This document shows positions 1 through 64,000 of a stretch of DNA of 64,000 nt, piece by piece (within the stretch, counting starts at the first letter, position 1; every line of letters begins with the position of its first letter). A model generated the notes under the pieces. That model was not told the DNA's origin, made no database searches, and saw only the letters and a program-made list of their open reading frames with translations. The DNA comes from a virus: IMG/VR virus record IMGVR_UViG_3300042341_001047; one strand, written 5' to 3'. The position numbers were made by a program, and so were the translations under genes.

Positions 1-244
1 CCCAAGTAAGTTTCTAACAAAAGAAAGATTTGAACTAGTTAAAGATTACTACAAAGTAAGAATGGAGAAGGATGAAATTCTAAGATATAAAAATGTAAAC
101 CAATGGATTAACCCTAAAGGTTGGAGTGTGTATGATATCTTAGATGAAGTTACTTTGAAAAAGATTAAAGAAGTTTACAAAAAATACTACAACTTTGATA
201 ACTTTTATATTTCTAATGATAAGAAAGAATTTAAAATTAAATAA
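1..244 (+). CDS. hypothetical protein (possibly 5'-truncated)
   Basis: ORF track 62..244; may extend beyond the window start. Confidence 0.4.
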   Translation, partial: PSKFLTKERFELVKDYYKVRMEKDEILRYKNVNQWINPKGWSVYDILDEVTLKKIKEVYKKYYNFDNFYISNDKKEFKIK

Positions 245-261
245 CAATTAAAAAACATAAT

Positions 262-498
262 ATGAAAAGTAAAATAAAATCACCAGCTATGAAAACAGAA
301 AAAGCAATCTCTACTGAACCAGTTAAGAGAACAAGAACTACAAGAGCTAAAGTAGTATCTCCTATTCAAACAGAAATGACTAAATTAGAAACTGCTTTTA
401 TGGCAGCAATGACTGGTCAAATGAAATTCAAAGAAGTTAAATCTATCTTCCTTGAAATTCATAAAGAAATCAAAAAATCTGCAAAGTCAAAAAATTAA
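262..498 (+). CDS. small basic hypothetical protein
   Basis: 78 aa K/R/T-rich ORF with AT-rich leader. Confidence 0.6.
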   Translation: MKSKIKSPAMKTEKAISTEPVKRTRTTRAKVVSPIQTEMTKLETAFMAAMTGQMKFKEVKSIFLEIHKEIKKSAKSKN

Positions 499-507
499 TA
501 ATTTTAG

Positions 508-1230
508 ATGCTGATACCTTATCTAGGAGAAAAATCTAAATTTGCTAATTTTATAGTACCGAACATTCCTAAAGATATTTCTACTTATGTAGAACCATTT
601 GGTGGGATGTTTGGTATTTTTTTTGCATTAGACTTTACTAAGTTTAATGATGTTAAATTTATCTACAATGATAAAAACAATCTAAACTATCTACTTTTTA
701 AAAATCTTCAAAACGATAAATTCATTGAGTTAGTTAGATACACTGAAGTCAATAAAGAATATTATAGAAGTTGTCTTAAAAATCTAATCATAGAAAAAGA
801 TGAAATTTTACTTTCCTTATATTGGTTAGTAATTTTAACTTGCTCTTCACCTTATGAAATAGGCAAAGACTCTTGGAGAAACAATAGTGAATTTGAAATA
901 TTCAAAATGAAATACAGAGCCTATAGTCATCATCTGAATAAAATTGATGAAATACATAACTATGATTATCAAAAATTAATTGATATGTATGATTCTGAAT
1001 CGACATTCTTTTATGTAGACCCACCTTATATGGGTAAAGAAGAGTATTATATTAATCATGATTTTAATAAAGATACTCATAAAGAACTATCTGAAGTTCT
1101 TAATAATATTAAAGGAAAATTCTTGTTAAGTTATTATTACTTTGATGGAATAGAAGACCTTTATCCTAATTGTAGATTTGATTCTAAAATTACAATAATG
1201 GGAACAGAGTTAATAATTATGAATTATTAA
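508..1230 (+). CDS. dam: DNA adenine methyltransferase (Dam/D12 class)
   Basis: PYLGEK, YVEPFGG (SAM binding), IYND and DPPY catalytic motif. Confidence 0.9.
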   Translation: MLIPYLGEKSKFANFIVPNIPKDISTYVEPFGGMFGIFFALDFTKFNDVKFIYNDKNNLNYLLFKNLQNDKFIELVRYTEVNKEYYRSCLKNLIIEKDEILLSLYWLVILTCSSPYEIGKDSWRNNSEFEIFKMKYRAYSHHLNKIDEIHNYDYQKLIDMYDSESTFFYVDPPYMGKEEYYINHDFNKDTHKELSEVLNNIKGKFLLSYYYFDGIEDLYPNCRFDSKITIMGTELIIMNY

Positions 1231-1233
1231 ATT

Positions 1234-2145
1234 CTAAAGGATAGTTATAAAATTATGAACTATACTTTTAATATCTTCGGTGATCTCGTATTTTTTACCA
1301 TCATACTCTATTACAACATTTTTAATATTATCTTTATTAAAACCTAGGTCTATTATATCTTTATCTGAAATAATATAGTCTATTTTAATAGAGTCAGTAA
1401 TTATTGATAAATTAATAGGCGATGTAATATTGTAGAAATATATCTCTACATTTTTATCAGATTTTGATATGAAATATTTCACACCTTCTATATTAGAATA
1501 ATTATGAATGTCCATATTTTTATAATAATATATTTCATCATCCACATAACTATTTTCTAGAGTATAGTTGAATTTATTGGATTTTAATAGGTTAAATAAC
1601 CAATCTTCAGTTATACCATGTATTTTTAGATATTCATCTAAAGTTAGATTTGGAAGAAATTTTATTAAGTGCTCTCTATCAAATACCATAAGATGTAAAC
1701 TAACTTGATGTTCATGAAAATGATAGAAGTTAGATTTCTTATCATTTGATGATAAAGCATTTATAACAACATCATCTATTTTTAGGTCATAAATAATATG
1801 ATAGAAAATATCATAATTATATGTTAAAGCATATTCTGATAGTTTTTTAACTTGATATATATTAGCCCAACCATAATCAGGAAGTCCTCTACTTATTTTA
1901 ATTGATTTAGTTGGTGTTTTATGTAAAACCCAAGAGTAAAGTATCTTTTTACCAAAATTTAATACCGGATTTTCTTTTGTCTGAATATAATAATCACATA
2001 AGCCAGTAACTTCAGTTGGTAAAATAATAGGGCTATTAAGCATAACATCTAGCCCTAATTTTTTTAATATTCCAATATTTTTAACTAGAACATCTATTTT
2101 CTCTTGTGTGTTACAATAAGAACTTATAAGTACAATTTTTTTCAT
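1234..2145 (-). CDS. hypothetical protein (possible glycosyltransferase-like N-terminus)
   Basis: 303 aa ORF; no decisive motif. Confidence 0.55.
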   Translation of the reverse strand: MKKIVLISSYCNTQEKIDVLVKNIGILKKLGLDVMLNSPIILPTEVTGLCDYYIQTKENPVLNFGKKILYSWVLHKTPTKSIKISRGLPDYGWANIYQVKKLSEYALTYNYDIFYHIIYDLKIDDVVINALSSNDKKSNFYHFHEHQVSLHLMVFDREHLIKFLPNLTLDEYLKIHGITEDWLFNLLKSNKFNYTLENSYVDDEIYYYKNMDIHNYSNIEGVKYFISKSDKNVEIYFYNITSPINLSIITDSIKIDYIISDKDIIDLGFNKDNIKNVVIEYDGKKYEITEDIKSIVHNFITIL

Positions 2146-2154
2146 TAATTAGTT

Positions 2155-2601
2155 TTATATCCTATAAATTCCCGGTTCATCAGATTCATCTAAGAATCTT
2201 CCAACTTTTATCATAACTGGATATGATGGTAAATAATGAGTTGAATACTTCCCGTGTTGGTCACGAAAGTCCCAATCAATCTTCTCCAACTCACCAACTG
2301 AGTAAACACATCTAATAGAATTAGGAATTCCTTGTCTTTCAGCTAACTCACAAAATTGATTATACATATCAGTGGCAATTTCTTCAACTGATTCTGGTGT
2401 AGTTGTACAACCAGGATGAACATCAATATCCATTGGTATTACAATACTATCTGAATACTTAGTATTGATATTATTAGCAATATCTTCAGCATTTTTTTGA
2501 AATGATTTAGGAGTTGCGGATAAGATATGACAATATTTTATCCAATCACCTGGTGTTCCATCTTTAGGACAAACTTTTATGTAAATAACTCCGTATTCCA
2601 T
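2155..2601 (-). CDS. hypothetical protein
   Basis: 148 aa ORF coupled to the upstream HD gene. Confidence 0.6.
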   Translation of the reverse strand: MEYGVIYIKVCPKDGTPGDWIKYCHILSATPKSFQKNAEDIANNINTKYSDSIVIPMDIDVHPGCTTTPESVEEIATDMYNQFCELAERQGIPNSIRCVYSVGELEKIDWDFRDQHGKYSTHYLPSYPVMIKVGRFLDESDEPGIYRI

Positions 2602-3191
2602 TAGTAGTTAGTTTTTACCCAATCAACCAATTTAAGTAAGTTCTCAGTATTGTGAGGATATTTATTTAAAATAGATTCTAAGAATTTTAATCTACCTTCT
2701 TTATATAACTCACCATAAGCTTTAAATTCTTCATGTATTCCGTTCTCCCACTCTAATAGTTGATCGAAATCTCTTTCAACAATACTCATATCATAGTGAT
2801 TAAATGACTCAGAAAGGTTTGTTGTAGCTTGGTGAGTCTTCGTATCTAAAATCATCTGTCTTACTTCTAAGACATCTTTATTTGACTTATCTGAACAACA
2901 TTCCATAAAGAAATCTGCTGATTTTTCTTCGTTATCACTTTTCATCGGATCATAAACACAATCGTGAAAAAGAGCAGTTAACATTAACTTCTCATATTCT
3001 TTATCTGAGTATTTTGATTTACTTTCATTGATTTGGTCAATCACATCATTTAAGTGATTTAATGTATGGTAAGATCTATGAGATTCATTCCACATTGAAA
3101 GTAATGTATTAACATCACATTTAATATTCCATTTGTTAAGTAATTCTTGTAAGTTCATATTTTTATTTATTTTTATAAAATTCAACTCCAA
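2601..3191 (-). CDS. HD-domain phosphohydrolase (likely start 3158)
   Basis: RSYHTLNH, ALFHDCVYDP, DNEEKSA, ILDTKTH. Confidence 0.8.
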   Translation of the reverse strand: MELNFIKINKNMNLQELLNKWNIKCDVNTLLSMWNESHRSYHTLNHLNDVIDQINESKSKYSDKEYEKLMLTALFHDCVYDPMKSDNEEKSADFFMECCSDKSNKDVLEVRQMILDTKTHQATTNLSESFNHYDMSIVERDFDQLLEWENGIHEEFKAYGELYKEGRLKFLESILNKYPHNTENLLKLVDWVKTNY

Positions 3192-3525
3192 ATTTATTTG
3201 AAATTTGTTCAGCTTTTTCTAAATTTTTTTCTTCAACAAAAAACACCCATTTGAATCCAGGATATTTATCATTTATTTCAAAGATATTATGATTATTTAT
3301 AATATTACCAGTATTATCTACAAATTTAGGTGGAGTGGAGAATCCTTGATTCCACATAAGATTGTCCATTTCTTTTCTAATATTCTCTTTTGTTCTAACA
3401 CTAGTTTTAATAAAGTCCATAATAACAGAAGGATATACGATTTTTTCAATACCCCTACTATTAGTAAACGTAATAGGACTTATCAAAAAACCATCTAAAT
3501 TTTCATTAAATCTTTTAATTTTCAT
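3163..3525 (-). CDS. putative head-targeted protein (MKIKRFNE leader)
   Basis: N-terminal leader motif; TAATATATA on minus strand at 3530-3538. Confidence 0.6.
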   Translation of the reverse strand: MKIKRFNENLDGFLISPITFTNSRGIEKIVYPSVIMDFIKTSVRTKENIRKEMDNLMWNQGFSTPPKFVDNTGNIINNHNIFEINDKYPGFKWVFFVEEKNLEKAEQISNKFGVEFYKNK

Positions 3526-3528
3526 AAA

Positions 3529-3750
3529 CTATATATTAAATATAGATTTGATTCTTTCTTTTCTTATTCTAACTCTTTCATATTTAGAGTGAAGACTATG
3601 CCATTCCATTAAAGAAGCATTAATACTTGACTTACCAGTTTGTCTAGACTTCAACATAATCATATTTTTACCACTAAGTAATTGGCCAAAGACATCAAGA
3701 GTTTCTTTATTATCCATAAATTCTTTTAATTTTTTCTTTTCGTCTTTCAA
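3529..3750 (-). CDS. tagged mini-protein carrying a terminase Walker A fragment
   Basis: MIMLKSRQTGKS plus C-terminal RKERIKSIF. Confidence 0.7.
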   Translation of the reverse strand: MKDEKKKLKEFMDNKETLDVFGQLLSGKNMIMLKSRQTGKSSINASLMEWHSLHSKYERVRIRKERIKSIFNI

Positions 3751-3892
3751 TTTTATCTCTATACTTACGAGAATTAGACATTATTGTATAAATTTCTTTA
3801 CTAAATTTTTCTAAAATATTATTTTGATATTTAGATTTACTCTGATTTATCATACCAATATGATCCAATACAATAATATCTCTTTTAATCAT
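3710..3892 (-). CDS. tagged mini-protein carrying an SF4 helicase Walker B-like fragment
   Basis: DIIVLDHIGMI plus C-terminal RKEKIKRIY. Confidence 0.6.
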   Translation of the reverse strand: MIKRDIIVLDHIGMINQSKSKYQNNILEKFSKEIYTIMSNSRKYRDKIERRKEKIKRIYG

Positions 3893-4124
3893 TTAATAGT
3901 TGGTCAATCTTATTATTTCTTTTTTCCGCTTTTTCTTTAGCCAAACGGATAGCCTTTCGTTCTTCAGATTCTTCTGTTAAATTTGTTGAGTTATAATAAA
4001 CTCCAAGTTGGTCTATTAAGTCCTCATAGTTACTATATTTAGATTCAGATTTATCTAAACCATAAACCATATAATCACCATATTTAGTACCACCAAATAT
4101 GTCTTTGTAATATTCTTCTTTCAT
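3885..4124 (-). CDS. tagged hypothetical protein
   Basis: C-terminal RNNKIDQLL. Confidence 0.65.
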   Translation of the reverse strand: MKEEYYKDIFGGTKYGDYMVYGLDKSESKYSNYEDLIDQLGVYYNSTNLTEESEERKAIRLAKEKAEKRNNKIDQLLND

Positions 4125-4459
4125 TCTAATATATTTTTAATTTTCCAATCTCTTACATTTTCATAAAAATCAATAAAACTATTCATTCTATGATTCTGAA
4201 TATTTTTGAATGATTCTATTTTATTAATAATATCATCAATCAATTCTTTTTCTTCAATTAATTGAGAACCATCTGAACCAGGATATCCTAACCAGATTTT
4301 AGGCTCCTTGTTCTTCCTACCATCTAAACAAATTTCAATTTCATCACTATTTAAATGATGGTCTGATAAGTATTTAGACCATTGTGGTCCACCTAAATTA
4401 CATCTTAGAGAGATAGTTCCCCCGTCTCTATATGAGTCAAAACTTTTTATATTAAGCAT
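4121..4459 (-). CDS. tagged hypothetical protein
   Basis: C-terminal RDWKIKNIL. Confidence 0.65.
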   Translation of the reverse strand: MLNIKSFDSYRDGGTISLRCNLGGPQWSKYLSDHHLNSDEIEICLDGRKNKEPKIWLGYPGSDGSQLIEEKELIDDIINKIESFKNIQNHRMNSFIDFYENVRDWKIKNILE

Positions 4460-4460
4460 T

Positions 4461-5195
4461 TTAAATGTTTTTTAAATCATTTTTGATTTTTTCCATACCG
4501 GTTGATGCCAATTCTTGGTAATGAGTAAATAAGTGTGTTCTATATTCTGGTATATAAAAATCAACATCTGATAAATCTACATAATAAATAGAAGCACTTT
4601 CTTTGGTTAAGAATGGAATTGTGTTAGCAGGTGATACTTTCATTGAAGTTCCAACAACAATACAAACATCACATTCTTTAGCAGCAGTCGTAGCCATATC
4701 AACAAAATTTGGATCTAGATTTTCACCAAACCAAACAATATGAGGTCTTAATTGAGAACCAGTTGTTGGACATTTATCACCAATTTTAATTGGATTATAT
4801 CCTATATCAATAACGGCATCTAATGGTGATGTTTTATGATCATACATACAACCTCTAGCCTTTGTTAACTCACCATGTAAGTGAATTACATTAGTTGAAC
4901 CAGATCTTTCGTGTAAATCATCGACATTTTGAGTCACAACGGTAACATCATAGTCTTTTTCTAATTCAGCAATTATTTTATGTGCCAAATTTGGTTCAAC
5001 TTCATTCATTTGAGCACGTCTCATATTGTAGAAATTAAGAACTTTTTCTCTATCTCTACGCCACCCATCAGGGGTAGCAACATCTTCTATTCTGTGATTA
5101 TACCAAAGCCCATCGTCTCCAGTTCTGAATGTAGCAACACCACTTTCAGCTGAAACTCCCGCTCCAGTAAAAATCAATACTTTTTTCTTTTCCAT
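4461..5195 (-). CDS. cobB: Sir2/CobB NAD-dependent deacylase
   Basis: TGAGVSAESGVATFR, TQNVDDLHERSG, HLHGE, RPHIVWFGE, VGTS. Confidence 0.93.
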   Translation of the reverse strand: MEKKKVLIFTGAGVSAESGVATFRTGDDGLWYNHRIEDVATPDGWRRDREKVLNFYNMRRAQMNEVEPNLAHKIIAELEKDYDVTVVTQNVDDLHERSGSTNVIHLHGELTKARGCMYDHKTSPLDAVIDIGYNPIKIGDKCPTTGSQLRPHIVWFGENLDPNFVDMATTAAKECDVCIVVGTSMKVSPANTIPFLTKESASIYYVDLSDVDFYIPEYRTHLFTHYQELASTGMEKIKNDLKNI

Positions 5196-5250
5196 AATAT
5201 TTTACAAATTTAATTAATTAAAGTTTAATATCAAAGAAACTCTTAATAAA

Positions 5251-5259
5251 TAATATATA
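5251..5259 (+). promoter_or_regulatory. putative phage late promoter TAATATATA (representative copy)
   Basis: Same motif shortly upstream of starts at 9800, 15578, 34299, 35776, 38466, 48806, 50071, 52446, 55209, 61422, 61866 (+) and 3530, 21684, 23411, 27054, 40425, 47852, 60445 (-). Confidence 0.65.
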
Positions 5260-5281
5260 CATAAAAGAATTACAGAGTTTA

Positions 5282-8200
5282 ATGGCAAATTTTTCAGACT
5301 ATCCACTTAGGCCAAAAATACCTAATCTAGGAACATCCTCAATACCAGCTGTGGTAGCAACTACATCGATGAAATCACCGTTGGATAATTCTTTTATTAA
5401 AAATATGAGTTCTATCATATCCAAAAAACCTTTATTAATTTCAAAGGCAGATTTAATAGGTCTTGGGAAAAATAAAAAGTTAGTTGGATATAATCCTTTA
5501 CAAGACTTAGTATCAGATGCTGGTAAATCATTTAGTCCTAGAATTATAAACTGGGTTGAACCATATGAAATAAATGGTATTGATAAAAGTTTATTTTACA
5601 CTGAAGTCAATTCAGGACTTAAAGTTGGAGATAGAGTATTTATATTAAATGGAAATTATGATAGTGATAGTTTAATTATATCCAATAAATATAAAAAAGG
5701 CAGAGACGGGTATAAAGTTCTTTTTGTTGATAATTGTCAAATAGTCTTAGATATAGATTATACTGGAGTTTTACCATATTTAGAAGAATCAATAGATAAA
5801 TTTATAAAAGTTTATTACATAAAAAATGTACAAGATTTTTTACATGCTAATAGACATGCAACTACTGGATCTGCTGAATTTGATTATAAATTTAACTACT
5901 ACCAAAATAACATAGCATTTATTGACCAAGATTATACAACAACAACAAGTTGGGGTAGAAATGGTGGTATTATAGGTTCACCTGGATTCTTTGTAAAATC
6001 TGGTATAACACAAAGTTGGACAAATATTAGTAATGATTTAATTAATAGTGGATCATATTCATATGCACTTTCACCTATTTATTCAAATAATGATAGAATA
6101 AAAATAATGGAAAGTGACTTTACCTATAATGGTAAAACATTTCAAGAAGGATTTGTATATAAATGGAATGTAGGACCTACTCAATCAGAGTGGATAGTTG
6201 ATGTTAAATACTCTAAACCACTTATAACAAAGGGTAATTTTAGAGATGGTAATTTTAATGGATTTTGGAATACTGGTTTATTTGGTAGTCAAAATAAACA
6301 AATAAAGTGGGAGGGCAAAACTTCAACTTGGAAATCAGGAACTTTATTAAATACAAATTGGATAAAAGGAACATATGAGGCTTTATATACATTACCAGAG
6401 AGTTATTACTCTGGGTTAAATGATGATGGATTTCCATATCAGAAACTAAATACACCTAATAATTCAGGTAGGAGTTTTAATTTTATAATAGACTCTATTA
6501 TAGAACAATCAACAATTAATAATGGTACAATTATTAATTCAATAATAGGAACTTCATCAGCAACTTATTCAGTTGTTGAAAACTATTTGATGAATTATAC
6601 AACACCTTATCCAAATCTTATTAAGAAAGCTTATTTTGAAGATTGTAATTTTAATAATGCTTACATTTCTAATTCTGAATTAAAAAATATTAAAACAAAT
6701 AACTCAAAGTTTGAAAATGTAAAATCAGTAAACTCTTATTTTAGAAACTCTGTTTTTATCAACTCAAATTATAATAGTGATAACATTATAAAAATATTAG
6801 GATATGATGAGTTAAATGCAACTGAATATCCAAGTATAGGTTCAACATTTAGTATTGGTGGATCATATGCTTCATTAAATGATGTATCTCAAAAAGTTTA
6901 TAAATTTTATATAAACGAAAGTGGTTATAATAGATTAAAAACTGGAGATAAACTATACATAAAAGGTATAAAGTTAAATAATAGTAGTAAAGAAATACTA
7001 AATCTATTTGATAAGAAATTAAGATTAGGGTCTTGGACAGAATATATTGATGATTATAACATCTATACAAATAAATTCTTTAAAAGAGGTATTGATGTCT
7101 CTGCATTTTTATCTTCTCCTTTAGAGAATTCATATTTATTCGAAAGTGTTAGAAAACCAATCGATCCATTGAACACAACTTCACCTGATACTTATCACAC
7201 TTCAGTTTATTCTGCTAACCCAAATAGTAATCTTTATTCAATAGATATTTGGATGAGTATTTATGATATAAATGATGAAGTTTTATTACCTTCTAGTCCA
7301 GGTTTAAATGGTATGACATCACCAACACCAAATAGACCATTTTTGAAAGAATATTTAAATATAAATACTAGTTGGGAATATCCAACTAAATATGATTATA
7401 TTTCAGCAACTGGATCAGGCCCAGTAAAATTAGGAAACATAGTAGATGTGACAAACGCATATATCGTTGATGCTGATTTTGAAAGTGGTATTTTTGAAAA
7501 CTCAAATTGGAATAGTGGATATCATATAAATTCTCAAACTGACTTAAATATAACAGATTCGTCAGCAACTTCATCATTAAATGATGGAGTTTATAACTTA
7601 TCATTTACTTCAAGTAATAGTTTATTAGCAACTTCTTTATATAATCAATTTCATCAAGAAACTGAATATCCTTTATTTGTAGGAGAGGTTGTATTTTTAG
7701 ATGGTGTTGATTTTAATGATGGTACAACCATTACAAGATTACCAGATGCTTACAAAGTAGTTTCAAATAATTTATTAGGAGTTTATAAATTAGAAGAGTT
7801 AGTAACAGGTACAGTTAGTATCATATCATCATTAACTCAATCAACAGGAACTTTCTCTACAACTAATGCGGGTAATAGATATGGTTATATTAAATCACTT
7901 AAATTCAATAAATCAAAAATAAAATCTGGTATCTTTAGAAGACCTTATATCACAAACTCTATAATTGAGAACGATTCTTATGATTCTTTGGATAAAGATT
8001 TTAGTGATATACCAAAACTTAGAAACTTAGTAGTAACAGACTCTTTATTTACAAATAAGTCAAATAGATTATCATCAGCTACTTATCTTTATTCATCGTT
8101 TTTATCTGGTAGTGATAGTTGGAATAATGGTATAATACAAAACTCTATATGGGTTAATGGTACTTTCTCAAGTGGTGTTATAAAAGAATCATCTTGGTTA

Positions 8201-9772
8201 GATGGTGTATTCACTGGTGGTCAGTTTTATGGATCAAGAAGTTTCAACGATAACGCAACATCAGATTATCAATATTATGATACTAATAGAATTAGAACTT
8301 ATTATAAAAATGGTTATACTTATGGTAGTCCATATACAGTAGTTGTTGGAACTACTTCAAATGATAGATATTCTTGGAGAGGTGGAGTTTTCTTAAATGG
8401 ATTATTCTCTAAGAGTGATTGGGAAAGTGGTACTTTCTCAGGTGGTCAGTTTTTCAACTCAAAATGGTATGATGGTATTTTTGAAAATGGAACTTTAGGA
8501 AGTAATCAATTATCAACAAGTGATACAATTTTCTACAATGGAACTTTTAGTTATGTAACAGTTGAAAATGCTTTAATTTACGCGAGTGATACAAGTCATT
8601 CAGGAATGTCAAGTTCCACAATTGTTTGGAAAAATGGAGTATTTAATAATGGTATATTCTCTACGGATTATCAACAATCAGCATTAAATAGTACATCAAA
8701 TACAGCAACTTGGGAAAATGGACTATTTAATGGTGGTCAATTTGTATCAATGGCTAAGTGGAAAAGTGGAACATTTAATAATGGTAAATTTACATCAGCA
8801 TATGGATGGTCACAAAGCAGTTCAACACTTCAATCAGATTATAGTTGGGAAAGTGGTAAATTTAACGGAGGTGAATTTGGAAATGCAAACGGATTAAGTA
8901 ACTCAACTTGGTATACAGGAGAGTTTAATAATGGAGTATTCAAAGGTAGAGTTTGGAACGATGGTATATTTTTATATGGTGAATTCCAAGGTAGTGGAGA
9001 TAGTCCGGTAAGTGGATTAACTTGTGGAAACGCATCTGATTTTGTTAACGCATATACATACTCATATTGGGGACATTGGAGAAATGGTATATTCACAGAT
9101 GTAAAAGATAAATTTATAACAGATATAAAACTTTACACAAAGATTAAAAAGTCAATGGATGTTGAAACTAGAGGAGCAAGAGCTAAGTTTAAAAATGCTT
9201 TATGGGAATCCGGAACATTTAGTCATCCAAGTGGAGAAATGTTTAGTTCGGTTTGGTTAGATGGTTCTTTTGAAAGTGGTAAATTCAAATCAAGTTCATT
9301 CAATCCATATGTAAAAAGAGGAGGTTCTTTACAACCATCATTTAACTTAAATGATGATACTTGTTATTGGGAAAATGGTCAATTAGAAGATAGTGATTTT
9401 TATATTTCTAGATGGAAAAATGGAACATTCACTATAGGTACAGCAACGGGTATGATATGGGAAAATGGTGTTAATAATTATATGAACGCATTTAATGTAT
9501 TCTGGGAAGCAGGAACTTGGAAAAATGGAAACTGGTATGGATCTTCTTTTCAATTTGATGGAGAAGTTGATGATGATTATACAATGCAAATACTAATGAG
9601 AGGAATGTATTGGAGTGGAACATCTTCATGTCATGTTTGGAATATATTCTTGGATAATGAATATGAACCATCAGTTATGAGTTTTACAGCAAGTACTCCA
9701 GTTTTATCACCTCGAAATCTTGGACCACAAGATCAGTCCCCTCTTCCTATAGATACTAACCCAGTAGAGTAG
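5282..9772 (+). CDS. large probable virion structural protein with W-x-N-G-x-F repeats
   Basis: 1496 aa, S/T/N/G-rich, many WENG.FNGG.F repeats; late-type promoter. Confidence 0.65.
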   Translation: MANFSDYPLRPKIPNLGTSSIPAVVATTSMKSPLDNSFIKNMSSIISKKPLLISKADLIGLGKNKKLVGYNPLQDLVSDAGKSFSPRIINWVEPYEINGIDKSLFYTEVNSGLKVGDRVFILNGNYDSDSLIISNKYKKGRDGYKVLFVDNCQIVLDIDYTGVLPYLEESIDKFIKVYYIKNVQDFLHANRHATTGSAEFDYKFNYYQNNIAFIDQDYTTTTSWGRNGGIIGSPGFFVKSGITQSWTNISNDLINSGSYSYALSPIYSNNDRIKIMESDFTYNGKTFQEGFVYKWNVGPTQSEWIVDVKYSKPLITKGNFRDGNFNGFWNTGLFGSQNKQIKWEGKTSTWKSGTLLNTNWIKGTYEALYTLPESYYSGLNDDGFPYQKLNTPNNSGRSFNFIIDSIIEQSTINNGTIINSIIGTSSATYSVVENYLMNYTTPYPNLIKKAYFEDCNFNNAYISNSELKNIKTNNSKFENVKSVNSYFRNSVFINSNYNSDNIIKILGYDELNATEYPSIGSTFSIGGSYASLNDVSQKVYKFYINESGYNRLKTGDKLYIKGIKLNNSSKEILNLFDKKLRLGSWTEYIDDYNIYTNKFFKRGIDVSAFLSSPLENSYLFESVRKPIDPLNTTSPDTYHTSVYSANPNSNLYSIDIWMSIYDINDEVLLPSSPGLNGMTSPTPNRPFLKEYLNINTSWEYPTKYDYISATGSGPVKLGNIVDVTNAYIVDADFESGIFENSNWNSGYHINSQTDLNITDSSATSSLNDGVYNLSFTSSNSLLATSLYNQFHQETEYPLFVGEVVFLDGVDFNDGTTITRLPDAYKVVSNNLLGVYKLEELVTGTVSIISSLTQSTGTFSTTNAGNRYGYIKSLKFNKSKIKSGIFRRPYITNSIIENDSYDSLDKDFSDIPKLRNLVVTDSLFTNKSNRLSSATYLYSSFLSGSDSWNNGIIQNSIWVNGTFSSGVIKESSWLDGVFTGGQFYGSRSFNDNATSDYQYYDTNRIRTYYKNGYTYGSPYTVVVGTTSNDRYSWRGGVFLNGLFSKSDWESGTFSGGQFFNSKWYDGIFENGTLGSNQLSTSDTIFYNGTFSYVTVENALIYASDTSHSGMSSSTIVWKNGVFNNGIFSTDYQQSALNSTSNTATWENGLFNGGQFVSMAKWKSGTFNNGKFTSAYGWSQSSSTLQSDYSWESGKFNGGEFGNANGLSNSTWYTGEFNNGVFKGRVWNDGIFLYGEFQGSGDSPVSGLTCGNASDFVNAYTYSYWGHWRNGIFTDVKDKFITDIKLYTKIKKSMDVETRGARAKFKNALWESGTFSHPSGEMFSSVWLDGSFESGKFKSSSFNPYVKRGGSLQPSFNLNDDTCYWENGQLEDSDFYISRWKNGTFTIGTATGMIWENGVNNYMNAFNVFWEAGTWKNGNWYGSSFQFDGEVDDDYTMQILMRGMYWSGTSSCHVWNIFLDNEYEPSVMSFTASTPVLSPRNLGPQDQSPLPIDTNPVE

Positions 9773-9815
9773 TAAATTTTTATTACAATGAAAGTAAAAT
9801 AATATATATAATAAT

Positions 9816-12800
9816 ATGAGTTGGAATACATCAGTATCAGGAATATCGTCAGCAGATTGGAGATTAACAACAATAGGCACTGGAGGGCCCACTCCAATTA
9901 GAATGCGTGTTAATAGTCAAGTATCACCATCAAAGTTAACAACCTTAACATATGTTAGTTCAACCAACTATCAATTTAAAAGTGGTAAAACTTATCAATT
10001 TGTTACAGATGTTTATTATTATATGAATAATTTAAATCCAAATTCAGCGTCCTTTTCGATATCAACTCCGATTGAAACAGTATCTAATTTTCAATGGGAT
10101 GAGAGTTTAGATTATAATAAATTTAAAGGAACAAGTCCTTCGATTTTAGGAACAGGAACATCAGTTGGTAGATTTCCAGGTATTACAAATTCTAATTTTT
10201 ATTTTTACGCGACTCCACCAAGTGATATATCAACAAAAAATATTATTGAGTATAATGCTAATAATAAATTTGGAACTGCTAGTAATACAGAAACAATTAG
10301 CGCCGGTATAACCAACTTCAATTTATCTGAAATGGATTATAGAATCCAAGGTTTTGCCTTTTATAAATGGGGTGATGCTCCATATTCAAGAGCCGGAACA
10401 TCTTCTACTTTCACAGGAGCTTATCCACAAAATGGACTTGGGTGGACATATGATGCTAACTATAATTCTGGTGAGCTTTTACACTGGTATGACGATTCAC
10501 AAGTTAATCTTAATCCAGTTGGTGGTGGACGAACAACTAAAATAGGATCGGTTGGATATAGACAAAATAATTATATAGCAAAATTTGTACCATATACTTA
10601 CTTTAACTTCTCATTTAATTATCAAAATCAACATGGTGATTTTCCACTTGAGATATATTTATCAAGTACACTACCAACAAATAATCCGGGATCATTTTCA
10701 AAACCAACTAATGCGTTATTAATTGGAACACTAACTCAAAGTATTTCTGTAATAGCTGGTGTGACCTATTCATCTCGCTCATATTCAATACCTCACAAAT
10801 TCTTCTCATTAGAAGGTGGTAGATATATTTATTTTAAAGGACCATTCGTAGGAACCCAAAGTTCAGCTACATATAGTAGTATTTTCATAACAGATATAGT
10901 GGTAGAGGGTGGATATCATCCAGGCAATAATGAGCAATATCAAACTTCAAATGTTACTAGTATAATACCATATGGACTAATTGGTGCAACATATTCAACA
11001 TATGTTGGTAATGGAAACACAATAAACGCAACACAATCACTATCAATAAGTCAAATTAATGCAAATATAGGAAATGGAACTTTCAAGTCTGGTGTTTGGG
11101 AAAATGGAGTCTGGAATAGCGGATGGAGATATGATGATAGTGTTCAAGAATTTAGTAAAATATACCAATACTTCACCTACAATAAATCAAAAAGATGGAG
11201 AATTCAAATAGAAGGACCATCAGACGCGGTAAATAGCTTTGAAATTGGAGATAAAGTGTCTATTGGTAATATAATAGCTATAGATATTAATGAGAATAGA
11301 AAAACAATTAAAGGATATTTCACAATAATAGCCAAAACTGATTTTACAATTATTGTAGAATTTGATAATGATTTTCCTTTAAGAAGAATAGAAAAAGATT
11401 CAGACAATCACAGAATATATGTAACTAAAAATGTATGGTTATCAGGGGCATTCTTTAATGGATATTTCAGAGGAGTTTGGAATTATGGATTATTTAGAGG
11501 ATATCCAATGATTACTGAAATGTATGACACACATTGGGTAGATGGTATATTTGATGGTGGACATTTTAACACAAGCTACTACACAGTACCTAAATTTGTT
11601 GATACTTTATTTTATCCTAATGAAACATTTGGTGGAAGAGTAGGACTTACATTCTCTAGTAAACACGGATTGGCTGTAGGTGATACAATATTAGTAGATA
11701 AAGATAATAAAAATATCAATCCACAATATGATGGTGAAACGACTATTGATAATGTAATTAATGACTATCATATTGTAACTGCTTTACCTTGGGGGAATGA
11801 CTCAACAAGTGAAGGTGGTACAGTATCTGTAACTTTATCTAAAGGAGTTGTTCAAAAAATGCAATTTAAATCTAAAAATAGATCTAAAATAACATCAAAT
11901 CAATCATTAGAAAGTACATCTGTATTTATTTATGACTCATGGATGGATGTAAACTACTACAATACAAGTGCTGTTAATATTGGAAAACCTCAATCATTAG
12001 TAAATACTTTATCTGGAAAAGATTATTCTGAAAATAACTTATATGGATATCCAACAAATGATGTTTTAGAAAGCTCATCAACATTTAGAGATAGTTTTTC
12101 CACAACTATAAGAGAGTATAGTTTAGGAACAAAATATAAGATATTTAACAATTATATAGGCGATGCTGGTAATTTCCAAGAACAATTTGGAAGCACAAGA
12201 GATTACAATCCAATTGGAACACCTACCGAAAGTGTAGAGAGAAATAGTTCAGATAGTAAATTTATAAATCTTGGTTGGACTTATTCAAGATACAATGCTT
12301 CATCTTTAACATTCTCAAGAACTTTTGACCTAGGTGAAGAGGGAGTTATAGGACAGGAGTTATTAGTAAGAGCTATAGGAAGAGGTGGTATTTTAGATAT
12401 TTATCCATTAACAGATGATGAAATAATAGCTAATAGAACAAATGATACAATAAAGAAATTAAGATATACTGCTATTGAGTTTGATTTAGTTAGTCACTCA
12501 GAACTTCTTGAGGATGGGGGTACTTTTATAGAAAGTTCAGTTCCAACTTTACCTATACTCACAAAAAAATCTTTATTCCCAACTGGAAGTCAAGGAGGAT
12601 ACCCTATACCAATGTTACATTTTAATAATATAAACACGACTCTAAGAAATATTTATTACTCAACTTTAGGTGCAGGTGGTGGTACAGTATCAACAATAAT
12701 ACCAGCATCTTATTTACCGATTAGTTCAAATGTCAATCACTTATCTACAAGTAAGAAAAGAAAAATTGAATATTTTTATAATAAGAAAAATCTATCAATG

Positions 12801-13154
12801 AATTTTAGTGGGTACGTTGGATATACTGTTCAATCAACTTTTAATTATGTAATAGATAACATTAAATTTATAGAGATTGATATGATTCCCTTTTTCCAGT
12901 ATTTCGTTGAATCAAATATTAATAAAGGTATACAAATTCCTTTTCAAGGAATATCACCTTATATAGATTATAGTAATCCATTCTTTAATTTCTTAGATAA
13001 TATATCACTTGGTGTTAGCAGTATTGCTGTATCAAATTCAAATGTTGCAGTTAGTGGAGTAGGTGTTGGTGTTTCAACAAATAATCCACCAGCAAATAAT
13101 CCAGCAGGTGGATTATTTGAGACCGGAATAGGAACTGAGGGTCGAGGTGATTAG
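9816..13154 (+). CDS. large probable virion structural protein
   Basis: 1112 aa; GVWENGVWNSGW and GYFRGVWNYG repeats shared with the neighbouring gene. Confidence 0.6.
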   Translation: MSWNTSVSGISSADWRLTTIGTGGPTPIRMRVNSQVSPSKLTTLTYVSSTNYQFKSGKTYQFVTDVYYYMNNLNPNSASFSISTPIETVSNFQWDESLDYNKFKGTSPSILGTGTSVGRFPGITNSNFYFYATPPSDISTKNIIEYNANNKFGTASNTETISAGITNFNLSEMDYRIQGFAFYKWGDAPYSRAGTSSTFTGAYPQNGLGWTYDANYNSGELLHWYDDSQVNLNPVGGGRTTKIGSVGYRQNNYIAKFVPYTYFNFSFNYQNQHGDFPLEIYLSSTLPTNNPGSFSKPTNALLIGTLTQSISVIAGVTYSSRSYSIPHKFFSLEGGRYIYFKGPFVGTQSSATYSSIFITDIVVEGGYHPGNNEQYQTSNVTSIIPYGLIGATYSTYVGNGNTINATQSLSISQINANIGNGTFKSGVWENGVWNSGWRYDDSVQEFSKIYQYFTYNKSKRWRIQIEGPSDAVNSFEIGDKVSIGNIIAIDINENRKTIKGYFTIIAKTDFTIIVEFDNDFPLRRIEKDSDNHRIYVTKNVWLSGAFFNGYFRGVWNYGLFRGYPMITEMYDTHWVDGIFDGGHFNTSYYTVPKFVDTLFYPNETFGGRVGLTFSSKHGLAVGDTILVDKDNKNINPQYDGETTIDNVINDYHIVTALPWGNDSTSEGGTVSVTLSKGVVQKMQFKSKNRSKITSNQSLESTSVFIYDSWMDVNYYNTSAVNIGKPQSLVNTLSGKDYSENNLYGYPTNDVLESSSTFRDSFSTTIREYSLGTKYKIFNNYIGDAGNFQEQFGSTRDYNPIGTPTESVERNSSDSKFINLGWTYSRYNASSLTFSRTFDLGEEGVIGQELLVRAIGRGGILDIYPLTDDEIIANRTNDTIKKLRYTAIEFDLVSHSELLEDGGTFIESSVPTLPILTKKSLFPTGSQGGYPIPMLHFNNINTTLRNIYYSTLGAGGGTVSTIIPASYLPISSNVNHLSTSKKRKIEYFYNKKNLSMNFSGYVGYTVQSTFNYVIDNIKFIEIDMIPFFQYFVESNINKGIQIPFQGISPYIDYSNPFFNFLDNISLGVSSIAVSNSNVAVSGVGVGVSTNNPPANNPAGGLFETGIGTEGRGD

Positions 13155-13864
13155 ATTTTATTCTTTTTCAATAAAAGGTAACCAACTTTACCAGGCTCTG
13201 TTTTTGAAACATTACCCATAGCAGGTATTTTTGTCTCATCACCTTCTAATTTGATTTTAGTTATTTTTTGTTTTCCTAAAATTCTTTTCTCACCATTACA
13301 ACTCTTACAAGGATTCAAACCAACTTTACCTTTACCCATACAGAATGAGCAATCATATCCCATGTATTTACCACTACCATCACAGAAGTCACATCCATCA
13401 TCACCATCAAAAGTTTTAAGTATATTACCATCAACATCTTTAATAACTATCTTAGAAGACATATCTTTACCAGTTCCGTCACAAGGTTTACATTTAACAT
13501 ACCTTTCATATTCTATATTACCATCAAATGAATCATCAATATTAATATAGATATCAAGTACTTCTGTTTTCTTAAAGTTGTCTAAATGGTCTTTACTTTT
13601 ATGATAATCAAACTCAACATTTATTTCAAAAAACTCAAAATACTCATTATAGTTATTTCCAAACTTACTTTTAACATCATAATCTTTTCTTTGTTCTCCG
13701 CAAAGTATATCATATGCTTCTGTCATTTCACCAAAAGTAACTGGATCCCCACCTTTATCCGGGTGGTGTGTAAATGAAAGTTTATAATAAGCCTTTTTTA
13801 TTATTTTTTCATCGGAATTATTATCAACTCCAAGAATTGAATAATAGTTTTTATTTAAATTCAT
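13151..13864 (-). CDS. dnaJ: DnaJ-like co-chaperone (J domain plus Zn finger, no G/F region)
   Basis: NYYSILGV, HHPDKGG, four CxxCxGx(G) motifs. Confidence 0.88.
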   Translation of the reverse strand: MNLNKNYYSILGVDNNSDEKIIKKAYYKLSFTHHPDKGGDPVTFGEMTEAYDILCGEQRKDYDVKSKFGNNYNEYFEFFEINVEFDYHKSKDHLDNFKKTEVLDIYINIDDSFDGNIEYERYVKCKPCDGTGKDMSSKIVIKDVDGNILKTFDGDDGCDFCDGSGKYMGYDCSFCMGKGKVGLNPCKSCNGEKRILGKQKITKIKLEGDETKIPAMGNVSKTEPGKVGYLLLKKNKI

Positions 13865-14066
13865 AGAATCCTATATTTTTTAATTTCTCTTTCATTTCAG
13901 ATTTGTTTTTTGTTAAACCAACAATATCACAAACTTGTTTTGAAATACCACCAGATTCTATTATAAGAGCATCCGGTTTTGTTACATAGTTAATTAGATA
14001 ATCCAATCCTTGTTTAGCGGCAGATTCTAAGTTTTCTAATTTGATATATCTTTTATTAAAGCTCAT
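13851..14066 (-). CDS. hypothetical protein
   Basis: 71 aa ORF in a coupled minus-strand operon. Confidence 0.6.
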   Translation of the reverse strand: MSFNKRYIKLENLESAAKQGLDYLINYVTKPDALIIESGGISKQVCDIVGLTKNKSEMKEKLKNIGFYEFK

Positions 14067-14256
14067 TTTTATTCAGTATTTGTTCAATTTTATAGTCTCT
14101 ATTTTTTCTAAAGTTTATAATAGAGAATGATTCTTCAGATCTAAATCCACAATGTTTACAAATATAAACGAGTGGTTTTGGAATGTATCCATAATTAGAA
14201 ACAGGTTCTGAAAGACTTGTTTTAATATCAGTAGATTCACATTCTGGACAATTCAT
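14056..14256 (-). CDS. tagged Zn-ribbon protein
   Basis: CPEC...CKHC; RDYKIEQIL. Confidence 0.7.
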   Translation of the reverse strand: MNCPECESTDIKTSLSEPVSNYGYIPKPLVYICKHCGFRSEESFSIINFRKNRDYKIEQILNKNEL

Positions 14257-14546
14257 ATATCTAATATCTGATTAATTTTTTTTTCTCTTAAAATTGCTTT
14301 ATTTGTTCTTTCAAATTCACCTCTTTCATCTTTATAACCACAATCATTACAAATACTTTGTGATGGAATAGTCGGTTTAGAACCATCGGTTGGTATAAAA
14401 AACTTCCATTTAATATTCTTACTTTTACAATTCGGACAACCTGATAAATCTTCTAAAGTTCCTATAAATCCTGACTTTTGTAATTTTCCTAAATCATATG
14501 TTTTATTACTTTGATTAGGAAACAAACTAAGTAATTTTTTAATCAT
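14253..14546 (-). CDS. tagged Zn-ribbon protein
   Basis: CPNC...CNDC; REKKINQIL. Confidence 0.7.
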   Translation of the reverse strand: MIKKLLSLFPNQSNKTYDLGKLQKSGFIGTLEDLSGCPNCKSKNIKWKFFIPTDGSKPTIPSQSICNDCGYKDERGEFERTNKAILREKKINQILDI

Positions 14547-14730
14547 TACTTCTATATTTCTTATTAATATAAGCAGCTCTACTTTTAGCGGCTCTCTTTC
14601 TATCAGATTTAGGAATAAATTCTTTTCTATCTCTAATTTCTTTAATAGCTTTAGTTTTGTCCCATTTTCTTTTTAGAACTTTCAAAGCTTTTTCAATTGG
14701 TTGTTTACTATTTACTTCTACAATTAACAT
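14539..14730 (-). CDS. rpsU: ribosomal protein bS21 (phage-encoded)
   Basis: MLIVEV...IEKALKVLKRK...KEIRDRKEFIPKS.RKR...AAY matches the bS21 pattern. Confidence 0.85.
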   Translation of the reverse strand: MLIVEVNSKQPIEKALKVLKRKWDKTKAIKEIRDRKEFIPKSDRKRAAKSRAAYINKKYRSND

Positions 14731-14740
14731 ATATTTTAAT

Positions 14741-15547
14741 TTATTTTATAATACAATAGATTGGACAATGGTCCGATATTTTTCTAGCTAACTTTAAATC
14801 TTTAAAGTCATTAAAGAATAAGATAACATCACTTTTACTTAAAACTAGTAGTGATGATATAAAAAAGTTATCATATTCCATATTTAACTTAACACCATTA
14901 TCTTCTTTCATTTTAAGTGAAGTCTTTTTACCTATCAAGGTTGGTTTAGACCATTTTTTAAGTTCATTAAATCCAGGGTCAGATTGTGATAAATTTAAAT
15001 CTCCCATTATAATTATTCTTTTATCCTTGTAAGTATTTTTCAATGTTGCTAAATGAACTGCCTCCAAAGCTGGATTTTTATCAGTTGGGACTAAGTGTTC
15101 ACTGAAAAGATAATATTCATTATTCTTAAATATAAAAACTGCTCGAAATGGTTCTCTATTTATTTTATCTTGTATAGACTTCTCTAGTCCAGATTCTTTT
15201 AATTTAACTCTATTTTTTTTATATAAATAAGCGTATCTTTCCGAACCATCACCAGTTGTTGGATCAGAAACAACATAGTCCCAAGATGTTCCAGTTCTAT
15301 CTAATAAGTCATCTAATTTAGCAACCGCTTGTGCTCCAAATTCAGAAGTAGATACTTCTTGAATAGCAATAATATCGTAGTTTTTAATTTTATTACAGAT
15401 ATAATTCATTGTAGTATCATTTTGTGATTTACTTCTACCAAAGTTTTGAATATTCCAAGATATTATATTTAGATAAGATGTGTCTGTCTGTGAATATCCA
15501 AATAGTGATATAAGACAAAATAGAATTGATAATTTTAATCTTTTCAT
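14741..15547 (-). CDS. DNase I-like exonuclease/endonuclease/phosphatase with signal peptide
   Basis: SWNIQNFG, DIIAIQEV, ERYAYLY, REPF, GDLN, SDHCP; hydrophobic N-terminus. Confidence 0.88.
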   Translation of the reverse strand: MKRLKLSILFCLISLFGYSQTDTSYLNIISWNIQNFGRSKSQNDTTMNYICNKIKNYDIIAIQEVSTSEFGAQAVAKLDDLLDRTGTSWDYVVSDPTTGDGSERYAYLYKKNRVKLKESGLEKSIQDKINREPFRAVFIFKNNEYYLFSEHLVPTDKNPALEAVHLATLKNTYKDKRIIIMGDLNLSQSDPGFNELKKWSKPTLIGKKTSLKMKEDNGVKLNMEYDNFFISSLLVLSKSDVILFFNDFKDLKLARKISDHCPIYCIIK

Positions 15548-15612
15548 TGAAAATTATTTTTTTGTAAATTATATATTTAATATATACTCTTATATAAAAT
15601 ATATTAATAAAG

Positions 15613-17145
15613 ATGTTAAAAAGATACTTTGATTTTGTAAATGAATCTCTAAACTTAATACTAGAGTCCGATGTTGTTTATTCTAGTAAACTTAGAAATG
15701 TATTATCTAAAATAGATAGTGAAATCTCTAGAAAACTTATTGAGATAGAAAATAGAGACCTTCCAGTTAGAAGTAACTATTTTGATATCATTTCAGATAA
15801 AAATGATATGGTTTCATTTATACCAGATAGAAAAGCTCAAGAAATACTTAAAGATGTTAAAGAATTCTGGAGATTCAATGGATCTGGCGGAGGTTGGTTA
15901 AAACACTCAGAATCAAATGCTGAATTGTTTTCTAAATTAGGATATGTTCCAGAAGGAAATCCTTATTCACCAAACTCAAGAGATATTGGTGAAATAGTTG
16001 CAGAAACTACTTCAGAAACATCTGGTAACACATATTGCTGGGTTAAATTCATGAATGGTACTGGAGAATATATTGGACAAGGAGTTTATAATAAAGAAAA
16101 ACTTATAAAAGCAGAAGGAATTAAAGAGAAAGAAGTTTGGACTAAAAGTAGACAAGAAATCGGTGTAGGTAGAGGAATTAGAGCTTTATTATTAACAACT
16201 GGTGAAAAGTTTTTAGATAAAGATATTGAACAATTTGTTAATATTTATAAAGCAACAATTGATAAATTAAACGATAAGTTTAGTTTTTTTGAAGTTGTTA
16301 GTGGAACAGATATTCATTATTGGTATAATTATGATAATTATTACCAAAGAAGTGGATCATTAGGAAGTTCTTGTATGGCAAGTGCAAGAGCAAGTTGGTT
16401 AGAAATATACACTGCTAATCCAGAACAATGTTCAATGGTTATATTCAAATCACCAGATGATATTAATAAAATAGTTGGAAGAGCTATCTTATGGACTTTA
16501 ACAGATGGTAAAAAGTTCATGGATAGAATCTATACTATAAATGATTCAGATGTTCAGTTGTTTAGAGAATACGCTAAAGAAAATGGATGGTATGCAAAAT
16601 ATCATAATAGTAGTACATCAAATTCCGATGCTTACGCACCAGATGGTACAAAAACAAACTTGAATTTAAGGGTTAATCTTTCTCAGAAAGACTACGACTA
16701 TTTTCCTTATTTAGATACTTTAAAATATTTTACACCAGGAAGTGGAATATTAAATAACACTGATGGTGAATATGCACTCGAAGATACTGGAGGTGGTCAT
16801 TCATCTTGTGATTGTTGTGGTGGAAGTGGTAGAACTGAATGTGGTGATTGTGATGGAAGAGGAGTAGAAGACTGTAGTAATTGCGATGGAAGTGGAAAAG
16901 AAGAATGCTCAGAATGTGATGGTAATGGGAAAAACACTTGTAATAATTGTGATGGTTCAGGAAAAGTAGAAGATGATGAAGGAAATGAGATTGATTGTGA
17001 TGAGTGTGATGGAGATGGTGAATTAGAATGTGATGATTGTAATGGAAGAGGTAAAGTAGATTGTGATGAGTGTGATGGAGATGGTGAACACGATTGTAAT
17101 AGTTGTGGTGGAGATGGTGAAGTTGATTGTTACGAATGTAACTAA
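15613..17145 (+). CDS. head-leader protein with SCM/RAILW/MDRIY domain and C-terminal CxxCxGxG array
   Basis: Paralog of 33339..34292; nine CxxCxGxG repeats plus terminal CxxC. Confidence 0.7.
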   Translation: MLKRYFDFVNESLNLILESDVVYSSKLRNVLSKIDSEISRKLIEIENRDLPVRSNYFDIISDKNDMVSFIPDRKAQEILKDVKEFWRFNGSGGGWLKHSESNAELFSKLGYVPEGNPYSPNSRDIGEIVAETTSETSGNTYCWVKFMNGTGEYIGQGVYNKEKLIKAEGIKEKEVWTKSRQEIGVGRGIRALLLTTGEKFLDKDIEQFVNIYKATIDKLNDKFSFFEVVSGTDIHYWYNYDNYYQRSGSLGSSCMASARASWLEIYTANPEQCSMVIFKSPDDINKIVGRAILWTLTDGKKFMDRIYTINDSDVQLFREYAKENGWYAKYHNSSTSNSDAYAPDGTKTNLNLRVNLSQKDYDYFPYLDTLKYFTPGSGILNNTDGEYALEDTGGGHSSCDCCGGSGRTECGDCDGRGVEDCSNCDGSGKEECSECDGNGKNTCNNCDGSGKVEDDEGNEIDCDECDGDGELECDDCNGRGKVDCDECDGDGEHDCNSCGGDGEVDCYECN

Positions 17146-17555
17146 TCTATAACTTGATTAATTTTCTTATCTCTTATAAATGATCTATATATCTGGAAAT
17201 ATTCAGATTTCTCAGATGCTATTGTTTCTTCAAAATTACTATAATTTAGTTCAATTTCAATTGAAAGTGGTATAAAATTACCATACCAATCAAAACAATC
17301 ATTTTGTATTTTTACAATAGTGGATGAATTAAATATACTAAGAACCTTAAATTGATCAAAAATTATAATTGTTCTTTTATCAAAAACATCAATAGGATCA
17401 TTGGTATACTTATTCATCCATTCTTTGAAAAATCGGATAGAATTTTCACAATTTGTAGTAACCTTTATATAAGACCTACCTGTTTCAGATACCATATTAA
17501 CTTTAGATATCTCACCTATAACATTTAATCCATTTTTGTCATCTATTAAAATCAT
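17142..17555 (-). CDS. tagged protein, possible degenerate tail-tube-like fragment
   Basis: FFKEWMN...KRTIII...FDW...SIEIELNY; RDKKINQVI. Confidence 0.55.
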   Translation of the reverse strand: MILIDDKNGLNVIGEISKVNMVSETGRSYIKVTTNCENSIRFFKEWMNKYTNDPIDVFDKRTIIIFDQFKVLSIFNSSTIVKIQNDCFDWYGNFIPLSIEIELNYSNFEETIASEKSEYFQIYRSFIRDKKINQVID

Positions 17556-17842
17556 ATACCTAAATCTTTTAGTTTTATTTGTCTATTTATATTTTTAAGA
17601 CATAATGAATAATCATAAATACTACAATTGTAAACTTGTTTACAATAATCATCTATTATTTTATCGCAAGTATTCCAATCAATAAACTCACCATCGGGTA
17701 TTAATATATTAAATATTTCTTTTGATTTAATACGCTCTTTATCTCTAGCAATAGCAGCCTTCTCATATTTTTGACAAAAAATAGCTTCTTGCTTTTCTTT
17801 CATAGCTTTAAGATATTCTATAATTAAATTATCAATTTTCAT
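17552..17842 (-). CDS. tagged UVR (UvrB/C, ClpC M-domain-like) coiled-coil protein
   Basis: KEKQEAIFCQKYEKAAIARDKE; RQIKLKDL. Confidence 0.7.
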   Translation of the reverse strand: MKIDNLIIEYLKAMKEKQEAIFCQKYEKAAIARDKERIKSKEIFNILIPDGEFIDWNTCDKIIDDYCKQVYNCSIYDYSLCLKNINRQIKLKDLGI

Positions 17843-19580
17843 AATTAAGATTCACTTCTTCAATTGATGAGAATATTTCCTTATTTATTTTTAGTATCCT
17901 ATCAAACATTTCCTGGTTCAAAATAGCATGATGTACAACAAATATATTAATGTTATAATCGTTTGCAAATGACTTTAATAGTGCTAAAATAGAATCTATA
18001 CCTTCTATGTCAATTGAAGAAAAAACTTCATCTAAGAAGAGAATATTGATATGCCTTTTAGTTCTAATTAACTTCAAATAAGCAATTAAGATACTAATAT
18101 TTACTTTTTTAGTTTCTCCAGTTGAAAGTGAATCATGTTCAATTACAGAACCCAATTGTCTTATTTCAGCAGTGAATGTTTCATCTAACTTAACATCAAA
18201 TGGTAACATCATTTTTTTAATATTCTCAGATATAAAATGATTAATTGGTTTGATAATACCAGAAATGATAGACTTCTTAACACCATCTTCACCAAAGATA
18301 CGATTTAGCTCTTTGTAATAAAGTTCTTTTTCTTTACAAACGGTAATGTTATCACTACTAACTACTTTCTTTTCCTCAAGCTCTTCAATGGTATTTTGAA
18401 ACTCTTGAATATTAATAGAAGGTGTTGTATTAGTAGGTGCTTTTTGACTAGCTTTCTTTTGAGTTAGTTTTTCAATCTCAGATTTATAGCTTTTAAGTAA
18501 ATAACTTAAATCATTAAAAGAGTTTGTTGTTGTTTCAGATAAACCCTTTAACTTAATTTGTCTTTCTTTTACTAATTTTATATTATCTTCAATCTCAGAT
18601 TTAATTTTCTCATATCCAGCTTTCTTTTCAACAAAAGAATCTCTTAGCGTAACAAAGTGATCAGAATTAAAATCTGTTCTACAAGTGGGGCATTTACCAG
18701 AGTCATATAAGTCAATTTCTCGTTGTACATTTTTAATATCATTTTGTGTATTAATATACTGCTTTTTCTCATTATCCAATTCATTATTTAATTCGGTTTC
18801 TTTTTCCTTGATTTTATCCATCTTTTCTTTCAAAGATTTATAATCATCTTTTCTAGAATTCATCTCATTTGTGATTCTATCAATCTCAGATTGAATATCT
18901 TCTTTCTCACGTTCTAAGGCTAGTCTGGCTTCTTCTTTTTGTCTTTCAATAGCTTTATCAATAGACCTTTGAATAGATGAAATTGAATCATCTAAAGTTC
19001 TAATTTCTGCATCAAAAGAAGCTGCTCTAGTTTTATTGTTTTTTGCGATATCTTTTAAGATACCATTTAAGATATTGATAACTTCTAAGTTGAACAACTT
19101 ATCTAAAAGAAGTTGTTTTTCCTCGTTTGAGAGTGAGATGAAGTTTTTGAAGTCATTAATAGACATTGATATAAACGACTTAAAAGTCTCTATATCCATA
19201 CCAACATACTTTTCGATTTTCTCATCGACATTAGCTTTACCAGCTCTTTCATTAACTACACCATTTTCGGTAAGTTCAAGTACACTTGGTGATATACCTC
19301 TTTTTATTTCTACCTCAGTTCCTAATGATGTAAACTTTATACGATTTAAAAGTTCACCATTAATTCTATTTGGAAGTGTTGATAGAGTAGCCCATCTTTT
19401 TTTACGACCTCTAACTTTTCCGTAAAGAGTATAATCAAATGAGTCTAATAAAGATGATTTCCCAGCTCCATTGTTTCCAACAAGAAGTATAAGTTCACCT
19501 TTTTCTGTATTTAATTTTAAAATTTGTTCGTTGTTACCATAAGATTTAAATCCTCTAATTCCTAATTCATTAATAAGCAT
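17832..19580 (-). CDS. gp46/SbcC/Rad50-like recombination endonuclease ATPase subunit
   Basis: GNNGAGKSS Walker A, CPTC hook, LSTGE signature, FLDEVFSSID, coiled coil. Confidence 0.92.
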   Translation of the reverse strand: MLINELGIRGFKSYGNNEQILKLNTEKGELILLVGNNGAGKSSLLDSFDYTLYGKVRGRKKRWATLSTLPNRINGELLNRIKFTSLGTEVEIKRGISPSVLELTENGVVNERAGKANVDEKIEKYVGMDIETFKSFISMSINDFKNFISLSNEEKQLLLDKLFNLEVINILNGILKDIAKNNKTRAASFDAEIRTLDDSISSIQRSIDKAIERQKEEARLALEREKEDIQSEIDRITNEMNSRKDDYKSLKEKMDKIKEKETELNNELDNEKKQYINTQNDIKNVQREIDLYDSGKCPTCRTDFNSDHFVTLRDSFVEKKAGYEKIKSEIEDNIKLVKERQIKLKGLSETTTNSFNDLSYLLKSYKSEIEKLTQKKASQKAPTNTTPSINIQEFQNTIEELEEKKVVSSDNITVCKEKELYYKELNRIFGEDGVKKSIISGIIKPINHFISENIKKMMLPFDVKLDETFTAEIRQLGSVIEHDSLSTGETKKVNISILIAYLKLIRTKRHINILFLDEVFSSIDIEGIDSILALLKSFANDYNINIFVVHHAILNQEMFDRILKINKEIFSSIEEVNLNYEN

Positions 19581-19631
19581 TTATGTTATATTATTTTTAT
19601 AAATATTATATTAGAAATAAATGAATTGTTA

Positions 19632-19982
19632 TTACTTATCCTGAGAATTTATATCATTTTCATCAATTTCTTCACCAAATGAAGATGATGTGTCGGGCGT
19701 GAGATGATCTGAAAAGTTCATTTCATCAAGTCTGTTAATAATCTCGTCATAAGGAACTACTTTTTTAAGTATAGATACTAATAAATCTCTATAACCACCC
19801 CATAGTTCAATTGGGCCTATTTCTCTTTCAATACTCTCATCAACAGTTAATGCTAGCATTACATCAGAATAATATAAAGTACCATCTGAAAAACTATTAT
19901 TATAGTTTATTGAAAGTAAAACAAGAACACCATTTTCGTATTTACCAAGATAGTCTATTACATCAGCTGTTATATTAATCAT
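19632..19982 (-). CDS. hypothetical protein
   Basis: 116 aa ORF. Confidence 0.6.
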   Translation of the reverse strand: MINITADVIDYLGKYENGVLVLLSINYNNSFSDGTLYYSDVMLALTVDESIEREIGPIELWGGYRDLLVSILKKVVPYDEIINRLDEMNFSDHLTPDTSSSFGEEIDENDINSQDK

Positions 19983-19988
19983 TTGATT

Positions 19989-20267
19989 TTAGATTTTTTC
20001 TCCTAAAATAAATTCTATCTTTTTGAATCTATCATCAGTATCAGTGAAGATAATGAATACCCTATCGATATCTTTAAATTCTTTTGATTCGCCAGTAAAT
20101 TCATTAACCATTACATCTTTTTTGTAAACAACATCAATTCCAGGTTCTTCACCTAAAAATCTACGCATATCTTCTTTAATCTGTGATAGTTTCCAGTCAT
20201 CATTTTTAAAATCAATCTTAGAGATGTAGTCTCTAATCGCCATTTCTTTCATTGAGCTCATATTCAA
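19989..20267 (-). CDS. hypothetical protein
   Basis: 92 aa ORF. Confidence 0.6.
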   Translation of the reverse strand: MNMSSMKEMAIRDYISKIDFKNDDWKLSQIKEDMRRFLGEEPGIDVVYKKDVMVNEFTGESKEFKDIDRVFIIFTDTDDRFKKIEFILGEKI

Positions 20268-20295
20268 AAGTATTTTTTTATTTATATTCTATTTA

Positions 20296-20631
20296 TTAAT
20301 ATAGTTTACCTGTTTCTAAATAGTAGGTATTATTTGTAGTTATCATTTCAAATGTTTCGTGTATTGATTCACATTTTACCATAAATGATTTTACATCTTC
20401 ATCAGTTAAATCAAACCACTCACCATTTACTTTTTTAGTTTTAAATGTTCTATGTAGTTGTGATTCTATTTTTGTTCCCCATTTTGACTTGAAAGAATTT
20501 ATAACATATAGTTCAGAACCATTACCCGTCTTTAACTCTTTAATTCTTTTAGAGACTTCTCTTCTTGTATAACCTATTTTATACAATCTTCTTCCTTCAA
20601 ATTCAGCACATATTAAGTAAATATTAAACAT
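20296..20631 (-). CDS. GIY-YIG superfamily (T5orf172-type) protein
   Basis: IYLI...YKIGYT..V.KRIKELKTGN...IESQLH...NGEWF. Confidence 0.85.
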   Translation of the reverse strand: MFNIYLICAEFEGRRLYKIGYTRREVSKRIKELKTGNGSELYVINSFKSKWGTKIESQLHRTFKTKKVNGEWFDLTDEDVKSFMVKCESIHETFEMITTNNTYYLETGKLY

Positions 20632-20661
20632 TAGAGTATATATTACTCTATCATGTTCTCA

Positions 20662-20907
20662 TCACCAGATTTGTGGGAAGTTAGTTGGTCCTTTTGGAGT
20701 AGAAGTTATAATAACATTAGGAACATCTATTCCAAATATTTTACCTATTTTTATTTTTCTTAAATATCTTTTAGAATATTCAACACCTGATGTATCTTTT
20801 TCAATGAAGTGAATACCTGGTCTCACATATCTACCTATTCTGTTCATTTGATTTCTTCTTTTTACTTCTTCTTGTTTTCTTGTGAGTTTTAGATGATTCA
20901 GCTCCAT
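20662..20907 (-). CDS. tagged mini-protein carrying a terminase coupling-motif fragment
   Basis: RKIKIGKIFG followed by VIITSTPKGPTNFPQIW. Confidence 0.65.
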   Translation of the reverse strand: MELNHLKLTRKQEEVKRRNQMNRIGRYVRPGIHFIEKDTSGVEYSKRYLRKIKIGKIFGIDVPNVIITSTPKGPTNFPQIW

Positions 20908-21328
20908 ATTTATAATCTAAATAGAATAAAGTACCTGATGGAGCAGACATTGGAGTTACTCCTTTTTTCATCAACTCTTTATATTCTTCATCATCTTCTA
21001 ACTTCTTTTCAGTAAATTCACCACCTTCAATAACAGCTTCAATTTTACCATCACGATTTTCAGAATTTACTCTACTTTTTACATCATCAATTTCTTCTTT
21101 TGATGCGAATCCTATTATTTCATTGGACATTAATTTTGATGATACTTTCATAGCCATTGGTAGTAAACTTGGAAACTCTTCAGTTTTAGTTTCTTCTAAT
21201 ATTTGATTTGATTGATTTTCGGCTAACTGAGCTAAATTGTCTAATTGAGATCCAGTCATACCCATAGACCCTAAGATAGGAGCCCATTTTTTCATTAATT
21301 CTTCTTTATTTGGTTGTTTCATAAACAA
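20831..21328 (-). CDS. tagged fragment of T4-type major capsid protein (N-terminal part)
   Basis: LMKKWAPIL, AENQ, LLPMAMKV, GVTPMSAPSGTLFYLDYKYG; internal RDGKIEAVI. Confidence 0.7.
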   Translation of the reverse strand: MFMKQPNKEELMKKWAPILGSMGMTGSQLDNLAQLAENQSNQILEETKTEEFPSLLPMAMKVSSKLMSNEIIGFASKEEIDDVKSRVNSENRDGKIEAVIEGGEFTEKKLEDDEEYKELMKKGVTPMSAPSGTLFYLDYKYGAESSKTHKKTRRSKKKKSNEQNR

Positions 21329-21367
21329 AAAAACTTTTCTTGTTATAGAAAAGTTTTTGTTTTTAGT

Positions 21368-21679
21368 TTAGTAGTTAAAGTTTAAGAAATCATATTCTTT
21401 AAGTATAAGTTGTTTGACTTTTTCAAAGTTTTCATCTGATAAAACATAATACTTTTTATTAAACCAACCAATCATTTGATTAATAATAACATCTTCTGCT
21501 TCTCCATTTCCTGAGGTAGAGTAAAAATCAGGATCCTCTTCATCTGGAATCCATTGTTTGATTTCTTTTTCTAACATTTTCTTTACAGAATCAGATTTAT
21601 ACTCTTCTTTAATTTTAGTAATTGCAAAAGTAGTATCTTGTTGTTCTACATTCTCGTTATATTTTTTTAAGTATTTCAT
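21368..21679 (-). CDS. putative head-targeted protein
   Basis: MKYLKKYNE leader; TAATATATA upstream. Confidence 0.6.
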   Translation of the reverse strand: MKYLKKYNENVEQQDTTFAITKIKEEYKSDSVKKMLEKEIKQWIPDEEDPDFYSTSGNGEAEDVIINQMIGWFNKKYYVLSDENFEKVKQLILKEYDFLNFNY

Positions 21680-21694
21680 AGTGTATATATTAAT

Positions 21695-22444
21695 TTATAG
21701 TCCAAATATATCTTTCATCTTAGAAAGAAAGTTATTAATAAAGTCTTTATCTTTTTCAGAACCATCTTCAAGTATATTTTGAACCCAAGTTTTATTTTCA
21801 ATATATTGATAAGCTTGAAGTTTATCAGAATAATCAAAGTTATCCATCTTCTTACCTATATAGGATTCGATATCTTTTTCAAAATCCTCTTCAGAAGTCC
21901 ACATACCAATATCATTTTCATCTTCTTCAATATCATCTAATCCAGAGATAACATCATCTATATCAGATGTGTCAAAACTCCCATCAGTTTCATTCTCATA
22001 AATCCAAGATTTATCCATCTTATTTAAGATATGTTCAGCGTCTTTACCTAATCTATTAATATCATCTTCTGCCTTTTCATCTAATGTTAAGTTGAAAAGA
22101 CCTACCAAGTCATCCAATGAACTAAATAGTGACTGGTCAAATTCTGCCAATTTATTTTCTCTATAGATTTCTTTTTCAAAAAGATTTATTACAGAAAGAT
22201 AATCTTCAGTAATTGTAAATTCACCTTTAATAGCAGCATCAATTAAATCATTTAATGAAGTTTTAAATCTATCATAAGATGATAGTTTATTATCATTGTA
22301 ACACTTTTCTTCATGAAGTCTAACTATTTTAAGAATAGCTTGTTTCATCTTTCCAATGTTTGATAGAAAGTCAAAGTCAAAATCATTATTAGATTCTTCT
22401 TTCTTCTTGTTCCAAAAAGCTTCATATAATTTAATTACTTTCAT
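21695..22444 (-). CDS. acidic putative head-targeted protein
   Basis: MKVIKLYEAF leader. Confidence 0.6.
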   Translation of the reverse strand: MKVIKLYEAFWNKKKEESNNDFDFDFLSNIGKMKQAILKIVRLHEEKCYNDNKLSSYDRFKTSLNDLIDAAIKGEFTITEDYLSVINLFEKEIYRENKLAEFDQSLFSSLDDLVGLFNLTLDEKAEDDINRLGKDAEHILNKMDKSWIYENETDGSFDTSDIDDVISGLDDIEEDENDIGMWTSEEDFEKDIESYIGKKMDNFDYSDKLQAYQYIENKTWVQNILEDGSEKDKDFINNFLSKMKDIFGL

Positions 22445-22446
22445 AA

Positions 22447-23406
22447 CTATTTTATTTTTATATTTAAGTAAACCCAGAAAGACATAGGATTTACACTTAT
22501 TAATACTTTACCTCCCCACTTCTTAGAAAGTAACCAAGTTGTAAAGTTATTTTTAATATTTAGATATTCTCCTTCATCCAATTTACCATTATCCCATCTA
22601 CCTATACCATAATAACCAAATGAAATAACTCTATCTTTTATAATAGGTGTTAATTTCTTTTCGTGATATCCTGGGTTAAATGTTAACATATCTGTTTTAA
22701 TTTTACCAAATGTTAAAACATCAGATAATGTTAAATTCACAAGCTCTTTCTTCAATGAAGAAGCAGACTTAGACTCAATTTGACAAATCCATTTAATAAC
22801 AGATTGTGATAATTTAAATTGGCCAAGTGGAGTTGGTGTATTATAATGTAAACCATATTCAAAATTACCATCACATTTAACACCGAAATATAAATCAACT
22901 TCGTTCTTTTGATAGTCAATTAAATCTAAATATCTTGAAAGTGATTTAAATCTTGAGAATATTTGTTTCAAATCCTCAGATTGAATATTAGAGAAATGAT
23001 AGTATAATAAAAAACTTTCAGGACATCTTTCCCAATTTGGTTGAGATTCTTTATGACCTAAACCAGTCAATGATTTAAGAAATGAAGTAAATATTCCTTT
23101 ACCAGCTACTGATATTTCAGACTCTGTTAATGGTTCTAAATCAGTAGATGCTAAAAGTTGAGGTTCTTTCTCTTCTATTCCATTTTCTAAATAATGATCT
23201 ATTTGAGCTTTTATCTCTTGTTGTTCTTTATCATCTAATACATTTATAGCATTTGATAAATCAATAGATAAATCAGAACCTTTTGTATATCTAGTAACTA
23301 TATTCTGAATATACGAATCATCTATTAGTGATTCGACCCATTCTCCTAAAGAATTGAATCCATTGAAATGACCTTCATTTATAAATTCTATATATTTTTT
23401 AATCAT
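22447..23406 (-). CDS. putative head-targeted protein
   Basis: MIKKYIEFINE leader; TAATATATA upstream. Confidence 0.6.
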   Translation of the reverse strand: MIKKYIEFINEGHFNGFNSLGEWVESLIDDSYIQNIVTRYTKGSDLSIDLSNAINVLDDKEQQEIKAQIDHYLENGIEEKEPQLLASTDLEPLTESEISVAGKGIFTSFLKSLTGLGHKESQPNWERCPESFLLYYHFSNIQSEDLKQIFSRFKSLSRYLDLIDYQKNEVDLYFGVKCDGNFEYGLHYNTPTPLGQFKLSQSVIKWICQIESKSASSLKKELVNLTLSDVLTFGKIKTDMLTFNPGYHEKKLTPIIKDRVISFGYYGIGRWDNGKLDEGEYLNIKNNFTTWLLSKKWGGKVLISVNPMSFWVYLNIKIK

Positions 23407-23435
23407 AGATTATATATTAAATTTAGAATTATAAA

Positions 23436-26147
23436 TTATCTTATATCCTCAACATCAATATAGTATTTATCAGCTAAAGAAGAATCTGATAAACTTGAAA
23501 TTCTTGTAATCTTTATCTTCTTACCTTTATTTAATGAGAAATAAGGTGTGTTTGAAAGTAAAGTAGAAGAAGTTCCATGTAAATATAAAGGAAAAGAAGC
23601 CGAAGCACCATAAGCAACTAAATCCGGATTTGAATCAGCGTTTAGATTAATATAAGAACTTGTTAATCCACCCAATGAGTCAACAACATATTGACCAGAG
23701 AAGTCATATATTGATGCAGTACCAACATAAAGATTGTTAAGATACAAGACATCACCTGGTTTGATAGAGTTATTTATAATTGTAGTATTTCCTGTTAAAG
23801 GAACTTCAAGAATATTACCAATTGTATATTGAATAGTTTGTGTAAAATCAATATCAAAATTAAAATCCTTCCACAAAGAAGCTGAATTAGGTAACTGACT
23901 TGTACTATTAAAGAAAACAGGCAAATCAATATCACCTATTAATAAAACTTCTGATGTAACACTTGGATTATCAGGTATAGCACTATTAATATAAATATCT
24001 AATTTTTTATTTTGTGTTGAGAATTCATTTGATTTGATGAAAATTTCTATTGATTGTTTATGATCTAAATCTCTATCAATAACAACTGTTAATTTATCAT
24101 TATTTGGTAAATCTAATTGAACTTCATCATTATTGTTTATAACTATTAGTAAATTCTTATTAGTTGGAACCGAAACATTTAATGGAACGATACCATCGGT
24201 TCTATACAAGTCAGTAGTTTTGATACTATCAATTCTTGTATAAGCTGGTTCTCTATTTGTTAAAGTAATATTATTAGATAGATTATTAACCTCTATACTT
24301 TCATTAGAAACAATTTGATTAGTAGAATATAATCTTAATAAGTTTTCAAGACTTTTAATCTTTGTATTAATAGTATTAAGGTCTGTTTGTGTATAAAGTA
24401 ATTGTCTAACACTACTAACTTGATCTCTCAAATCACCTTGTTCAGCAATAATATTTAAAAAACTATCATTAGTAGATGATAACTTAGCCATAGCTTGGTT
24501 AAATAAATTCATACTAAAAAGTGAATTTATAGCTTCTGGGTTATATGTTTGTTGTGGATTATCATTTAGAATATTAAAGTTAAGATTCAAACTAAAAGCA
24601 TAAGAAGTACCATCATGTTTACCATTTGAAACAAGCTTTTTATAAACTGGAAATCTAATTCCAATTTCTTCTTCTGTTGTATTATTTGATGGACTATCTA
24701 AAAACGAAACTCCATATAAGTTAGTTTTAGTAACTTGATTACCGCTAGCATCTTGTTTTTGAACAGTGTAATACCATAAAATAGCATTAAATTCAAAGTC
24801 ACTTGGTGGTTCGTTATTAACTTCTAAAGCGTTAAATTGGTCAAAGTTAGTTAAAACTCTATTGAAAATATTCATTTTAACATAGTGACTAGTGTTGAAG
24901 TCAATATTGATACCATCAATTGTTGAACTATCAACAATTGGATTATTAATATCACCACTAACACCAAAATATTTACCACTTCTTCTTAAAGTATCACCAG
25001 TTGATGTCTCATAAGTAAAGTCAGGTGTATCAAATTGTGCGAAATATGAACCTGGGTAATTTTGAGGAAAACTTACAATCGGTGAATTAAATAACTCAGC
25101 ACCTAATATCTCAGGTTGAAACTGACTTGGTAGAATAGGAAAATTAACATTTGGTTTATAATTAACATCCACCATTGTTCTAAATAAAATATCTGGAGTT
25201 TGTCCTGTATGGTCAGGAATATGAGCATAAACCTCAGTATAATTTCTATTAGCTTCTTGAACATTACTAACACCAGTAACCTCACCTACATATTGAACTA
25301 ATCTATGATAAACCAATTCTGCTTTACCTGTAGTTTCATATTCTTGAGAAATTGTAGTTTCAACATTTATAATAATTCTTTGACCTTGTGTTGGACTTGC
25401 TGGAATAACAGCTAATATATCAGTTTGAATACCTTCAAAAGTATCAGAACCATCCATTTCTGAATTAGATAAACTATTTGTGTTTATAGTAGAGTTACTA
25501 ACATAGTATATTTTAATCTTATCACCAACTTTGAAATTAGTAGTTCCAATAAACTCTATTTCCATTTTTGTTGTATAACCAACTTCACCACTTTGATAAT
25601 AGGAATAAGTGTCCCAAGGTAATATTTCTCTTTCTCTCCAAAGATACTCTTGAAAATATTGGTCATCATTTATATTTCTTCTTTCAAATTCAGCAAGATT
25701 ACTAAAATACTCATCAGAAGGAACAGCAGGTTCAAAATCAACTAACCCTAACTTCTTACACCACTTAAAAAATATTTTCTCAGTAGGTGTTTCAAGTGCA
25801 TTAGTATCATAGTAATATTTTGTATTATTTAATCTAGACTCTCTAATTACAGTTTCTTGATTACCCACATAATTTCTTAATGATTCTATTATTTGGTCAC
25901 TAAAGTTAGTAGCTGGTGTAGCATTTACCGACTTTTCAAAACTATTATCAAAGTCAAAATAAATTTTATTAGACATAGTACCAGATGTCAAATTCTGTTT
26001 TGGGAAATTTAACAAAACAAACTTTGAAAAATACATTTTATAATTTGAATTCTGGTAAGCTGCCGATATATCTTCAGCCGCACCTGGGAAAGCATAAAAT
26101 GATGTTCCATTAGATTTCAGAAACTTATAAAGAGGTGTAGACGCCAT
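23436..26147 (-). CDS. large probable virion structural protein
   Basis: 903 aa, N/S/T-rich with a central coiled coil. Confidence 0.55.
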   Translation of the reverse strand: MASTPLYKFLKSNGTSFYAFPGAAEDISAAYQNSNYKMYFSKFVLLNFPKQNLTSGTMSNKIYFDFDNSFEKSVNATPATNFSDQIIESLRNYVGNQETVIRESRLNNTKYYYDTNALETPTEKIFFKWCKKLGLVDFEPAVPSDEYFSNLAEFERRNINDDQYFQEYLWREREILPWDTYSYYQSGEVGYTTKMEIEFIGTTNFKVGDKIKIYYVSNSTINTNSLSNSEMDGSDTFEGIQTDILAVIPASPTQGQRIIINVETTISQEYETTGKAELVYHRLVQYVGEVTGVSNVQEANRNYTEVYAHIPDHTGQTPDILFRTMVDVNYKPNVNFPILPSQFQPEILGAELFNSPIVSFPQNYPGSYFAQFDTPDFTYETSTGDTLRRSGKYFGVSGDINNPIVDSSTIDGINIDFNTSHYVKMNIFNRVLTNFDQFNALEVNNEPPSDFEFNAILWYYTVQKQDASGNQVTKTNLYGVSFLDSPSNNTTEEEIGIRFPVYKKLVSNGKHDGTSYAFSLNLNFNILNDNPQQTYNPEAINSLFSMNLFNQAMAKLSSTNDSFLNIIAEQGDLRDQVSSVRQLLYTQTDLNTINTKIKSLENLLRLYSTNQIVSNESIEVNNLSNNITLTNREPAYTRIDSIKTTDLYRTDGIVPLNVSVPTNKNLLIVINNNDEVQLDLPNNDKLTVVIDRDLDHKQSIEIFIKSNEFSTQNKKLDIYINSAIPDNPSVTSEVLLIGDIDLPVFFNSTSQLPNSASLWKDFNFDIDFTQTIQYTIGNILEVPLTGNTTIINNSIKPGDVLYLNNLYVGTASIYDFSGQYVVDSLGGLTSSYINLNADSNPDLVAYGASASFPLYLHGTSSTLLSNTPYFSLNKGKKIKITRISSLSDSSLADKYYIDVEDIR

Positions 26148-26196
26148 TTAAACAATTTAATTTTATACTCTATATATAATTATTTTCATCTTCTGT

Positions 26197-26688
26197 TTGT
26201 TTGAAAAACAAAACAAAGAAATATTAATAGATATAATCTTTATGATCGGTCACATATATTATTTAATTGGATTAGTTGTATTCTTCTCTATAATATCTAT
26301 AATATTTAGATTCAAAAAAGTCTATTTTATTAGAGAATGGAAAGATAAATATGAAAAAGTAACTGGTAACAAGCCACTTAAATCACAATTTAGAACAAAA
26401 ACAGAATACTCAAAACTTGAATCATATAATATATTAGTGACTTTTGAGTTAATATGGGTATTATTTGGTTTGATATCAAATAGTTGGTCTATTTTCTTAT
26501 CTATTATTATAATATCTTATATACTAAATATTTTGATAAAGCCAATAAAATACACAATGTTACATAGATTAACTATACACCTTTTTATAATAGCAAAATT
26601 ACTGGTTTATGGATATCTAATAGTAAATCACTTCTACTTACACATAGAAAATTTAGATATAATTAAAGGGTTTTTACAACTTCAATAA
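26197..26688 (+). CDS. membrane protein (likely start at MIGH)
   Basis: About four hydrophobic segments. Confidence 0.6.
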   Translation: MFEKQNKEILIDIIFMIGHIYYLIGLVVFFSIISIIFRFKKVYFIREWKDKYEKVTGNKPLKSQFRTKTEYSKLESYNILVTFELIWVLFGLISNSWSIFLSIIIISYILNILIKPIKYTMLHRLTIHLFIIAKLLVYGYLIVNHFYLHIENLDIIKGFLQLQ

Positions 26689-27049
26689 CAGCCTTTTCAG
26701 TGCCATTAATTATATAGTCATATAATCCAAAAGTATTAGACTCACTTGGAACTTCATCAAAATATTTTATATCATTTAGAAGTTCATCTATATCATTTCT
26801 GAATTTAAGGTAAAACTCATAGATATCAGAATCATTTATAAACCCCTCGATTTTAACATCTTCAGGAGATTTAATAAACTTCTCAGTAAAGGACTTAAAC
26901 TCACCACCACTATTCTCAATAGTCTTTTCAATCATTGATTTAACTTCACTTGATAACTCAGTGTATTTAGAATTATCAGTCTTAGTCTCAGGTGTCTGAA
27001 CCTCAGTCTCATCAGCTTCTTTTATAAATTGTAAATATTTTTTTACCAT
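26663..27049 (-). CDS. putative head-targeted protein
   Basis: MVKKYLQFIKE leader; TAATATATA upstream. Confidence 0.6.
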   Translation of the reverse strand: MVKKYLQFIKEADETEVQTPETKTDNSKYTELSSEVKSMIEKTIENSGGEFKSFTEKFIKSPEDVKIEGFINDSDIYEFYLKFRNDIDELLNDIKYFDEVPSESNTFGLYDYIINGTEKAVIEVVKTL

Positions 27050-27077
27050 AATCTATATATTAACTTTCAAACTTAAT

Positions 27078-30000
27078 TTACATCCAAGTAGCTTCAAATA
27101 CACCGTTATACCAGATACCGCCTTCCCATAAACCAGTGTCAAATAAACCATTTGTCCATATTCCTGACTTCCAATTTAGGTTTGTAAATTTACTAACAAC
27201 TCTCAAATTTGTCTCAACTAAGTTAATAGATGTACCTGAAAGATTATAATTAACATATATTGTTGTAGTCTCATTGATATTATCTTCTTCAGTAAAAAGT
27301 ACTTTATATCTACCCGGTGCTGAATTCGATCCGTATATAGAATAAGTTCCACCAATTTGATTGTCTATAATATAGATATCGTCACCTATATTAAATTTGA
27401 AAATTCCATTAAGTGTGAATGTATTATTAACAGTATCTACACCAACAACTTGAATATCTTCAAGTATACCACCATACCAAGTACCTAATTTCCAATCCAT
27501 GTTATAAGCAATACCACCATACCACTCTCCAGATAACCATTTACCTGTTTTCCAGATTGAGTATTTATGTTTGTCTGAAACATCTAATTGACCATCACTA
27601 TTTCTATTAAGTTCAGAGTAAAAACTTCCACTAACCCAATTTCCAGCTTGCCAAGTGGACGTTCTACTATTGAATGATTTAGTACCAAATCTAGATTCGC
27701 CATTCTTTTGTTGCCAGTTACCATTATACCACATACCATTCTCAAAGTCACCGCCATTCCAGTTACCATCTAACCAATAAGCAGGTTCACTATCACAATT
27801 GAAAATACCTGTATTCCAAGTACCTAATATCCAAATACCTCCTTGAAATAATCCGTTATTCCAAACACCATCATTCCAAGTACCTTTATACCAAATACCA
27901 TTATTCCAAGTACCATCATACCATCTACCATTATTCCAAGTACCATTATTCCAAGTACCAGTATACCATCTACCAGTATACCAAATAGACATCTCTTTAT
28001 CTACGGTTTTAGTATCAACACTAACTGATAGAATTCTATCATCAATTTTATTTGAGTTCCAAGTACCACCGTACCAATCACCACTCATCCAAACTCCAGA
28101 ATGCCAAGTTCCGCCGAACCATCTACCACATTCCCAAGTTCCTTTATACCAAACCAATTCTTCAGTACCAAGACCAATAATAGCTCCTGATATCTCAGCT
28201 TCTAGAATCCAAGGATATGATAAAGAAATAGTCTCTAGGTTTAATCCATCCACTAATCTATATCTATATTTATCATAGTCTATGTCAATCAATGAATAAA
28301 CACTACCAGATAACTTAAGATTTTCGACTGTTAACTCAATTGATTGTTTACCTCTTTGATCAGCACCATAGTCAATCAAATCAATCGGTTGATAGTTTAA
28401 GAATGGATCTTGTCTAGTATATCTAACATATCCATCATCATTACCTAAAAGAGGAGTTGTTCCATAATCTATATCTACTACAAAGTCATAATCAGTTACT
28501 TTTATAACCGGATGATATCCAAAATATTGTTGATTAAGTTGTTGTGAAGAACCAGTACCTCCAGTAAATTCAAGATTCACACCATCCCCAGTAATCAATT
28601 CATGTTTTTGTGAACAAGAAATATATAATTTACCTGGAACATATATAACAGAACCAATTCCTGTTTGACTGGTATTTAATATAGGAATAGAATATTCTTT
28701 AGCTAATCTCGTTATATTCATTGCCAATTCATTTTTATAATCGACATAAATTATAGCTGATAACTTACTAACCGTATTTGCATCCGATAATAAAATTTTA
28801 GCATAAGAGTCTGTAGGTATTTTGAAGTTTAACTCATTTTCATATGACTCATAATTAAAAAGACCTTGATCTTTCCAAGAGTTTGTTTTACCTTTTGTTC
28901 TTTGTATATTATTTAACTCTTGTAAATCTTCACTTATTTGAGAAAGATATCTTCTGGATACAATATCTAATGTACCTGATAATATAGCAGTATCACCAAG
29001 TACAAAGTTTAACCTTTTATGAAACTCAATAACATAAGCTTCTTGTACCTCATCATAGTACTTATCCATAACTAATAATTTTTCAGTTGTATAAGTTGAA
29101 GAACCATTTATATTAACATCAACAAATGTATTTATGAAAATACTATTCCATTCTAAATAAAGGTCATTACCAAATAGTATTTTATTACCTTGTGAATTTA
29201 AATCATAAGAAGCTGTCATACCATTATAATCAATATAAGCTGTTGAGGCGGTCAAACTACCCAATGGTATATTTCTATACTCTGGCATTGCTAAATATTC
29301 TTTAGTAGCATAAAAAGTTGGATTCAAATCACCAAAACCATTTATACCCTCTAAATAACTTAATAAATTATAAGTAGGTGAGTATCCAAAATTTAAAAAT
29401 CCAGAAGTATATTTCATTTCAGAATAATTACCACCAATTATAACATTTGTTGCTAAGTTATAATAACTAGTTAGATTATTAAAATCAGCACTCATTTTAA
29501 GAATACTTGATGTAGAACTTAAAACATTACCATAAGAATCTGAATATTCTAATTTATAAGCATTTCCAATAGGGTGTTCATTAAATCGATAAGTCAACTC
29601 ATCAATTGTCTGATATCTATTTAAGTTTGTTAAAGTAATGCTATAAGTTGTACTTTGAAGTTCCTTAATAATATTACCATTAAAATCAGTAAACATATAG
29701 ATGTAATTACGACCAGAAAGTGTCTCAACTCTATTTACAACAAATTGACCATCAACAACAGAACTATTAAATTGAATAACATCTCCTACACTAACCGGAT
29801 AAGATGTAGTAACTTTATAAACCATTAAATAATCATAGATATAGATGTCATACGGTGATGTTGGAGCAGATATAACCGGCAATCCTTGTGAATCATATCT
29901 ACTTTGAGTAGCAAGTGTAATCATAGGAGCCAAATATGATATCTGAGAAGCTGAACCTGTTATAGATGATATAGTATTTGATGTCGAAACTGAACTATAT

Positions 30001-32240
30001 GAAAAAGTAGTTGACATTAAAACACTAACTGACTCATCCATAGGAGTATTAGTATAAAACTGGAATGTTTTTTGTCTATCACTCCAATAAGTGATCCAAT
30101 TTGTTTCAGATTGTGTCATAAAACTTGGAGCAGTTGCTGAAATAATAAGTGGTTCAAACGCTAAATAAGAACCAACAAGAGATGTATCACTAAAGGTCAA
30201 TGAGTTTGGAAGTCTATAATCACCAGCATCTGTAAAGAAGTTTAATTTACTAGCAATATCATAATCCAATACCAATAATTTAGACTTTAATTTCTCTTCA
30301 AAAGTAGGATCTAAAACATTAAAGTTTAATACACTATATGTAGATGATTGTAATAGTGATGTATTACCACATATTATCAATTCACTACCGTCATAATCAA
30401 AAATTTCATTAGGATAAGTAACATATTCAAAAGTAGCCGCTGTTAATCCAACAGTTTTATTTGAATAAGAACTACCTGTTCCTAAATATTGAAAGTTATT
30501 AATATCGAATGAGAAAATCCCATCTTGATTAGTGACATTATCAGTACCTGTAAAATAAAAATAATCTGTGTTTTTTCTTCTTGTAATACTTCTTATATCA
30601 CCATAATAATTTGAAAAGTCAAAATAAATAAAGTCAGTTCCTAAATCAGAGAATGAACTATTAATATCATAAGCTATAATATTACCATTATCAGTAGCTA
30701 AGAAAAGTAAATCTTTCTCAGTTGGTATTGAATAAGTTGAATATGAGTAAGAAGCTGCCCAAGTTGTTAACTTTGTTTTATAAATATCATTAATATTATC
30801 AACTAAAACATATTCATCTTCTTCATCATTTATCTTAGATATTCTTCTTTTATAAGCCACCCAACCGTCAATACTATCAACCATCTCAATCAAAACTCCT
30901 GTATTACCTGCTATAAAAAAGCTAGTAGCTGTTGAAAATAAAACTTTATTATAATTATAAGAATTAAAATCATCTAATTCAATTCTTGTCCAAGTATAAC
31001 CACCATTTTTAGTAACTAAAATCGTATTTAATTCACCAACAATAACCCCTCTAAGATCATTAAAAAATGACACTGAATAAATATTTGTCTTTATTATTTG
31101 AGGTTGTAAGGAAGTAACATCTTCTATTTTTATTCTTTCTATTTCAAAGTCGTGTTTTCTTACTTTTAGTAAAGTATTACTATCACCACATATCCAGTAG
31201 TATTGAGATGTCTCTGATATACCTCTTAGATTTACTTTATACTTATTTTTGATAATATTTGACTTACCTTCTTGTGTATTTAGAATAACTCCAAATTCAC
31301 CTACTGATATGGTTCTTGTAGGAATAGTATATGTTATATTTTCAAAAGTATATGATTGTGTTCCATTTTTTATAACATCAAAATAGTTTATTTCAAATAA
31401 GTTATTATAATCAACTCTGTTTCTTAAAATCCAATTTTTCTTTTCTTTGAATTCAATTGGTTGACTAAGTGCAGTAGTTGGATAAAAACCATCTAATAAT
31501 CTAGATAGATGAAGTTGTTTACCAGCATTGTTAGTTCCTAATTTAACATTAGTGCTAAACCTAATACATTTTTTATAATCATCAAGAATTATATCTCTTA
31601 CTAGTTTACCACCTTGATAAGTATAAATACCATTCTCTTCATTATAATATTGATATTCAATAGTAGCTCCAAGGTCTAAAGTGATTGTATATCTACCAGT
31701 AAAATAAATATCTGGGTCAGTACTATTTAATAAAGTAACATTTGTAACTTGATCTTTTACTAAAACTTTATGACCTTCTTTAAGTCTAATATCATCAATA
31801 TAATAAGGATCTGTAACTAATGTAAGGTCTATTTGTTCTGTTGTAGCCACATCAACATAGTGATAGTTTTTTAAAGAATCTTTAATTAATCTAGATGGTG
31901 TAAATAAGTTTTTCAGAGTTAAACCATATTCTGATACAGATTTGTTATAAAAGTCATAAGAACTATCATTTGTGATTTGAGAGGCATCTTGTGGTGGTAT
32001 AGTAGATATACTATACGGAGAACCTATTATTTGTGGTATATACCAATTTCTAAATTGATACTCTTCTATAATATCATAAATATTACTTAAATCATTAACT
32101 GGTAGATATGTAGCACCACTTAAACACTTAGAGTAAAGTCTTGTAGAACTAAGTTCTTGTTTTAGATAATTAAAGTCACTCTTTGTTAACTTATCATCTG
32201 TTGATGACCACTTATTAAAATCACTATTGTATTTCCACAT
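27078..32240 (-). CDS. large tail/baseplate-associated protein (fibre-like N-terminus, beta-propeller repeats, GxWxx solenoid)
   Basis: VDVATT...LKEGHKVLVKDQ...ENGIY; VGELNTILVTKNGGYTW; GTWNNGTWNNGRWYDGTW repeats. Confidence 0.7.
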   Translation of the reverse strand: MWKYNSDFNKWSSTDDKLTKSDFNYLKQELSSTRLYSKCLSGATYLPVNDLSNIYDIIEEYQFRNWYIPQIIGSPYSISTIPPQDASQITNDSSYDFYNKSVSEYGLTLKNLFTPSRLIKDSLKNYHYVDVATTEQIDLTLVTDPYYIDDIRLKEGHKVLVKDQVTNVTLLNSTDPDIYFTGRYTITLDLGATIEYQYYNEENGIYTYQGGKLVRDIILDDYKKCIRFSTNVKLGTNNAGKQLHLSRLLDGFYPTTALSQPIEFKEKKNWILRNRVDYNNLFEINYFDVIKNGTQSYTFENITYTIPTRTISVGEFGVILNTQEGKSNIIKNKYKVNLRGISETSQYYWICGDSNTLLKVRKHDFEIERIKIEDVTSLQPQIIKTNIYSVSFFNDLRGVIVGELNTILVTKNGGYTWTRIELDDFNSYNYNKVLFSTATSFFIAGNTGVLIEMVDSIDGWVAYKRRISKINDEEDEYVLVDNINDIYKTKLTTWAASYSYSTYSIPTEKDLLFLATDNGNIIAYDINSSFSDLGTDFIYFDFSNYYGDIRSITRRKNTDYFYFTGTDNVTNQDGIFSFDINNFQYLGTGSSYSNKTVGLTAATFEYVTYPNEIFDYDGSELIICGNTSLLQSSTYSVLNFNVLDPTFEEKLKSKLLVLDYDIASKLNFFTDAGDYRLPNSLTFSDTSLVGSYLAFEPLIISATAPSFMTQSETNWITYWSDRQKTFQFYTNTPMDESVSVLMSTTFSYSSVSTSNTISSITGSASQISYLAPMITLATQSRYDSQGLPVISAPTSPYDIYIYDYLMVYKVTTSYPVSVGDVIQFNSSVVDGQFVVNRVETLSGRNYIYMFTDFNGNIIKELQSTTYSITLTNLNRYQTIDELTYRFNEHPIGNAYKLEYSDSYGNVLSSTSSILKMSADFNNLTSYYNLATNVIIGGNYSEMKYTSGFLNFGYSPTYNLLSYLEGINGFGDLNPTFYATKEYLAMPEYRNIPLGSLTASTAYIDYNGMTASYDLNSQGNKILFGNDLYLEWNSIFINTFVDVNINGSSTYTTEKLLVMDKYYDEVQEAYVIEFHKRLNFVLGDTAILSGTLDIVSRRYLSQISEDLQELNNIQRTKGKTNSWKDQGLFNYESYENELNFKIPTDSYAKILLSDANTVSKLSAIIYVDYKNELAMNITRLAKEYSIPILNTSQTGIGSVIYVPGKLYISCSQKHELITGDGVNLEFTGGTGSSQQLNQQYFGYHPVIKVTDYDFVVDIDYGTTPLLGNDDGYVRYTRQDPFLNYQPIDLIDYGADQRGKQSIELTVENLKLSGSVYSLIDIDYDKYRYRLVDGLNLETISLSYPWILEAEISGAIIGLGTEELVWYKGTWECGRWFGGTWHSGVWMSGDWYGGTWNSNKIDDRILSVSVDTKTVDKEMSIWYTGRWYTGTWNNGTWNNGRWYDGTWNNGIWYKGTWNDGVWNNGLFQGGIWILGTWNTGIFNCDSEPAYWLDGNWNGGDFENGMWYNGNWQQKNGESRFGTKSFNSRTSTWQAGNWVSGSFYSELNRNSDGQLDVSDKHKYSIWKTGKWLSGEWYGGIAYNMDWKLGTWYGGILEDIQVVGVDTVNNTFTLNGIFKFNIGDDIYIIDNQIGGTYSIYGSNSAPGRYKVLFTEEDNINETTTIYVNYNLSGTSINLVETNLRVVSKFTNLNWKSGIWTNGLFDTGLWEGGIWYNGVFEATWM
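27855..27985 (-). repeat. 15-bp-period coding tandem repeat (GxWxx pentapeptide)
   Basis: Repeated ccattattccaagta-like units. Confidence 0.75.
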
Positions 32241-32243
32241 ATT

Positions 32244-32456
32244 TTATTTTTTAACTTTTAATTCCCATAGAACGGTTTTACTATCCATTACTATGTTACT
32301 TTTTGATATTTTAACCTTGGACTTTTTAAGCACACTCTTTATCATTGAAACAAACTCAGTATATTGATATATGTCTGTTATATAATCAGATATATCAATA
32401 ATAAAAGATTCTTGTTCCGAAAATATCAAACTATAGATTAAATCATCTTTTTTCAC
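32244..32456 (-). CDS. hypothetical protein
   Basis: 70 aa ORF directly upstream of the large structural gene. Confidence 0.55.
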   Translation of the reverse strand: MKKDDLIYSLIFSEQESFIIDISDYITDIYQYTEFVSMIKSVLKKSKVKISKSNIVMDSKTVLWELKVKK

Positions 32457-32543
32457 TTTAACTCAGTCTTTGACTTATATATTAAAAGTATGCATCTCTA
32501 ATGAGGGAGAAAATGGAATATCAATATATAAAATAAAGAAATA

Positions 32544-33302
32544 ATGTATATGAGTAAAAAGGGCGACGCTAACAATCAAATACAAGAAGGAATTCAGGAA
32601 TTTGAATACAGAAAAAACATCAGAAAAAAGAATTCTCTGACTAAAGAAGAATTTCAAAAGTCTAATGTACATTTAAGTGATAAACAACAAAGCTTATATA
32701 AAGGAATAAGAAACAGCACATTAACTGTTGTTCACGGACCAGCAGGAACCTCAAAAACATATACAACCTGTTACGCAGCTTTAGCACTATTAGCTGATAA
32801 GAAAATCGAAAAGATTATTATAACAAAACCTATACAAGAATCTGGTGAGAATTTAGGTTTTTTACCTGGAAGTATGGAAGATAAACTACTTCCATATAAA
32901 CAATCTTACTATACAACATTTTGTAAAATCATTGGTAAAGTATCAACTGATATGTTATTTGCTACAGAAGAGATTGTATTCGAACCATTAGCTTATATGA
33001 GAGGTTCTACTTATGATAATTGTATAATGTTATTAGATGAGTGTCAAAATGCTTCAATCAAACAATTAATGCTTTGGGTTACTCGTTTGGGTAAAGATTC
33101 AAGAGCCGTAATGATGGGAGATACATCACAATATGATGTTAGGAAAAAAGACTCAGGCTATAATGACTTCATTAAGATGGTAGATGGTATGGATGAACTT
33201 TGTATGTTTGAATTTAATAACTCTGATATTGTTAGAAATAAATTCTTAATACAAATTGCTAATAGATACGATAAATATCGTTCAGAACAAAAAGAGTTTT
33301 AA
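32544..33302 (+). CDS. phoH: PhoH-like ATPase
   Basis: GPAGTSKT, GENLGFLPG, LAYMRGST, LDECQN, TRLG, GDTSQYD, DIVRN. Confidence 0.95.
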   Translation: MYMSKKGDANNQIQEGIQEFEYRKNIRKKNSLTKEEFQKSNVHLSDKQQSLYKGIRNSTLTVVHGPAGTSKTYTTCYAALALLADKKIEKIIITKPIQESGENLGFLPGSMEDKLLPYKQSYYTTFCKIIGKVSTDMLFATEEIVFEPLAYMRGSTYDNCIMLLDECQNASIKQLMLWVTRLGKDSRAVMMGDTSQYDVRKKDSGYNDFIKMVDGMDELCMFEFNNSDIVRNKFLIQIANRYDKYRSEQKEF

Positions 33303-33303
33303 T

Positions 33304-33334
33304 AAAAAACCCACTAAGATTTAGTGGGTTTTTT
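33304..33334. terminator. bidirectional intrinsic terminator
   Basis: aaaaaacccactaa-gat-ttagtgggtttttt between convergent genes. Confidence 0.8.
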
Positions 33335-33338
33335 ATTA

Positions 33339-34292
33339 TTAATTATCAAATTCAAAATTTCCATCATCATCATAAAATTCTTCTTCAGGTTCAGGATCTC
33401 TTTCGGTCTGACCATTACTTTGTACTAAAATATAGTCAAAACTATATCTATCAGAGTTTGAAAATCTACCCGTATTTTCATTATAAAACTTAAAGGTATC
33501 TAAATAAGGATAGTATCTAAAATCATAATTCTCCAAGACAACATAAAGTGATTTTATACAAGGACTTCCATCCACATCAAAAATTAACTCAGATTTAGCA
33601 TTTTGTTCCCATTTTGATAAGTAACCATTTTCTTTTGCCCAATCTTTGAAAAATGCAACATCATGATCGTAGATATAATATATTCTATCCATTACTTTGT
33701 ATTCTTTTTCTATTTCTTTATGCTCTTTAACACCTTCCCAAAGAAGTGCTCTAGCTCTCACTTTTCCATCATCTTCTAAATAAACTAACATTTTAATATT
33801 AGGATTTTTAGAATAAATCTCCATGAACTTATTTCTTTCTCTTTGTCTCATACAAGAGTTCCATAAAGTTCCAATTTTCATACCATTTGACAAATGGTAA
33901 TTATCTTCTAAATAATACTTTAGAATATCTTCACCAGAAACTATCTTTAGTTTAGATTTATCTCTTGAGAAGAAAGATTTATAAAGATTTACAAATCTTT
34001 CAATTGCGTTATCATTTATATTAAAATTAGATATTGAGAACTCAGTTAGGAATTTTCTTATAAATCTACCAATTTTAATTTTTGTTCGACCTGAACTCCA
34101 AACATCTTCTACTTTTTCATATTTAGAACGAGGTAGAAAAGATATAACATCTATTTCAGACTCTTCTACTTTTATATAATTACCCTCATCGGTTAAGTGC
34201 GAACCATCACCATTTAGTAGTATTTGAGAAATGATATCTCTTGATGCGAAGTGTAAGAATTCAACAAAATTTTTATCGAAAATAAGTCTCAT
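33339..34292 (-). CDS. SCM/RALLW/MDRIY-domain protein (paralog of 15613..17145)
   Basis: GTLWNSCMR, RARALLW, MDRIY, YPYLDTFK. Confidence 0.7.
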   Translation of the reverse strand: MRLIFDKNFVEFLHFASRDIISQILLNGDGSHLTDEGNYIKVEESEIDVISFLPRSKYEKVEDVWSSGRTKIKIGRFIRKFLTEFSISNFNINDNAIERFVNLYKSFFSRDKSKLKIVSGEDILKYYLEDNYHLSNGMKIGTLWNSCMRQRERNKFMEIYSKNPNIKMLVYLEDDGKVRARALLWEGVKEHKEIEKEYKVMDRIYYIYDHDVAFFKDWAKENGYLSKWEQNAKSELIFDVDGSPCIKSLYVVLENYDFRYYPYLDTFKFYNENTGRFSNSDRYSFDYILVQSNGQTERDPEPEEEFYDDDGNFEFDN

Positions 34293-34311
34293 AGATTTTA
34301 ATATATAGTAT

Positions 34312-34524
34312 ATGAAATTTTTATTAGAGTTTAAGTCTTTTTATAATGTAGATGATATTGTTCTCATTGAATACTGGTATGGTGATATGGTTACTCCTGT
34401 TAAAATTGTTGAGAAACTATCGAGAGTTTCTTATAAAGTTAGCCATAATGTTCCAAATTCTAAAATATTTAATGCTCCCGATGAAATCATCAAATCATCG
34501 GATATAATTGATATTAGTCGATAA
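34312..34524 (+). CDS. small SH3/Tudor-like protein with leader-like N-terminus
   Basis: 70 aa; TAATATATA at 34299. Confidence 0.55.
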   Translation: MKFLLEFKSFYNVDDIVLIEYWYGDMVTPVKIVEKLSRVSYKVSHNVPNSKIFNAPDEIIKSSDIIDISR

Positions 34525-35713
34525 CGTTACCTAATAAGTAGTCATAAAATGTTTTATCATTTACACTATTCATATCAAGATATTGGTCTTTAACAACATC
34601 TAATTCTGATTTTGATAGATTTTTATCTAAAATTTTATCAATAATAGAATCATAGTAATCTTCTTTCTTATCAACAGATTTAGGTGTAATATCAATTAAA
34701 CCCGAGCCATTGTCAAAGTATTTCTTACCACTACGTCTTGTCTTTTTGAAAGAAGCATATTCTTTTTCACCTGGCCAATCTTCTTCAAGATCATCTTCTA
34801 AATCATCCTTAGGACCATCATACCAATCATCATGATATCCATAATCTCTACTTCTCCAGTTACTTCCTTTTCCTTTCCAACTACTTGAAGAACTTCCATA
34901 ACTTTTTTGTTTGTTTCTACCAAAAGAACCATAACAACCATAATCATAAGACTTATATTCTGTTTTAGAAGGATCTCTTCTAGTTGGTAAGTTTTCCCAG
35001 TCAATCAATAAACAAGCGTCAGCCAATTTGACCAAGTGTTTAATATCTTGAGACTCGTTAGTAGTGTGTTCTTTATAATAACCAACTGATATATTAGTAC
35101 ATTCTGGAATTAAATGTGTAAACTCAGCGGAGTCTGTATAAACACCACCATCATCTTTCTTATAAGACATACCACCTCTTTTATTAAGTTGTTTACTTAA
35201 TTCATCGGCGAACGCATCTGAACAACATCTTGAAGATGATTGGAAAGTAATAACAGAACCTGTATCTCGTCTATCAAAAGAAATTATTCTATCATATAAT
35301 CCTTTGAATTTATCGTATTTAGCAGCCAAACCCGAACCAATACAACCAACTTCCTCACCAATGAAAAAGTAGTAAAGACCTGGGATTTTATTTTTAATAA
35401 GATGTAGTAATATAGTGACACCTGCTTTATCATCAGCTCCTAAAATTGTTTTACCATCTGTTTTAATCATATTTCCATCGAAAACATGAGTAACTGGAGT
35501 TGCTTCTTTGCAAGCCGTGTCAAGGTGTGATGCGAAAATGGTTCTTGATTTACCAATTTTATAGTAGTAGTTACCATGTGAATCTTTTTCTAAATCAGGA
35601 AATACTCCTTGACTTATCATACTCTCAACAAGAGTATCTTCAGTACCATAAGGATAGGTACGATTTGTTAGTCGTAAAAATGTTTCTAAAATATAATTTT
35701 CTTTTTTACTCAC
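34514..35713 (-). CDS. M28/M20-family zinc peptidase-like protein
   Basis: SHLDT, LGADDKAG, GEEVG, FDRR, YTDS, NISVGY..EHT. Confidence 0.85.
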   Translation of the reverse strand: MSKKENYILETFLRLTNRTYPYGTEDTLVESMISQGVFPDLEKDSHGNYYYKIGKSRTIFASHLDTACKEATPVTHVFDGNMIKTDGKTILGADDKAGVTILLHLIKNKIPGLYYFFIGEEVGCIGSGLAAKYDKFKGLYDRIISFDRRDTGSVITFQSSSRCCSDAFADELSKQLNKRGGMSYKKDDGGVYTDSAEFTHLIPECTNISVGYYKEHTTNESQDIKHLVKLADACLLIDWENLPTRRDPSKTEYKSYDYGCYGSFGRNKQKSYGSSSSSWKGKGSNWRSRDYGYHDDWYDGPKDDLEDDLEEDWPGEKEYASFKKTRRSGKKYFDNGSGLIDITPKSVDKKEDYYDSIIDKILDKNLSKSELDVVKDQYLDMNSVNDKTFYDYLLGNVID

Positions 35714-35739
35714 TTTATCAATTTTATTTATAATTATAA

Positions 35740-35747
35740 CAAATATA
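35740..35747 (-). promoter_or_regulatory. Bacteroidetes-type -7 promoter element TAnnTTTG
   Basis: TATATTTG; further copies at 41079-41086, 41959-41966, 46999-47006 and 55176-55183, all just upstream of minus-strand starts. Confidence 0.7.
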
Positions 35748-35788
35748 CGAAAAAAATTAGAAAAAACAATACTTTTAATATATAATTT

Positions 35789-36340
35789 ATGAATTTTAAA
35801 GTAGATAATTCAATTTTATGGGATAATGTGTTCTTTATCGAAACCGATAGTGGTGTAAAGTATGTTGCTAAATTAGAAGAAACATCACCGGGATCAGGGG
35901 TATGGACACTTTTCTTCCTTTTAGTAAATGGTATACCAAATTCTAGAGAAATATTTGGAACAATGAATACTCTAACTGAGAATCTTATAAATGTACTAAA
36001 TCAAAAAGGTATAGATTCTCTATTAGTTTGGATTGCTGGAAAAGATAGAAAAGAAATAGACCAAAAAACTAAAGTATTTTTAAGATGGGTAGAGTATCCA
36101 TTTGAATATACATTAGATGAAAATCCAGAAATTAGAATACAGGGTAAGAATGAAACCATATATCCGAATACAAATTTTATACACATAAAAAGAATTGTTA
36201 AACAAGAAGTTAAGGAAGTTAAAAAAGATGTACAAGTTCCAATTTCAAACATTAAAGTAAAATTCTGTTTTAATTGTGGAATGGAAAATAAAGATTATAA
36301 ATTTTGTCCTGGTTGTGGAACAAATTTAAAACAAACATAA
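35789..36340 (+). CDS. hypothetical protein with C-terminal double Zn ribbon
   Basis: CFNCG...FCPGCG. Confidence 0.65.
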   Translation: MNFKVDNSILWDNVFFIETDSGVKYVAKLEETSPGSGVWTLFFLLVNGIPNSREIFGTMNTLTENLINVLNQKGIDSLLVWIAGKDRKEIDQKTKVFLRWVEYPFEYTLDENPEIRIQGKNETIYPNTNFIHIKRIVKQEVKEVKKDVQVPISNIKVKFCFNCGMENKDYKFCPGCGTNLKQT

Positions 36341-36455
36341 AGTTTTTCAATATATAACATTAGCTGTTCGCTACACTTATGTCGGGTATCATTAGGATAC
36401 CTTTGAGATTTAGAAATGAATCAAAGATATAGGATAAAATAAAAAAAGAATAACT

Positions 36456-37469
36456 ATGGCAAAATCAATTGCACAAACTAGCACTAAACCAAGTGCTTGG
36501 ATCGTAACTCCTAACGACAAAGGGAGAAAATCAATTAAAAGTGGTAAAATCTTCTTAGAAGATAAAGAAGAATTTGAAATAGAATTATTTAACCCACTAA
36601 CCGTTTCAGTTCTCGCTGATATTAAATTAAACGGTCAATCAATATCAAAAACAGGATTAGTTTTAAAACCAGGACAAAGAGTTTATCTCGATTGTTTTAT
36701 TGACGACAAAAAGAAATTCATATTTTCTACATATGAAATCGATGGTGGTTTAGAATCATTAAACGCTACTCAAAACAATGGTCTTTTAGAAGTTTTTTTC
36801 TATAAAGAAGATGTTATCACTTTAGATAACTGGAGATCTCGTTTTGATAGAGTAATCGTTGAAAAGTGGTATCCTGCTTACTACCCATCACATAACTATC
36901 CTTGGAACAACATCTATTGTGGTGGTTCTTTCGGAACTGGTGGGTATGGAACTACTCTAACCAATGGTATTATTGGAAGCACTACAACTACTAATGTTGA
37001 TTTATCTAATATAAGTAGTAATATCAATTCATCATATACATCTGACTCTAATGTTTCATATGGTGGAACTACGGTTAATAATTTATTTTCATTAAATAAT
37101 ATAGAAACTGGTAGAGTTGAAAAAGGTGAAGTTTCAAAACAAAAATTCACTGAAGTAGAAATGGACTTTGAAAAGAATTATATCTCTTCAACTATTATTC
37201 AGATATTACCAGAAAGTAGAAAACCAGCAGAGATTAAAAATGTTAAAATTAATATTGAACTTCCTAAAGGTGATTGGTCTAAAGAACAGATAGAAGAAGC
37301 CAAAGAAGTAGTTCAAAATTTCTTGTGGAAAGAAGATACCCAAGAAACACAAAAAGAAATGTATAAAAACATAGAACTAATTAAAAAATTAGCCGACTTA
37401 CATTCAGCAGGTATCTTAACAGATGAAGAATTCTCAACAAAAAAAACAGAATTACTAAGTAAAATCTAA
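36456..37469 (+). CDS. hypothetical protein with C-terminal SHOCT-like domain
   Basis: FEIELFNP...DIKLNG...NNGLLEVFFYKE; IKKLADLHSAGILTDEEFSTKKTELL. Confidence 0.7.
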   Translation: MAKSIAQTSTKPSAWIVTPNDKGRKSIKSGKIFLEDKEEFEIELFNPLTVSVLADIKLNGQSISKTGLVLKPGQRVYLDCFIDDKKKFIFSTYEIDGGLESLNATQNNGLLEVFFYKEDVITLDNWRSRFDRVIVEKWYPAYYPSHNYPWNNIYCGGSFGTGGYGTTLTNGIIGSTTTTNVDLSNISSNINSSYTSDSNVSYGGTTVNNLFSLNNIETGRVEKGEVSKQKFTEVEMDFEKNYISSTIIQILPESRKPAEIKNVKINIELPKGDWSKEQIEEAKEVVQNFLWKEDTQETQKEMYKNIELIKKLADLHSAGILTDEEFSTKKTELLSKI

Positions 37470-37491
37470 AAATAAATAAGTGAACAGCTTA

Positions 37492-37521
37492 AGAAGAGAG
37501 TCATTTTGACTCTCTTTTTTT
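37492..37521. terminator. intrinsic terminator
   Basis: aagagagtc-atttt-gactctcttttttt. Confidence 0.8.
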
Positions 37522-37523
37522 AA

Positions 37524-38447
37524 TTAAATTGTAGTAGGAGTATCAACTGCTCTACCAGTTGATTTATCTCTTGTATTTATTACCATTGTTGATTTATCTA
37601 TCCAAGACTTAGTAGTAATATAAAATTCGTCTTCTAATTTCCCACTAACTCCTAATAAATCTAATATCTTATCTGGATTTTCATGACCAGCTGCAATCAA
37701 CATAGTTCTAACATTTTCAGCAGTATACATCTTATTATCTAAATCAGGTTTGTCAGTTGCTTGCCACCAATTACAATATTGATAAATCGAAGTTCCTTCA
37801 TCATTTATGTTTATATGTTCTCCTTTATTTTTTGACAAATTTCTACTTTCAATGTTCTTTAACAACCAATCAAATGGTGTGAATAAAATCCACTCAGTAA
37901 TTTGACCCTTAAAATAAGATTTTATACCTATACTTATATCATCAAATATAATTGTTTTACAATTATCGGGTAATAAATCAGCACACCAAGCCATTCCAGT
38001 AATTCTACCATCTGGACTATTACGAGGTATATTATTTTGTATATTTTGAGATATTGTTAATGGATATTTTTTACAAATTTCTTCAAATGCCTCGACTTCT
38101 TCGACAGGTGCTGTTTTTTTCCAATCCATATACTCTTTTTTATAAAAGACTTTTGTTCCATCAGACTGACCAAATGTCCAAGGCCAATCTGATATAGTAT
38201 CAGCAAGTGTATTCATACCTCTTTCTCTTAATAGTTTTTGGAAGTCTTCAAAGTATTTACCTCCACCAAAATTATCTGTACCAACTAAAACTACAGGAGA
38301 TAGATTTTCATACCAATCAGTTGCTCCTAATTTTTTTGCCAAAGTTGATTTCCCAGACGCACTTGGACCAGAAAATAAAATAAGTTTTTTTCCACTAATT
38401 GATTCTTTTATCAATCTAAATTTTTCGTATAGTTTTAAGTATCTCAT
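37524..38447 (-). CDS. P-loop kinase-like protein with head leader
   Basis: FSGPSASGKST; IIFDD; MRYLKLYEKFRLIKE. Confidence 0.7.
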   Translation of the reverse strand: MRYLKLYEKFRLIKESISGKKLILFSGPSASGKSTLAKKLGATDWYENLSPVVLVGTDNFGGGKYFEDFQKLLRERGMNTLADTISDWPWTFGQSDGTKVFYKKEYMDWKKTAPVEEVEAFEEICKKYPLTISQNIQNNIPRNSPDGRITGMAWCADLLPDNCKTIIFDDISIGIKSYFKGQITEWILFTPFDWLLKNIESRNLSKNKGEHININDEGTSIYQYCNWWQATDKPDLDNKMYTAENVRTMLIAAGHENPDKILDLLGVSGKLEDEFYITTKSWIDKSTMVINTRDKSTGRAVDTPTTI

Positions 38448-38481
38448 AAATTGTAATGAAATTTTTAATATATATTAAGAA

Positions 38482-39837
38482 ATGAAACTTAAAAGATATA
38501 TTCAATTTATTAAAGAGTCTATTAAAGAAGATATAGAAGAAGGAACTCTTTGGAAGTTAACCGAAGATGATATCACCGATTATATGTTAGAAATAACAGA
38601 TGCTGGATATTATGTTTCAGTTGAATTTGGTTTTTGCGAAACTATACAAGAAACAAATTGGTCTACTAAAGAGGTAAAAGATAAAGATATTTTTACTGAG
38701 AAAGTAAAATCAGGAGATAAAGTTAGACCGGCTTATTGGATTAAAATAGATAAAAGTGGTAGAGTTAAAAATGATGATGTTACTTCTACATTTCAATTTG
38801 CTTGTGGTATTATAGGTGAAGAAGCCAATACTGAAATATCAATAAATGATGCTGATGGTAACCTTGGAGATATAGACGGAATAGAAATTAAAGGTGGTTT
38901 ATTCTACACAGATAATTGGAATTCAAATGAACCAGAGTTATTAGAGGCTGAAGATTATATTGCTATTTTTGCTAAATCAAAAGAAACCATTACATTCACA
39001 CAAGAAAATTTAGTAGAGTATTATAACTGGTCAGATGCTATTGTAAAAGATGGTAGAATTTATATTGAAATAGATACAGAAGATTTATCTGATATTATGT
39101 TATCTAGAAGTTCTAGTTATAAAGACATCTTAGTAAAAGGTGAGGAAGATATGTATGATAATTACTATGGTTCTGATTATCAACCAGATATTACATCAAT
39201 GTTTCAATATTCTTTAGATAAAGAGAATGAAGTTTTATTAGTAAAAGCTATGATTAAAGAAATGGGTGGTTTAGAAGACACTATTAATCATATTGGTGAT
39301 GAATGTTCAGATGAAACATACGAAAGTGTTAAAGGTAAGTCAGAAGAAGAAGTCATTCAATTCCTATTAAAAGAAAGATTCTACGAAACATTAAAACAAT
39401 TATGTAAAAATTCTGAAATCTGTCAAGATATTAGACAAACTATTGGAGATTGGGAAATGAACGCTCACGTTGACACAAACTATAAAGAAATTCTTCATGA
39501 ATTTGATGAAGTTGTTGAAAGTGAATTCACATTTACAAAAGAAGATAAAGAAATTACTAGGTATTATAAATCAAAAGATGCCGAAGGAAATGAAACCAAA
39601 AGAGAGTATAAAGAAATAGTGACCTATTATACCATTCCTTATAGTAATGATTGGATAGATAATGAAGATGCCGAAAGACTAAAAGGTAATAGTTTATTTG
39701 ACATATTCAAAGAATGGTGTGGGGAACAATACTTTACATATGAATTGAAACCTTATTTTTCCGACCATGGTGATGTTGATTCAAAAGCTCTTAATCAGGA
39801 TTTGAAATCAGATTTAGAAAGATATCTTAAAAAGTAA
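38482..39837 (+). CDS. acidic putative head-targeted protein
   Basis: MKLKRYIQFIKE leader. Confidence 0.6.
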   Translation: MKLKRYIQFIKESIKEDIEEGTLWKLTEDDITDYMLEITDAGYYVSVEFGFCETIQETNWSTKEVKDKDIFTEKVKSGDKVRPAYWIKIDKSGRVKNDDVTSTFQFACGIIGEEANTEISINDADGNLGDIDGIEIKGGLFYTDNWNSNEPELLEAEDYIAIFAKSKETITFTQENLVEYYNWSDAIVKDGRIYIEIDTEDLSDIMLSRSSSYKDILVKGEEDMYDNYYGSDYQPDITSMFQYSLDKENEVLLVKAMIKEMGGLEDTINHIGDECSDETYESVKGKSEEEVIQFLLKERFYETLKQLCKNSEICQDIRQTIGDWEMNAHVDTNYKEILHEFDEVVESEFTFTKEDKEITRYYKSKDAEGNETKREYKEIVTYYTIPYSNDWIDNEDAERLKGNSLFDIFKEWCGEQYFTYELKPYFSDHGDVDSKALNQDLKSDLERYLKK

Positions 39838-40404
39838 TTAAATATTCATATACTCTTTTAACTTCAATAACATATAATCTGTTACTAAGTCAGATGTATT
39901 TAATGAAGAAAGATATTTAATATCAACTTTAACAGCCTTACTCATTTCCTCTTCTTTAGAACCATCACCTTTAGCAACTACTTCATGATAGTCTCTCTCA
40001 TTTAATGGTAGAATATAAGGATAATATTTGTTGGCTGATGCTTTATTAATAAAAAGTGGTCTCAAAGCTTCTAATTGATAATCTTCTCTTAAAACTATAC
40101 CAGCTTCTTCTTCTAATTCTCTTAGAAGAGCTTTATCAGGAGTTTCACCTTGTTCAATTCCACCACAAACTAAAGTAACATGGTATTCTTGACCATCAAC
40201 ATATTTAAATGTTGGAATATATTCATATCTTAAAACTATCTGATTAGTTTCAATCAAATATGGAATACAAACTACCGCATCTCTTTCTTTAAGAATTGAC
40301 CAATCCTCAAATTGAACTATTTGGAAATGTTCATCTTTATAAAGTACTTTTTCTTTAGAGTCGTCAAACTCGTCTTTTGGTTTTAATTTTGAAAATTTCT
40401 CCAC
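39838..40404 (-). CDS. Nudix hydrolase (ADP-ribose pyrophosphatase-like)
   Basis: GGIEQGETPDKALLRELEEEAG. Confidence 0.88.
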   Translation of the reverse strand: MEKFSKLKPKDEFDDSKEKVLYKDEHFQIVQFEDWSILKERDAVVCIPYLIETNQIVLRYEYIPTFKYVDGQEYHVTLVCGGIEQGETPDKALLRELEEEAGIVLREDYQLEALRPLFINKASANKYYPYILPLNERDYHEVVAKGDGSKEEEMSKAVKVDIKYLSSLNTSDLVTDYMLLKLKEYMNI

Positions 40405-40435
40405 GGTAATTTAATTGTTTTTCTTATATATTAAA

Positions 40436-41074
40436 TTAATATTTGTAGTTCTTAGTCGCCTTACGACATTTCAACTGACTTTTAACATTATTCAATTCAG
40501 ATGTTCCCATTTCAAGACGAGCACTCTTACGCTTCATAACTAAACCTTCAATCATATCGATTGGTGTTAGTTTATCAAATAAGTCTTTAAATCCATTTAA
40601 GTAAGATTTAACACGATAAACATTTGTTGTAATATTATAAAGGTAATCTTTTTCAGAATCGACTTGACCGTAAATATTATCCAATAACTGAACTCTTTCT
40701 TGAAAAGTCTTACCAACTAAATAGTCACCATCTAAAGCAAGAATGTCAAAAATAACAAACTTATGGTTGAATGGTTGTCTAGTTTCATCAGATTTGTTCT
40801 TATTCATATACTCACCATTAAGAACGGTCCATCCACCAGTACCTCGGTAGATGTCTTTTACTTCTTCATCACTTAAACGGAAGTTAGTTAGTCTTTGATT
40901 ATGACGATTCATAACTATTGATTTAACACCATTAGTGAAAATCAAACAATTAGAACCGTTAAGTTTTGGCTGAGCAATTAGGCTATCATCATCCCAGAAA
41001 TCTAGTTCACTATCAGGAATAGCATTCTTAGGTCTTGGTGGATAGATATATCGATATGTTATAAATTTAGACAT
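40436..41074 (-). CDS. ATP-dependent ligase adenylation-domain protein (no OB domain)
   Basis: QPKLNG, LNGEY, FDIL, EGLVMK, C-terminal LKCRK. Confidence 0.8.
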   Translation of the reverse strand: MSKFITYRYIYPPRPKNAIPDSELDFWDDDSLIAQPKLNGSNCLIFTNGVKSIVMNRHNQRLTNFRLSDEEVKDIYRGTGGWTVLNGEYMNKNKSDETRQPFNHKFVIFDILALDGDYLVGKTFQERVQLLDNIYGQVDSEKDYLYNITTNVYRVKSYLNGFKDLFDKLTPIDMIEGLVMKRKSARLEMGTSELNNVKSQLKCRKATKNYKY

Positions 41075-41093
41075 AACACAAAGATAATAAAAC

Positions 41094-41708
41094 TTATGAT
41101 AGTTGCCAAGACATTTGACCGAAAATTTGAGTTAAATCTTCATTATGTTTACGGGATGTTGAACTATAAACTTTTGTATTAATAGCCATATTCAACTTAT
41201 AATCCATTATTTCTAAAGGATTGTGAACTTTAAGTTTTTTCCCATTGAAGTCAAATATTATAAAAGAAGCATTATTATCATTATGAAAGAAATCAACTTT
41301 ATATTCTTTGTATTTAGGGAATAATTGTAATTTCTCGATACTAATTAAAGGTTTCTTTTTATATTTAAAATCAACATATCCTAATCTATTAGGTGTTGAA
41401 AATTCATCATCATATCCGTCTTTAGAATACTTAGAATATCGATTTTTATCATCAATAAGAATATCAATATCATTTGTATCTCTGTATATGAGACCAAGAA
41501 TATTTAGAGCTAATGAACCACTGATGATATCATTGGGAAATTCATCTGAAATAAAGTAAAGTAAATCTTTGTATTTCTCTTTCAAAGTAGGTTTGAAATC
41601 AATCTCACCATTGAGAACTTTCAGTTTATAATCTCTGAACTCTGTTTGTAACTCAGTAGGAGTTAAATAGTTGGTATGTACCGTACCTAAACGATATGAA
41701 TTTGCCAT
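41094..41708 (-). CDS. pol-beta superfamily nucleotidyltransferase-like protein with N-proximal tag
   Basis: ISGSLAL...DTNDIDILI, KVDFF; RDYKLKVL. Confidence 0.7.
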   Translation of the reverse strand: MANSYRLGTVHTNYLTPTELQTEFRDYKLKVLNGEIDFKPTLKEKYKDLLYFISDEFPNDIISGSLALNILGLIYRDTNDIDILIDDKNRYSKYSKDGYDDEFSTPNRLGYVDFKYKKKPLISIEKLQLFPKYKEYKVDFFHNDNNASFIIFDFNGKKLKVHNPLEIMDYKLNMAINTKVYSSTSRKHNEDLTQIFGQMSWQLS

Positions 41709-41722
41709 TAAAATAAAATTAG

Positions 41723-41793
41723 AGGTCGGGGGTAGTAACTAACTACCGTATCATCATTTGCAATGATGTACCTAAGATCTCGGTCACCCGACC
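41723..41793 (-). tRNA. tRNA-Cys(GCA), atypical T-loop, no encoded CCA
   Basis: GGTCGGG/CCCGACC acceptor, ACC/GGT D stem, CATCA-TTGCAAA-TGATG anticodon arm, GGTAG-TTAGTTA-CTACC T arm, U discriminator. Confidence 0.8.
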
Positions 41794-41801
41794 ATATAGT
41801 A

Positions 41802-41942
41802 TTAAGAGTTTATTTCCTCTTGTAGTTCCGACATCAATAATTGATATTGGTAATCTTGTGCCATTGAAATTAAATCAGAAAGTGAATTCACATCCATTTC
41901 TGGGTTTTCTAAATAATCATTAATAACTTGTGTAGCGTCCAT
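41802..41942 (-). CDS. small acidic protein (46 aa, MDATQVINDY...)
   Basis: ATG lies downstream of the TATATTTG element; the longer ORF call would span the promoter. Confidence 0.55.
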   Translation of the reverse strand: MDATQVINDYLENPEMDVNSLSDLISMAQDYQYQLLMSELQEEINS

Positions 41943-41970
41943 ATCTTTTATATTTATACAAATATAGTAA

Positions 41971-42366
41971 TTATTTTCTAGATTCCAAAATATCACCAAT
42001 AGTTGTTTTAGAATAACCTATCATTTTTTCAACCCCTAAGATATGATTAATTCTTTTTTGTCTTAAAACATCTTTTGGATAAACAGAGTTTAAATCAATC
42101 AACCGACCAGTTGAATAAGTATGCTTAGTTACTCTGATACCTCTTTTACTCACATACTCAACATATTTTGGTTGAAATTCTTCTGGTAGGTATTCATAAC
42201 CAACACATTCATATCCATTACAATAATATCTACCACAATCACAATTCCAATAATAGTAATCATCATCGTAATCATCATCCCAATAACCCCAATAGTAATC
42301 ACTACCAAGTTCAGCCTTGGTTATTATCTTATCAAGAATTTCTGTTCTATTTTTTCTCAGTGCCAT
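41971..42366 (-). CDS. tagged hypothetical protein with D/Y/W-rich segment
   Basis: RQKRINHIL near the C-terminus. Confidence 0.6.
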   Translation of the reverse strand: MALRKNRTEILDKIITKAELGSDYYWGYWDDDYDDDYYYWNCDCGRYYCNGYECVGYEYLPEEFQPKYVEYVSKRGIRVTKHTYSTGRLIDLNSVYPKDVLRQKRINHILGVEKMIGYSKTTIGDILESRK

Positions 42367-42754
42367 TTATTAATTCGCTTAATCTCCAATCCCTGATGTT
42401 GATTTTGAAATCATCAAAAGAATGAGAATTTGACATTATATCTATTCTTGTATTTATTTCTTTTATTAAGTCACTTATTTCCATATCTCTATTTCTACAT
42501 TGACCATCATAAACACATTCAATACTTGTTTTATTAGAAGCTAATATCCACATAGTAATATTTGAGTAAATATCAAACATTCGTTTTACTTGTGCTAAAT
42601 ACTCTTCAGCAGATTGTCTAGACTTACCAGATACATCAACATGAACGGTAAAGATAGGATTATTTAAATTTAGTTCAATTTTTTCTGGAGCAACACCATA
42701 TGAGTGAGTAAATGGATTGTTATTTATAGCATTTTGAAGATTTTGAAAAGACAT
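42347..42754 (-). CDS. tagged mini-protein carrying a portal-like fragment
   Basis: APE...IFTVHVDVSGKSRQSAEEYLAQVK; RDWRLSELI. Confidence 0.6.
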   Translation of the reverse strand: MSFQNLQNAINNNPFTHSYGVAPEKIELNLNNPIFTVHVDVSGKSRQSAEEYLAQVKRMFDIYSNITMWILASNKTSIECVYDGQCRNRDMEISDLIKEINTRIDIMSNSHSFDDFKINIRDWRLSELINGTEKK

Positions 42755-42788
42755 AATAATAAATTTTTATTTATTATATCTACTTTAC

Positions 42789-43268
42789 TTAAAATGTTTC
42801 TAATACAGAAGCTGTCTTGTGGAAGATTTTATCTTTAGCTTGTTCTTTATCTAAAAATCCAGCCCAATCAATCTCTTCAATTTGAAGTCTTTCTTTTGGA
42901 ATAACTTCCGAATCTAAACCAATTTCAGAGACATCATTTATATGAACCGTATATAAAGTTATACTTTTATACTTTATGCCTTTCTTATTTTCATAAAAAA
43001 CAACAATAGGATTTTTAATATCTAATATTTGACTCTTACTAATTATAACTGAGGTTTCTTCTTTTAATTCACGAAGAGCAGCATCTAAAGTAGATTCACC
43101 TTCTTCTATACCACCTTTTGGAAATGAATAAGTTCCGAACCAACGAGAATTGGATGGATGACAAAGTAAAACTTTCTCACCTTTTAATATAATTACAACA
43201 CCGGCTGATTTCTTCATCTTGCTATCAAAAGGATCAAACTCAAAGAATTTATTGATTCTACTTAACAT
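42789..43268 (-). CDS. Nudix hydrolase
   Basis: SAGVVI, FPKGGIEEGESTLDAALRELKEET, EEID. Confidence 0.88.
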   Translation of the reverse strand: MLSRINKFFEFDPFDSKMKKSAGVVIILKGEKVLLCHPSNSRWFGTYSFPKGGIEEGESTLDAALRELKEETSVIISKSQILDIKNPIVVFYENKKGIKYKSITLYTVHINDVSEIGLDSEVIPKERLQIEEIDWAGFLDKEQAKDKIFHKTASVLETF

Positions 43269-43750
43269 TATTTCATGTGTCTCACATCTTTATGTGATGA
43301 TTTAGGATTATTACTATGTGACCACAATCTAGCAAATGGAGTTTGAAAGAAATCATTATAGATTAGTGTATCATCTATATGAAGTGATATATTTTGCTCT
43401 TTACAATATTTAGCTTTAACATTATCCCAAACACCGTCTTCAAACTTCTTTTGAATAGTACCATCTGGAAACTGAATCTCTCCAGTTATGGTAGATCCTG
43501 TCTCAATTAAATAATCATATACTGAAAATTTATGTGTCCACTTGATACCAAAATCATTTAATTGTTTTTCAAAATCTTCATTCCAATGACCACCTGTTAT
43601 AAGGTGAACTTCACCACCATTCTTAACAAATGAATCAGTTAAGAATGAGAAAAAATCCGGCATTGAATCTACAACACCATGTATATCTAAACCTAGTTTA
43701 AATGTACCTGTACTAACTTCTTCATTAATCATTTCACTGAATTTTAACAT
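43268..43750 (-). CDS. HAD-like protein with head leader
   Basis: GLDIHGVVD, LITG, KAKYC, LHIDD. Confidence 0.7.
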   Translation of the reverse strand: MLKFSEMINEEVSTGTFKLGLDIHGVVDSMPDFFSFLTDSFVKNGGEVHLITGGHWNEDFEKQLNDFGIKWTHKFSVYDYLIETGSTITGEIQFPDGTIQKKFEDGVWDNVKAKYCKEQNISLHIDDTLIYNDFFQTPFARLWSHSNNPKSSHKDVRHMK

Positions 43751-43772
43751 AAACTATATATAAAATTTATTT

Positions 43773-44171
43773 CTACAATAAATTTCGCCAACCCCCTCTT
43801 TCAACCGGAATTACTTTACAAAGATAATCATTTTGAGAAAAAACAGCATTACAATAATAAATTTCTTCTTCTGAATTTTCAAAATGCATATCGATTTTAA
43901 GTCTCATTAAATGAGAAAACTTCCATTCTCTATTTGTGAAGTTAATATCAGTTATTCCAAGTTTATTAGCCAACTCATAAACAACAACGTGTTCATTTTT
44001 TATTCCAAGATTTTTATTTTTTTCATCATATCTTCTTGTAACTATACAAACATCATGTCCTTCTTCAATATATTTTTTTGCTAATTGTTGTATTTCCTCT
44101 TTTTGATGATTGATAATCTTTCCACCAAATTCATCATCTAAAGTCCCATCAAAATCAAAACTTATTCTCAT
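43773..44171 (-). CDS. HAD-superfamily phosphatase-like protein
   Basis: ISFDFDGTL, IVTRR, K, HFEN. Confidence 0.75.
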   Translation of the reverse strand: MRISFDFDGTLDDEFGGKIINHQKEEIQQLAKKYIEEGHDVCIVTRRYDEKNKNLGIKNEHVVVYELANKLGITDINFTNREWKFSHLMRLKIDMHFENSEEEIYYCNAVFSQNDYLCKVIPVERGGWRNLL

Positions 44172-44173
44172 TT

Positions 44174-44794
44174 TTATTTATTAAAAGTTTTTTCATAAAC
44201 ATTCCTAATGGCTTTTATACCATTTGGTTGAATCTCTCTTGTTCCTATACCCGCAAAATTTTGAGAAGTTATAGAAGGAACATCTTTCATTTCAACAAAT
44301 TGAAGAGTTGAGTAAGACCATCTAAACCACTTATCTCTAACTTGATCAAATACAAATACTTCTTTTTTATTATTTATACCCATCATTACTGCATATCCGG
44401 TACCACCATCGACAATATCAAATTCACCTTTATTGTAATATCCTTTTGAATTTTTGTGACCAGATTTAATAATTGTGCTAATTGCAAATATTTGATCCGA
44501 GTATTTCACTTGAGACCAATTACGAGCTAGCAAATTCATATACTTATGAATTCCATATCTATTTAGAAACTTATTTGCTTTATTAACTTCAATAACACCT
44601 TCATTATAATCATCATCTGAAATTTCAACTTTATTAGGTGATGTGTGTTTAGGTGTTTTATGAGAGTAGGCTCTGGTAGTAACATCATAGGTAACTCCTT
44701 CGTTTTCCCAGACGGTATCCGCTCCGACTGCACCACCAGAATGACAAACTACTTTTGTCAAGTCAATGGGTTTTTTATCAAAAATATCAATCAT
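44174..44794 (-). CDS. SLOG-superfamily protein
   Basis: HSGGAVGAD, VDGGTGYAV, FAGIGTR. Confidence 0.7.
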   Translation of the reverse strand: MIDIFDKKPIDLTKVVCHSGGAVGADTVWENEGVTYDVTTRAYSHKTPKHTSPNKVEISDDDYNEGVIEVNKANKFLNRYGIHKYMNLLARNWSQVKYSDQIFAISTIIKSGHKNSKGYYNKGEFDIVDGGTGYAVMMGINNKKEVFVFDQVRDKWFRWSYSTLQFVEMKDVPSITSQNFAGIGTREIQPNGIKAIRNVYEKTFNK

Positions 44795-45041
44795 TTAGTA
44801 TTTTGTTTATTAAAAATTCTCTCTTTATCGATAAATCCTTTTCAAAAAATAGATTTATCGAATTTTCTCCACTAAAAGAGCTATAGATATTCAATTTATA
44901 TTTACAATCTTGATAATGTTTATCTAAGTATTTAATTATTAAATATCTAGCATCATCTATATTGGTTACTTTATCACTATACGGAACATCAAAACTCTCC
45001 ACTAAGTTTTTATTAGTTTCTAAATAAATATTTATCATCAT
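44787..45041 (-). CDS. tagged hypothetical protein
   Basis: C-terminal KREFLINKIL. Confidence 0.6.
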   Translation of the reverse strand: MMINIYLETNKNLVESFDVPYSDKVTNIDDARYLIIKYLDKHYQDCKYKLNIYSSFSGENSINLFFEKDLSIKREFLINKILND

Positions 45042-45904
45042 AGTTTTACCTCCATACCTTGAGTGTTCCAGATGGCCAATGCACCATCCATCCTAAAATA
45101 CAGGTCTCTTATATCAATCGGTTCATTAAAAATGTATTTTTTAAGACAAAGAAAAAATCTATTTCCATTACAACCAACCATTTCTTTATGTAAGATATTA
45201 TTACCTACATCAATATAAGAATTAATTCTAAAATTCTCAACTCTTTCTACCGTAAATATCTTAGTACTAAATACTAAATCGATTGTATCCAATATTTCTT
45301 TAATCTCTGAGAAATCATTAAATGAATAAATCACTTCATCGTTTTTAATACAAGCAATTTTTAATCCTAAATGATTATATTTATTTATAACATCTTCAAT
45401 AATAACACGTTGTGCTTTACCCTGTCTCTTTGGATTAATATTACCGAATATATATTGTCGGAATTGTTTAGAGTGGTTAAAAATCTCAGGGAAATCAAAT
45501 TTTGATAAGAAATCTTCATATGAGTTTCCCAATTCATTTAGGAAATCAGGATCATATTTTTTAAGAACCTTCCAGTTTGCTTTTTTAATATCTATAGATA
45601 TATACTTACAATCTTCTGAATATTCAAAGTTTTTAGTAACTGGATAATCAGGTATTAAATTATCATCTTGAAGCTCATTATAAGCTCTTGTATTTTTGAG
45701 AAAATCAATTATCTGATTTGATTTTTCAATTCTATATTCATAAAGATCACCATACTTTTCTTCAGCTTCTTCATAAAGTCTAATTAACTCTTTAATATTT
45801 TTCCACTTCTCCAACTTAGAGAATTGTTCTATATAATAGTCAAAGTGTTCGTATTCGGGAACACTTATGTCCATTAATTTACAAAATCCTTTTACGTCTT
45901 TCAT
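45038..45904 (-). CDS. hypothetical protein (weak polymerase-palm-like motifs)
   Basis: ISIDIKKAN and IKNDEV. Confidence 0.55.
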   Translation of the reverse strand: MKDVKGFCKLMDISVPEYEHFDYYIEQFSKLEKWKNIKELIRLYEEAEEKYGDLYEYRIEKSNQIIDFLKNTRAYNELQDDNLIPDYPVTKNFEYSEDCKYISIDIKKANWKVLKKYDPDFLNELGNSYEDFLSKFDFPEIFNHSKQFRQYIFGNINPKRQGKAQRVIIEDVINKYNHLGLKIACIKNDEVIYSFNDFSEIKEILDTIDLVFSTKIFTVERVENFRINSYIDVGNNILHKEMVGCNGNRFFLCLKKYIFNEPIDIRDLYFRMDGALAIWNTQGMEVKL

Positions 45905-45905
45905 A

Positions 45906-46235
45906 TTAGTTTAATACCTGTTTTATTTTTTCGTCTCTTTGATAAGCTTTATAATCTTCTCCTTCCGTGATAAAATATTCTGACATTTCTTGTTCAGTAA
46001 AATAATACCACTTTATTCTCTCACTATATGGTAAATTCCACCAATCTTTTCTACCAGAATGATATCCATGTTGATCATCTTCAACACAAAAACCATATCC
46101 TTTTCTACCATTAACTTCTGGATCAGCATTAAATTCTAAATTACCTCTTCCTTTGATATCATAATGACTACCAACTTTAATAGTTTTGTATTCTTTGACA
46201 CAAACAACTCTTTGACAATCCCATCTATCTTCCAT
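45906..46235 (-). CDS. tagged hypothetical protein
   Basis: C-terminal RDEKIKQVL. Confidence 0.65.
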   Translation of the reverse strand: MEDRWDCQRVVCVKEYKTIKVGSHYDIKGRGNLEFNADPEVNGRKGYGFCVEDDQHGYHSGRKDWWNLPYSERIKWYYFTEQEMSEYFITEGEDYKAYQRDEKIKQVLN

Positions 46236-46392
46236 CGAATAGTTTTTTAATTTTATATTTTCTAGCTTTTATAACATTAACTCTACATCTTAACTTGGAT
46301 AACTCTGAGTAAACATCAGTTACATTCATAGCACCGTAGCTCGAGTTCAAAATCATCTTGTAATAAGCTAATTTACTTTCTAATTCTCTCAT
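46225..46392 (-). CDS. unlisted 55-aa tagged mini-protein carrying the family B DNA polymerase motif
   Basis: Manual translation MRELESKLAYYKMILNSSYGAMNVTDVYSELSKLRCRVNVIKARKYKIKKLFDGR; overlaps both neighbours (ATGA coupling upstream). Confidence 0.75.
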   Translation of the reverse strand: MRELESKLAYYKMILNSSYGAMNVTDVYSELSKLRCRVNVIKARKYKIKKLFDGR

Positions 46393-46994
46393 AAATCTCC
46401 GTGATGGTCAATTTTTTCCATAGTTCTCTTTGACATTATATTAGTAATATCACCTATGTTAAAAGGTCGATATTCACCAAACATTTTATAAGCAACATCA
46501 ACTCCAACGTCCATAGAACGACCAAAGTCTGGGATAGAACCGTGTGAGTGACCATAAAGATGTATAACACCTTTGTGACTACCTAACCAAACTCGATGTG
46601 AGTAGTGAGAAAGGAATAGTTTTGTTTTACCAATATCTAAAGTTAAAACATCTTGAACTGATGAAAAAAGTTCAATTGGGTTAAATGATGTATCGTGATA
46701 TTTTATTTCTTTGTCTACTATGTGTTGGTCATGATTTCCTAAAATAAGATGTACATTTTTACAAACAATGTAGTTTCTAAATTGAAGTATGTTATGAACT
46801 CCACCGAAACTCCAATCACCTAAGTGATAAAGAATATCATCTTCTTTAACATATTTGTTGATACCATCAACAAGTGCCATATTCATTTCATGTACAGAGT
46901 TAAAATCTCTATATCCTGAAGACCAGTTCGATATTTTGGGACCAGCTATGTTAGTGTGTCCAAAGTGTGTGTCTGATGTAAACCATATATTCAT
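46389..46994 (-). CDS. calcineurin-like metallophosphoesterase
   Basis: SDTHFGH, HLGDW, GNHD, LSHY, GHSH. Confidence 0.9.
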   Translation of the reverse strand: MNIWFTSDTHFGHTNIAGPKISNWSSGYRDFNSVHEMNMALVDGINKYVKEDDILYHLGDWSFGGVHNILQFRNYIVCKNVHLILGNHDQHIVDKEIKYHDTSFNPIELFSSVQDVLTLDIGKTKLFLSHYSHRVWLGSHKGVIHLYGHSHGSIPDFGRSMDVGVDVAYKMFGEYRPFNIGDITNIMSKRTMEKIDHHGDL

Positions 46995-47063
46995 AATACA
47001 AATATAAGGATTTAAAATAAAAAAACCACTCTATTGAATGGTTTTCTAATTTTTTTCAGATTT

Positions 47064-47828
47064 TTATTTTTTGACTTCTTTCCAAAAGTGCTTTTGTCCA
47101 GGTTCTTCTTGAATTTTCCCATCTTTAAATGCAAACTTTTTCAAACCACCAACTGGTATTTTATATGAATCGGACTGATTAGGTGGGGTAGGTGGAGTAT
47201 CAGTAGAATCTTTGAATCTACCAGTAAACTTATCATTTTCAGGTCTATAATAACCAACAGCCGCACTATCAGTACCATCATATCCAAAAAATTCAAGAAT
47301 CTTAGTTAATAACCAACTAACCACAAACGATCCTATCCAATATAAAGCAGCAATAGAACCACTACCATCTGTCATAAATAATCCTGTAACAAATGCCGGT
47401 AATCCAAACCAACCAGCAATATTCAATCCGAATAAATATTTAAGAGTTGCCAATATTTTTACTATAATGTTTTCACCTTCTACTGTATGCCACTCATCAC
47501 TTTGACTCTCTTTAACAGGACTTAGTTTAAGAGCCTCTATCATTTTAGAAACATTTTTTGAATCTAACTCTGGAGTAATTGTTCCAAAATTTTTCATCAT
47601 AAAGTCATATATTTTCTTTAATGATTCTTTACTTGGTTTTATAGAATTCAAAATATCATGACCTTTATCTTCTAACCATTTCTCAACAGGTTTAACCATT
47701 GTGTTTTTTATTTCATTATAGATTGATTTATAAACATCAGCTGCTCCAGCGATTGGATCAACTGGCATAAACATCATGTCCATAGTTTCATTTACATTGA
47801 AAGATTCAAATTTTTTAATATATTTCAT
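47064..47828 (-). CDS. head-leader protein with transmembrane segments
   Basis: MKYIKKFESFNVNE; hydrophobic hairpin in the C-terminal half. Confidence 0.6.
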   Translation of the reverse strand: MKYIKKFESFNVNETMDMMFMPVDPIAGAADVYKSIYNEIKNTMVKPVEKWLEDKGHDILNSIKPSKESLKKIYDFMMKNFGTITPELDSKNVSKMIEALKLSPVKESQSDEWHTVEGENIIVKILATLKYLFGLNIAGWFGLPAFVTGLFMTDGSGSIAALYWIGSFVVSWLLTKILEFFGYDGTDSAAVGYYRPENDKFTGRFKDSTDTPPTPPNQSDSYKIPVGGLKKFAFKDGKIQEEPGQKHFWKEVKK

Positions 47829-47929
47829 AATATAAGTAATTTTTTATAACATATATATTATTTTTCTAAATATATTTTTCATCAAACTATCATTTTTTAG
47901 ATATATAAACTATAAAAAAATCGTATTTA

Positions 47930-48802
47930 ATGAAAAATCTATCATCTCAAGTTGGTCAAACTCCACTAATTCAAATATCAGAAAGAATCTTTGCAAAATT
48001 CGAAGGTCAAAATCCAAGTGGATCCATAAAAGATAGAATGGCATCTTTTATAATCAATGATGCTGAAAAAAACAATCTTATTAAAAAAGGTGATACAATT
48101 ATTGAAGCAACATCAGGAAACTCTGGAATTGCTTTTGCTTTCTTAGCAGCAGAAAGAGGTTATAAATGTATTATTATTATGCCTTCTAATATGAGCGAAG
48201 AACGAAAACAAATGTTAAGAATTTATGGAGCTGAACTTATTGAAGTTCCTGATGGTAAATTTGATGATGCGATTGCTTTAAGAGATAAAATGGCTAAAGA
48301 AAATGGATACTTTAACCCTAATCAATTTCATAACCCTCTAAATATACAAGCTCATTATGAAGGAACGGGTGTTGAGATTCTACACCAACACACAGAGAAA
48401 ATTGCTGCTTTTGTTGATGGAACAGGAACTGGAGGTACTCTTATGGGTATCTCTCGTCTTTTAAAGATGTATCATCCATGGATGAAAGTTGTTGCTGTTG
48501 AGCCAGCAGAATCTCCAGTTATGTCAGGTGGTCAACCAGGAATTCACGGAATTCAAGGAATTGGCGATGGTTCTAAATTCTTAGTTAATCTAAAAGAAGT
48601 TGATGATATTATGATTATATCAACTGAAGAAGCTAAAGAAAGAGCTAGAAGACTAGCTAAAGAACAAGGTTTATTTGTTGGTATCAGTTCGGGAGCTAAC
48701 ATTTTAGCATCAGAAAGGTTATTAGAAAAGTACCCGGATATGGAAGGTAATATCATTACTATATTATGTGATAGAGGAGAAAGATATCTTTCTTGTTTAT
48801 AA
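47930..48802 (+). CDS. cysK: cysteine synthase (PLP-dependent)
   Basis: GQTPL, NPSGSIKDR, EATSGNSG, GTGTGGT, HGIQGIG, GISSGAN, DRGERYLS. Confidence 0.93.
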   Translation: MKNLSSQVGQTPLIQISERIFAKFEGQNPSGSIKDRMASFIINDAEKNNLIKKGDTIIEATSGNSGIAFAFLAAERGYKCIIIMPSNMSEERKQMLRIYGAELIEVPDGKFDDAIALRDKMAKENGYFNPNQFHNPLNIQAHYEGTGVEILHQHTEKIAAFVDGTGTGGTLMGISRLLKMYHPWMKVVAVEPAESPVMSGGQPGIHGIQGIGDGSKFLVNLKEVDDIMIISTEEAKERARRLAKEQGLFVGISSGANILASERLLEKYPDMEGNIITILCDRGERYLSCL

Positions 48803-48819
48803 AAATAATATATAGTTTA

Positions 48820-50073
48820 ATGAAACACTTAAAATCTTACAACGAAGGATTCTTAGACTATTTTAAGAAAGATAGTAGTGATGACAAACTCACACTGGAT
48901 ATGATGCATCGTCTTGAAAAAGTTAAAGATAATAACCCATATGAAATTCATGATATAATGAAAGAAGATATGAGGTTACCTGCTTGGATGCAAAATGCAG
49001 CAAGTACTTCAGAAAATGGAGCTGGATCTGAATATTATAGTGTAATATACATTGTTAGATTTGATGATGTTGATGTATTAATATCAAATGATAGACATAA
49101 TCTAGTTAATGTTCAAACTGGAGCACCAGCAGGTCATAAGAAGTGTGTTAATAAGTGGAAATTATTTATTGGAAATAACACAGGTTTATGTGAAAGAATT
49201 AGATCTAAAGAATTATATCGTATAAAGTTATTTCACTTAATAGAGAAAATCTATAATGAAGATATAGAAAGAAAAAGAATTGATAGAATTCAAACTGAGA
49301 TTAACCCAGCGGCTGATTTATTAGAAGAAGGTCTTTTTGATTTCTTTTCTAAGAAGGAAACTGAAGATGATAAAATTGCTTCAGCATATATCAAAAGATT
49401 AAAGAAGGTTAGAGGTATTTGTCCTTATAAAATAACAAAAGACGATACTAGTAACGGAGATTCATACACAATAAATAAATGGGAAGTAGATTTTGAAGAC
49501 ACTCCTATTAAACTATGGTCTATAATATCTACTAGATCATCTGGATTTGATGAACAATCACAACAACTTTTACTTAGCAAAAAATTAGCAAAATATAGCA
49601 AATATGAGTTTTACGGACTAAATATTAAATGTGAAGGTGAACTTGAAAATTGTAAAGCAAGTGCTAAAGTGCTAAAAGAATTGGTTGAATTGGTAGAATC
49701 TGTATATGAAAATGATAAAGAAGCTAGAAGAATTGAACATATAAGAGTAAATATGAATGATGCTGCTGATTTAATTGGAGAATCCATATACGAAAGAGAA
49801 GTAGTATTCACTAATAAAAGAAACCCAAGATTAGTAATTGCAATTAAGAAGAATCCTGATGGTAGAATAACTGAAATTCAAAATGAAACCGGTATGAGAT
49901 TTCCTTTCTCAGTTGGTCAAATTCTAAATAGAACAGCTGAAGTTTGGGCTTGTAATAATAACTTCTTAATGGATGGTAAAGATACTTGTCCTGATAAAAA
50001 GATATTTGGTATTAAAACTAAAGATGTTCCACAAGGACACGAATGGAGACATATTTTCCCTCACAAATTTTAA
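48820..50073 (+). CDS. head-leader protein with tandem duplicated domain
   Basis: MKHLKSYNE start after TAATATATA at 48806; two EG(F/L)xDxF...AADL repeats. Confidence 0.65.
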   Translation: MKHLKSYNEGFLDYFKKDSSDDKLTLDMMHRLEKVKDNNPYEIHDIMKEDMRLPAWMQNAASTSENGAGSEYYSVIYIVRFDDVDVLISNDRHNLVNVQTGAPAGHKKCVNKWKLFIGNNTGLCERIRSKELYRIKLFHLIEKIYNEDIERKRIDRIQTEINPAADLLEEGLFDFFSKKETEDDKIASAYIKRLKKVRGICPYKITKDDTSNGDSYTINKWEVDFEDTPIKLWSIISTRSSGFDEQSQQLLLSKKLAKYSKYEFYGLNIKCEGELENCKASAKVLKELVELVESVYENDKEARRIEHIRVNMNDAADLIGESIYEREVVFTNKRNPRLVIAIKKNPDGRITEIQNETGMRFPFSVGQILNRTAEVWACNNNFLMDGKDTCPDKKIFGIKTKDVPQGHEWRHIFPHKF

Positions 50074-50083
50074 TATATAAACT

Positions 50084-50587
50084 ATGAAAAAAATAAAAGA
50101 TTTCAAATCATTCAATGAAGCACTAGCAGGTCATATGGGAGCGGTTCATTCAGCTACAAGGAATATGAAGTCAGCTTCTGGTGAAGAACCTTCTACTAAA
50201 TCAGATGAATTCTCACTACACATTTGTACCGATCCATTATATAAAAGGTTTGCTAACTATAACTACAAACTAAAAGATGTGGAAATTGAAAAAGTTGAGC
50301 CTAAAAAAGGATTTATGTCTAAATTATTTAGTGGTAGTTCATCTATTGATTTTACATTCACTAAAGTAAAAGACAACTCTGAAGCTTTTTTATCTTTAAA
50401 ATTAAAAGGAGATAAATTTGTTTTAGCCAATTCTTCAACAAGTGAGAACATTATGGCTACTATTCCGGATTTAGAACAAGCTAAAAAGTTTCTTAACTTT
50501 CTATTAGGACAATCCCAATGGAAAGATGAATTAACTAAGAATTTTGAAAATATAAAAGAATCGCTAACAATTGAATCTTTCAAATAA
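50084..50587 (+). CDS. putative head-targeted protein
   Basis: MKKIKDFKSFNE leader. Confidence 0.6.
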   Translation: MKKIKDFKSFNEALAGHMGAVHSATRNMKSASGEEPSTKSDEFSLHICTDPLYKRFANYNYKLKDVEIEKVEPKKGFMSKLFSGSSSIDFTFTKVKDNSEAFLSLKLKGDKFVLANSSTSENIMATIPDLEQAKKFLNFLLGQSQWKDELTKNFENIKESLTIESFK

Positions 50588-50596
50588 AAAATAAAA

Positions 50597-51028
50597 ATGA
50601 TTATGAAACACATAAGAAAATTCAATGAATCAATTGAAAACGAAGAAATCAATGAAAACGAAATAAATGAATTCTTAAATAATGGAGTTAGAATTAATGT
50701 ATTTTTAACTGATTTACTTTATGATACAAATCTTATTTTACTTATGACCAATGGTGAGATATATGAAAGAAGAGCTGGTAATAAAAAATTCACTATTTAT
50801 TCATCAAAAGATGAATTCAAATCAAAAACTGGGGCTTCTTTAGATGATGAGTATGCTGGAAATGCTTCTCCTGCTTTAATCAATCTTTTTGGTGAGGTGG
50901 ATGATTATAGAGGTGGTTTAATTGAAATGGCTTATATTGATAGCCAATTTGATAATCCACTTTTAGATAGTATTCTAAAAAACTTTGAAAATATAAAAGA
51001 ATCATTAACAATTGAGTCTTTAAAATAA
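50597..51028 (+). CDS. putative head-targeted protein
   Basis: MKHIRKFNE leader; C-terminus shared with the previous gene. Confidence 0.6.
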   Translation: MIMKHIRKFNESIENEEINENEINEFLNNGVRINVFLTDLLYDTNLILLMTNGEIYERRAGNKKFTIYSSKDEFKSKTGASLDDEYAGNASPALINLFGEVDDYRGGLIEMAYIDSQFDNPLLDSILKNFENIKESLTIESLK

Positions 51029-51041
51029 ATAAATAAAAACT

Positions 51042-51665
51042 ATGATAAAGAAATTTAACCAATTTGTAAAAGAAAATGTTTCACTAAGTAATTCGGCAGC
51101 TAGAATATACATTGATAGTGATGAAGCCGAAATGTTTACTACTGAACCAGCTTTGCAAAAATTAGTATCAGATAGAAAAGTATCTCTACTACCACCAGAA
51201 CTTTATTTTGAAGCAGAAGATAAAAGTACAATTGAGATACTTAAAGGATATTTTCCAGATGTTGATTTTGAGGATGATTTTGAGGATGAACATTATAGTG
51301 GTGACGATGAGGACGAGGATGATTCAGATGGATTTGACGATGATGACTACGAAATGAGTAATGAAGAAATTAACTTAAAAGGCCTTGCTGCTGGAGCAAT
51401 GATGGCTTTAATGACTGCTTGTCATAATGGTGAAATAAATGGTGAGCCATATGAAGGATATACTGGCGATATGTTAGTAAAAAAGATTGAAATGGGTGGA
51501 GGTAAATACAACCACTTTCTTGTACACGGACTTGATGAAGATGGTAAATATGTTGAATTTAGAACAGATAATCTAACTTTTAATGTAGGAGATTCTATTC
51601 ATGTTGACTTCTCAAAAGAAGAAGCTTATCCACTAGATGATAAAGAAAATATAGGAAAATTCTAA
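51042..51665 (+). CDS. head-leader protein with acidic linker and internal lipoprotein-signal-like segment
   Basis: MIKKFNQFVKE; NEEINLKGLAAGAMMALMTAC. Confidence 0.6.
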   Translation: MIKKFNQFVKENVSLSNSAARIYIDSDEAEMFTTEPALQKLVSDRKVSLLPPELYFEAEDKSTIEILKGYFPDVDFEDDFEDEHYSGDDEDEDDSDGFDDDDYEMSNEEINLKGLAAGAMMALMTACHNGEINGEPYEGYTGDMLVKKIEMGGGKYNHFLVHGLDEDGKYVEFRTDNLTFNVGDSIHVDFSKEEAYPLDDKENIGKF

Positions 51666-51667
51666 AC

Positions 51668-51696
51668 AAAAAAGACCAGTTTAACTGGTCTTTTTT
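51668..51696. terminator. bidirectional intrinsic terminator
   Basis: aaaaaagaccagtt-t-aactggtctttttt. Confidence 0.8.
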
Positions 51697-52409
51697 GTTT
51701 TAATATAGTTTGATAAGTTCTCCCAAAGTATTTTATAAATATCATCAAATTGATTATACCTAATTCTAATTGAATCAATATAATTATCTTCACAATAATC
51801 TTTTTTTATTTTATCTACTTCTTTAATTAAATAATGTTCTTTACTTAAATACTCAATTGTAGTTCTTCTATTAGGTAAATAAAATTGAAATATATTATTA
51901 TCTAAGTTTTTATTTTCATCATATTCAATTTGATACTTATCTAAAAACTCTTTAATATCATTTATTCCTTCTTTATCACAATTATTGATCTTATCTCTTA
52001 ATAGACTTTCCTCGTTATTTCTAAATTCAGGAGCAAGGCCTAGTAAGTGTGAGCTAGACCTTTGTTCGTAAACAATACCATTATAAATTATCTTAATATT
52101 ATTAAGAGCACCAGTATATTCAGTTAAAGAGTAATCATATTTGTCTTTCCAAATATTTTTGGCTTCTAAAATAAAATCTTCAGTTGTCTTTCTTTTAATA
52201 GACTTCTCAGGACATCTACCCATCAAATGTTTAGAGATGGATTGAGTATAAATCTCACCATTATATTCAATTTCTATTCTATCATTTAAGGTAACCTTAT
52301 CTGATAAATTTAAATAATTGTATTTATAACCGTGTGTATTTCTAGCTTTTTCTAAAAATTCTAACCTTTTCATATAGTATATATAAAAATCTTTACCTCC
52401 TTTCAACAT
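51681..52409 (-). CDS. degenerate homing-endonuclease-like protein (DUF723-like repeats plus Vsr/PD-(D/E)xK-like C-terminus; likely start at MKRLEF)
   Basis: FLEKARNTHGYKYNY, TTEDFILEAK..W.DKYDYSLTEY, FYLP...IEY...HY...DKIKKDYC...IRIRY. Confidence 0.7.
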   Translation of the reverse strand: MLKGGKDFYIYYMKRLEFLEKARNTHGYKYNYLNLSDKVTLNDRIEIEYNGEIYTQSISKHLMGRCPEKSIKRKTTEDFILEAKNIWKDKYDYSLTEYTGALNNIKIIYNGIVYEQRSSSHLLGLAPEFRNNEESLLRDKINNCDKEGINDIKEFLDKYQIEYDENKNLDNNIFQFYLPNRRTTIEYLSKEHYLIKEVDKIKKDYCEDNYIDSIRIRYNQFDDIYKILWENLSNYIKTKKTS

Positions 52410-52477
52410 TTTTTTAATTTTTCTTGAAAGAGGGAGTAAGTTTCTTAATATATAAAGTATAAAAATAATTAATTAAA

Positions 52478-53716
52478 ATGGCAAAACAATCAGGTAAAGA
52501 AGTAAAAAGATTCGAATTTAGTAAGGTAGGAACTATATTAGATAATATAGCAAAATCAACTCCAATTTTAATCGAAAAAGAACTGAAAGAAAGAAATTAT
52601 ATTTCAACTGGAAATTATCTTTTAGATGCGGCTCTTTCTGCAAAATTAGTAGGAGGTGGTATTTTAGGAGGTAGAATATTCGGACTTTTAGGAGAATCTG
52701 GTGCAGGTAAGTCATTTATCGCTTACTCTATATGTAAATCAGCTCAAAGAAAGCAAGATTATAGTGTGATATACATTGATACTGAGAACTCAATAGATAT
52801 CGAAGGTATAGCTAAAATGGGCATTGATAACTCACCAGAAAAATTCAGATTAATTAGATCTAATAAAGTTGAAGATATAAATATTACATTAACACAACTA
52901 TTAGATGAATTAAAAAATCAAAAAATGGCAGGATATGAAATTCCAAAGATTCTAATAGTATTAGACTCTATTGGTATGATGTCTTCTAACAAAGAAAAAG
53001 CGGATTTACTAAAAGGTGATATGAAACAAGATATGACTAGAGCTAAACAATTAAATGCTCTTTTTAGAAGTATTAGTTCTGATCTTGGATATTTAGATAT
53101 CCCCATGGTATGCTGCAACCATACATACTTGACACAAGATTTATTTCCAAGAGAAATAAGTAAGGGTGGTATGGGTCTAGTTTATTCAGCTTCAGTTTTA
53201 GGTTTTCTATCTAAATCAAAATTGAAAACAGGAGATGAGGATGATATGGACTTAGGCCAATCAGGTATCTCGGTTCTTTTCAAAACTCAAAAGAACCGTT
53301 TAGCCAAACCTAAGAAAATTAGATTTGATATCTCTTTTCTAAATGGTTTAAATCCTTACACTGGATTAGATGCTTTCTGTCGTCCAGAATATTTTGAACA
53401 AATTGGTATCGCTAAAGGTAAAATGGATGTTGATAAGAAAACAGGCGAAATGACTTTCATCCCAGGTGGTATCAGATGGTATGTTAATCACTTAAATAAA
53501 TCAGTTACAACAAAACAATTATTTTCATCTGAGATATTTACTCAAGAAGTTCTTGAAAAAATGGCACCAATTGTAAATGATTATTTCAGATTTAGATCAT
53601 TGGATGAAATTGAAGATGTTGAAAAACAATTTAATAGTGTAATCGGAGAAGATGAAGACGAAGATGAATCAAATGGATTCACAGATGCCGCTGACGCAGA
53701 TGATATCTTTGGATAA
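52478..53716 (+). CDS. uvsX: UvsX/RecA-like recombinase
   Basis: ISTGNYLLD, GESGAGKS, YIDTE, VLDSIG, DMTRAK, NHTY. Confidence 0.92.
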   Translation: MAKQSGKEVKRFEFSKVGTILDNIAKSTPILIEKELKERNYISTGNYLLDAALSAKLVGGGILGGRIFGLLGESGAGKSFIAYSICKSAQRKQDYSVIYIDTENSIDIEGIAKMGIDNSPEKFRLIRSNKVEDINITLTQLLDELKNQKMAGYEIPKILIVLDSIGMMSSNKEKADLLKGDMKQDMTRAKQLNALFRSISSDLGYLDIPMVCCNHTYLTQDLFPREISKGGMGLVYSASVLGFLSKSKLKTGDEDDMDLGQSGISVLFKTQKNRLAKPKKIRFDISFLNGLNPYTGLDAFCRPEYFEQIGIAKGKMDVDKKTGEMTFIPGGIRWYVNHLNKSVTTKQLFSSEIFTQEVLEKMAPIVNDYFRFRSLDEIEDVEKQFNSVIGEDEDEDESNGFTDAADADDIFG

Positions 53717-53769
53717 TATTAAAAATAAAGTCGAAGAGTACTTAACTCTAAAAAATAAAATAAATTAAA

Positions 53770-53946
53770 ATGACAAAACAAGAAATCTACGAACAGTTAA
53801 AACAACTTTGGGAGCAATTCGAAGCTGGACACAATGGTACAACTAAAGTATCTGATTCAAGAGCTCGTAAAGCTTTAGGTGAAGTTAAGAAATTAATTAC
53901 TCCTTACAGAGCAGCTTCTACTGAAGAAGGTAAAGCAAAAAAATAA
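53770..53946 (+). CDS. unlisted 58-aa Hc1 (histone H1-like) family protein
   Basis: Manual translation MTKQEIYEQLKQLWEQFEAGHNGTTKVSDSRARKALGEVKKLITPYRAASTEEGKAKK. Confidence 0.7.
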   Translation: MTKQEIYEQLKQLWEQFEAGHNGTTKVSDSRARKALGEVKKLITPYRAASTEEGKAKK

Positions 53947-53962
53947 AACAAAATCAATTCCA

Positions 53963-54181
53963 ATGAAAAATATGATAAAATCGCTATTAGTGGAAAGAAA
54001 TGTGGAAAGTAAAAACTTTTCAGATGAAATATTATATAAAGTTGGAATGGACAATGTTAGAGATAACATTGAATTCTATCACGACAAAACATTCACTTGT
54101 GAGTCAGTGATAAAAGAATTGTTTATTAGAGGTATAATTAATTATATCGAGAAAAATAGGTTTCCTTATTTAGAAAAATAA
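53963..54181 (+). CDS. hypothetical protein
   Basis: 72 aa ORF following the Hc1-like gene. Confidence 0.5.
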   Translation: MKNMIKSLLVERNVESKNFSDEILYKVGMDNVRDNIEFYHDKTFTCESVIKELFIRGIINYIEKNRFPYLEK

Positions 54182-54217
54182 GGTGGTGGATGTTCGGAAG
54201 TGATTCGGGCCCAAAAG

Positions 54218-54252
54218 AAAACCCTCTGAATTAATTTTCAGAGGGTTTTTTT
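54218..54252. terminator. bidirectional intrinsic terminator
   Basis: aaaaccctctgaa-ttaatt-ttcagagggtttt. Confidence 0.8.
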
Positions 54253-54707
54253 GTTGACGTATAAATAGTTCTGTATATAGAAATACACCAATAAATAATA
54301 TTTAAACCACCATAGACTAAATATAAACTTAAATTCATTCCAAAAAGCTTAAATACTATATCTAAAATGATAAAAAAACAAACAGATATTAAAAAATACC
54401 TATTTAGTTTATCAAATTTTTGAGTGACTACAAATTTTTGAAATTTATACTTTATAATTAAGTAAGGATGTTGTAATAAAGATATTTTTCTATCTCTACT
54501 ACAAGGTATGCAGATTTTTGAATAATCCTCTGATTTCATCAATCTTTCGAAAGTTTCTTTTTCAGATAAGTTCAAATCATCTTTGCAATTATAGCATATT
54601 TTACCTTTTTTTATCTCCCAACTTAATGAGTTTCTTTTTTTCAAAATTAAAATTTGAAAAAAAACAAAAAATATGGGTAAAAAACAATATATGATTGAAA
54701 ACATCAT
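54231..54707 (-). CDS. membrane protein with CxxC pair and internal tag
   Basis: CYNC...CIPC-S-RDRKISLL; three hydrophobic segments. Confidence 0.6.
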   Translation of the reverse strand: MMFSIIYCFLPIFFVFFQILILKKRNSLSWEIKKGKICYNCKDDLNLSEKETFERLMKSEDYSKICIPCSRDRKISLLQHPYLIIKYKFQKFVVTQKFDKLNRYFLISVCFFIILDIVFKLFGMNLSLYLVYGGLNIIYWCISIYRTIYTSTKKPSEN

Positions 54708-55156
54708 CCTAAAATTAATTTTAAAAAATTATCTCTCTTATCCATCTTAGATAAAGACTTAACACACTCTGGCCCTAAACCATTTAAGATACTAGAAGGT
54801 ACAGTAAGTGTTCTACCACATTTACCACATTTACCCTCGTGCCAAGCTTCAATGAAGTCAGGTAGAGTATTTGTTTTTAGTTTATTAAGAACATACTCAA
54901 ATACTTTAACGGATTGAGCATCTTTAGAAATTGCTGATTTTTTACCATGTCTATAGATACCTTCAATACAAGTACCAATATAGGAATATGTTTCAGGACC
55001 CGTCAAAACACTAATAAAAAACATATTAGAGTCTTTGGCTTGTTTTACTTTGAATGTAAAACGATTTCCTGTTTTTGAGTTAAGTAATGTAACAAGTGAT
55101 TTACCTGCAAAGATAAATTTAAGTGCTTCTGAGTTATTTAATTTATGTCCTTCCAT
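54704..55156 (-). CDS. tagged protein with C-terminal Zn finger (CGKCGRTLTVPSSI..GLGPEC)
   Basis: Common phage domain plus KRDNFLKLIL. Confidence 0.7.
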   Translation of the reverse strand: MEGHKLNNSEALKFIFAGKSLVTLLNSKTGNRFTFKVKQAKDSNMFFISVLTGPETYSYIGTCIEGIYRHGKKSAISKDAQSVKVFEYVLNKLKTNTLPDFIEAWHEGKCGKCGRTLTVPSSILNGLGPECVKSLSKMDKRDNFLKLILG

Positions 55157-55221
55157 TTTGTAGTGATTTATAATACAAATATAAGGAAAATATCTTAATA
55201 GTCAAATATAATATATAAATT

Positions 55222-55623
55222 ATGATTAAAAGATTTCAACAATTTATAACTGAAAGATTCTCACTTCAAAATGATTTTGGAGTGACATATAGTGAATTGG
55301 ATGAGATAATGTATTATATTACTGATGAATTTCAAAATCTAGGATGGTCAGTTGAAGATTCATCACAATCATCTTTAATAGAACAAGATGATAATTGTTT
55401 TATAATTGAATTATATGATAAAACGATTGATTTCCCATCTGATATGCCAGTTCTTCATTATATTGAACCAAAAGTTTTCGAGTTAATATCAGATGTTAAT
55501 AGTCAATTAAAACAATATGAACTGGAAGTTTACACATCAGACTTTGGATCAACTGATGCTTATTATGAGTTAGTAATATCTAAAATAGACCACACACCTA
55601 AAGATAGACAAAGAGGTTGGTAG
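55222..55623 (+). CDS. putative head-targeted protein
   Basis: MIKRFQQFITE leader; TAATATATA at 55209. Confidence 0.6.
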   Translation: MIKRFQQFITERFSLQNDFGVTYSELDEIMYYITDEFQNLGWSVEDSSQSSLIEQDDNCFIIELYDKTIDFPSDMPVLHYIEPKVFELISDVNSQLKQYELEVYTSDFGSTDAYYELVISKIDHTPKDRQRGW

Positions 55624-55642
55624 ATTCTTACTATATAGAATT

Positions 55643-56365
55643 ATGAATATAGTAGCAGTCGATCCATCACTTATTTCAACAGCTCTTGTAGTTACATCAG
55701 GAGATACATTTAAGATTTATAATTATTGTAGAGAGTCATCTGCTTTTGGTAAAACAGGTATCAAAAAATGGTTCAAATTAGCTGAAGAGTTTGTAACTTA
55801 TAAGTTTATTGAATATAGAGAATTTGAAGATTACTCAGAAGGAGAACTAACAAAGTTAAAAGATTATGATAAAATAACAGATGATATCATAAAAGATATT
55901 TTAGATAATATAGATTCAACTAAACCAACTAAGATAGGAATCGAAGGTTATTCATTCTCATCAACTGCTGGTGATATTATTGACTTAGTTACATTCTCAA
56001 CTCTTTTAAGAAAGAAACTATTTGATGAAATATCAGAAGATATTACGGTTCTTTCTCCATCAACACTTAAATTAGAGTCTTGTAAATTGACTTATCCACC
56101 TATTATTAAAGAAATTGGAGGAAAGAAACCAAGACAAGAATTTATTTGGAGGAATTCAATTGGTGTTTCTGGTGGAAACTTTAAAAAACCAGAGATGTTC
56201 AAGTCTATTATTGATAATAATGATTTAAATGATTTTTGGGCAAAACATTGTAAGTTATCAAAATCAGATGTTTTATCTATTTCGGTTATACCAAAACCAT
56301 ATGAAGATGTTAATGACGCTTACTTAATCTATAAAGTATTAGAAAAACAAAACCCACTTAATTAG
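55643..56365 (+). CDS. RuvC-like Holliday junction resolvase
   Basis: VAVDPSL.STA, IGIEGYSF, SPSTLK, EDVNDAY. Confidence 0.8.
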   Translation: MNIVAVDPSLISTALVVTSGDTFKIYNYCRESSAFGKTGIKKWFKLAEEFVTYKFIEYREFEDYSEGELTKLKDYDKITDDIIKDILDNIDSTKPTKIGIEGYSFSSTAGDIIDLVTFSTLLRKKLFDEISEDITVLSPSTLKLESCKLTYPPIIKEIGGKKPRQEFIWRNSIGVSGGNFKKPEMFKSIIDNNDLNDFWAKHCKLSKSDVLSISVIPKPYEDVNDAYLIYKVLEKQNPLN

Positions 56366-56376
56366 GTGGGTTTTTT
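56349..56376. terminator. bidirectional intrinsic terminator
   Basis: aaaacccacttaattaggtgggtttttt. Confidence 0.7.
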
Positions 56377-56379
56377 AAT

Positions 56380-58371
56380 TTAACTTTCATATTGTTTAAT
56401 CTTATCTTCAAGATATTCAATTGTTTTCTTTTTAATTTCAGGTGATGTTTTTCTACTATGACTTAACCAAGTTAAAGCTGCTTTGAATCCACCTTTAACA
56501 CCTTTTTCTATCATTATATCAATGAAATCTAATCTACCATACTCTGCTGCCCATTTAACTGGCATGTTTCTACCAGAATCATCTGCTAATTTAGCACCAT
56601 ACTTAACAAGTAATTGGAATACATCTAAGTATCCTTCTCCAATATCATCAATATTTTTCCAACCACCTCTACAACATCTTCTTATTGGAAGTGAGTTGTC
56701 AAAGTTAGGATTTAATCCTTGTTTCAAACAATATTCAACAGCATTAACATCATTACAAATATTATTAAATACTTCTCCTGTTAATTCAGAACCATTAGAT
56801 ACCAATAATTTAATCATATCTAAGTCTTGAGCTTTATTAACAATAGCGTCTGCTTTACTTCTTAAGTTTGGAGAACCACCTAATTCTAAAATAACTTTAG
56901 CTTTCTCGTGATTGTTTTCTTCAACAGCATGTAAGAGAGCTACACAATTATCTTTATTGATATTAGCGCCATCTTCTTTAACATATTGTTTAATCTTTTC
57001 AATTGAAAGTCCTTTCTTAACTATTTCTCTTTCAGCAAGTTTTGCTCTTTCTCTTCTAGTGATTTCTTCTTGAGTCATTGGTTTAAGCTGAGCAAAAAGA
57101 TCTTCCTTAATATCATATTCACCTTCCCATTTTTTAAGAAGATTTTTAATTGAACTAAGAATATTAGCGTCGTCTTTAGCATGAGCCGCTCTTACTGATT
57201 GACCTGGTTGAATAGTAATACCAATAGTAGATAAGTTATCATATTGAGGAATATTAAAGTTATAAATATAATATTGTTTGTTATTATGGTTACCAACATA
57301 GTTTTCCCACTGAGAAGAATAATCTTTAATACAATGTCGTGTATGACCATTTAACATCTGATTAGCTTGAAAAGACTTAACTTCAATAATTAAGATACCA
57401 TTATCTTCAAATACGGTATCAGAACCTAAGTAACCATACTTCTCATTACAAGCATTAATCTTATCATAAAAAGCAATAATTGAATCATTTTCTGATGATT
57501 TCAAGTAGTTCTGAGCCGCTTTGATAAACTCTCTAATATTTTTATATCTGAAAAGAGGTCCGAAATATCTTTTATCACCTTTCTTATAAGCTTTACCATG
57601 AATAACTTGGTCAGCATCAATTATTCTAACCTCACCAAAGAATGATTTCCATAGTCTTTCTTTTTTAACTTCATCTTTACCACCTAATTGATCAAATCCT
57701 CTACAAACTTCAGCAAATTGGTCTTTAATAACTTCTGGTGAATCCATATAATCTTTTTTCAACACCGGAGTTAATTTATCAATTACTTTTTTAATTTTTT
57801 TATAATCCTCTAAACTATCTAATCCATCAATAAGTGCCTCTGCATTATTTGGAATATTTGGATCGATAAAATTAGCATCAAACTTTTTAGGAAGTCTATC
57901 AAGTAATCCAGAATATTCAACAAGTTTAGATAGAATGTTATTAGGTGCTTCAATTTCTTTACCATCAACTTCAATTTTCTCTACTCTTGTAAATAACTCT
58001 TCCATTGAAACCATCTCAACAAAAAAGAAATAAGTAAATGGATAAGTCCACCCTATGTGTTTTTGACCTAAATACTCTCTAATCTTTAAGAAGTCTGGAT
58101 TTCTCTCAATATTTCTTACTTCTTCATCTTTTAGTCTAAGTTCTCTTAACTTTAATTTGATCTCACTTTGTTGTTCTGGAGTAAAGTCACCTAAAGTCAA
58201 ACATCTTTTTTCTTTATGATCCAACTGAGCTTTTAACTCACCTTCAACAAATCCAAGGTTAGTAGCAGCAGTAGTTAACAAATAAGTATCTTTCAAGAAT
58301 TTTTTAGCCTTATCAAGATTTTCGTTTAATGGTTTCTCACCTAAAAATTGATTATATTTAAATAGTTTCAT
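56380..58371 (-). CDS. head-leader protein with PcfJ-like segment and C-terminal ankyrin repeats
   Basis: GHTRHCIK...QYYIYNF; GANIN, ALLHAVEENNHEKAKVILELGG, VKWAAEYGRLDFIDIMIEKG. Confidence 0.7.
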   Translation of the reverse strand: MKLFKYNQFLGEKPLNENLDKAKKFLKDTYLLTTAATNLGFVEGELKAQLDHKEKRCLTLGDFTPEQQSEIKLKLRELRLKDEEVRNIERNPDFLKIREYLGQKHIGWTYPFTYFFFVEMVSMEELFTRVEKIEVDGKEIEAPNNILSKLVEYSGLLDRLPKKFDANFIDPNIPNNAEALIDGLDSLEDYKKIKKVIDKLTPVLKKDYMDSPEVIKDQFAEVCRGFDQLGGKDEVKKERLWKSFFGEVRIIDADQVIHGKAYKKGDKRYFGPLFRYKNIREFIKAAQNYLKSSENDSIIAFYDKINACNEKYGYLGSDTVFEDNGILIIEVKSFQANQMLNGHTRHCIKDYSSQWENYVGNHNNKQYYIYNFNIPQYDNLSTIGITIQPGQSVRAAHAKDDANILSSIKNLLKKWEGEYDIKEDLFAQLKPMTQEEITRRERAKLAEREIVKKGLSIEKIKQYVKEDGANINKDNCVALLHAVEENNHEKAKVILELGGSPNLRSKADAIVNKAQDLDMIKLLVSNGSELTGEVFNNICNDVNAVEYCLKQGLNPNFDNSLPIRRCCRGGWKNIDDIGEGYLDVFQLLVKYGAKLADDSGRNMPVKWAAEYGRLDFIDIMIEKGVKGGFKAALTWLSHSRKTSPEIKKKTIEYLEDKIKQYES

Positions 58372-58379
58372 TTTAGTTA

Positions 58380-60137
58380 TTATTTTATTCTTGTATGAAA
58401 GCTATGGCCCTCATTAATTCTTTCTAATTCTTTTAGATAAATTTCTTTACCTTCTTTCATATATTGAGCTAACATTTGAACTTTTTTATAGTCACCCTCA
58501 TCTAAAGCAGCATCAATTAACTCTTGTAATTCTCTTGGAGTTAAATCAGCATAATCTACTTCACCTTCAGTTTCTTCAGATCCACCATATAAACTTTGTT
58601 TAACTAATTTATCAATGTCAGATTCTTCTTCTTCTTTACCTGGCTCCATAGTACCATCTTCTTCCTCTTCTTGACGATATTTTTCTTCTTCCTGACGATA
58701 TTTTTCTTCTTCTTGTCTTTCCTTTTCTTCTTGTTCCCATTCAGCAATTTCTCTATTATAGTCTTCGATATCTTCAACGATATAGTCAACTATCTTTTTG
58801 ATTTCTGTTTTAGCTAAAGATGAATTGAATTTTTGTTCATTAATAACAAATTCAATTTTACCACCTCTTTCAACACTATCAAATACAGAGAACATACTTT
58901 TCATAATATCTAAGAATTGTTTATCAGTTCTAGCAATATCTGCTTTCTTTTTCAAAAATTGTTTATGTTCTTCAGGAGCATTTTTAACTTCTTCTTGAGC
59001 TCTTTCTTTATCAACAGCTAACATTGTAAATACTCTTGTTTCTAATCTTTTATAATCATTAGATTCAGAAAATTTATTAACAAAAGTTAATAACATTTGT
59101 AAAGCTGGTGGTCCATATCTAAAGTCTTGAGCTTCATCCATAAAAGATGAAGTAGCTTTTTTAACTATTTCTGCAGTTTTCTTATCTTTCTTGATAGCAC
59201 CAGATTGTAAGAAAAGGAATATACCTTTAATTGTCTCGTGAATCAACATTGGAAAATCAACACCAGCAGATTTAATAACTATTTTAGTAGCTTCTTTTTC
59301 TAAAAGAAGATTCATATTATAAAAGTTACCTGACAAACTTTCCCATTTAACTTGAACAGCTCCAGCCATACCACCTGGTTGATTTCTCATCATACTAGCT
59401 TTTCTATCAATTGGAATAACCCAGTCCATTTTATCAGCGATATCTGACATTTGAACCCATAAGTTTAATATTGTTCTATAACCATCACCGAAAATTTGTT
59501 GTAAACCTTCATCAACAATATCAGAAGCTCTAATAATATCTTTTGTAGATTTACCAGCGGCTTGAGTAATCATATTAAGAATCTTTTTCTTTTCAACCGC
59601 ATCAACTAAATCAGTTCCAGGAACTTCTTCTTGTTCTTCATCTGATCCAGACTCTTGATTTTCATCTTGGTCCTCATCTTGGTCCTCTTGGTCTCTCTCA
59701 TCTTGCTCTTCTTGGTCTTGTTCAGTAGGCTGTTTAGCTTGTTGAGGAACTTCATTAATATCTCCAATTTCTCTATTAACAGAACCCATCGGTACTAATT
59801 TAATATCTAATTCAATTGGCTTAATAGATGAATCTAAAATTTCACCGAATTGATCTCTTACTACTTTCTCAGCTAACTTTTCTAATTTAGCAATTCTTTC
59901 TTGTACTTCTTGTTGTGATAATCTTTGTCCATTAGGACCTGTTGATAAAATTTGTTGAGATTGTCTCATAGCACCTTCAAAAGATGGCCAAAGATTTCTC
60001 ATTTGAGACTCATCATCAGGTCTGATACCTAAATTTCTTGCAGCTTCTTCATCAGATTTACGCATGAAATCAGTAGGGACTCCCTTATTTCCTCTCAAAT
60101 CAACTTCTTCTTTTATAAATTTTTCAAAATTTTTCAT
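58380..60137 (-). CDS. head-leader protein with acidic repeats and IDEAL-like C-terminal helix
   Basis: MKNFEKFIKEE; FPMLIHETIKG; EEEKYRQ repeats; LIDAALDEGDY. Confidence 0.6.
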   Translation of the reverse strand: MKNFEKFIKEEVDLRGNKGVPTDFMRKSDEEAARNLGIRPDDESQMRNLWPSFEGAMRQSQQILSTGPNGQRLSQQEVQERIAKLEKLAEKVVRDQFGEILDSSIKPIELDIKLVPMGSVNREIGDINEVPQQAKQPTEQDQEEQDERDQEDQDEDQDENQESGSDEEQEEVPGTDLVDAVEKKKILNMITQAAGKSTKDIIRASDIVDEGLQQIFGDGYRTILNLWVQMSDIADKMDWVIPIDRKASMMRNQPGGMAGAVQVKWESLSGNFYNMNLLLEKEATKIVIKSAGVDFPMLIHETIKGIFLFLQSGAIKKDKKTAEIVKKATSSFMDEAQDFRYGPPALQMLLTFVNKFSESNDYKRLETRVFTMLAVDKERAQEEVKNAPEEHKQFLKKKADIARTDKQFLDIMKSMFSVFDSVERGGKIEFVINEQKFNSSLAKTEIKKIVDYIVEDIEDYNREIAEWEQEEKERQEEEKYRQEEEKYRQEEEEDGTMEPGKEEEESDIDKLVKQSLYGGSEETEGEVDYADLTPRELQELIDAALDEGDYKKVQMLAQYMKEGKEIYLKELERINEGHSFHTRIK

Positions 60138-60145
60138 AGTTAAAA

Positions 60146-60418
60146 TTATTTTTGTTCGAAATAGGAGTCTATTTCTTTTTTATCTTCTTTTGAAGCATCT
60201 GAATAAACAGAACTAAGTCTATCAATTACTTTTTCAGCTGACGCTAAAGGAGCATCTTGTTCAGATGGAACTTCAGTTGGTGTTATACCTGGTCTACTTG
60301 GTCTCGGTCTCGTTGGAGTAGGAGTTGTAGTCGGTGCTGGAGTTGTAGTCGGTGCTGGATTTGCACCCATTACCAATTCCTCACTAACAAAACTCTCAAA
60401 CTTTTTGATAATTCTCAT
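60146..60418 (-). CDS. small head-leader protein with Pro/Thr repeats
   Basis: MRIIKKFESFVSEE; PAPTTTPAPTTTPTP. Confidence 0.6.
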   Translation of the reverse strand: MRIIKKFESFVSEELVMGANPAPTTTPAPTTTPTPTRPRPSRPGITPTEVPSEQDAPLASAEKVIDRLSSVYSDASKEDKKEIDSYFEQK

Positions 60419-60470
60419 ATATAAGTTTATAATTTTTACATTATTATATATTAATTTCTAATCTTCAAAA

Positions 60471-60956
60471 ATGACATTAAAACCAATAAAAAGTTATTAT
60501 GATTACAAACAAGCTAAAAAATACCTAGAGTCTGTATCTTATAATGAATTAACGAAAGAAGAATCTAATGATATTGAAATTCTATCTATTCTAATAGAGG
60601 ACTTTGAAAGAAGAGGTAAACCAAACTTAGAAGATGTAGTTATTGAGCCAATAATTGATTATGTTTACGATTTAGTTGAAAACGCATCTAAATATGAGAA
60701 AAACGGATTAATAGAAAAGGGTCTAAAACTAGGAGAAGAATATGGTGAGTTATCAGCCGAGATTTTAAAATTAAAAGGATATAAAAAAACAACCGAAGAT
60801 GAAGGTAGAATAAACTATAATATTCTATTGGAATCAACCGATTGTTTAATAATGGTATTTGATATTATGTCATCTATGGGATTCACTAAAAAACAAATAT
60901 GTGATATGTCAGAAAAACAAGTTAATAAGTGGTTAAAAAATATAGAAATTAAGTAG
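60471..60956 (+). CDS. HigA-like N-terminal domain fused to a MazG-like NTP pyrophosphatase
   Basis: LKPIKSYYDYKQA...DIEILSILIEDFE; KLGEEYGEL...LESTD. Confidence 0.7.
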   Translation: MTLKPIKSYYDYKQAKKYLESVSYNELTKEESNDIEILSILIEDFERRGKPNLEDVVIEPIIDYVYDLVENASKYEKNGLIEKGLKLGEEYGELSAEILKLKGYKKTTEDEGRINYNILLESTDCLIMVFDIMSSMGFTKKQICDMSEKQVNKWLKNIEIK

Positions 60957-60957
60957 T

Positions 60958-61389
60958 ATGAAAAAAGCGTATGTTATTTTAAAAAAAGGATTTGAGTATG
61001 ATGATAACATCTACAATGAATCAGATGGTGGTACACCAAATCTAATTGTATTTTCTAAAGAAGATGCTCAATTAAAAGTAAATGAATTAAATATTCAAGA
61101 ATTAAAAAATTGTTCAATATCAGAATACTCATATGATATGGAAGATATTCTTAATGTAGAAATTGATGAATATGATAAATTCAACGAATCTCTAAATACC
61201 AAGTATGGTAAACCAGAATCTAAAAATAGATGGGATTCATTTGAGAATAAACTACATCCAATGGCTAATGAAGAAGAAGCTAATCAATATGTTAAAATGG
61301 TTTCTATTAGTTTTTACGAGGCTGTTGAAACGGATATTGATGTTCAATCTCTTAGAGAAAAACAAGTTTCTAGTATTTTAGACAAGTAA
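60958..61389 (+). CDS. tagged hypothetical protein
   Basis: C-terminal REKQVSSIL. Confidence 0.6.
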   Translation: MKKAYVILKKGFEYDDNIYNESDGGTPNLIVFSKEDAQLKVNELNIQELKNCSISEYSYDMEDILNVEIDEYDKFNESLNTKYGKPESKNRWDSFENKLHPMANEEEANQYVKMVSISFYEAVETDIDVQSLREKQVSSILDK

Positions 61390-61481
61390 ATCAAAATAAT
61401 TATAAATTATCCTCATAGTTTTAATATATAGACTATGAGGATTATTTATTTTAAATAGTTTATAAAAATACCTAATGGAAA

Positions 61482-61868
61482 ATGAAAAAATTTACTAAAA
61501 TATTAGAAGAGGTAGAAAGTGAAAGATTCTACAAAGTAACAGCACAAGTTGAATTAATTATACCTGCTGAGAATGAAGGAGAAGCTGGATATATGTCAGA
61601 CTCTATATTAGCATCTATTGAATACGGTTCTAACTATACAATTGATTTAATCGATGAGACAGATGAAAGAGTAGTAACAGAATCAAAGTCGGAGATAAAA
61701 TCAGAAGTAAAAGGTAATGATTATCAAATGGTTTCTGGTATTATAGATATCCTCAATAAAGTAAAAGATAAAGAAAATAGAATGGAAATAGCAAAAGATA
61801 TGATTTCTCAATTTAAAAGAGAAGATATAAAATTTGATTATGATAAGTTTTTAGATTCAATAAAATAA
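61482..61868 (+). CDS. putative head-targeted protein
   Basis: MKKFTKILEE leader. Confidence 0.55.
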   Translation: MKKFTKILEEVESERFYKVTAQVELIIPAENEGEAGYMSDSILASIEYGSNYTIDLIDETDERVVTESKSEIKSEVKGNDYQMVSGIIDILNKVKDKENRMEIAKDMISQFKREDIKFDYDKFLDSIK

Positions 61869-61897
61869 TATATACTACATAAAAATAAAATATTAAA

Positions 61898-62464
61898 ATG
61901 AAAAGATTTTCAGATATTAAAAAAGTAAAAGTTAAAAAAATCAACGAAGCCGAAGGTGAATCAAATTTACCTTCAAACTACGAAGATATGTCAAAAGAAG
62001 AACTTTTAGCTCTTATGTCAGGTAAAAAAGAACAACCTGAACCAGAAAAGAAAGAAGAAGAAAAGAAAGAAGTATCTAACGAAGGTGGTGATGTTTCTAA
62101 ATTCATCTCTAAATTGTTAGAAAGTAGAGAGATGGCTCAAGTTTATCACTGGACGGTTAAAGGTGATATGGGTTCACACGCAGCTCACTTAGCATTAGAA
62201 GCTTACTACAGTGGTGTTATTGAATTTATTGATGATATCGTTGAGGTTTATCAAGGTCAATATGGTTTAATTGAAGGATATGATCAAATTGCTACAGATG
62301 AAACAAGATCTAAAGATAAATTGGATTACTTCAAAGAAGTTGTTGAATTTGTTAAATCAGAAAGAAGTTGCATTAAAGTAGAAGATACACACTTACATAC
62401 TATAATAGATGAGGTTGTAGTTCTTATTTACAAAACAATCTACAAATTAACTTACAATAAATAA
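61898..62464 (+). CDS. ferritin/Dps-like four-helix protein with leader
   Basis: YHWTVKG..GSHAAHLALEAYY...DDIVEVYQGQYG...IIDE...YKL. Confidence 0.7.
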   Translation: MKRFSDIKKVKVKKINEAEGESNLPSNYEDMSKEELLALMSGKKEQPEPEKKEEEKKEVSNEGGDVSKFISKLLESREMAQVYHWTVKGDMGSHAAHLALEAYYSGVIEFIDDIVEVYQGQYGLIEGYDQIATDETRSKDKLDYFKEVVEFVKSERSCIKVEDTHLHTIIDEVVVLIYKTIYKLTYNK

Positions 62465-62465
62465 A

Positions 62466-63014
62466 ATGAAACACATTAAAAAACATCCTATTAATGATAA
62501 AGCTCAGAAGCTTTCAAAGGATATAAAAAAACAAGATCATAGTAAACCAGCATCAAAAAAGAAATTAGACGCTGATAAATCTTTAAGTGATCCTGAGGTT
62601 TCAATGAAGGTAACTAAACCATCAAATAAAAAATTAAATGGTGAAAAGTTTTTATCTAACCCTACAATCAATACTAAAAAGCCTAATAAACCTTCTAATA
62701 AAAATTTAGATGGTGAGAAGTTCTTAGCAGAAGGACTTAATCATTTAAAAAGATTCAATGAAGAATTCGATTCAAGTGGATATCAATCACACTGGACTAA
62801 ATTTGCTCAATGGTTATGGGAAAAAGACTTTGAATTATATGGTGGTGGAGAAGACCTTCACAATAAATTTATGGAAGTATCTAATGATGATAACTTATCA
62901 TCAGAAGATAAAGCTAGTCAAATTACAAATTATTTAGATGAAAAATGGGGAGTCTATGATGGATATATGTCAGTATATAATTATTTAGAATCTTTATTCA
63001 TGGATGAAATTTAA
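62466..63014 (+). CDS. basic repeat protein with internal leader motif
   Basis: KP(A/S)(S/N)KxLxx(D/E)KxL repeats, then HLKRFNEE. Confidence 0.6.
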   Translation: MKHIKKHPINDKAQKLSKDIKKQDHSKPASKKKLDADKSLSDPEVSMKVTKPSNKKLNGEKFLSNPTINTKKPNKPSNKNLDGEKFLAEGLNHLKRFNEEFDSSGYQSHWTKFAQWLWEKDFELYGGGEDLHNKFMEVSNDDNLSSEDKASQITNYLDEKWGVYDGYMSVYNYLESLFMDEI

Positions 63015-63016
63015 CT

Positions 63017-63045
63017 AAAATCCCACTTAATAAGTGGGATTTTTT
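63017..63045. terminator. bidirectional intrinsic terminator
   Basis: aaaatcccactta-a-taagtgggattttt. Confidence 0.8.
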
Positions 63046-63284
63046 ATTTCTATAGTTCCGTAAAAGTTATTATTTATAATCTTTTTAGAGTATCTACTCA
63101 TAATTGATTTACTTGGTGAGAATTCATCTTTAACATCTAAACCTAAACCAAATATCTTATTAATCTTTCTTTTTCTACTTACATTCTTAGAAGTATATCC
63201 AGATATAACAGAAGTGGTTGTCAATGGAATATAAGGAGCAAAAACATAACCTTGTTCTAAATTACTTTTCTTTCCTATTATCAT
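63027..63284 (-). CDS. tagged fragment of T4-type major capsid protein (C-terminal part)
   Basis: GYVFAPYIPL...[RKRKINKIFG]...FSPSKSIMSRYSK...FYGTI. Confidence 0.72.
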   Translation of the reverse strand: MIIGKKSNLEQGYVFAPYIPLTTTSVISGYTSKNVSRKRKINKIFGLGLDVKDEFSPSKSIMSRYSKKIINNNFYGTIEIKNPTY

Positions 63285-63420
63285 TGAATATTTTTTTAAT
63301 TTTTTCTTTTCTTTTATCTTTTCTAAGAAAAGAACTTAAAAAGTTCATAGAAGAATAGTCATGTAATCTACTTCCAGGTCCACCTAGTACAACATTCCAC
63401 TCATCTCTCGCTTTTATCAT
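63262..63420 (-). CDS. unlisted 52-aa tagged mini-protein
   Basis: MIKARDEWNVVLGGPGSRLHDYSSMNFLSSFLRKDKRKEKIKKIFNDNRKEK. Confidence 0.6.
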   Translation of the reverse strand: MIKARDEWNVVLGGPGSRLHDYSSMNFLSSFLRKDKRKEKIKKIFNDNRKEK

Positions 63421-63535
63421 ATAATCTTTTGATTTTATTTTTTCTCTTTTCAGATCTTTCTTTTTTAGACCATCTGAAAATTGAATCTGTTATAGACTCT
63501 TGAAACTCTTTTGATTGATTTTCCCAAATTGACAT
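63401..63535 (-). CDS. unlisted 44-aa tagged mini-protein
   Basis: MSIWENQSKEFQESITDSIFRWSKKERSEKRKNKIKRLYDKSER. Confidence 0.6.
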   Translation of the reverse strand: MSIWENQSKEFQESITDSIFRWSKKERSEKRKNKIKRLYDKSER

Positions 63536-63557
63536 AAATATTATACAATAAAATTAA

Positions 63558-63875
63558 CTACTTGTTTTCTGTGTACATATACTTTCTACCAGTATCATTA
63601 TAATCCATTAGATTATTAACAACGGTATCAATCTTATCTTTAGAATCATCAACATCTTTTTTGATAACTTGAAGCGCAGCAATTGAATCATCTATCTGAT
63701 CATTTCCTTTTTTAGAATCACTTTTGAAATTATTTAATTCATTTAGTAATGATTCTACTGATTTTGATTTATCATCCATGATAGAAGCAAAGTCTTTTAA
63801 CTCCTCAATAATTTCTGCTACTCTTTCTGATGAAATATCTACTTGTTCATCTTCATTGAATCTTCTAATTTTCAT
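63558..63875 (-). CDS. coiled-coil putative head-targeted protein
   Basis: MKIRRFNE leader. Confidence 0.6.
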   Translation of the reverse strand: MKIRRFNEDEQVDISSERVAEIIEELKDFASIMDDKSKSVESLLNELNNFKSDSKKGNDQIDDSIAALQVIKKDVDDSKDKIDTVVNNLMDYNDTGRKYMYTENK

Positions 63876-63910
63876 ATTAATAGTTTAATATTTTAATATA
63901 TATATTAATT

Positions 63911-64000
63911 ATGAAACGTAAGAATAAGCTTATATTAGAATTCACAGAATTTAACATGCAAAGAATGAACCCTGATTCAGCGGCTCAAACAGTTGGAGGT
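63911..64000 (+). CDS. partial CDS (MKRKNKLILEFTEFN...)
   Basis: ATG after palindromic TAATATATATATTA; open to the window end. Confidence 0.5.
   Translation, partial: MKRKNKLILEFTEFNMQRMNPDSAAQTVGG

Follow-up and report, generated by a model that had tools for sequence, protein, structure and literature searches.

A conserved micro-protein family of megaphages with a look-alike of DNA polymerase B motif B and a recurrent C-terminal peptide

The fingers helix of family B DNA polymerases (PolBs) contacts the incoming dNTP through the signature K-x3-N-S-x-Y-G, known as motif B, whose residues on fingers helix P of RB69/T4 gp43 are K560, N564 and Y567. The initial annotation of a viral DNA stretch had noticed the same signature in a 55-aa open reading frame that fills the gap between two genes and ends in a short basic peptide. 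So short a frame raises three questions, namely whether it is a gene at all, whether its motif has anything to do with polymerases and what a protein of this kind would do in the phage.

The stretch analysed here, which we call the window, covers the first 64,000 nucleotides of a 175,660-bp IMG/VR record (IMGVR_UViG_3300042341_001047; ~28% GC). In GenBank the closest entries belong to two uncultured megaphages, LR745206 (634,780 bp) and LR756502 (642,428 bp), with 84% identity over a polymerase fragment, while 735-kb phages and Lak phages are remoter relatives. Because the nearest relatives measure 635-642 kb, the record must be a fragment of a far larger genome, and the CheckV estimate of '85% complete' is misleading. 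One study counts LR745206 and LR756502 among the largest megaphages and traces them to a lake in France and a subsurface sample from Japan, with no known host (PMC9723777). The locus comprises the following elements.

46225-46392, minus strand: gene of the 55-aa micro-protein (open reading frame, family, dN/dS, AlphaFold2)
46333-46359, minus strand: K12-x3-N16-S17-x-Y19-G20, the look-alike of PolB motif B (pattern location, conservation)
46237-46263, minus strand: C-terminal tag R44-K-x-K47-I48-K-x-L-F52, three residues ahead of the stop
46389-46994, minus strand: 201-aa metallophosphoesterase gene (Pfam Metallophos_2; phrog_547, E=9e-43)
45906-46235, minus strand: 109-aa ORF, function unassigned, with the tag variant RDEKIKQVL+N at its end
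45038-45904, minus strand: 288-aa ORF, inserted in the operon in some relatives and absent in others
44787-45041, minus strand: 84-aa ORF with the tag variant REFLINKIL+ND at its end
47020-47047, minus strand: terminator-like hairpin closing the upstream gene, followed by TATATTTG (47006-46999) ahead of the operon

The frame is present as first described, and residues 12-20 of its product read K-M-I-L-N-S-S-Y-G. The reported overlap with the upstream gene is likewise seen: the ATG of the micro-ORF overlaps the TGA of the phosphoesterase gene (46389-46994) as ATGA, and at the other end its last 11 nt lie inside the start of the 109-aa ORF. Across all six frames of the 175,660-bp record it is the sole match to K-x3-N-S-x-Y-G. 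A rough estimate allows for one chance match of this kind per genome, and it is the conservation of the motif across a family that makes it more than chance.

That family is large. A word-indexed search found 24 close clusters of 54-70 aa with 59-100% identity, and a full HMMER scan of 1.84 billion proteins found 63 representatives at E<=1e-3, nearly all of 46-80 aa and aligned end to end, so that more than 60 clusters from megaphage contigs are represented. The micro-ORF has no match in Pfam, PHROGs or NCBIfam and no usable match in the protein Atlas; no longer or fused form came to light in a search, which is weak evidence. Related loci were not found with a single protein as the query and emerged later with a profile. 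Even profile searches missed the divergent micro-ORFs of W01 and G003, which were found downstream of the phosphoesterase gene, and absence judged from a profile search alone is therefore unreliable. The reading frame is intact in relatives, and N-S-x-Y-(G/S) persists in all close and most distant ones. Pairwise dN/dS is 0.18-0.37 for unsaturated pairs, and the micro-gene is under purifying selection. Motif codons vary synonymously among orthologues (AAG/AAA, AAC/AAT, TCG/TCT/TCA, TAC/TAT, GGT/GGA), which indicates that selection acts on the protein. Clusters, dN/dS, synonymous codons and the overlap together bear out the frame of the initial annotation as a real, conserved and translationally coupled gene, which belongs to a large unannotated family of megaphage contigs.

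Conservation is concentrated in two places. Among 21 orthologues with 31-93% identity the invariant residues are L4, L8, K12, N16, S17, Y19, G20, R44, K45, K47 and I48, and the probability that all five motif positions fall among 11 invariant columns of 55 is 1.3e-4. When the alignment is widened to 54 members with 32% mean identity, only K12, N16, S17, Y19, R44, K47 and I48 are at least 90% conserved; R44 is invariant throughout, G20 is kept in at least 70% of members and the x positions of the motif vary, as they do in polymerases. The strict pattern K-x3-N-S-x-Y-G occurs in 44 of 62 members, with 10 more a single change away, mostly G to S. AlphaFold2, run with the family alignment, predicts a helix at residues 2-16, a loop at 17-23 and a second helix at 24-53 with a mean pLDDT of 85. 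The idea of an intein remnant was rejected, the model being all-helical.

Besides the family itself, G001 holds a 56-aa paralogue-like ORF (L075:1492-1662, minus strand) that has the same tail and lacks NSxYG; it overlaps, and lies directly downstream of, a 260-aa HNH endonuclease gene (1655-2437, minus strand).

Several other genes surround the operon. On the far side of its start, at 47930-48802 on the plus strand, lies a gene for a cysteine synthase-like PLP enzyme (PALP, E=9e-70), which is kept beside the operon in relatives and is probably an auxiliary metabolic gene. The 288-aa ORF at 45038-45904 (minus strand) is possibly a mobile gene, with a weak LAGLIDADG_WhiA-like match (E=0.03). 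Downstream of the operon, at 40436-41074 (minus strand) and in the adjoining 41094-44794, are a small ATP-dependent ligase-like gene, a DprA-like/phrog_768 gene and a HAD-like gene, with NUDIX genes in relatives; these downstream genes form a nucleic-acid end-processing neighbourhood. The initial annotation also placed a host-type promoter at 46999, and this proposal is not supported statistically. The element TATATTTG (47006-46999) fits a Bacteroidota -7 box but stands only 4 nt ahead of the ATG; the Bacteroidota -7 pattern is not enriched (102 found against 106 expected), nor are sigma-70-like sites (17 found against 19.6 expected).

Whether the motif is that of a polymerase is harder to settle. 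The reading of the frame as the PolB fingers motif on its own stands as far as signature, helix and conservation go, whereas descent from PolB does not follow, the profile searches being not significant. Like PolB motif B, the micro-protein has the identical five-residue signature with the same spacing on a predicted helix (residues 2-16) that runs into a Gly-rich loop; its x positions are hydrophobic or variable, and Leu-Lys usually precedes the motif, as in many PolBs. HHalign places the family on the motif-B helix of the C-terminal half of the lineage's own PolB (P=5.7e-4, probability 29.5%, 20 columns), and BLASTP against that C-half gives 7/11 identities (E=0.003 for a single comparison). 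Unlike a PolB, the micro-protein stands alone at 55 aa, a length that leaves no room for motifs A (DxxSLYPS) and C (YxDTDS), exonuclease, palm, thumb or the catalytic aspartates, none of which it has. The Gln that PolBs usually carry four residues ahead of the Lys is a Leu here, and the lineage's real C-half reads N-G-S-Y-G where the micro-protein reads N-S-x-Y-G.

Profile comparisons do not close this gap. None of 54 family members matches Pfam PF00136 (DNA_pol_B) at E<=10, and the ~3 bits that HMMER gives against the C-halves do not rise above what the genome's own ORFs yield as background. A profile search of the PDB recovers one PolB, Deep Vent, at residues 482-499, which are its motif B, with a non-significant E=8.5, and an unrelated Chd1 helix outscores it at E=0.34. 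Homology of the micro-protein to PolB is thus not statistically established, and we give descent from PolB, or selected mimicry of it, a probability of about one half as judged from sequence. Two further likenesses were set aside. An N-terminal resemblance (EKIK..ELES, YY) to the start of the C-half was dropped, as it is not conserved across the family. A 49-aa ORF of LR756502 (L070:1489-1638, ~523.5 kb) with a motif-A-like D-Y-T-S-L-Y-S and a basic tail was not counted as support; it matches phrog_262 at E=5.6e-4, has no homologue in 5.8 billion proteins and may be a chance occurrence.

The polymerase of this lineage is itself broken at the element in question. The sole PolB match in the record lies outside the window.

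G000:C1:85315-86847 (L001:1468-2997), ~85.5-87 kb, minus strand: N-terminal half of PolB

This 509-aa N-half comprises the exonuclease domain, motif A and the first fingers helix, and it breaks off directly ahead of motif B. All 61 related viral loci share this end point, and PHROGs has a family of 502 positions for such N-halves. In LR745206, LR756502, G003 and G005 the C-half is a separate gene of 474-477 aa about 40-130 kb from the N-half (102-133 kb in LR745206 and LR756502); these C-halves begin with the motif-B helix K-L-V-L-N-G-S-Y-G and contain Y-x-D-T-D-S. Neither a YxDTDS motif nor a PolB C-half was found anywhere in the 175-kb record, and by the geometry of its relatives the C-half of this phage probably lies beyond the record's end. 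Motif B is already present in the C-halves of relatives, so the micro-protein is one copy more and does not supply a part that the split PolB is missing. G005 combines the N-half and an uninterrupted C-half with the micro-ORF, and G011 and W02 are without the micro-ORF; a complete PolB together with the micro-ORF in the one case and the absence of the micro-ORF in the others mean that it is not an essential part of the polymerase.

Split PolBs have precedents. Some T4-related Aeromonas phages divide the enzyme into gp43A and gp43B. PhiKZ encodes DNAP-N and DNAP-C, split in a palm insertion (PMC13648687). As in PhiKZ, the lineage's PolB consists of two polypeptides that must assemble. Here, in contrast to PhiKZ, the split falls between the two fingers helices and the genes are 40-130 kb apart, and the micro-protein is a third, dispensable piece rather than either half.

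The strict linkage of the micro-ORF is to the phosphoesterase gene and not to a polymerase gene. In all cases examined the micro-ORF follows the phosphoesterase gene with overlapping stop and start, down to ~32% identity, as seen in the window, in L071, L074 and L076, in P0049 and P0064 (~32% identity), in G003 (62 aa) and in LR745206 (52 aa). The 109-aa ORF is usually, not always, the next gene in relatives, and the 288-aa ORF comes and goes, being present in the window, L076 and W02 (L181) and absent in L071 and G003 (L182). Synteny with the phosphoesterase gene is the strongest functional lead, and on it rests the main rival to the reading that we set out below. According to this rival the micro-protein belongs to the phosphoesterase as a small subunit, accessory or regulatory, its motif being a convergent interface or helix cap unrelated to polymerases and its tag general to the phage's small proteins. 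The overlapping gene pair kept to ~32% identity argues for such a subunit, as do the lack of significant profile similarity to PolB and the chance Chd1 helix that fits the family consensus better than any solved PolB. It leaves unaccounted for that the exact five-residue PolB signature is the family's most conserved part and that G011 and W02 (LR756502) have the phosphoesterase without the micro-ORF, and it sits uneasily with other tagged ORFs that resemble core-protein signatures, for which HMM support is weak. We regard the subunit as possible but on the whole unlikely.

The C-terminal peptide is the second conserved element. The RKxKIKxLF tag noted in the initial annotation is a genuine recurrent peptide of the record, and the micro-protein, with RKYKIKKLF three residues ahead of its stop, belongs to a tagged set of small proteins that we define here and that corresponds to no published family. 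With the pattern R-x-x-[KRL]-[ILV]-x-x-[ILV]-[LFYIW] required within 8 residues of the C-terminus, 19 of 208 non-overlapping ORFs (~9%) end with the tag, at a per-position rate 48-fold the internal rate. Against Markov simulations of the record, the strict form RK.KI[KNLQ].[LI][FY] was found 6 times where 0.07 were expected and a looser one 19 times where 2.8 were expected, 15 of these 19 within 7 residues of the stop. Tagged ORFs often stand in tandem, and the operon's next two conserved genes, the 109-aa and 84-aa ORFs, are also tag-ended. The helix-2/tag part of the family HMM matches other tagged ORFs at E=1e-5 to 5e-4. Examples in the window are listed here.

3529-3717, 3710-3892, 3885-4124, 4121-4459, 14056-14256, 14253-14546 and 17142-17555, minus strand: tagged ORFs
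19989-20261, 42347-42754, 44787-45041, 45906-46235, 63262-63420 and 63401-63535, minus strand: further tagged ORFs
63262-63420, minus strand: tagged 52-aa micro-ORF, one of three consecutive tagged ORFs (63027-63535)

By inspection, neither NUMOD3 (R-x-K-I-S) nor the PP1 RVxF docking motif fits the tag in its spacing, and both were rejected. The tail of the lineage's PolB C-half, R-L-S-V-V-M-D-I-F-G-G (R-x3-V-x2-I-F-G-G), has the spacing of the tag and the I-F-G ending of several tags, a likeness seen by inspection over 9 residues only. C-terminal docking peptides are known from the clamp-binding tails of T4/RB69 gp43, gp33 and gp55 and from PIP boxes, encapsulin cargo-loading peptides and the C-terminus of the HK97 protease. 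Like these, the tag stands at the extreme C-terminus with the spacing hydrophobic-x-x-(I/L)-(F/Y), occurs on many unrelated proteins of one genome and resembles the C-terminus of the lineage's PolB; it is strongly basic where the T4 tails are acidic, and its binding is only putative.

The reading that we tentatively prefer, and to which we give somewhat less than an even chance, is that the micro-protein is a modular adaptor, a motif helix joined to an address tag, with the phosphoesterase as its likely partner. What we infer here concerns the function of the micro-protein, its descent from PolB or mimicry of it, and which hub and partners it binds. The micro-protein would be co-translated with the upstream metallophosphoesterase and would probably work with it. 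In the model, helix 1 has L4, L8, K12, N16 and Y19 (with S17 and G20) on one face, which bears the fingers-like signature; this helix could serve as a stand-in for the PolB fingers helix or as its competitor, the PolB helix being the one that sits exactly at the break of the lineage's split polymerase. Helix 2 ends in the tag R-K-x-K-I-K-x-L-F, which would dock on a hub common to all tagged proteins. T4-type polymerases bind the clamp via their extreme C-terminus, and since the PolB C-half ends in a tail that looks like the tag, our best guess is that the hub would be the replisome or the sliding clamp; a search of the record for the T4-type clamp family PF02916 came back empty, and no clamp gene turned up in it. 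The tag may also be a signal for capsid targeting or turnover.

Some further small ORFs recall segments of core phage proteins. Terminase and capsid protein are each encoded by a single intact gene (C1:137865-139052 and C1:116079-117509, respectively), beside which the record holds two terminase-like and five Gp23-like fragments on small ORFs (E=7e-11 to 6e-3), several of them tagged.

3529-3717, minus strand: tagged 62-aa micro-ORF whose N-terminal part is like terminase Walker A (PHROG, genome and family-HMM matches)
3710-3892, minus strand: tagged 60-aa micro-ORF (family HMM E=4e-4, model positions 18-57)
3529-3717 (minus strand), 20831-21328 (minus strand), 63027-63284 (minus strand) and 32628-33056 (plus strand): terminase-like and Gp23-like fragments in the window
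G000:C1:103039-103215, 110473-110820 and 100499-100852: such fragments elsewhere in the record

The two best PHROG matches of the ORF at 3529-3717, phrog_2 (E=0.017) and phrog_6681 (E=0.021), are both terminase large subunits; a genome search matches it at the Walker A region with E=7.7e-4, and the helix-2/tag part of the family HMM matches it at E=1e-5. The ORF at 63027-63284 (minus strand) matches Gp23 positions 303-333 at E=0.006. For the ORF at 3710-3892, likeness to a DnaB-type Walker B is by eye only, and many tagged ORFs have no recognisable core-protein piece.

These fragments invite a different account, in which the tagged ORFs form a set of baits that would show signature pieces of polymerase, terminase, capsid and helicase and act as decoys or competitors against host sensors or co-infecting relatives, all of them being docked, packaged or turned over alike by virtue of the tag. 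Such an account is attractive in that the tag is shared and enriched across ORFs and that extra terminase-like and Gp23-like fragments, several of them tagged, lie beside intact genes. Bacterial Avs receptors, moreover, are reported to sense capsid, terminase, polymerase and helicase/RecA ATPase (PMC13581612), the very kinds of protein that baits would imitate. The same work reports that Avs sensors recognise whole folds and large interfaces, not 15-residue helices, and that the polymerase shown to be sensed is of family A (PMC13581612). Many tagged ORFs, in addition, lack a recognisable bait, and the only 'motif A' micro-ORF, that of W02, has no homologues. We consider a set of decoys improbable, and we hold in similarly low regard its wider form, in which megaphages of the lineage would place a proteome-wide address peptide on micro-proteins that show the signature helices of core proteins (PolB motif B, terminase Walker A, capsid segments) and intercept partners such as host sensors or rival phages.

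The motif-B DNA of relatives' C-half genes proved to be unusual in its own right. Many relatives carry GC-rich hairpin inserts of 36-48 nt there, at four positions.

L103, L104, L106, L109, L111, L116 and L118-L120: hairpin inserts of 39-47 nt, ~140-160 nt into the C-half gene
L128, L129, L134, L135 and L139: further loci with the same kind of insert
L088, L089, L090, L092, L105, L108 and L137: a third type of insert, 36-48 nt, at N-G-S-Y/G-A-F (the slash marks the insertion point)

For inserts at ..L-A-L/K-L-V.. and ..K-L-V/L-N-G.., the codon before the insert is synonymous with the codon just before the resumed frame, the take-off and landing pairs being CTT/CTA in nine variants, GCT/GCA, GCT/GCT and GTT/GTA. 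A stop follows within two codons after take-off in all but one variant, co-variation is seen in the hairpin stems, and the landing codon comes 5-9 nt after the G-rich 3' arm. In T4 gene 60-type bypassing, for which rules have been described, cases are reported only in topoisomerase genes (10.1101/2022.08.31.505936). Given the matched codons, the stop, the stem and the position of the 3' arm, the C-half inserts fit these rules and, judged by their sequence, look like gene 60-type translational bypassing in a polymerase gene; a literature search found no report of such bypassing for polymerases. If ribosomes do bypass these inserts, programmed translational bypassing would extend beyond topoisomerase genes.

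The third type differs from these. Inserts at N-G-S-Y/G-A-F have no matched landing codon, apart from L117, in which the insert lies one codon earlier (N-G-S/Y-G) and a Ser codon, a candidate landing codon, directly precedes the resumed frame. Downstream of third-type inserts there are GTG or ATG codons for an in-frame restart, and the inserts may cut the gene into a 44-aa helix-P peptide (..KLVLNGSY) and a restarting remainder, so that these loci may encode a three-piece polymerase. In L122, L125 and L131 the C-terminus of an intein (..ILVHN, then S) is found in motif C of the C-half, at Y-x-D-T-D/S.

Tails acquired from mobile elements are known from other split genes. In phage Aeh1 a mobile endonuclease cassette adds tails to NrdA-a/NrdA-b (PMC3045599), and T4 genes 39 and 60 have C- and N-terminal extensions and a 50-nt bypass (10.1101/2022.08.31.505936). 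As in these cases, the micro-gene would join a gene fragment to a short helical peptide that has no relation to the parent enzyme, and as in gene 60 the PolB C-half of relatives carries hairpin inserts in its motif-B DNA. Unlike in them, the locus has neither an endonuclease gene nor a second half, its neighbours being the phosphoesterase gene and the 109-aa ORF, and the tail of the Aeh1 and T4 cases is on one split pair whereas the tag is on ~9% of the phage proteome. We hold it very improbable that the micro-gene is left over from mobile elements moving through the PolB motif-B site, an exon piece with an element-derived tail and little or no function: hairpin inserts at four positions do mark the motif-B DNA of relatives' C-halves as a hot spot, with inteins at motif C, insertions of mobile endonucleases do add tails to split genes (PMC3045599; 10.1101/2022.08.31.505936) and a tail-bearing paralogue lies beside an HNH endonuclease gene in G001, but purifying selection, a motif kept across more than 60 clusters, the fixed position beside the phosphoesterase gene and the lack of an endonuclease at the locus all speak against it.

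This family is invisible to standard gene calling, and even the conservative reading adds to megaphage biology a large family of micro-proteins tightly paired with a phosphoesterase. On the adaptor reading, if the helix does stand in for the fingers helix, the micro-protein would be the first stand-alone polymerase active-site element to occur as a separate small protein, and it would do so where the lineage's own polymerase is already split at this helix. The C-terminal peptide that it shares with other small proteins of the phage may, as far as sequence can tell, be the sign of a system for sorting or docking, not described before, in the largest phages known.

Follow-up and report, generated by a model that had tools for sequence, protein, structure and literature searches.

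A conserved mini-protein of freshwater huge phages joins strands of gp23-type capsid origin to a basic helical tag

Why would a phage with an intact capsid gene keep, far from its head genes, a small open reading frame (ORF) that resembles the very end of a capsid protein, and is such an ORF a gene in its own right or what is left of a broken one? The ORF that raises this question, referred to here as ORF C (mini-protein P0001, 85 aa), is located on the minus strand at positions 63027–63284 of the window, i.e., the whole 64-kb stretch of DNA analyzed, and its minus-strand translation is identical to the residues quoted for it in a preliminary description of this DNA. The window is the start of a 175,660-bp virus contig with a GC content of approximately 28%, and a contig position is the window position minus 209; window positions 1–209 are real sequence, yet they lie outside the stored contig (C1), the starts of the window and of the stored contig being different. 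The resident capsid gene is intact (583 aa; contig 116–117.5 kb) and belongs to a head module extending to approximately 120 kb, with a protease–scaffold gene upstream of it (contig 116–120 kb), whereas ORF C is found at contig 62.8 kb, 53 kb away from this module. The resident terminase gene is likewise intact. The prohead protease and the scaffold are fused in a single frame of more than 700 aa (L085:1-1914, L001:3282-4430; contig C1 approximately 117.9–120 kb), which contains about a dozen tandem 13-residue repeats of the YSEY-[IL]-AENLDKNI type. Because the resident capsid protein shares 73% identity with its counterparts in uncultured huge phages of 634–642 kb and 29% with the capsid proteins of Lak phages, the contig is, on the evidence of this protein, a fragment of a huge phage that probably infects Bacteroidota.

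ORF C is the last gene of a transcription unit that comprises, in order and all on the minus strand, a 105-aa acidic gene, ORF A, ORF B, and ORF C, followed by a terminator. Briefly, the 105-aa gene (63558–63875) encodes an acidic helical protein with the N-terminus MKIRRFNE (pI 4.5, net charge −8.5); ORF A (63401–63535, 44 aa) and ORF B (63262–63420, 52 aa) are micro-ORFs that carry the tags RKNKIKRLY (63419–63445) and RKEKIKKIF (63286–63312), respectively; and a bidirectional intrinsic terminator hairpin at 63017–63043, which overlaps the final ORF C codons (PTY and the stop), closes the unit. In ORFs A and B, the tag stands at the end and is directly followed by the ATG of the next ORF in another frame, and ORFs B and C overlap by 23 nt in different frames. 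The products of ORFs C, B, and A carry net charges of +8.5, +6.6, and +4.5 (pI of C, 9.95), as opposed to the acidic 105-aa protein. On the plus strand, window 61898–62464 encodes a 188-aa protein that matches PHROG 858, a Dps-like starvation-inducible regulator (E = 3e-16); it is DUF5856 in relatives, across which its synteny with the mini-protein locus is kept.

The capsid resemblance of ORF C is divided between two arms flanking an inserted loop. The N arm (residues 1–28, IIGKK...GYVFAPYIPL...; 63201–63284) is homologous to capsid residues ~512–540, and the C arm (residues 54–85, EFSPSKSIMSRYSKK...FYGTIEI; 63030–63125) to residues ~545–573; the loop between them (residues 29–53; 63126–63200) is absent in full capsid proteins and holds the tag core RKRKINKIF (residues 37–45; 63150–63176). 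The reference for this comparison was the full 583-aa gp23-type capsid protein encoded at L014:968-2716 on a T4-like viral contig, which itself matches solved T4 gp23 structures at E ~1e-24. In hhalign, the ORF C family alignment matched this protein with a probability of 98.2% and E = 4.7e-14, at 50% identity over 60 columns spanning capsid residues 512–573, and the stretch holding RKRKINKIF was left as an unmatched insertion. This profile comparison bears out the preliminary description, which had read the ORF as a C-terminal fragment of a gp23-type protein with RKRKINKIFG inserted in a loop and had proposed a check of the Gp23 similarity. Furthermore, the distance between the APY and S/T-R-Y motifs is 21 residues in full capsid proteins (n = 3) and 43 residues in 116 of the 204 short relatives; therefore, approximately 22 residues are inserted in the loop of the mini-protein. 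The Pfam Gp23 model (PF07068) reaches ORF C at E = 6.5e-4 and 19.7 bits, under its 24.4-bit cut-off, and is matched at E ≤ 0.01 by 17 of 54 family members, with a best E of 4.2e-10. The resident capsid protein is matched by one arm only (E = 1.3e-3). In tblastn, the arms share 32–39% identity with capsid C-termini of cultured T4-like phages of Flavobacterium or cyanobacteria.

Judged by these similarities, ORF C is derived from the last ~60 residues of a gp23-type major capsid protein, and the donor lineage differs from that of the phage's own capsid protein; a basic amphipathic helix of ~22 residues is inserted in the loop between the last strands. Compared with T4 gp23 (PF07068; 5VF3, 7VS5, 8GMO), the arms are homologous to the last strands and include the APY and SRY/TRY motifs, whereas the mini-protein has only ~60 of ~580 capsid residues, carries the 22-residue basic helix, and lies outside the head module of a phage with a separate intact capsid gene. 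A complete HK97 fold with its N-arm, E-loop, and P and A domains takes ~450–580 aa and cannot be formed by these residues. ORF C is thus a homologue of the gp23-type family that departs from it in size, fold, Pfam cut-off, and genomic context. In the ESM Atlas, it is grouped with viral clusters of ~80 aa labelled Gp23 domain-containing.

Conservation and selection indicate that ORF C is a real, conserved gene in a clade of freshwater huge phages. A word-indexed search yielded 356 database clusters at 75–96% identity, nearly all of 82–88 aa with a length mode of 85, and a profile search of 1.84 billion representatives (E ≤ 1e-3) yielded 435 hits, most of 65–130 aa and few of them full capsid proteins. 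R37, K38, K40, I41, I44, and F45, together with the capsid motifs, are invariant in the 121 closest sequences. Distant members, down to 30% identity, keep the plan of arm, basic amphipathic helix, and arm, with G12, Y13, P17, Y18, S63, R64, Y65, and Y75 nearly invariant. Among 55 loci fetched, 53 were uncut by a contig end and were counted as complete, and ORF C is open in all 53 at a synonymous divergence of ~0.34. The dN/dS ratio, from 43 unique coding sequences, is 0.40 for the whole of ORF C, 0.32 for the N arm (core, residues 12–28), 0.46 for the C arm, and 0.07 for the tag, where pS (0.36) equals the synonymous divergence of the flanks; the helix is thus the most constrained part of the mini-protein. 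For calibration, the ratio is 0.09 in the 105-aa gene, which remains syntenic with the mini-protein even in L015, where the latter is only 36–41% identical. Neither frameshifts or stops in relatives nor a dN/dS near 1, the marks of a pseudogene, were found, and the earlier argument for selection over decay is upheld by the hundreds of homologues of the same length, the 53 open copies, and these ratios. Close relatives were absent from 185,579 bacterial and archaeal species genomes, PHROGs holds no family for the mini-protein, and a search for longer proteins with the same insert gave just one artefactual fusion. A weak Pfam match to DUF6947, seen in a single family member, was dismissed.

The tag of ORF C recurs across the genome. 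The motif R-x-x-K-[IL]-x-x-[IL]-[FLY] is common to ORF C and to the tails of approximately 20 other small ORFs, and a stricter form, R-[KRDE]-x-[KR]-[IL]-x-x-[IL]-[FYL], gives 17 six-frame hits vs. 0–3 (about 1) in Markov shuffles and 1 in reversed proteins. A looser pattern is present in 22 ORF tails at a distance of at most nine residues from the stop, ~20 of them convincing; tagged tails account for 5.2% of candidate ORFs (at least 35 aa, on the ~176-kb contig) vs. 0.14% of internal windows, a 38-fold enrichment over the internal control. The tag is usually 1–7 residues from the C-terminus and is then followed by N, D, or G, and hits of the loose pattern in ORFs of at least 40 aa are terminal in 18 of 32 cases; that of ORF C is internal, 40 residues before the stop, and the relatives P0139 and P0147 of the mini-protein carry a second, terminal tag. 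In the close relatives G002 and G004, the tag is enriched with the same strand bias (7 and 9 hits vs. 0 and 1 in the control); enrichment is slight in a third relative, G001 (5 vs. 2), and absent in the distant G003.

Several tag carriers are fragments of hallmark proteins. The tagged capsid region that the preliminary description had placed at 20831 is indeed present: the piece at 20831–21328 matches capsid residues 22–91 (BLASTP, E = 9e-11). A mid-helix capsid module lies elsewhere on the contig (L002:1450-1665; Pfam Gp23, E = 4e-10). A tagged carrier of the terminase Walker A motif matches the resident terminase at E = 1e-3 and one of terminase motif III at E = 0.023, and a motif-B piece of polymerase B and primase-like zinc ribbons are recognized by eye or by weak Pfam scores only. 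The densest tag array, on the minus strand at window 3529–4459, comprises four consecutive overlapping ORFs of 112, 79, 60, and 62 aa, each ending in a tag, and the last carries the terminase Walker A motif. Beside tagged arrays, at window 63558–63875, 3163–3525, and 21368–21679 (all minus strand), are N-termini of the MK-[IY]-[KRL]-[KR]-[FY]-NE type, which resemble T4 head-targeting leaders; the tag core K-I-K-R-L-F-N resembles such a leader with one additional residue, and the two motifs may be related or may bind the same partner. The ORF directly downstream of the L002 mid-helix fragment (413 aa; L002:168-1409, contig C1 approximately 101.7–102.9 kb, minus strand) has no Pfam or PHROG match.

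When the tagged ORFs are aligned on the tag, second codon positions show no variation, third positions vary freely, and the codon families for Arg, Leu, and Ile replace one another; therefore, selection acts on the peptide and not on DNA. A DNA or RNA signal (promoter, translation start region, or mobile-element end) was rejected on this peptide-like codon pattern. Nor does the tag signal the start of the following gene, given that a terminator comes after two of the tags and two occupy internal positions; an ATG often occurs just past the tag, and the best explanation is that the downstream gene extends its overlap as far as the constrained helix with its N/D cap. A mobile in-frame insert of the RPE or MITE kind was likewise rejected, as the flanks are unrelated and only first and second codon positions are conserved. 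Rickettsia palindromic elements are selfish DNA inserted in frame in genes, and the tag resembles them as a recurrent short peptide-coding insert in unrelated coding sequences; it differs in that only nine residues are common, what is conserved is the amino-acid sequence and not the DNA, and repeats or palindromes are missing from the ends. An alternative genetic code was rejected too, the pieces differing by frame and not by stops, with the resident capsid and terminase genes open under table 11.

Structure prediction places the only regular element of ORF C in the tag. AlphaFold was run twice, on a shallow and on a diverse alignment, and both times gave a helix at residues 33–45 as the sole predicted element and no sheet (pLDDT 50 and 67, pTM 0.21 and 0.27), the helix block reaching pLDDT 75–84; the hydrophobic moment is maximal over residues 38–51. 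Foldseek against the PDB found no match for the model. On these predictions, ORF C would probably become ordered only upon binding something.

With these observations in hand, the reading that we tentatively prefer, while giving it somewhat less than an even chance, is that ORF C is a two-part adaptor or competitor in which the capsid strands act as bait while the helix provides a docking handle shared with the other tagged proteins. The mini-protein would have no fold of its own, and its extended arms would bind a T4-type capsid protein by strand addition, as is suggested because they keep the most conserved capsid residues yet cannot fold alone; alternatively, they would bind a factor recognizing that part of the capsid protein, which could be a host sensor, a chaperone, or an assembly partner. 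Docking of the complex on one partner common to all tagged mini-proteins would then fall to the helix, a proposal made because the helix is the most constrained part and is common to unrelated carriers. A candidate for this hub is the co-transcribed 105-aa protein, given its acidic net charge (−8.5) as opposed to the basic C, B, and A. The likely outcome would be that a capsid-binding activity is sequestered, blocked, or relocated; as to the target, the similarity of the arms to a foreign capsid lineage suggests that it may be either a competing T4-like phage or a host defense sensor. Against this reading, the arms (0.32–0.46 vs. 0.09 in the neighboring gene) are only loosely constrained for what would be a specific bait, 30-residue pieces may not suffice in size to pass for a folded capsid protein with receptors that sense folds, and the tag could serve packaging, membrane binding, or degradation as a degron without any bait function.

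Known systems provide partial parallels to such an adaptor. T4 internal proteins carry a capsid-targeting sequence, and T4 gp43, gp33, and gp55 carry C-terminal clamp-binding tails; as in those cases, one short, mostly terminal motif is found on many unrelated small phage proteins, and a common docking partner is implied because the motif recurs on ~20 otherwise unrelated small proteins. Unlike those tails, the motif R-x-x-K-[IL]-x-x-[IL]-[FLY] is also found internally or ahead of the other part of the protein, and many carriers are hallmark-protein fragments. A comparison with the PIP box, which has Q at position 1 and hydrophobic residues at positions 4, 7, and 8, shows that the K-x-x-I-x-x-I-F spacing fits but that the tag has K, D, or E at position 1 and its invariant R outside the box; a gp45-type clamp was not found on this partial contig. 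Ccm of SaPIbov5, a full HK97-fold capsid homologue of a phage satellite, interferes with capsids, and ORF C is comparable as a capsid derivative kept by an element other than the one whose capsid it resembles, and as one that plausibly acts on capsid assembly; ORF C differs in that a huge phage encodes it and that it consists of a mere fragment of strands into which a foreign helix is set. The Gol peptide, a 29-residue segment of T4 gp23, is by itself sufficient to activate the Lit protease, and CapRel and Avs families include capsid-sensing defenses. A 2026 preprint (bioRxiv 10.64898/2026.01.04.697583) shows that bacterial Avs receptors respond to capsid protein, RecA-fold ATPases, and DNA polymerases, and it describes no phage-encoded decoy fragment; terminase and portal sensing had been shown in earlier work.

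What the Gol and Avs cases have in common with ORF C is that defenses can bind mere segments or parts of core phage proteins, and the set of Avs-sensed proteins overlaps the set of tagged fragments in this phage. Gol, CapRel, and Avs differ from the mini-protein in that they concern host sensors acting on full phage proteins, and Avs receptors recognize folds, which an unfolded 85-mer does not offer. A broader extension of the adaptor reading, which we regard as unlikely, is that freshwater huge phages maintain a dispersed library of mini-proteins in which fragments of hallmark proteins (capsid, terminase, polymerase, and P-loop ATPase) are joined to a common docking helix and act as decoys or dominant-negative baits against host receptors sensing the core phage proteome or against competing phages, ORF C being the most widespread and best conserved member; if true, it would be categorically new.

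As for novelty, a short peptide common to many phage proteins is a known principle, whereas the mini-protein, the tag motif, its tolerance of position, and its hallmark-fragment carriers are not described in Pfam, PHROGs, or the literature searched. Should the tag prove to be a docking handle and the capsid strands bait, phages would have a way of recycling pieces of hallmark proteins into small regulators or decoys, which would bear on the sensing of conserved phage proteins by hosts and on the answers of phages or their competitors. Independently of function, a previously unannotated family, widespread in lake metagenomes with hundreds of clusters labelled only hypothetical or Gp23 domain-containing, is now defined, as is a nine-residue motif marking ~5% of candidate ORFs of at least 35 aa on the contig. 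Such ORFs risk being mistaken for truncated capsid genes or being overlooked entirely.

The rival that survives best, possible and yet less probable than an adaptor, is that ORF C serves the phage's own capsid, either as a head accessory or as a packaged protein, whose strands add onto the resident capsid lattice and whose helix is a capsid-targeting or cargo-loading peptide, the ~20 tagged proteins being head cargo. Targeting and cargo peptides include the T4 capsid-targeting sequence, the C-terminal tail of the HK97 protease, and the encapsulin cargo peptide, and the mostly terminal position of the tag is similar to theirs. Co-transcription with a strongly conserved 105-aa protein whose MKIRRFNE start is like T4-type head-targeting leaders, and the resemblance of the KIKR-L-F-N core to such a leader, are also consistent with this explanation. 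However, the resident capsid lineage matches the arms far less well than a foreign one does, the locus is 53 kb away from the head module of the phage, no motif for protease cleavage was identified, and there is no obvious reason for packaging terminase or polymerase fragments.

Less credible still, and in our estimate improbable, is that the tag is a membrane-targeting amphipathic helix like those of MinD or FtsA, or else that it works like RRKKAI of MuA as a degron or a handle for chaperones, with arms that are largely passengers. A short, basic, amphipathic tag usually placed 1–7 residues from the C-terminus, with a peak of hydrophobic moment as in ORF C, would suit such a role, and we take the tag to be comparable to the MinD C-terminus and ClpX C-motif 2. 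R and K are, by contrast, invariant at fixed positions, which is unusual in lipid-binding helices, and the arms are not mere passengers because the most conserved capsid residues are nearly invariant down to 30% identity.

The region upstream of ORF C bears on both its origin and the possibility of a remnant. In relatives, it consists of a 24-nt gap (L006), ORF A alone, ORFs A and B, or other modules, and modules are gained, lost, fused, or frameshifted between close relatives, including in-frame fusions of A to C in L049 and of A to B in L008; ORF B is present in only some relatives, and ORF A is widespread though not universal (dN/dS 0.47 and 0.45, respectively, and 0.13 for the tag of B). 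One module found upstream of ORF C in relatives corresponds to capsid residues 353–399 (mid-helix; hhalign, E = 2.7e-10), is homologous to the L002 mid-helix module of this contig, and ends in a tag, as does another that starts with FVDPNQ and resembles the capsid DPY strand by eye. A by-eye alignment of ORFs A and B with capsid residues ~425–510 was unsupported (hhalign, E = 0.44 and 0.27). Because the upstream DNA of relatives holds other capsid-derived pieces ending in tags, the locus most likely descends from a capsid gene that once followed the 105-aa gene and later broke up into tagged modules, of which only C is always kept. The preliminary description had allowed that ORF C might be merely the end of a decayed full capsid gene; the origin as the 3′ end of a broken capsid gene stands, and the decay does not, since the fragment is kept as its own gene. 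It is accordingly very unlikely that ORF C is a non-functional remnant of a broken second capsid gene persisting between a conserved gene and a shared terminator. The instability of upstream capsid-derived modules, the evolution of the arms at four to five times the rate of the neighboring gene, and the overlap of the last codons with the terminator hairpin would fit a remnant, but this explanation is largely refuted by the open frame in every complete copy in spite of the synonymous divergence, by the architecture kept to 30% identity in hundreds of clusters, by the constraint on the tag, and by the persistence of ORF C in L006, where everything upstream is deleted.

It appears highly improbable that the mini-proteins are peptide substrates, i.e., RiPP-like precursors modified by a tag-recognizing enzyme. 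The leaders of NHLP and Nif11 RiPP precursors derive from enzyme fragments, and two distant family members directly follow a radical SAM gene in unrelated large phages (L080:3922-5291 and L081:3811-5267, on contigs of 135 and 219 kb), but these radical SAM proteins match only generic viperin/MoaA-type models far under the cut-offs, and no such enzyme occurs near ORF C within the window or in close relatives. The radical SAM clusters also hold methyltransferases, glycosyltransferases, and a UDP-glucose dehydrogenase. Finally, the joining of A, B, and C into one product by frameshifting or bypassing of the T4 gene 60 type at the lysine-rich tags, for which the +1 frame change directly past the tag in A-rich sequence at every junction in the window may speak, is dismissed as exceedingly improbable, considering that frame relations vary (A is in the frame of C in L007 and L012), L049 and L008 carry in-frame A–C and A–B fusions, many relatives lack B, the junctions have no slippery site in common, every piece starts with an ATG of its own, and no frame change follows the tag in C.

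Two further observations concern the hallmark genes from which tagged fragments may come. A split or trans-assembled essential gene was rejected for the capsid and the terminase, of which intact copies exist. The C-terminal half of the family B DNA polymerase, by contrast, is absent from the contig: the polymerase gene encodes just 509 aa (L021:1468-2997; contig C1 approximately 85.3–86.8 kb) and stops past motif A and short of motif B, with the next gene on the opposite strand, and motif C (DTDS) was found nowhere on the whole contig. The sole KxxxNSxYG motif on the contig is in a 55-aa tagged micro-ORF at window 46225–46392 (minus strand), 39 kb from the polymerase gene, which may be a split gene whose second half is on the part of the genome that the contig lacks. 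The capsid N-terminal and terminase motif-III fragments are directly followed downstream, at window 20296–20631 (minus strand), by the gene for a 111-aa T5orf172/MUG113-domain protein (Pfam, E = 5e-20); this protein may be a homing-type nuclease and could bear on the capture of hallmark-gene fragments.
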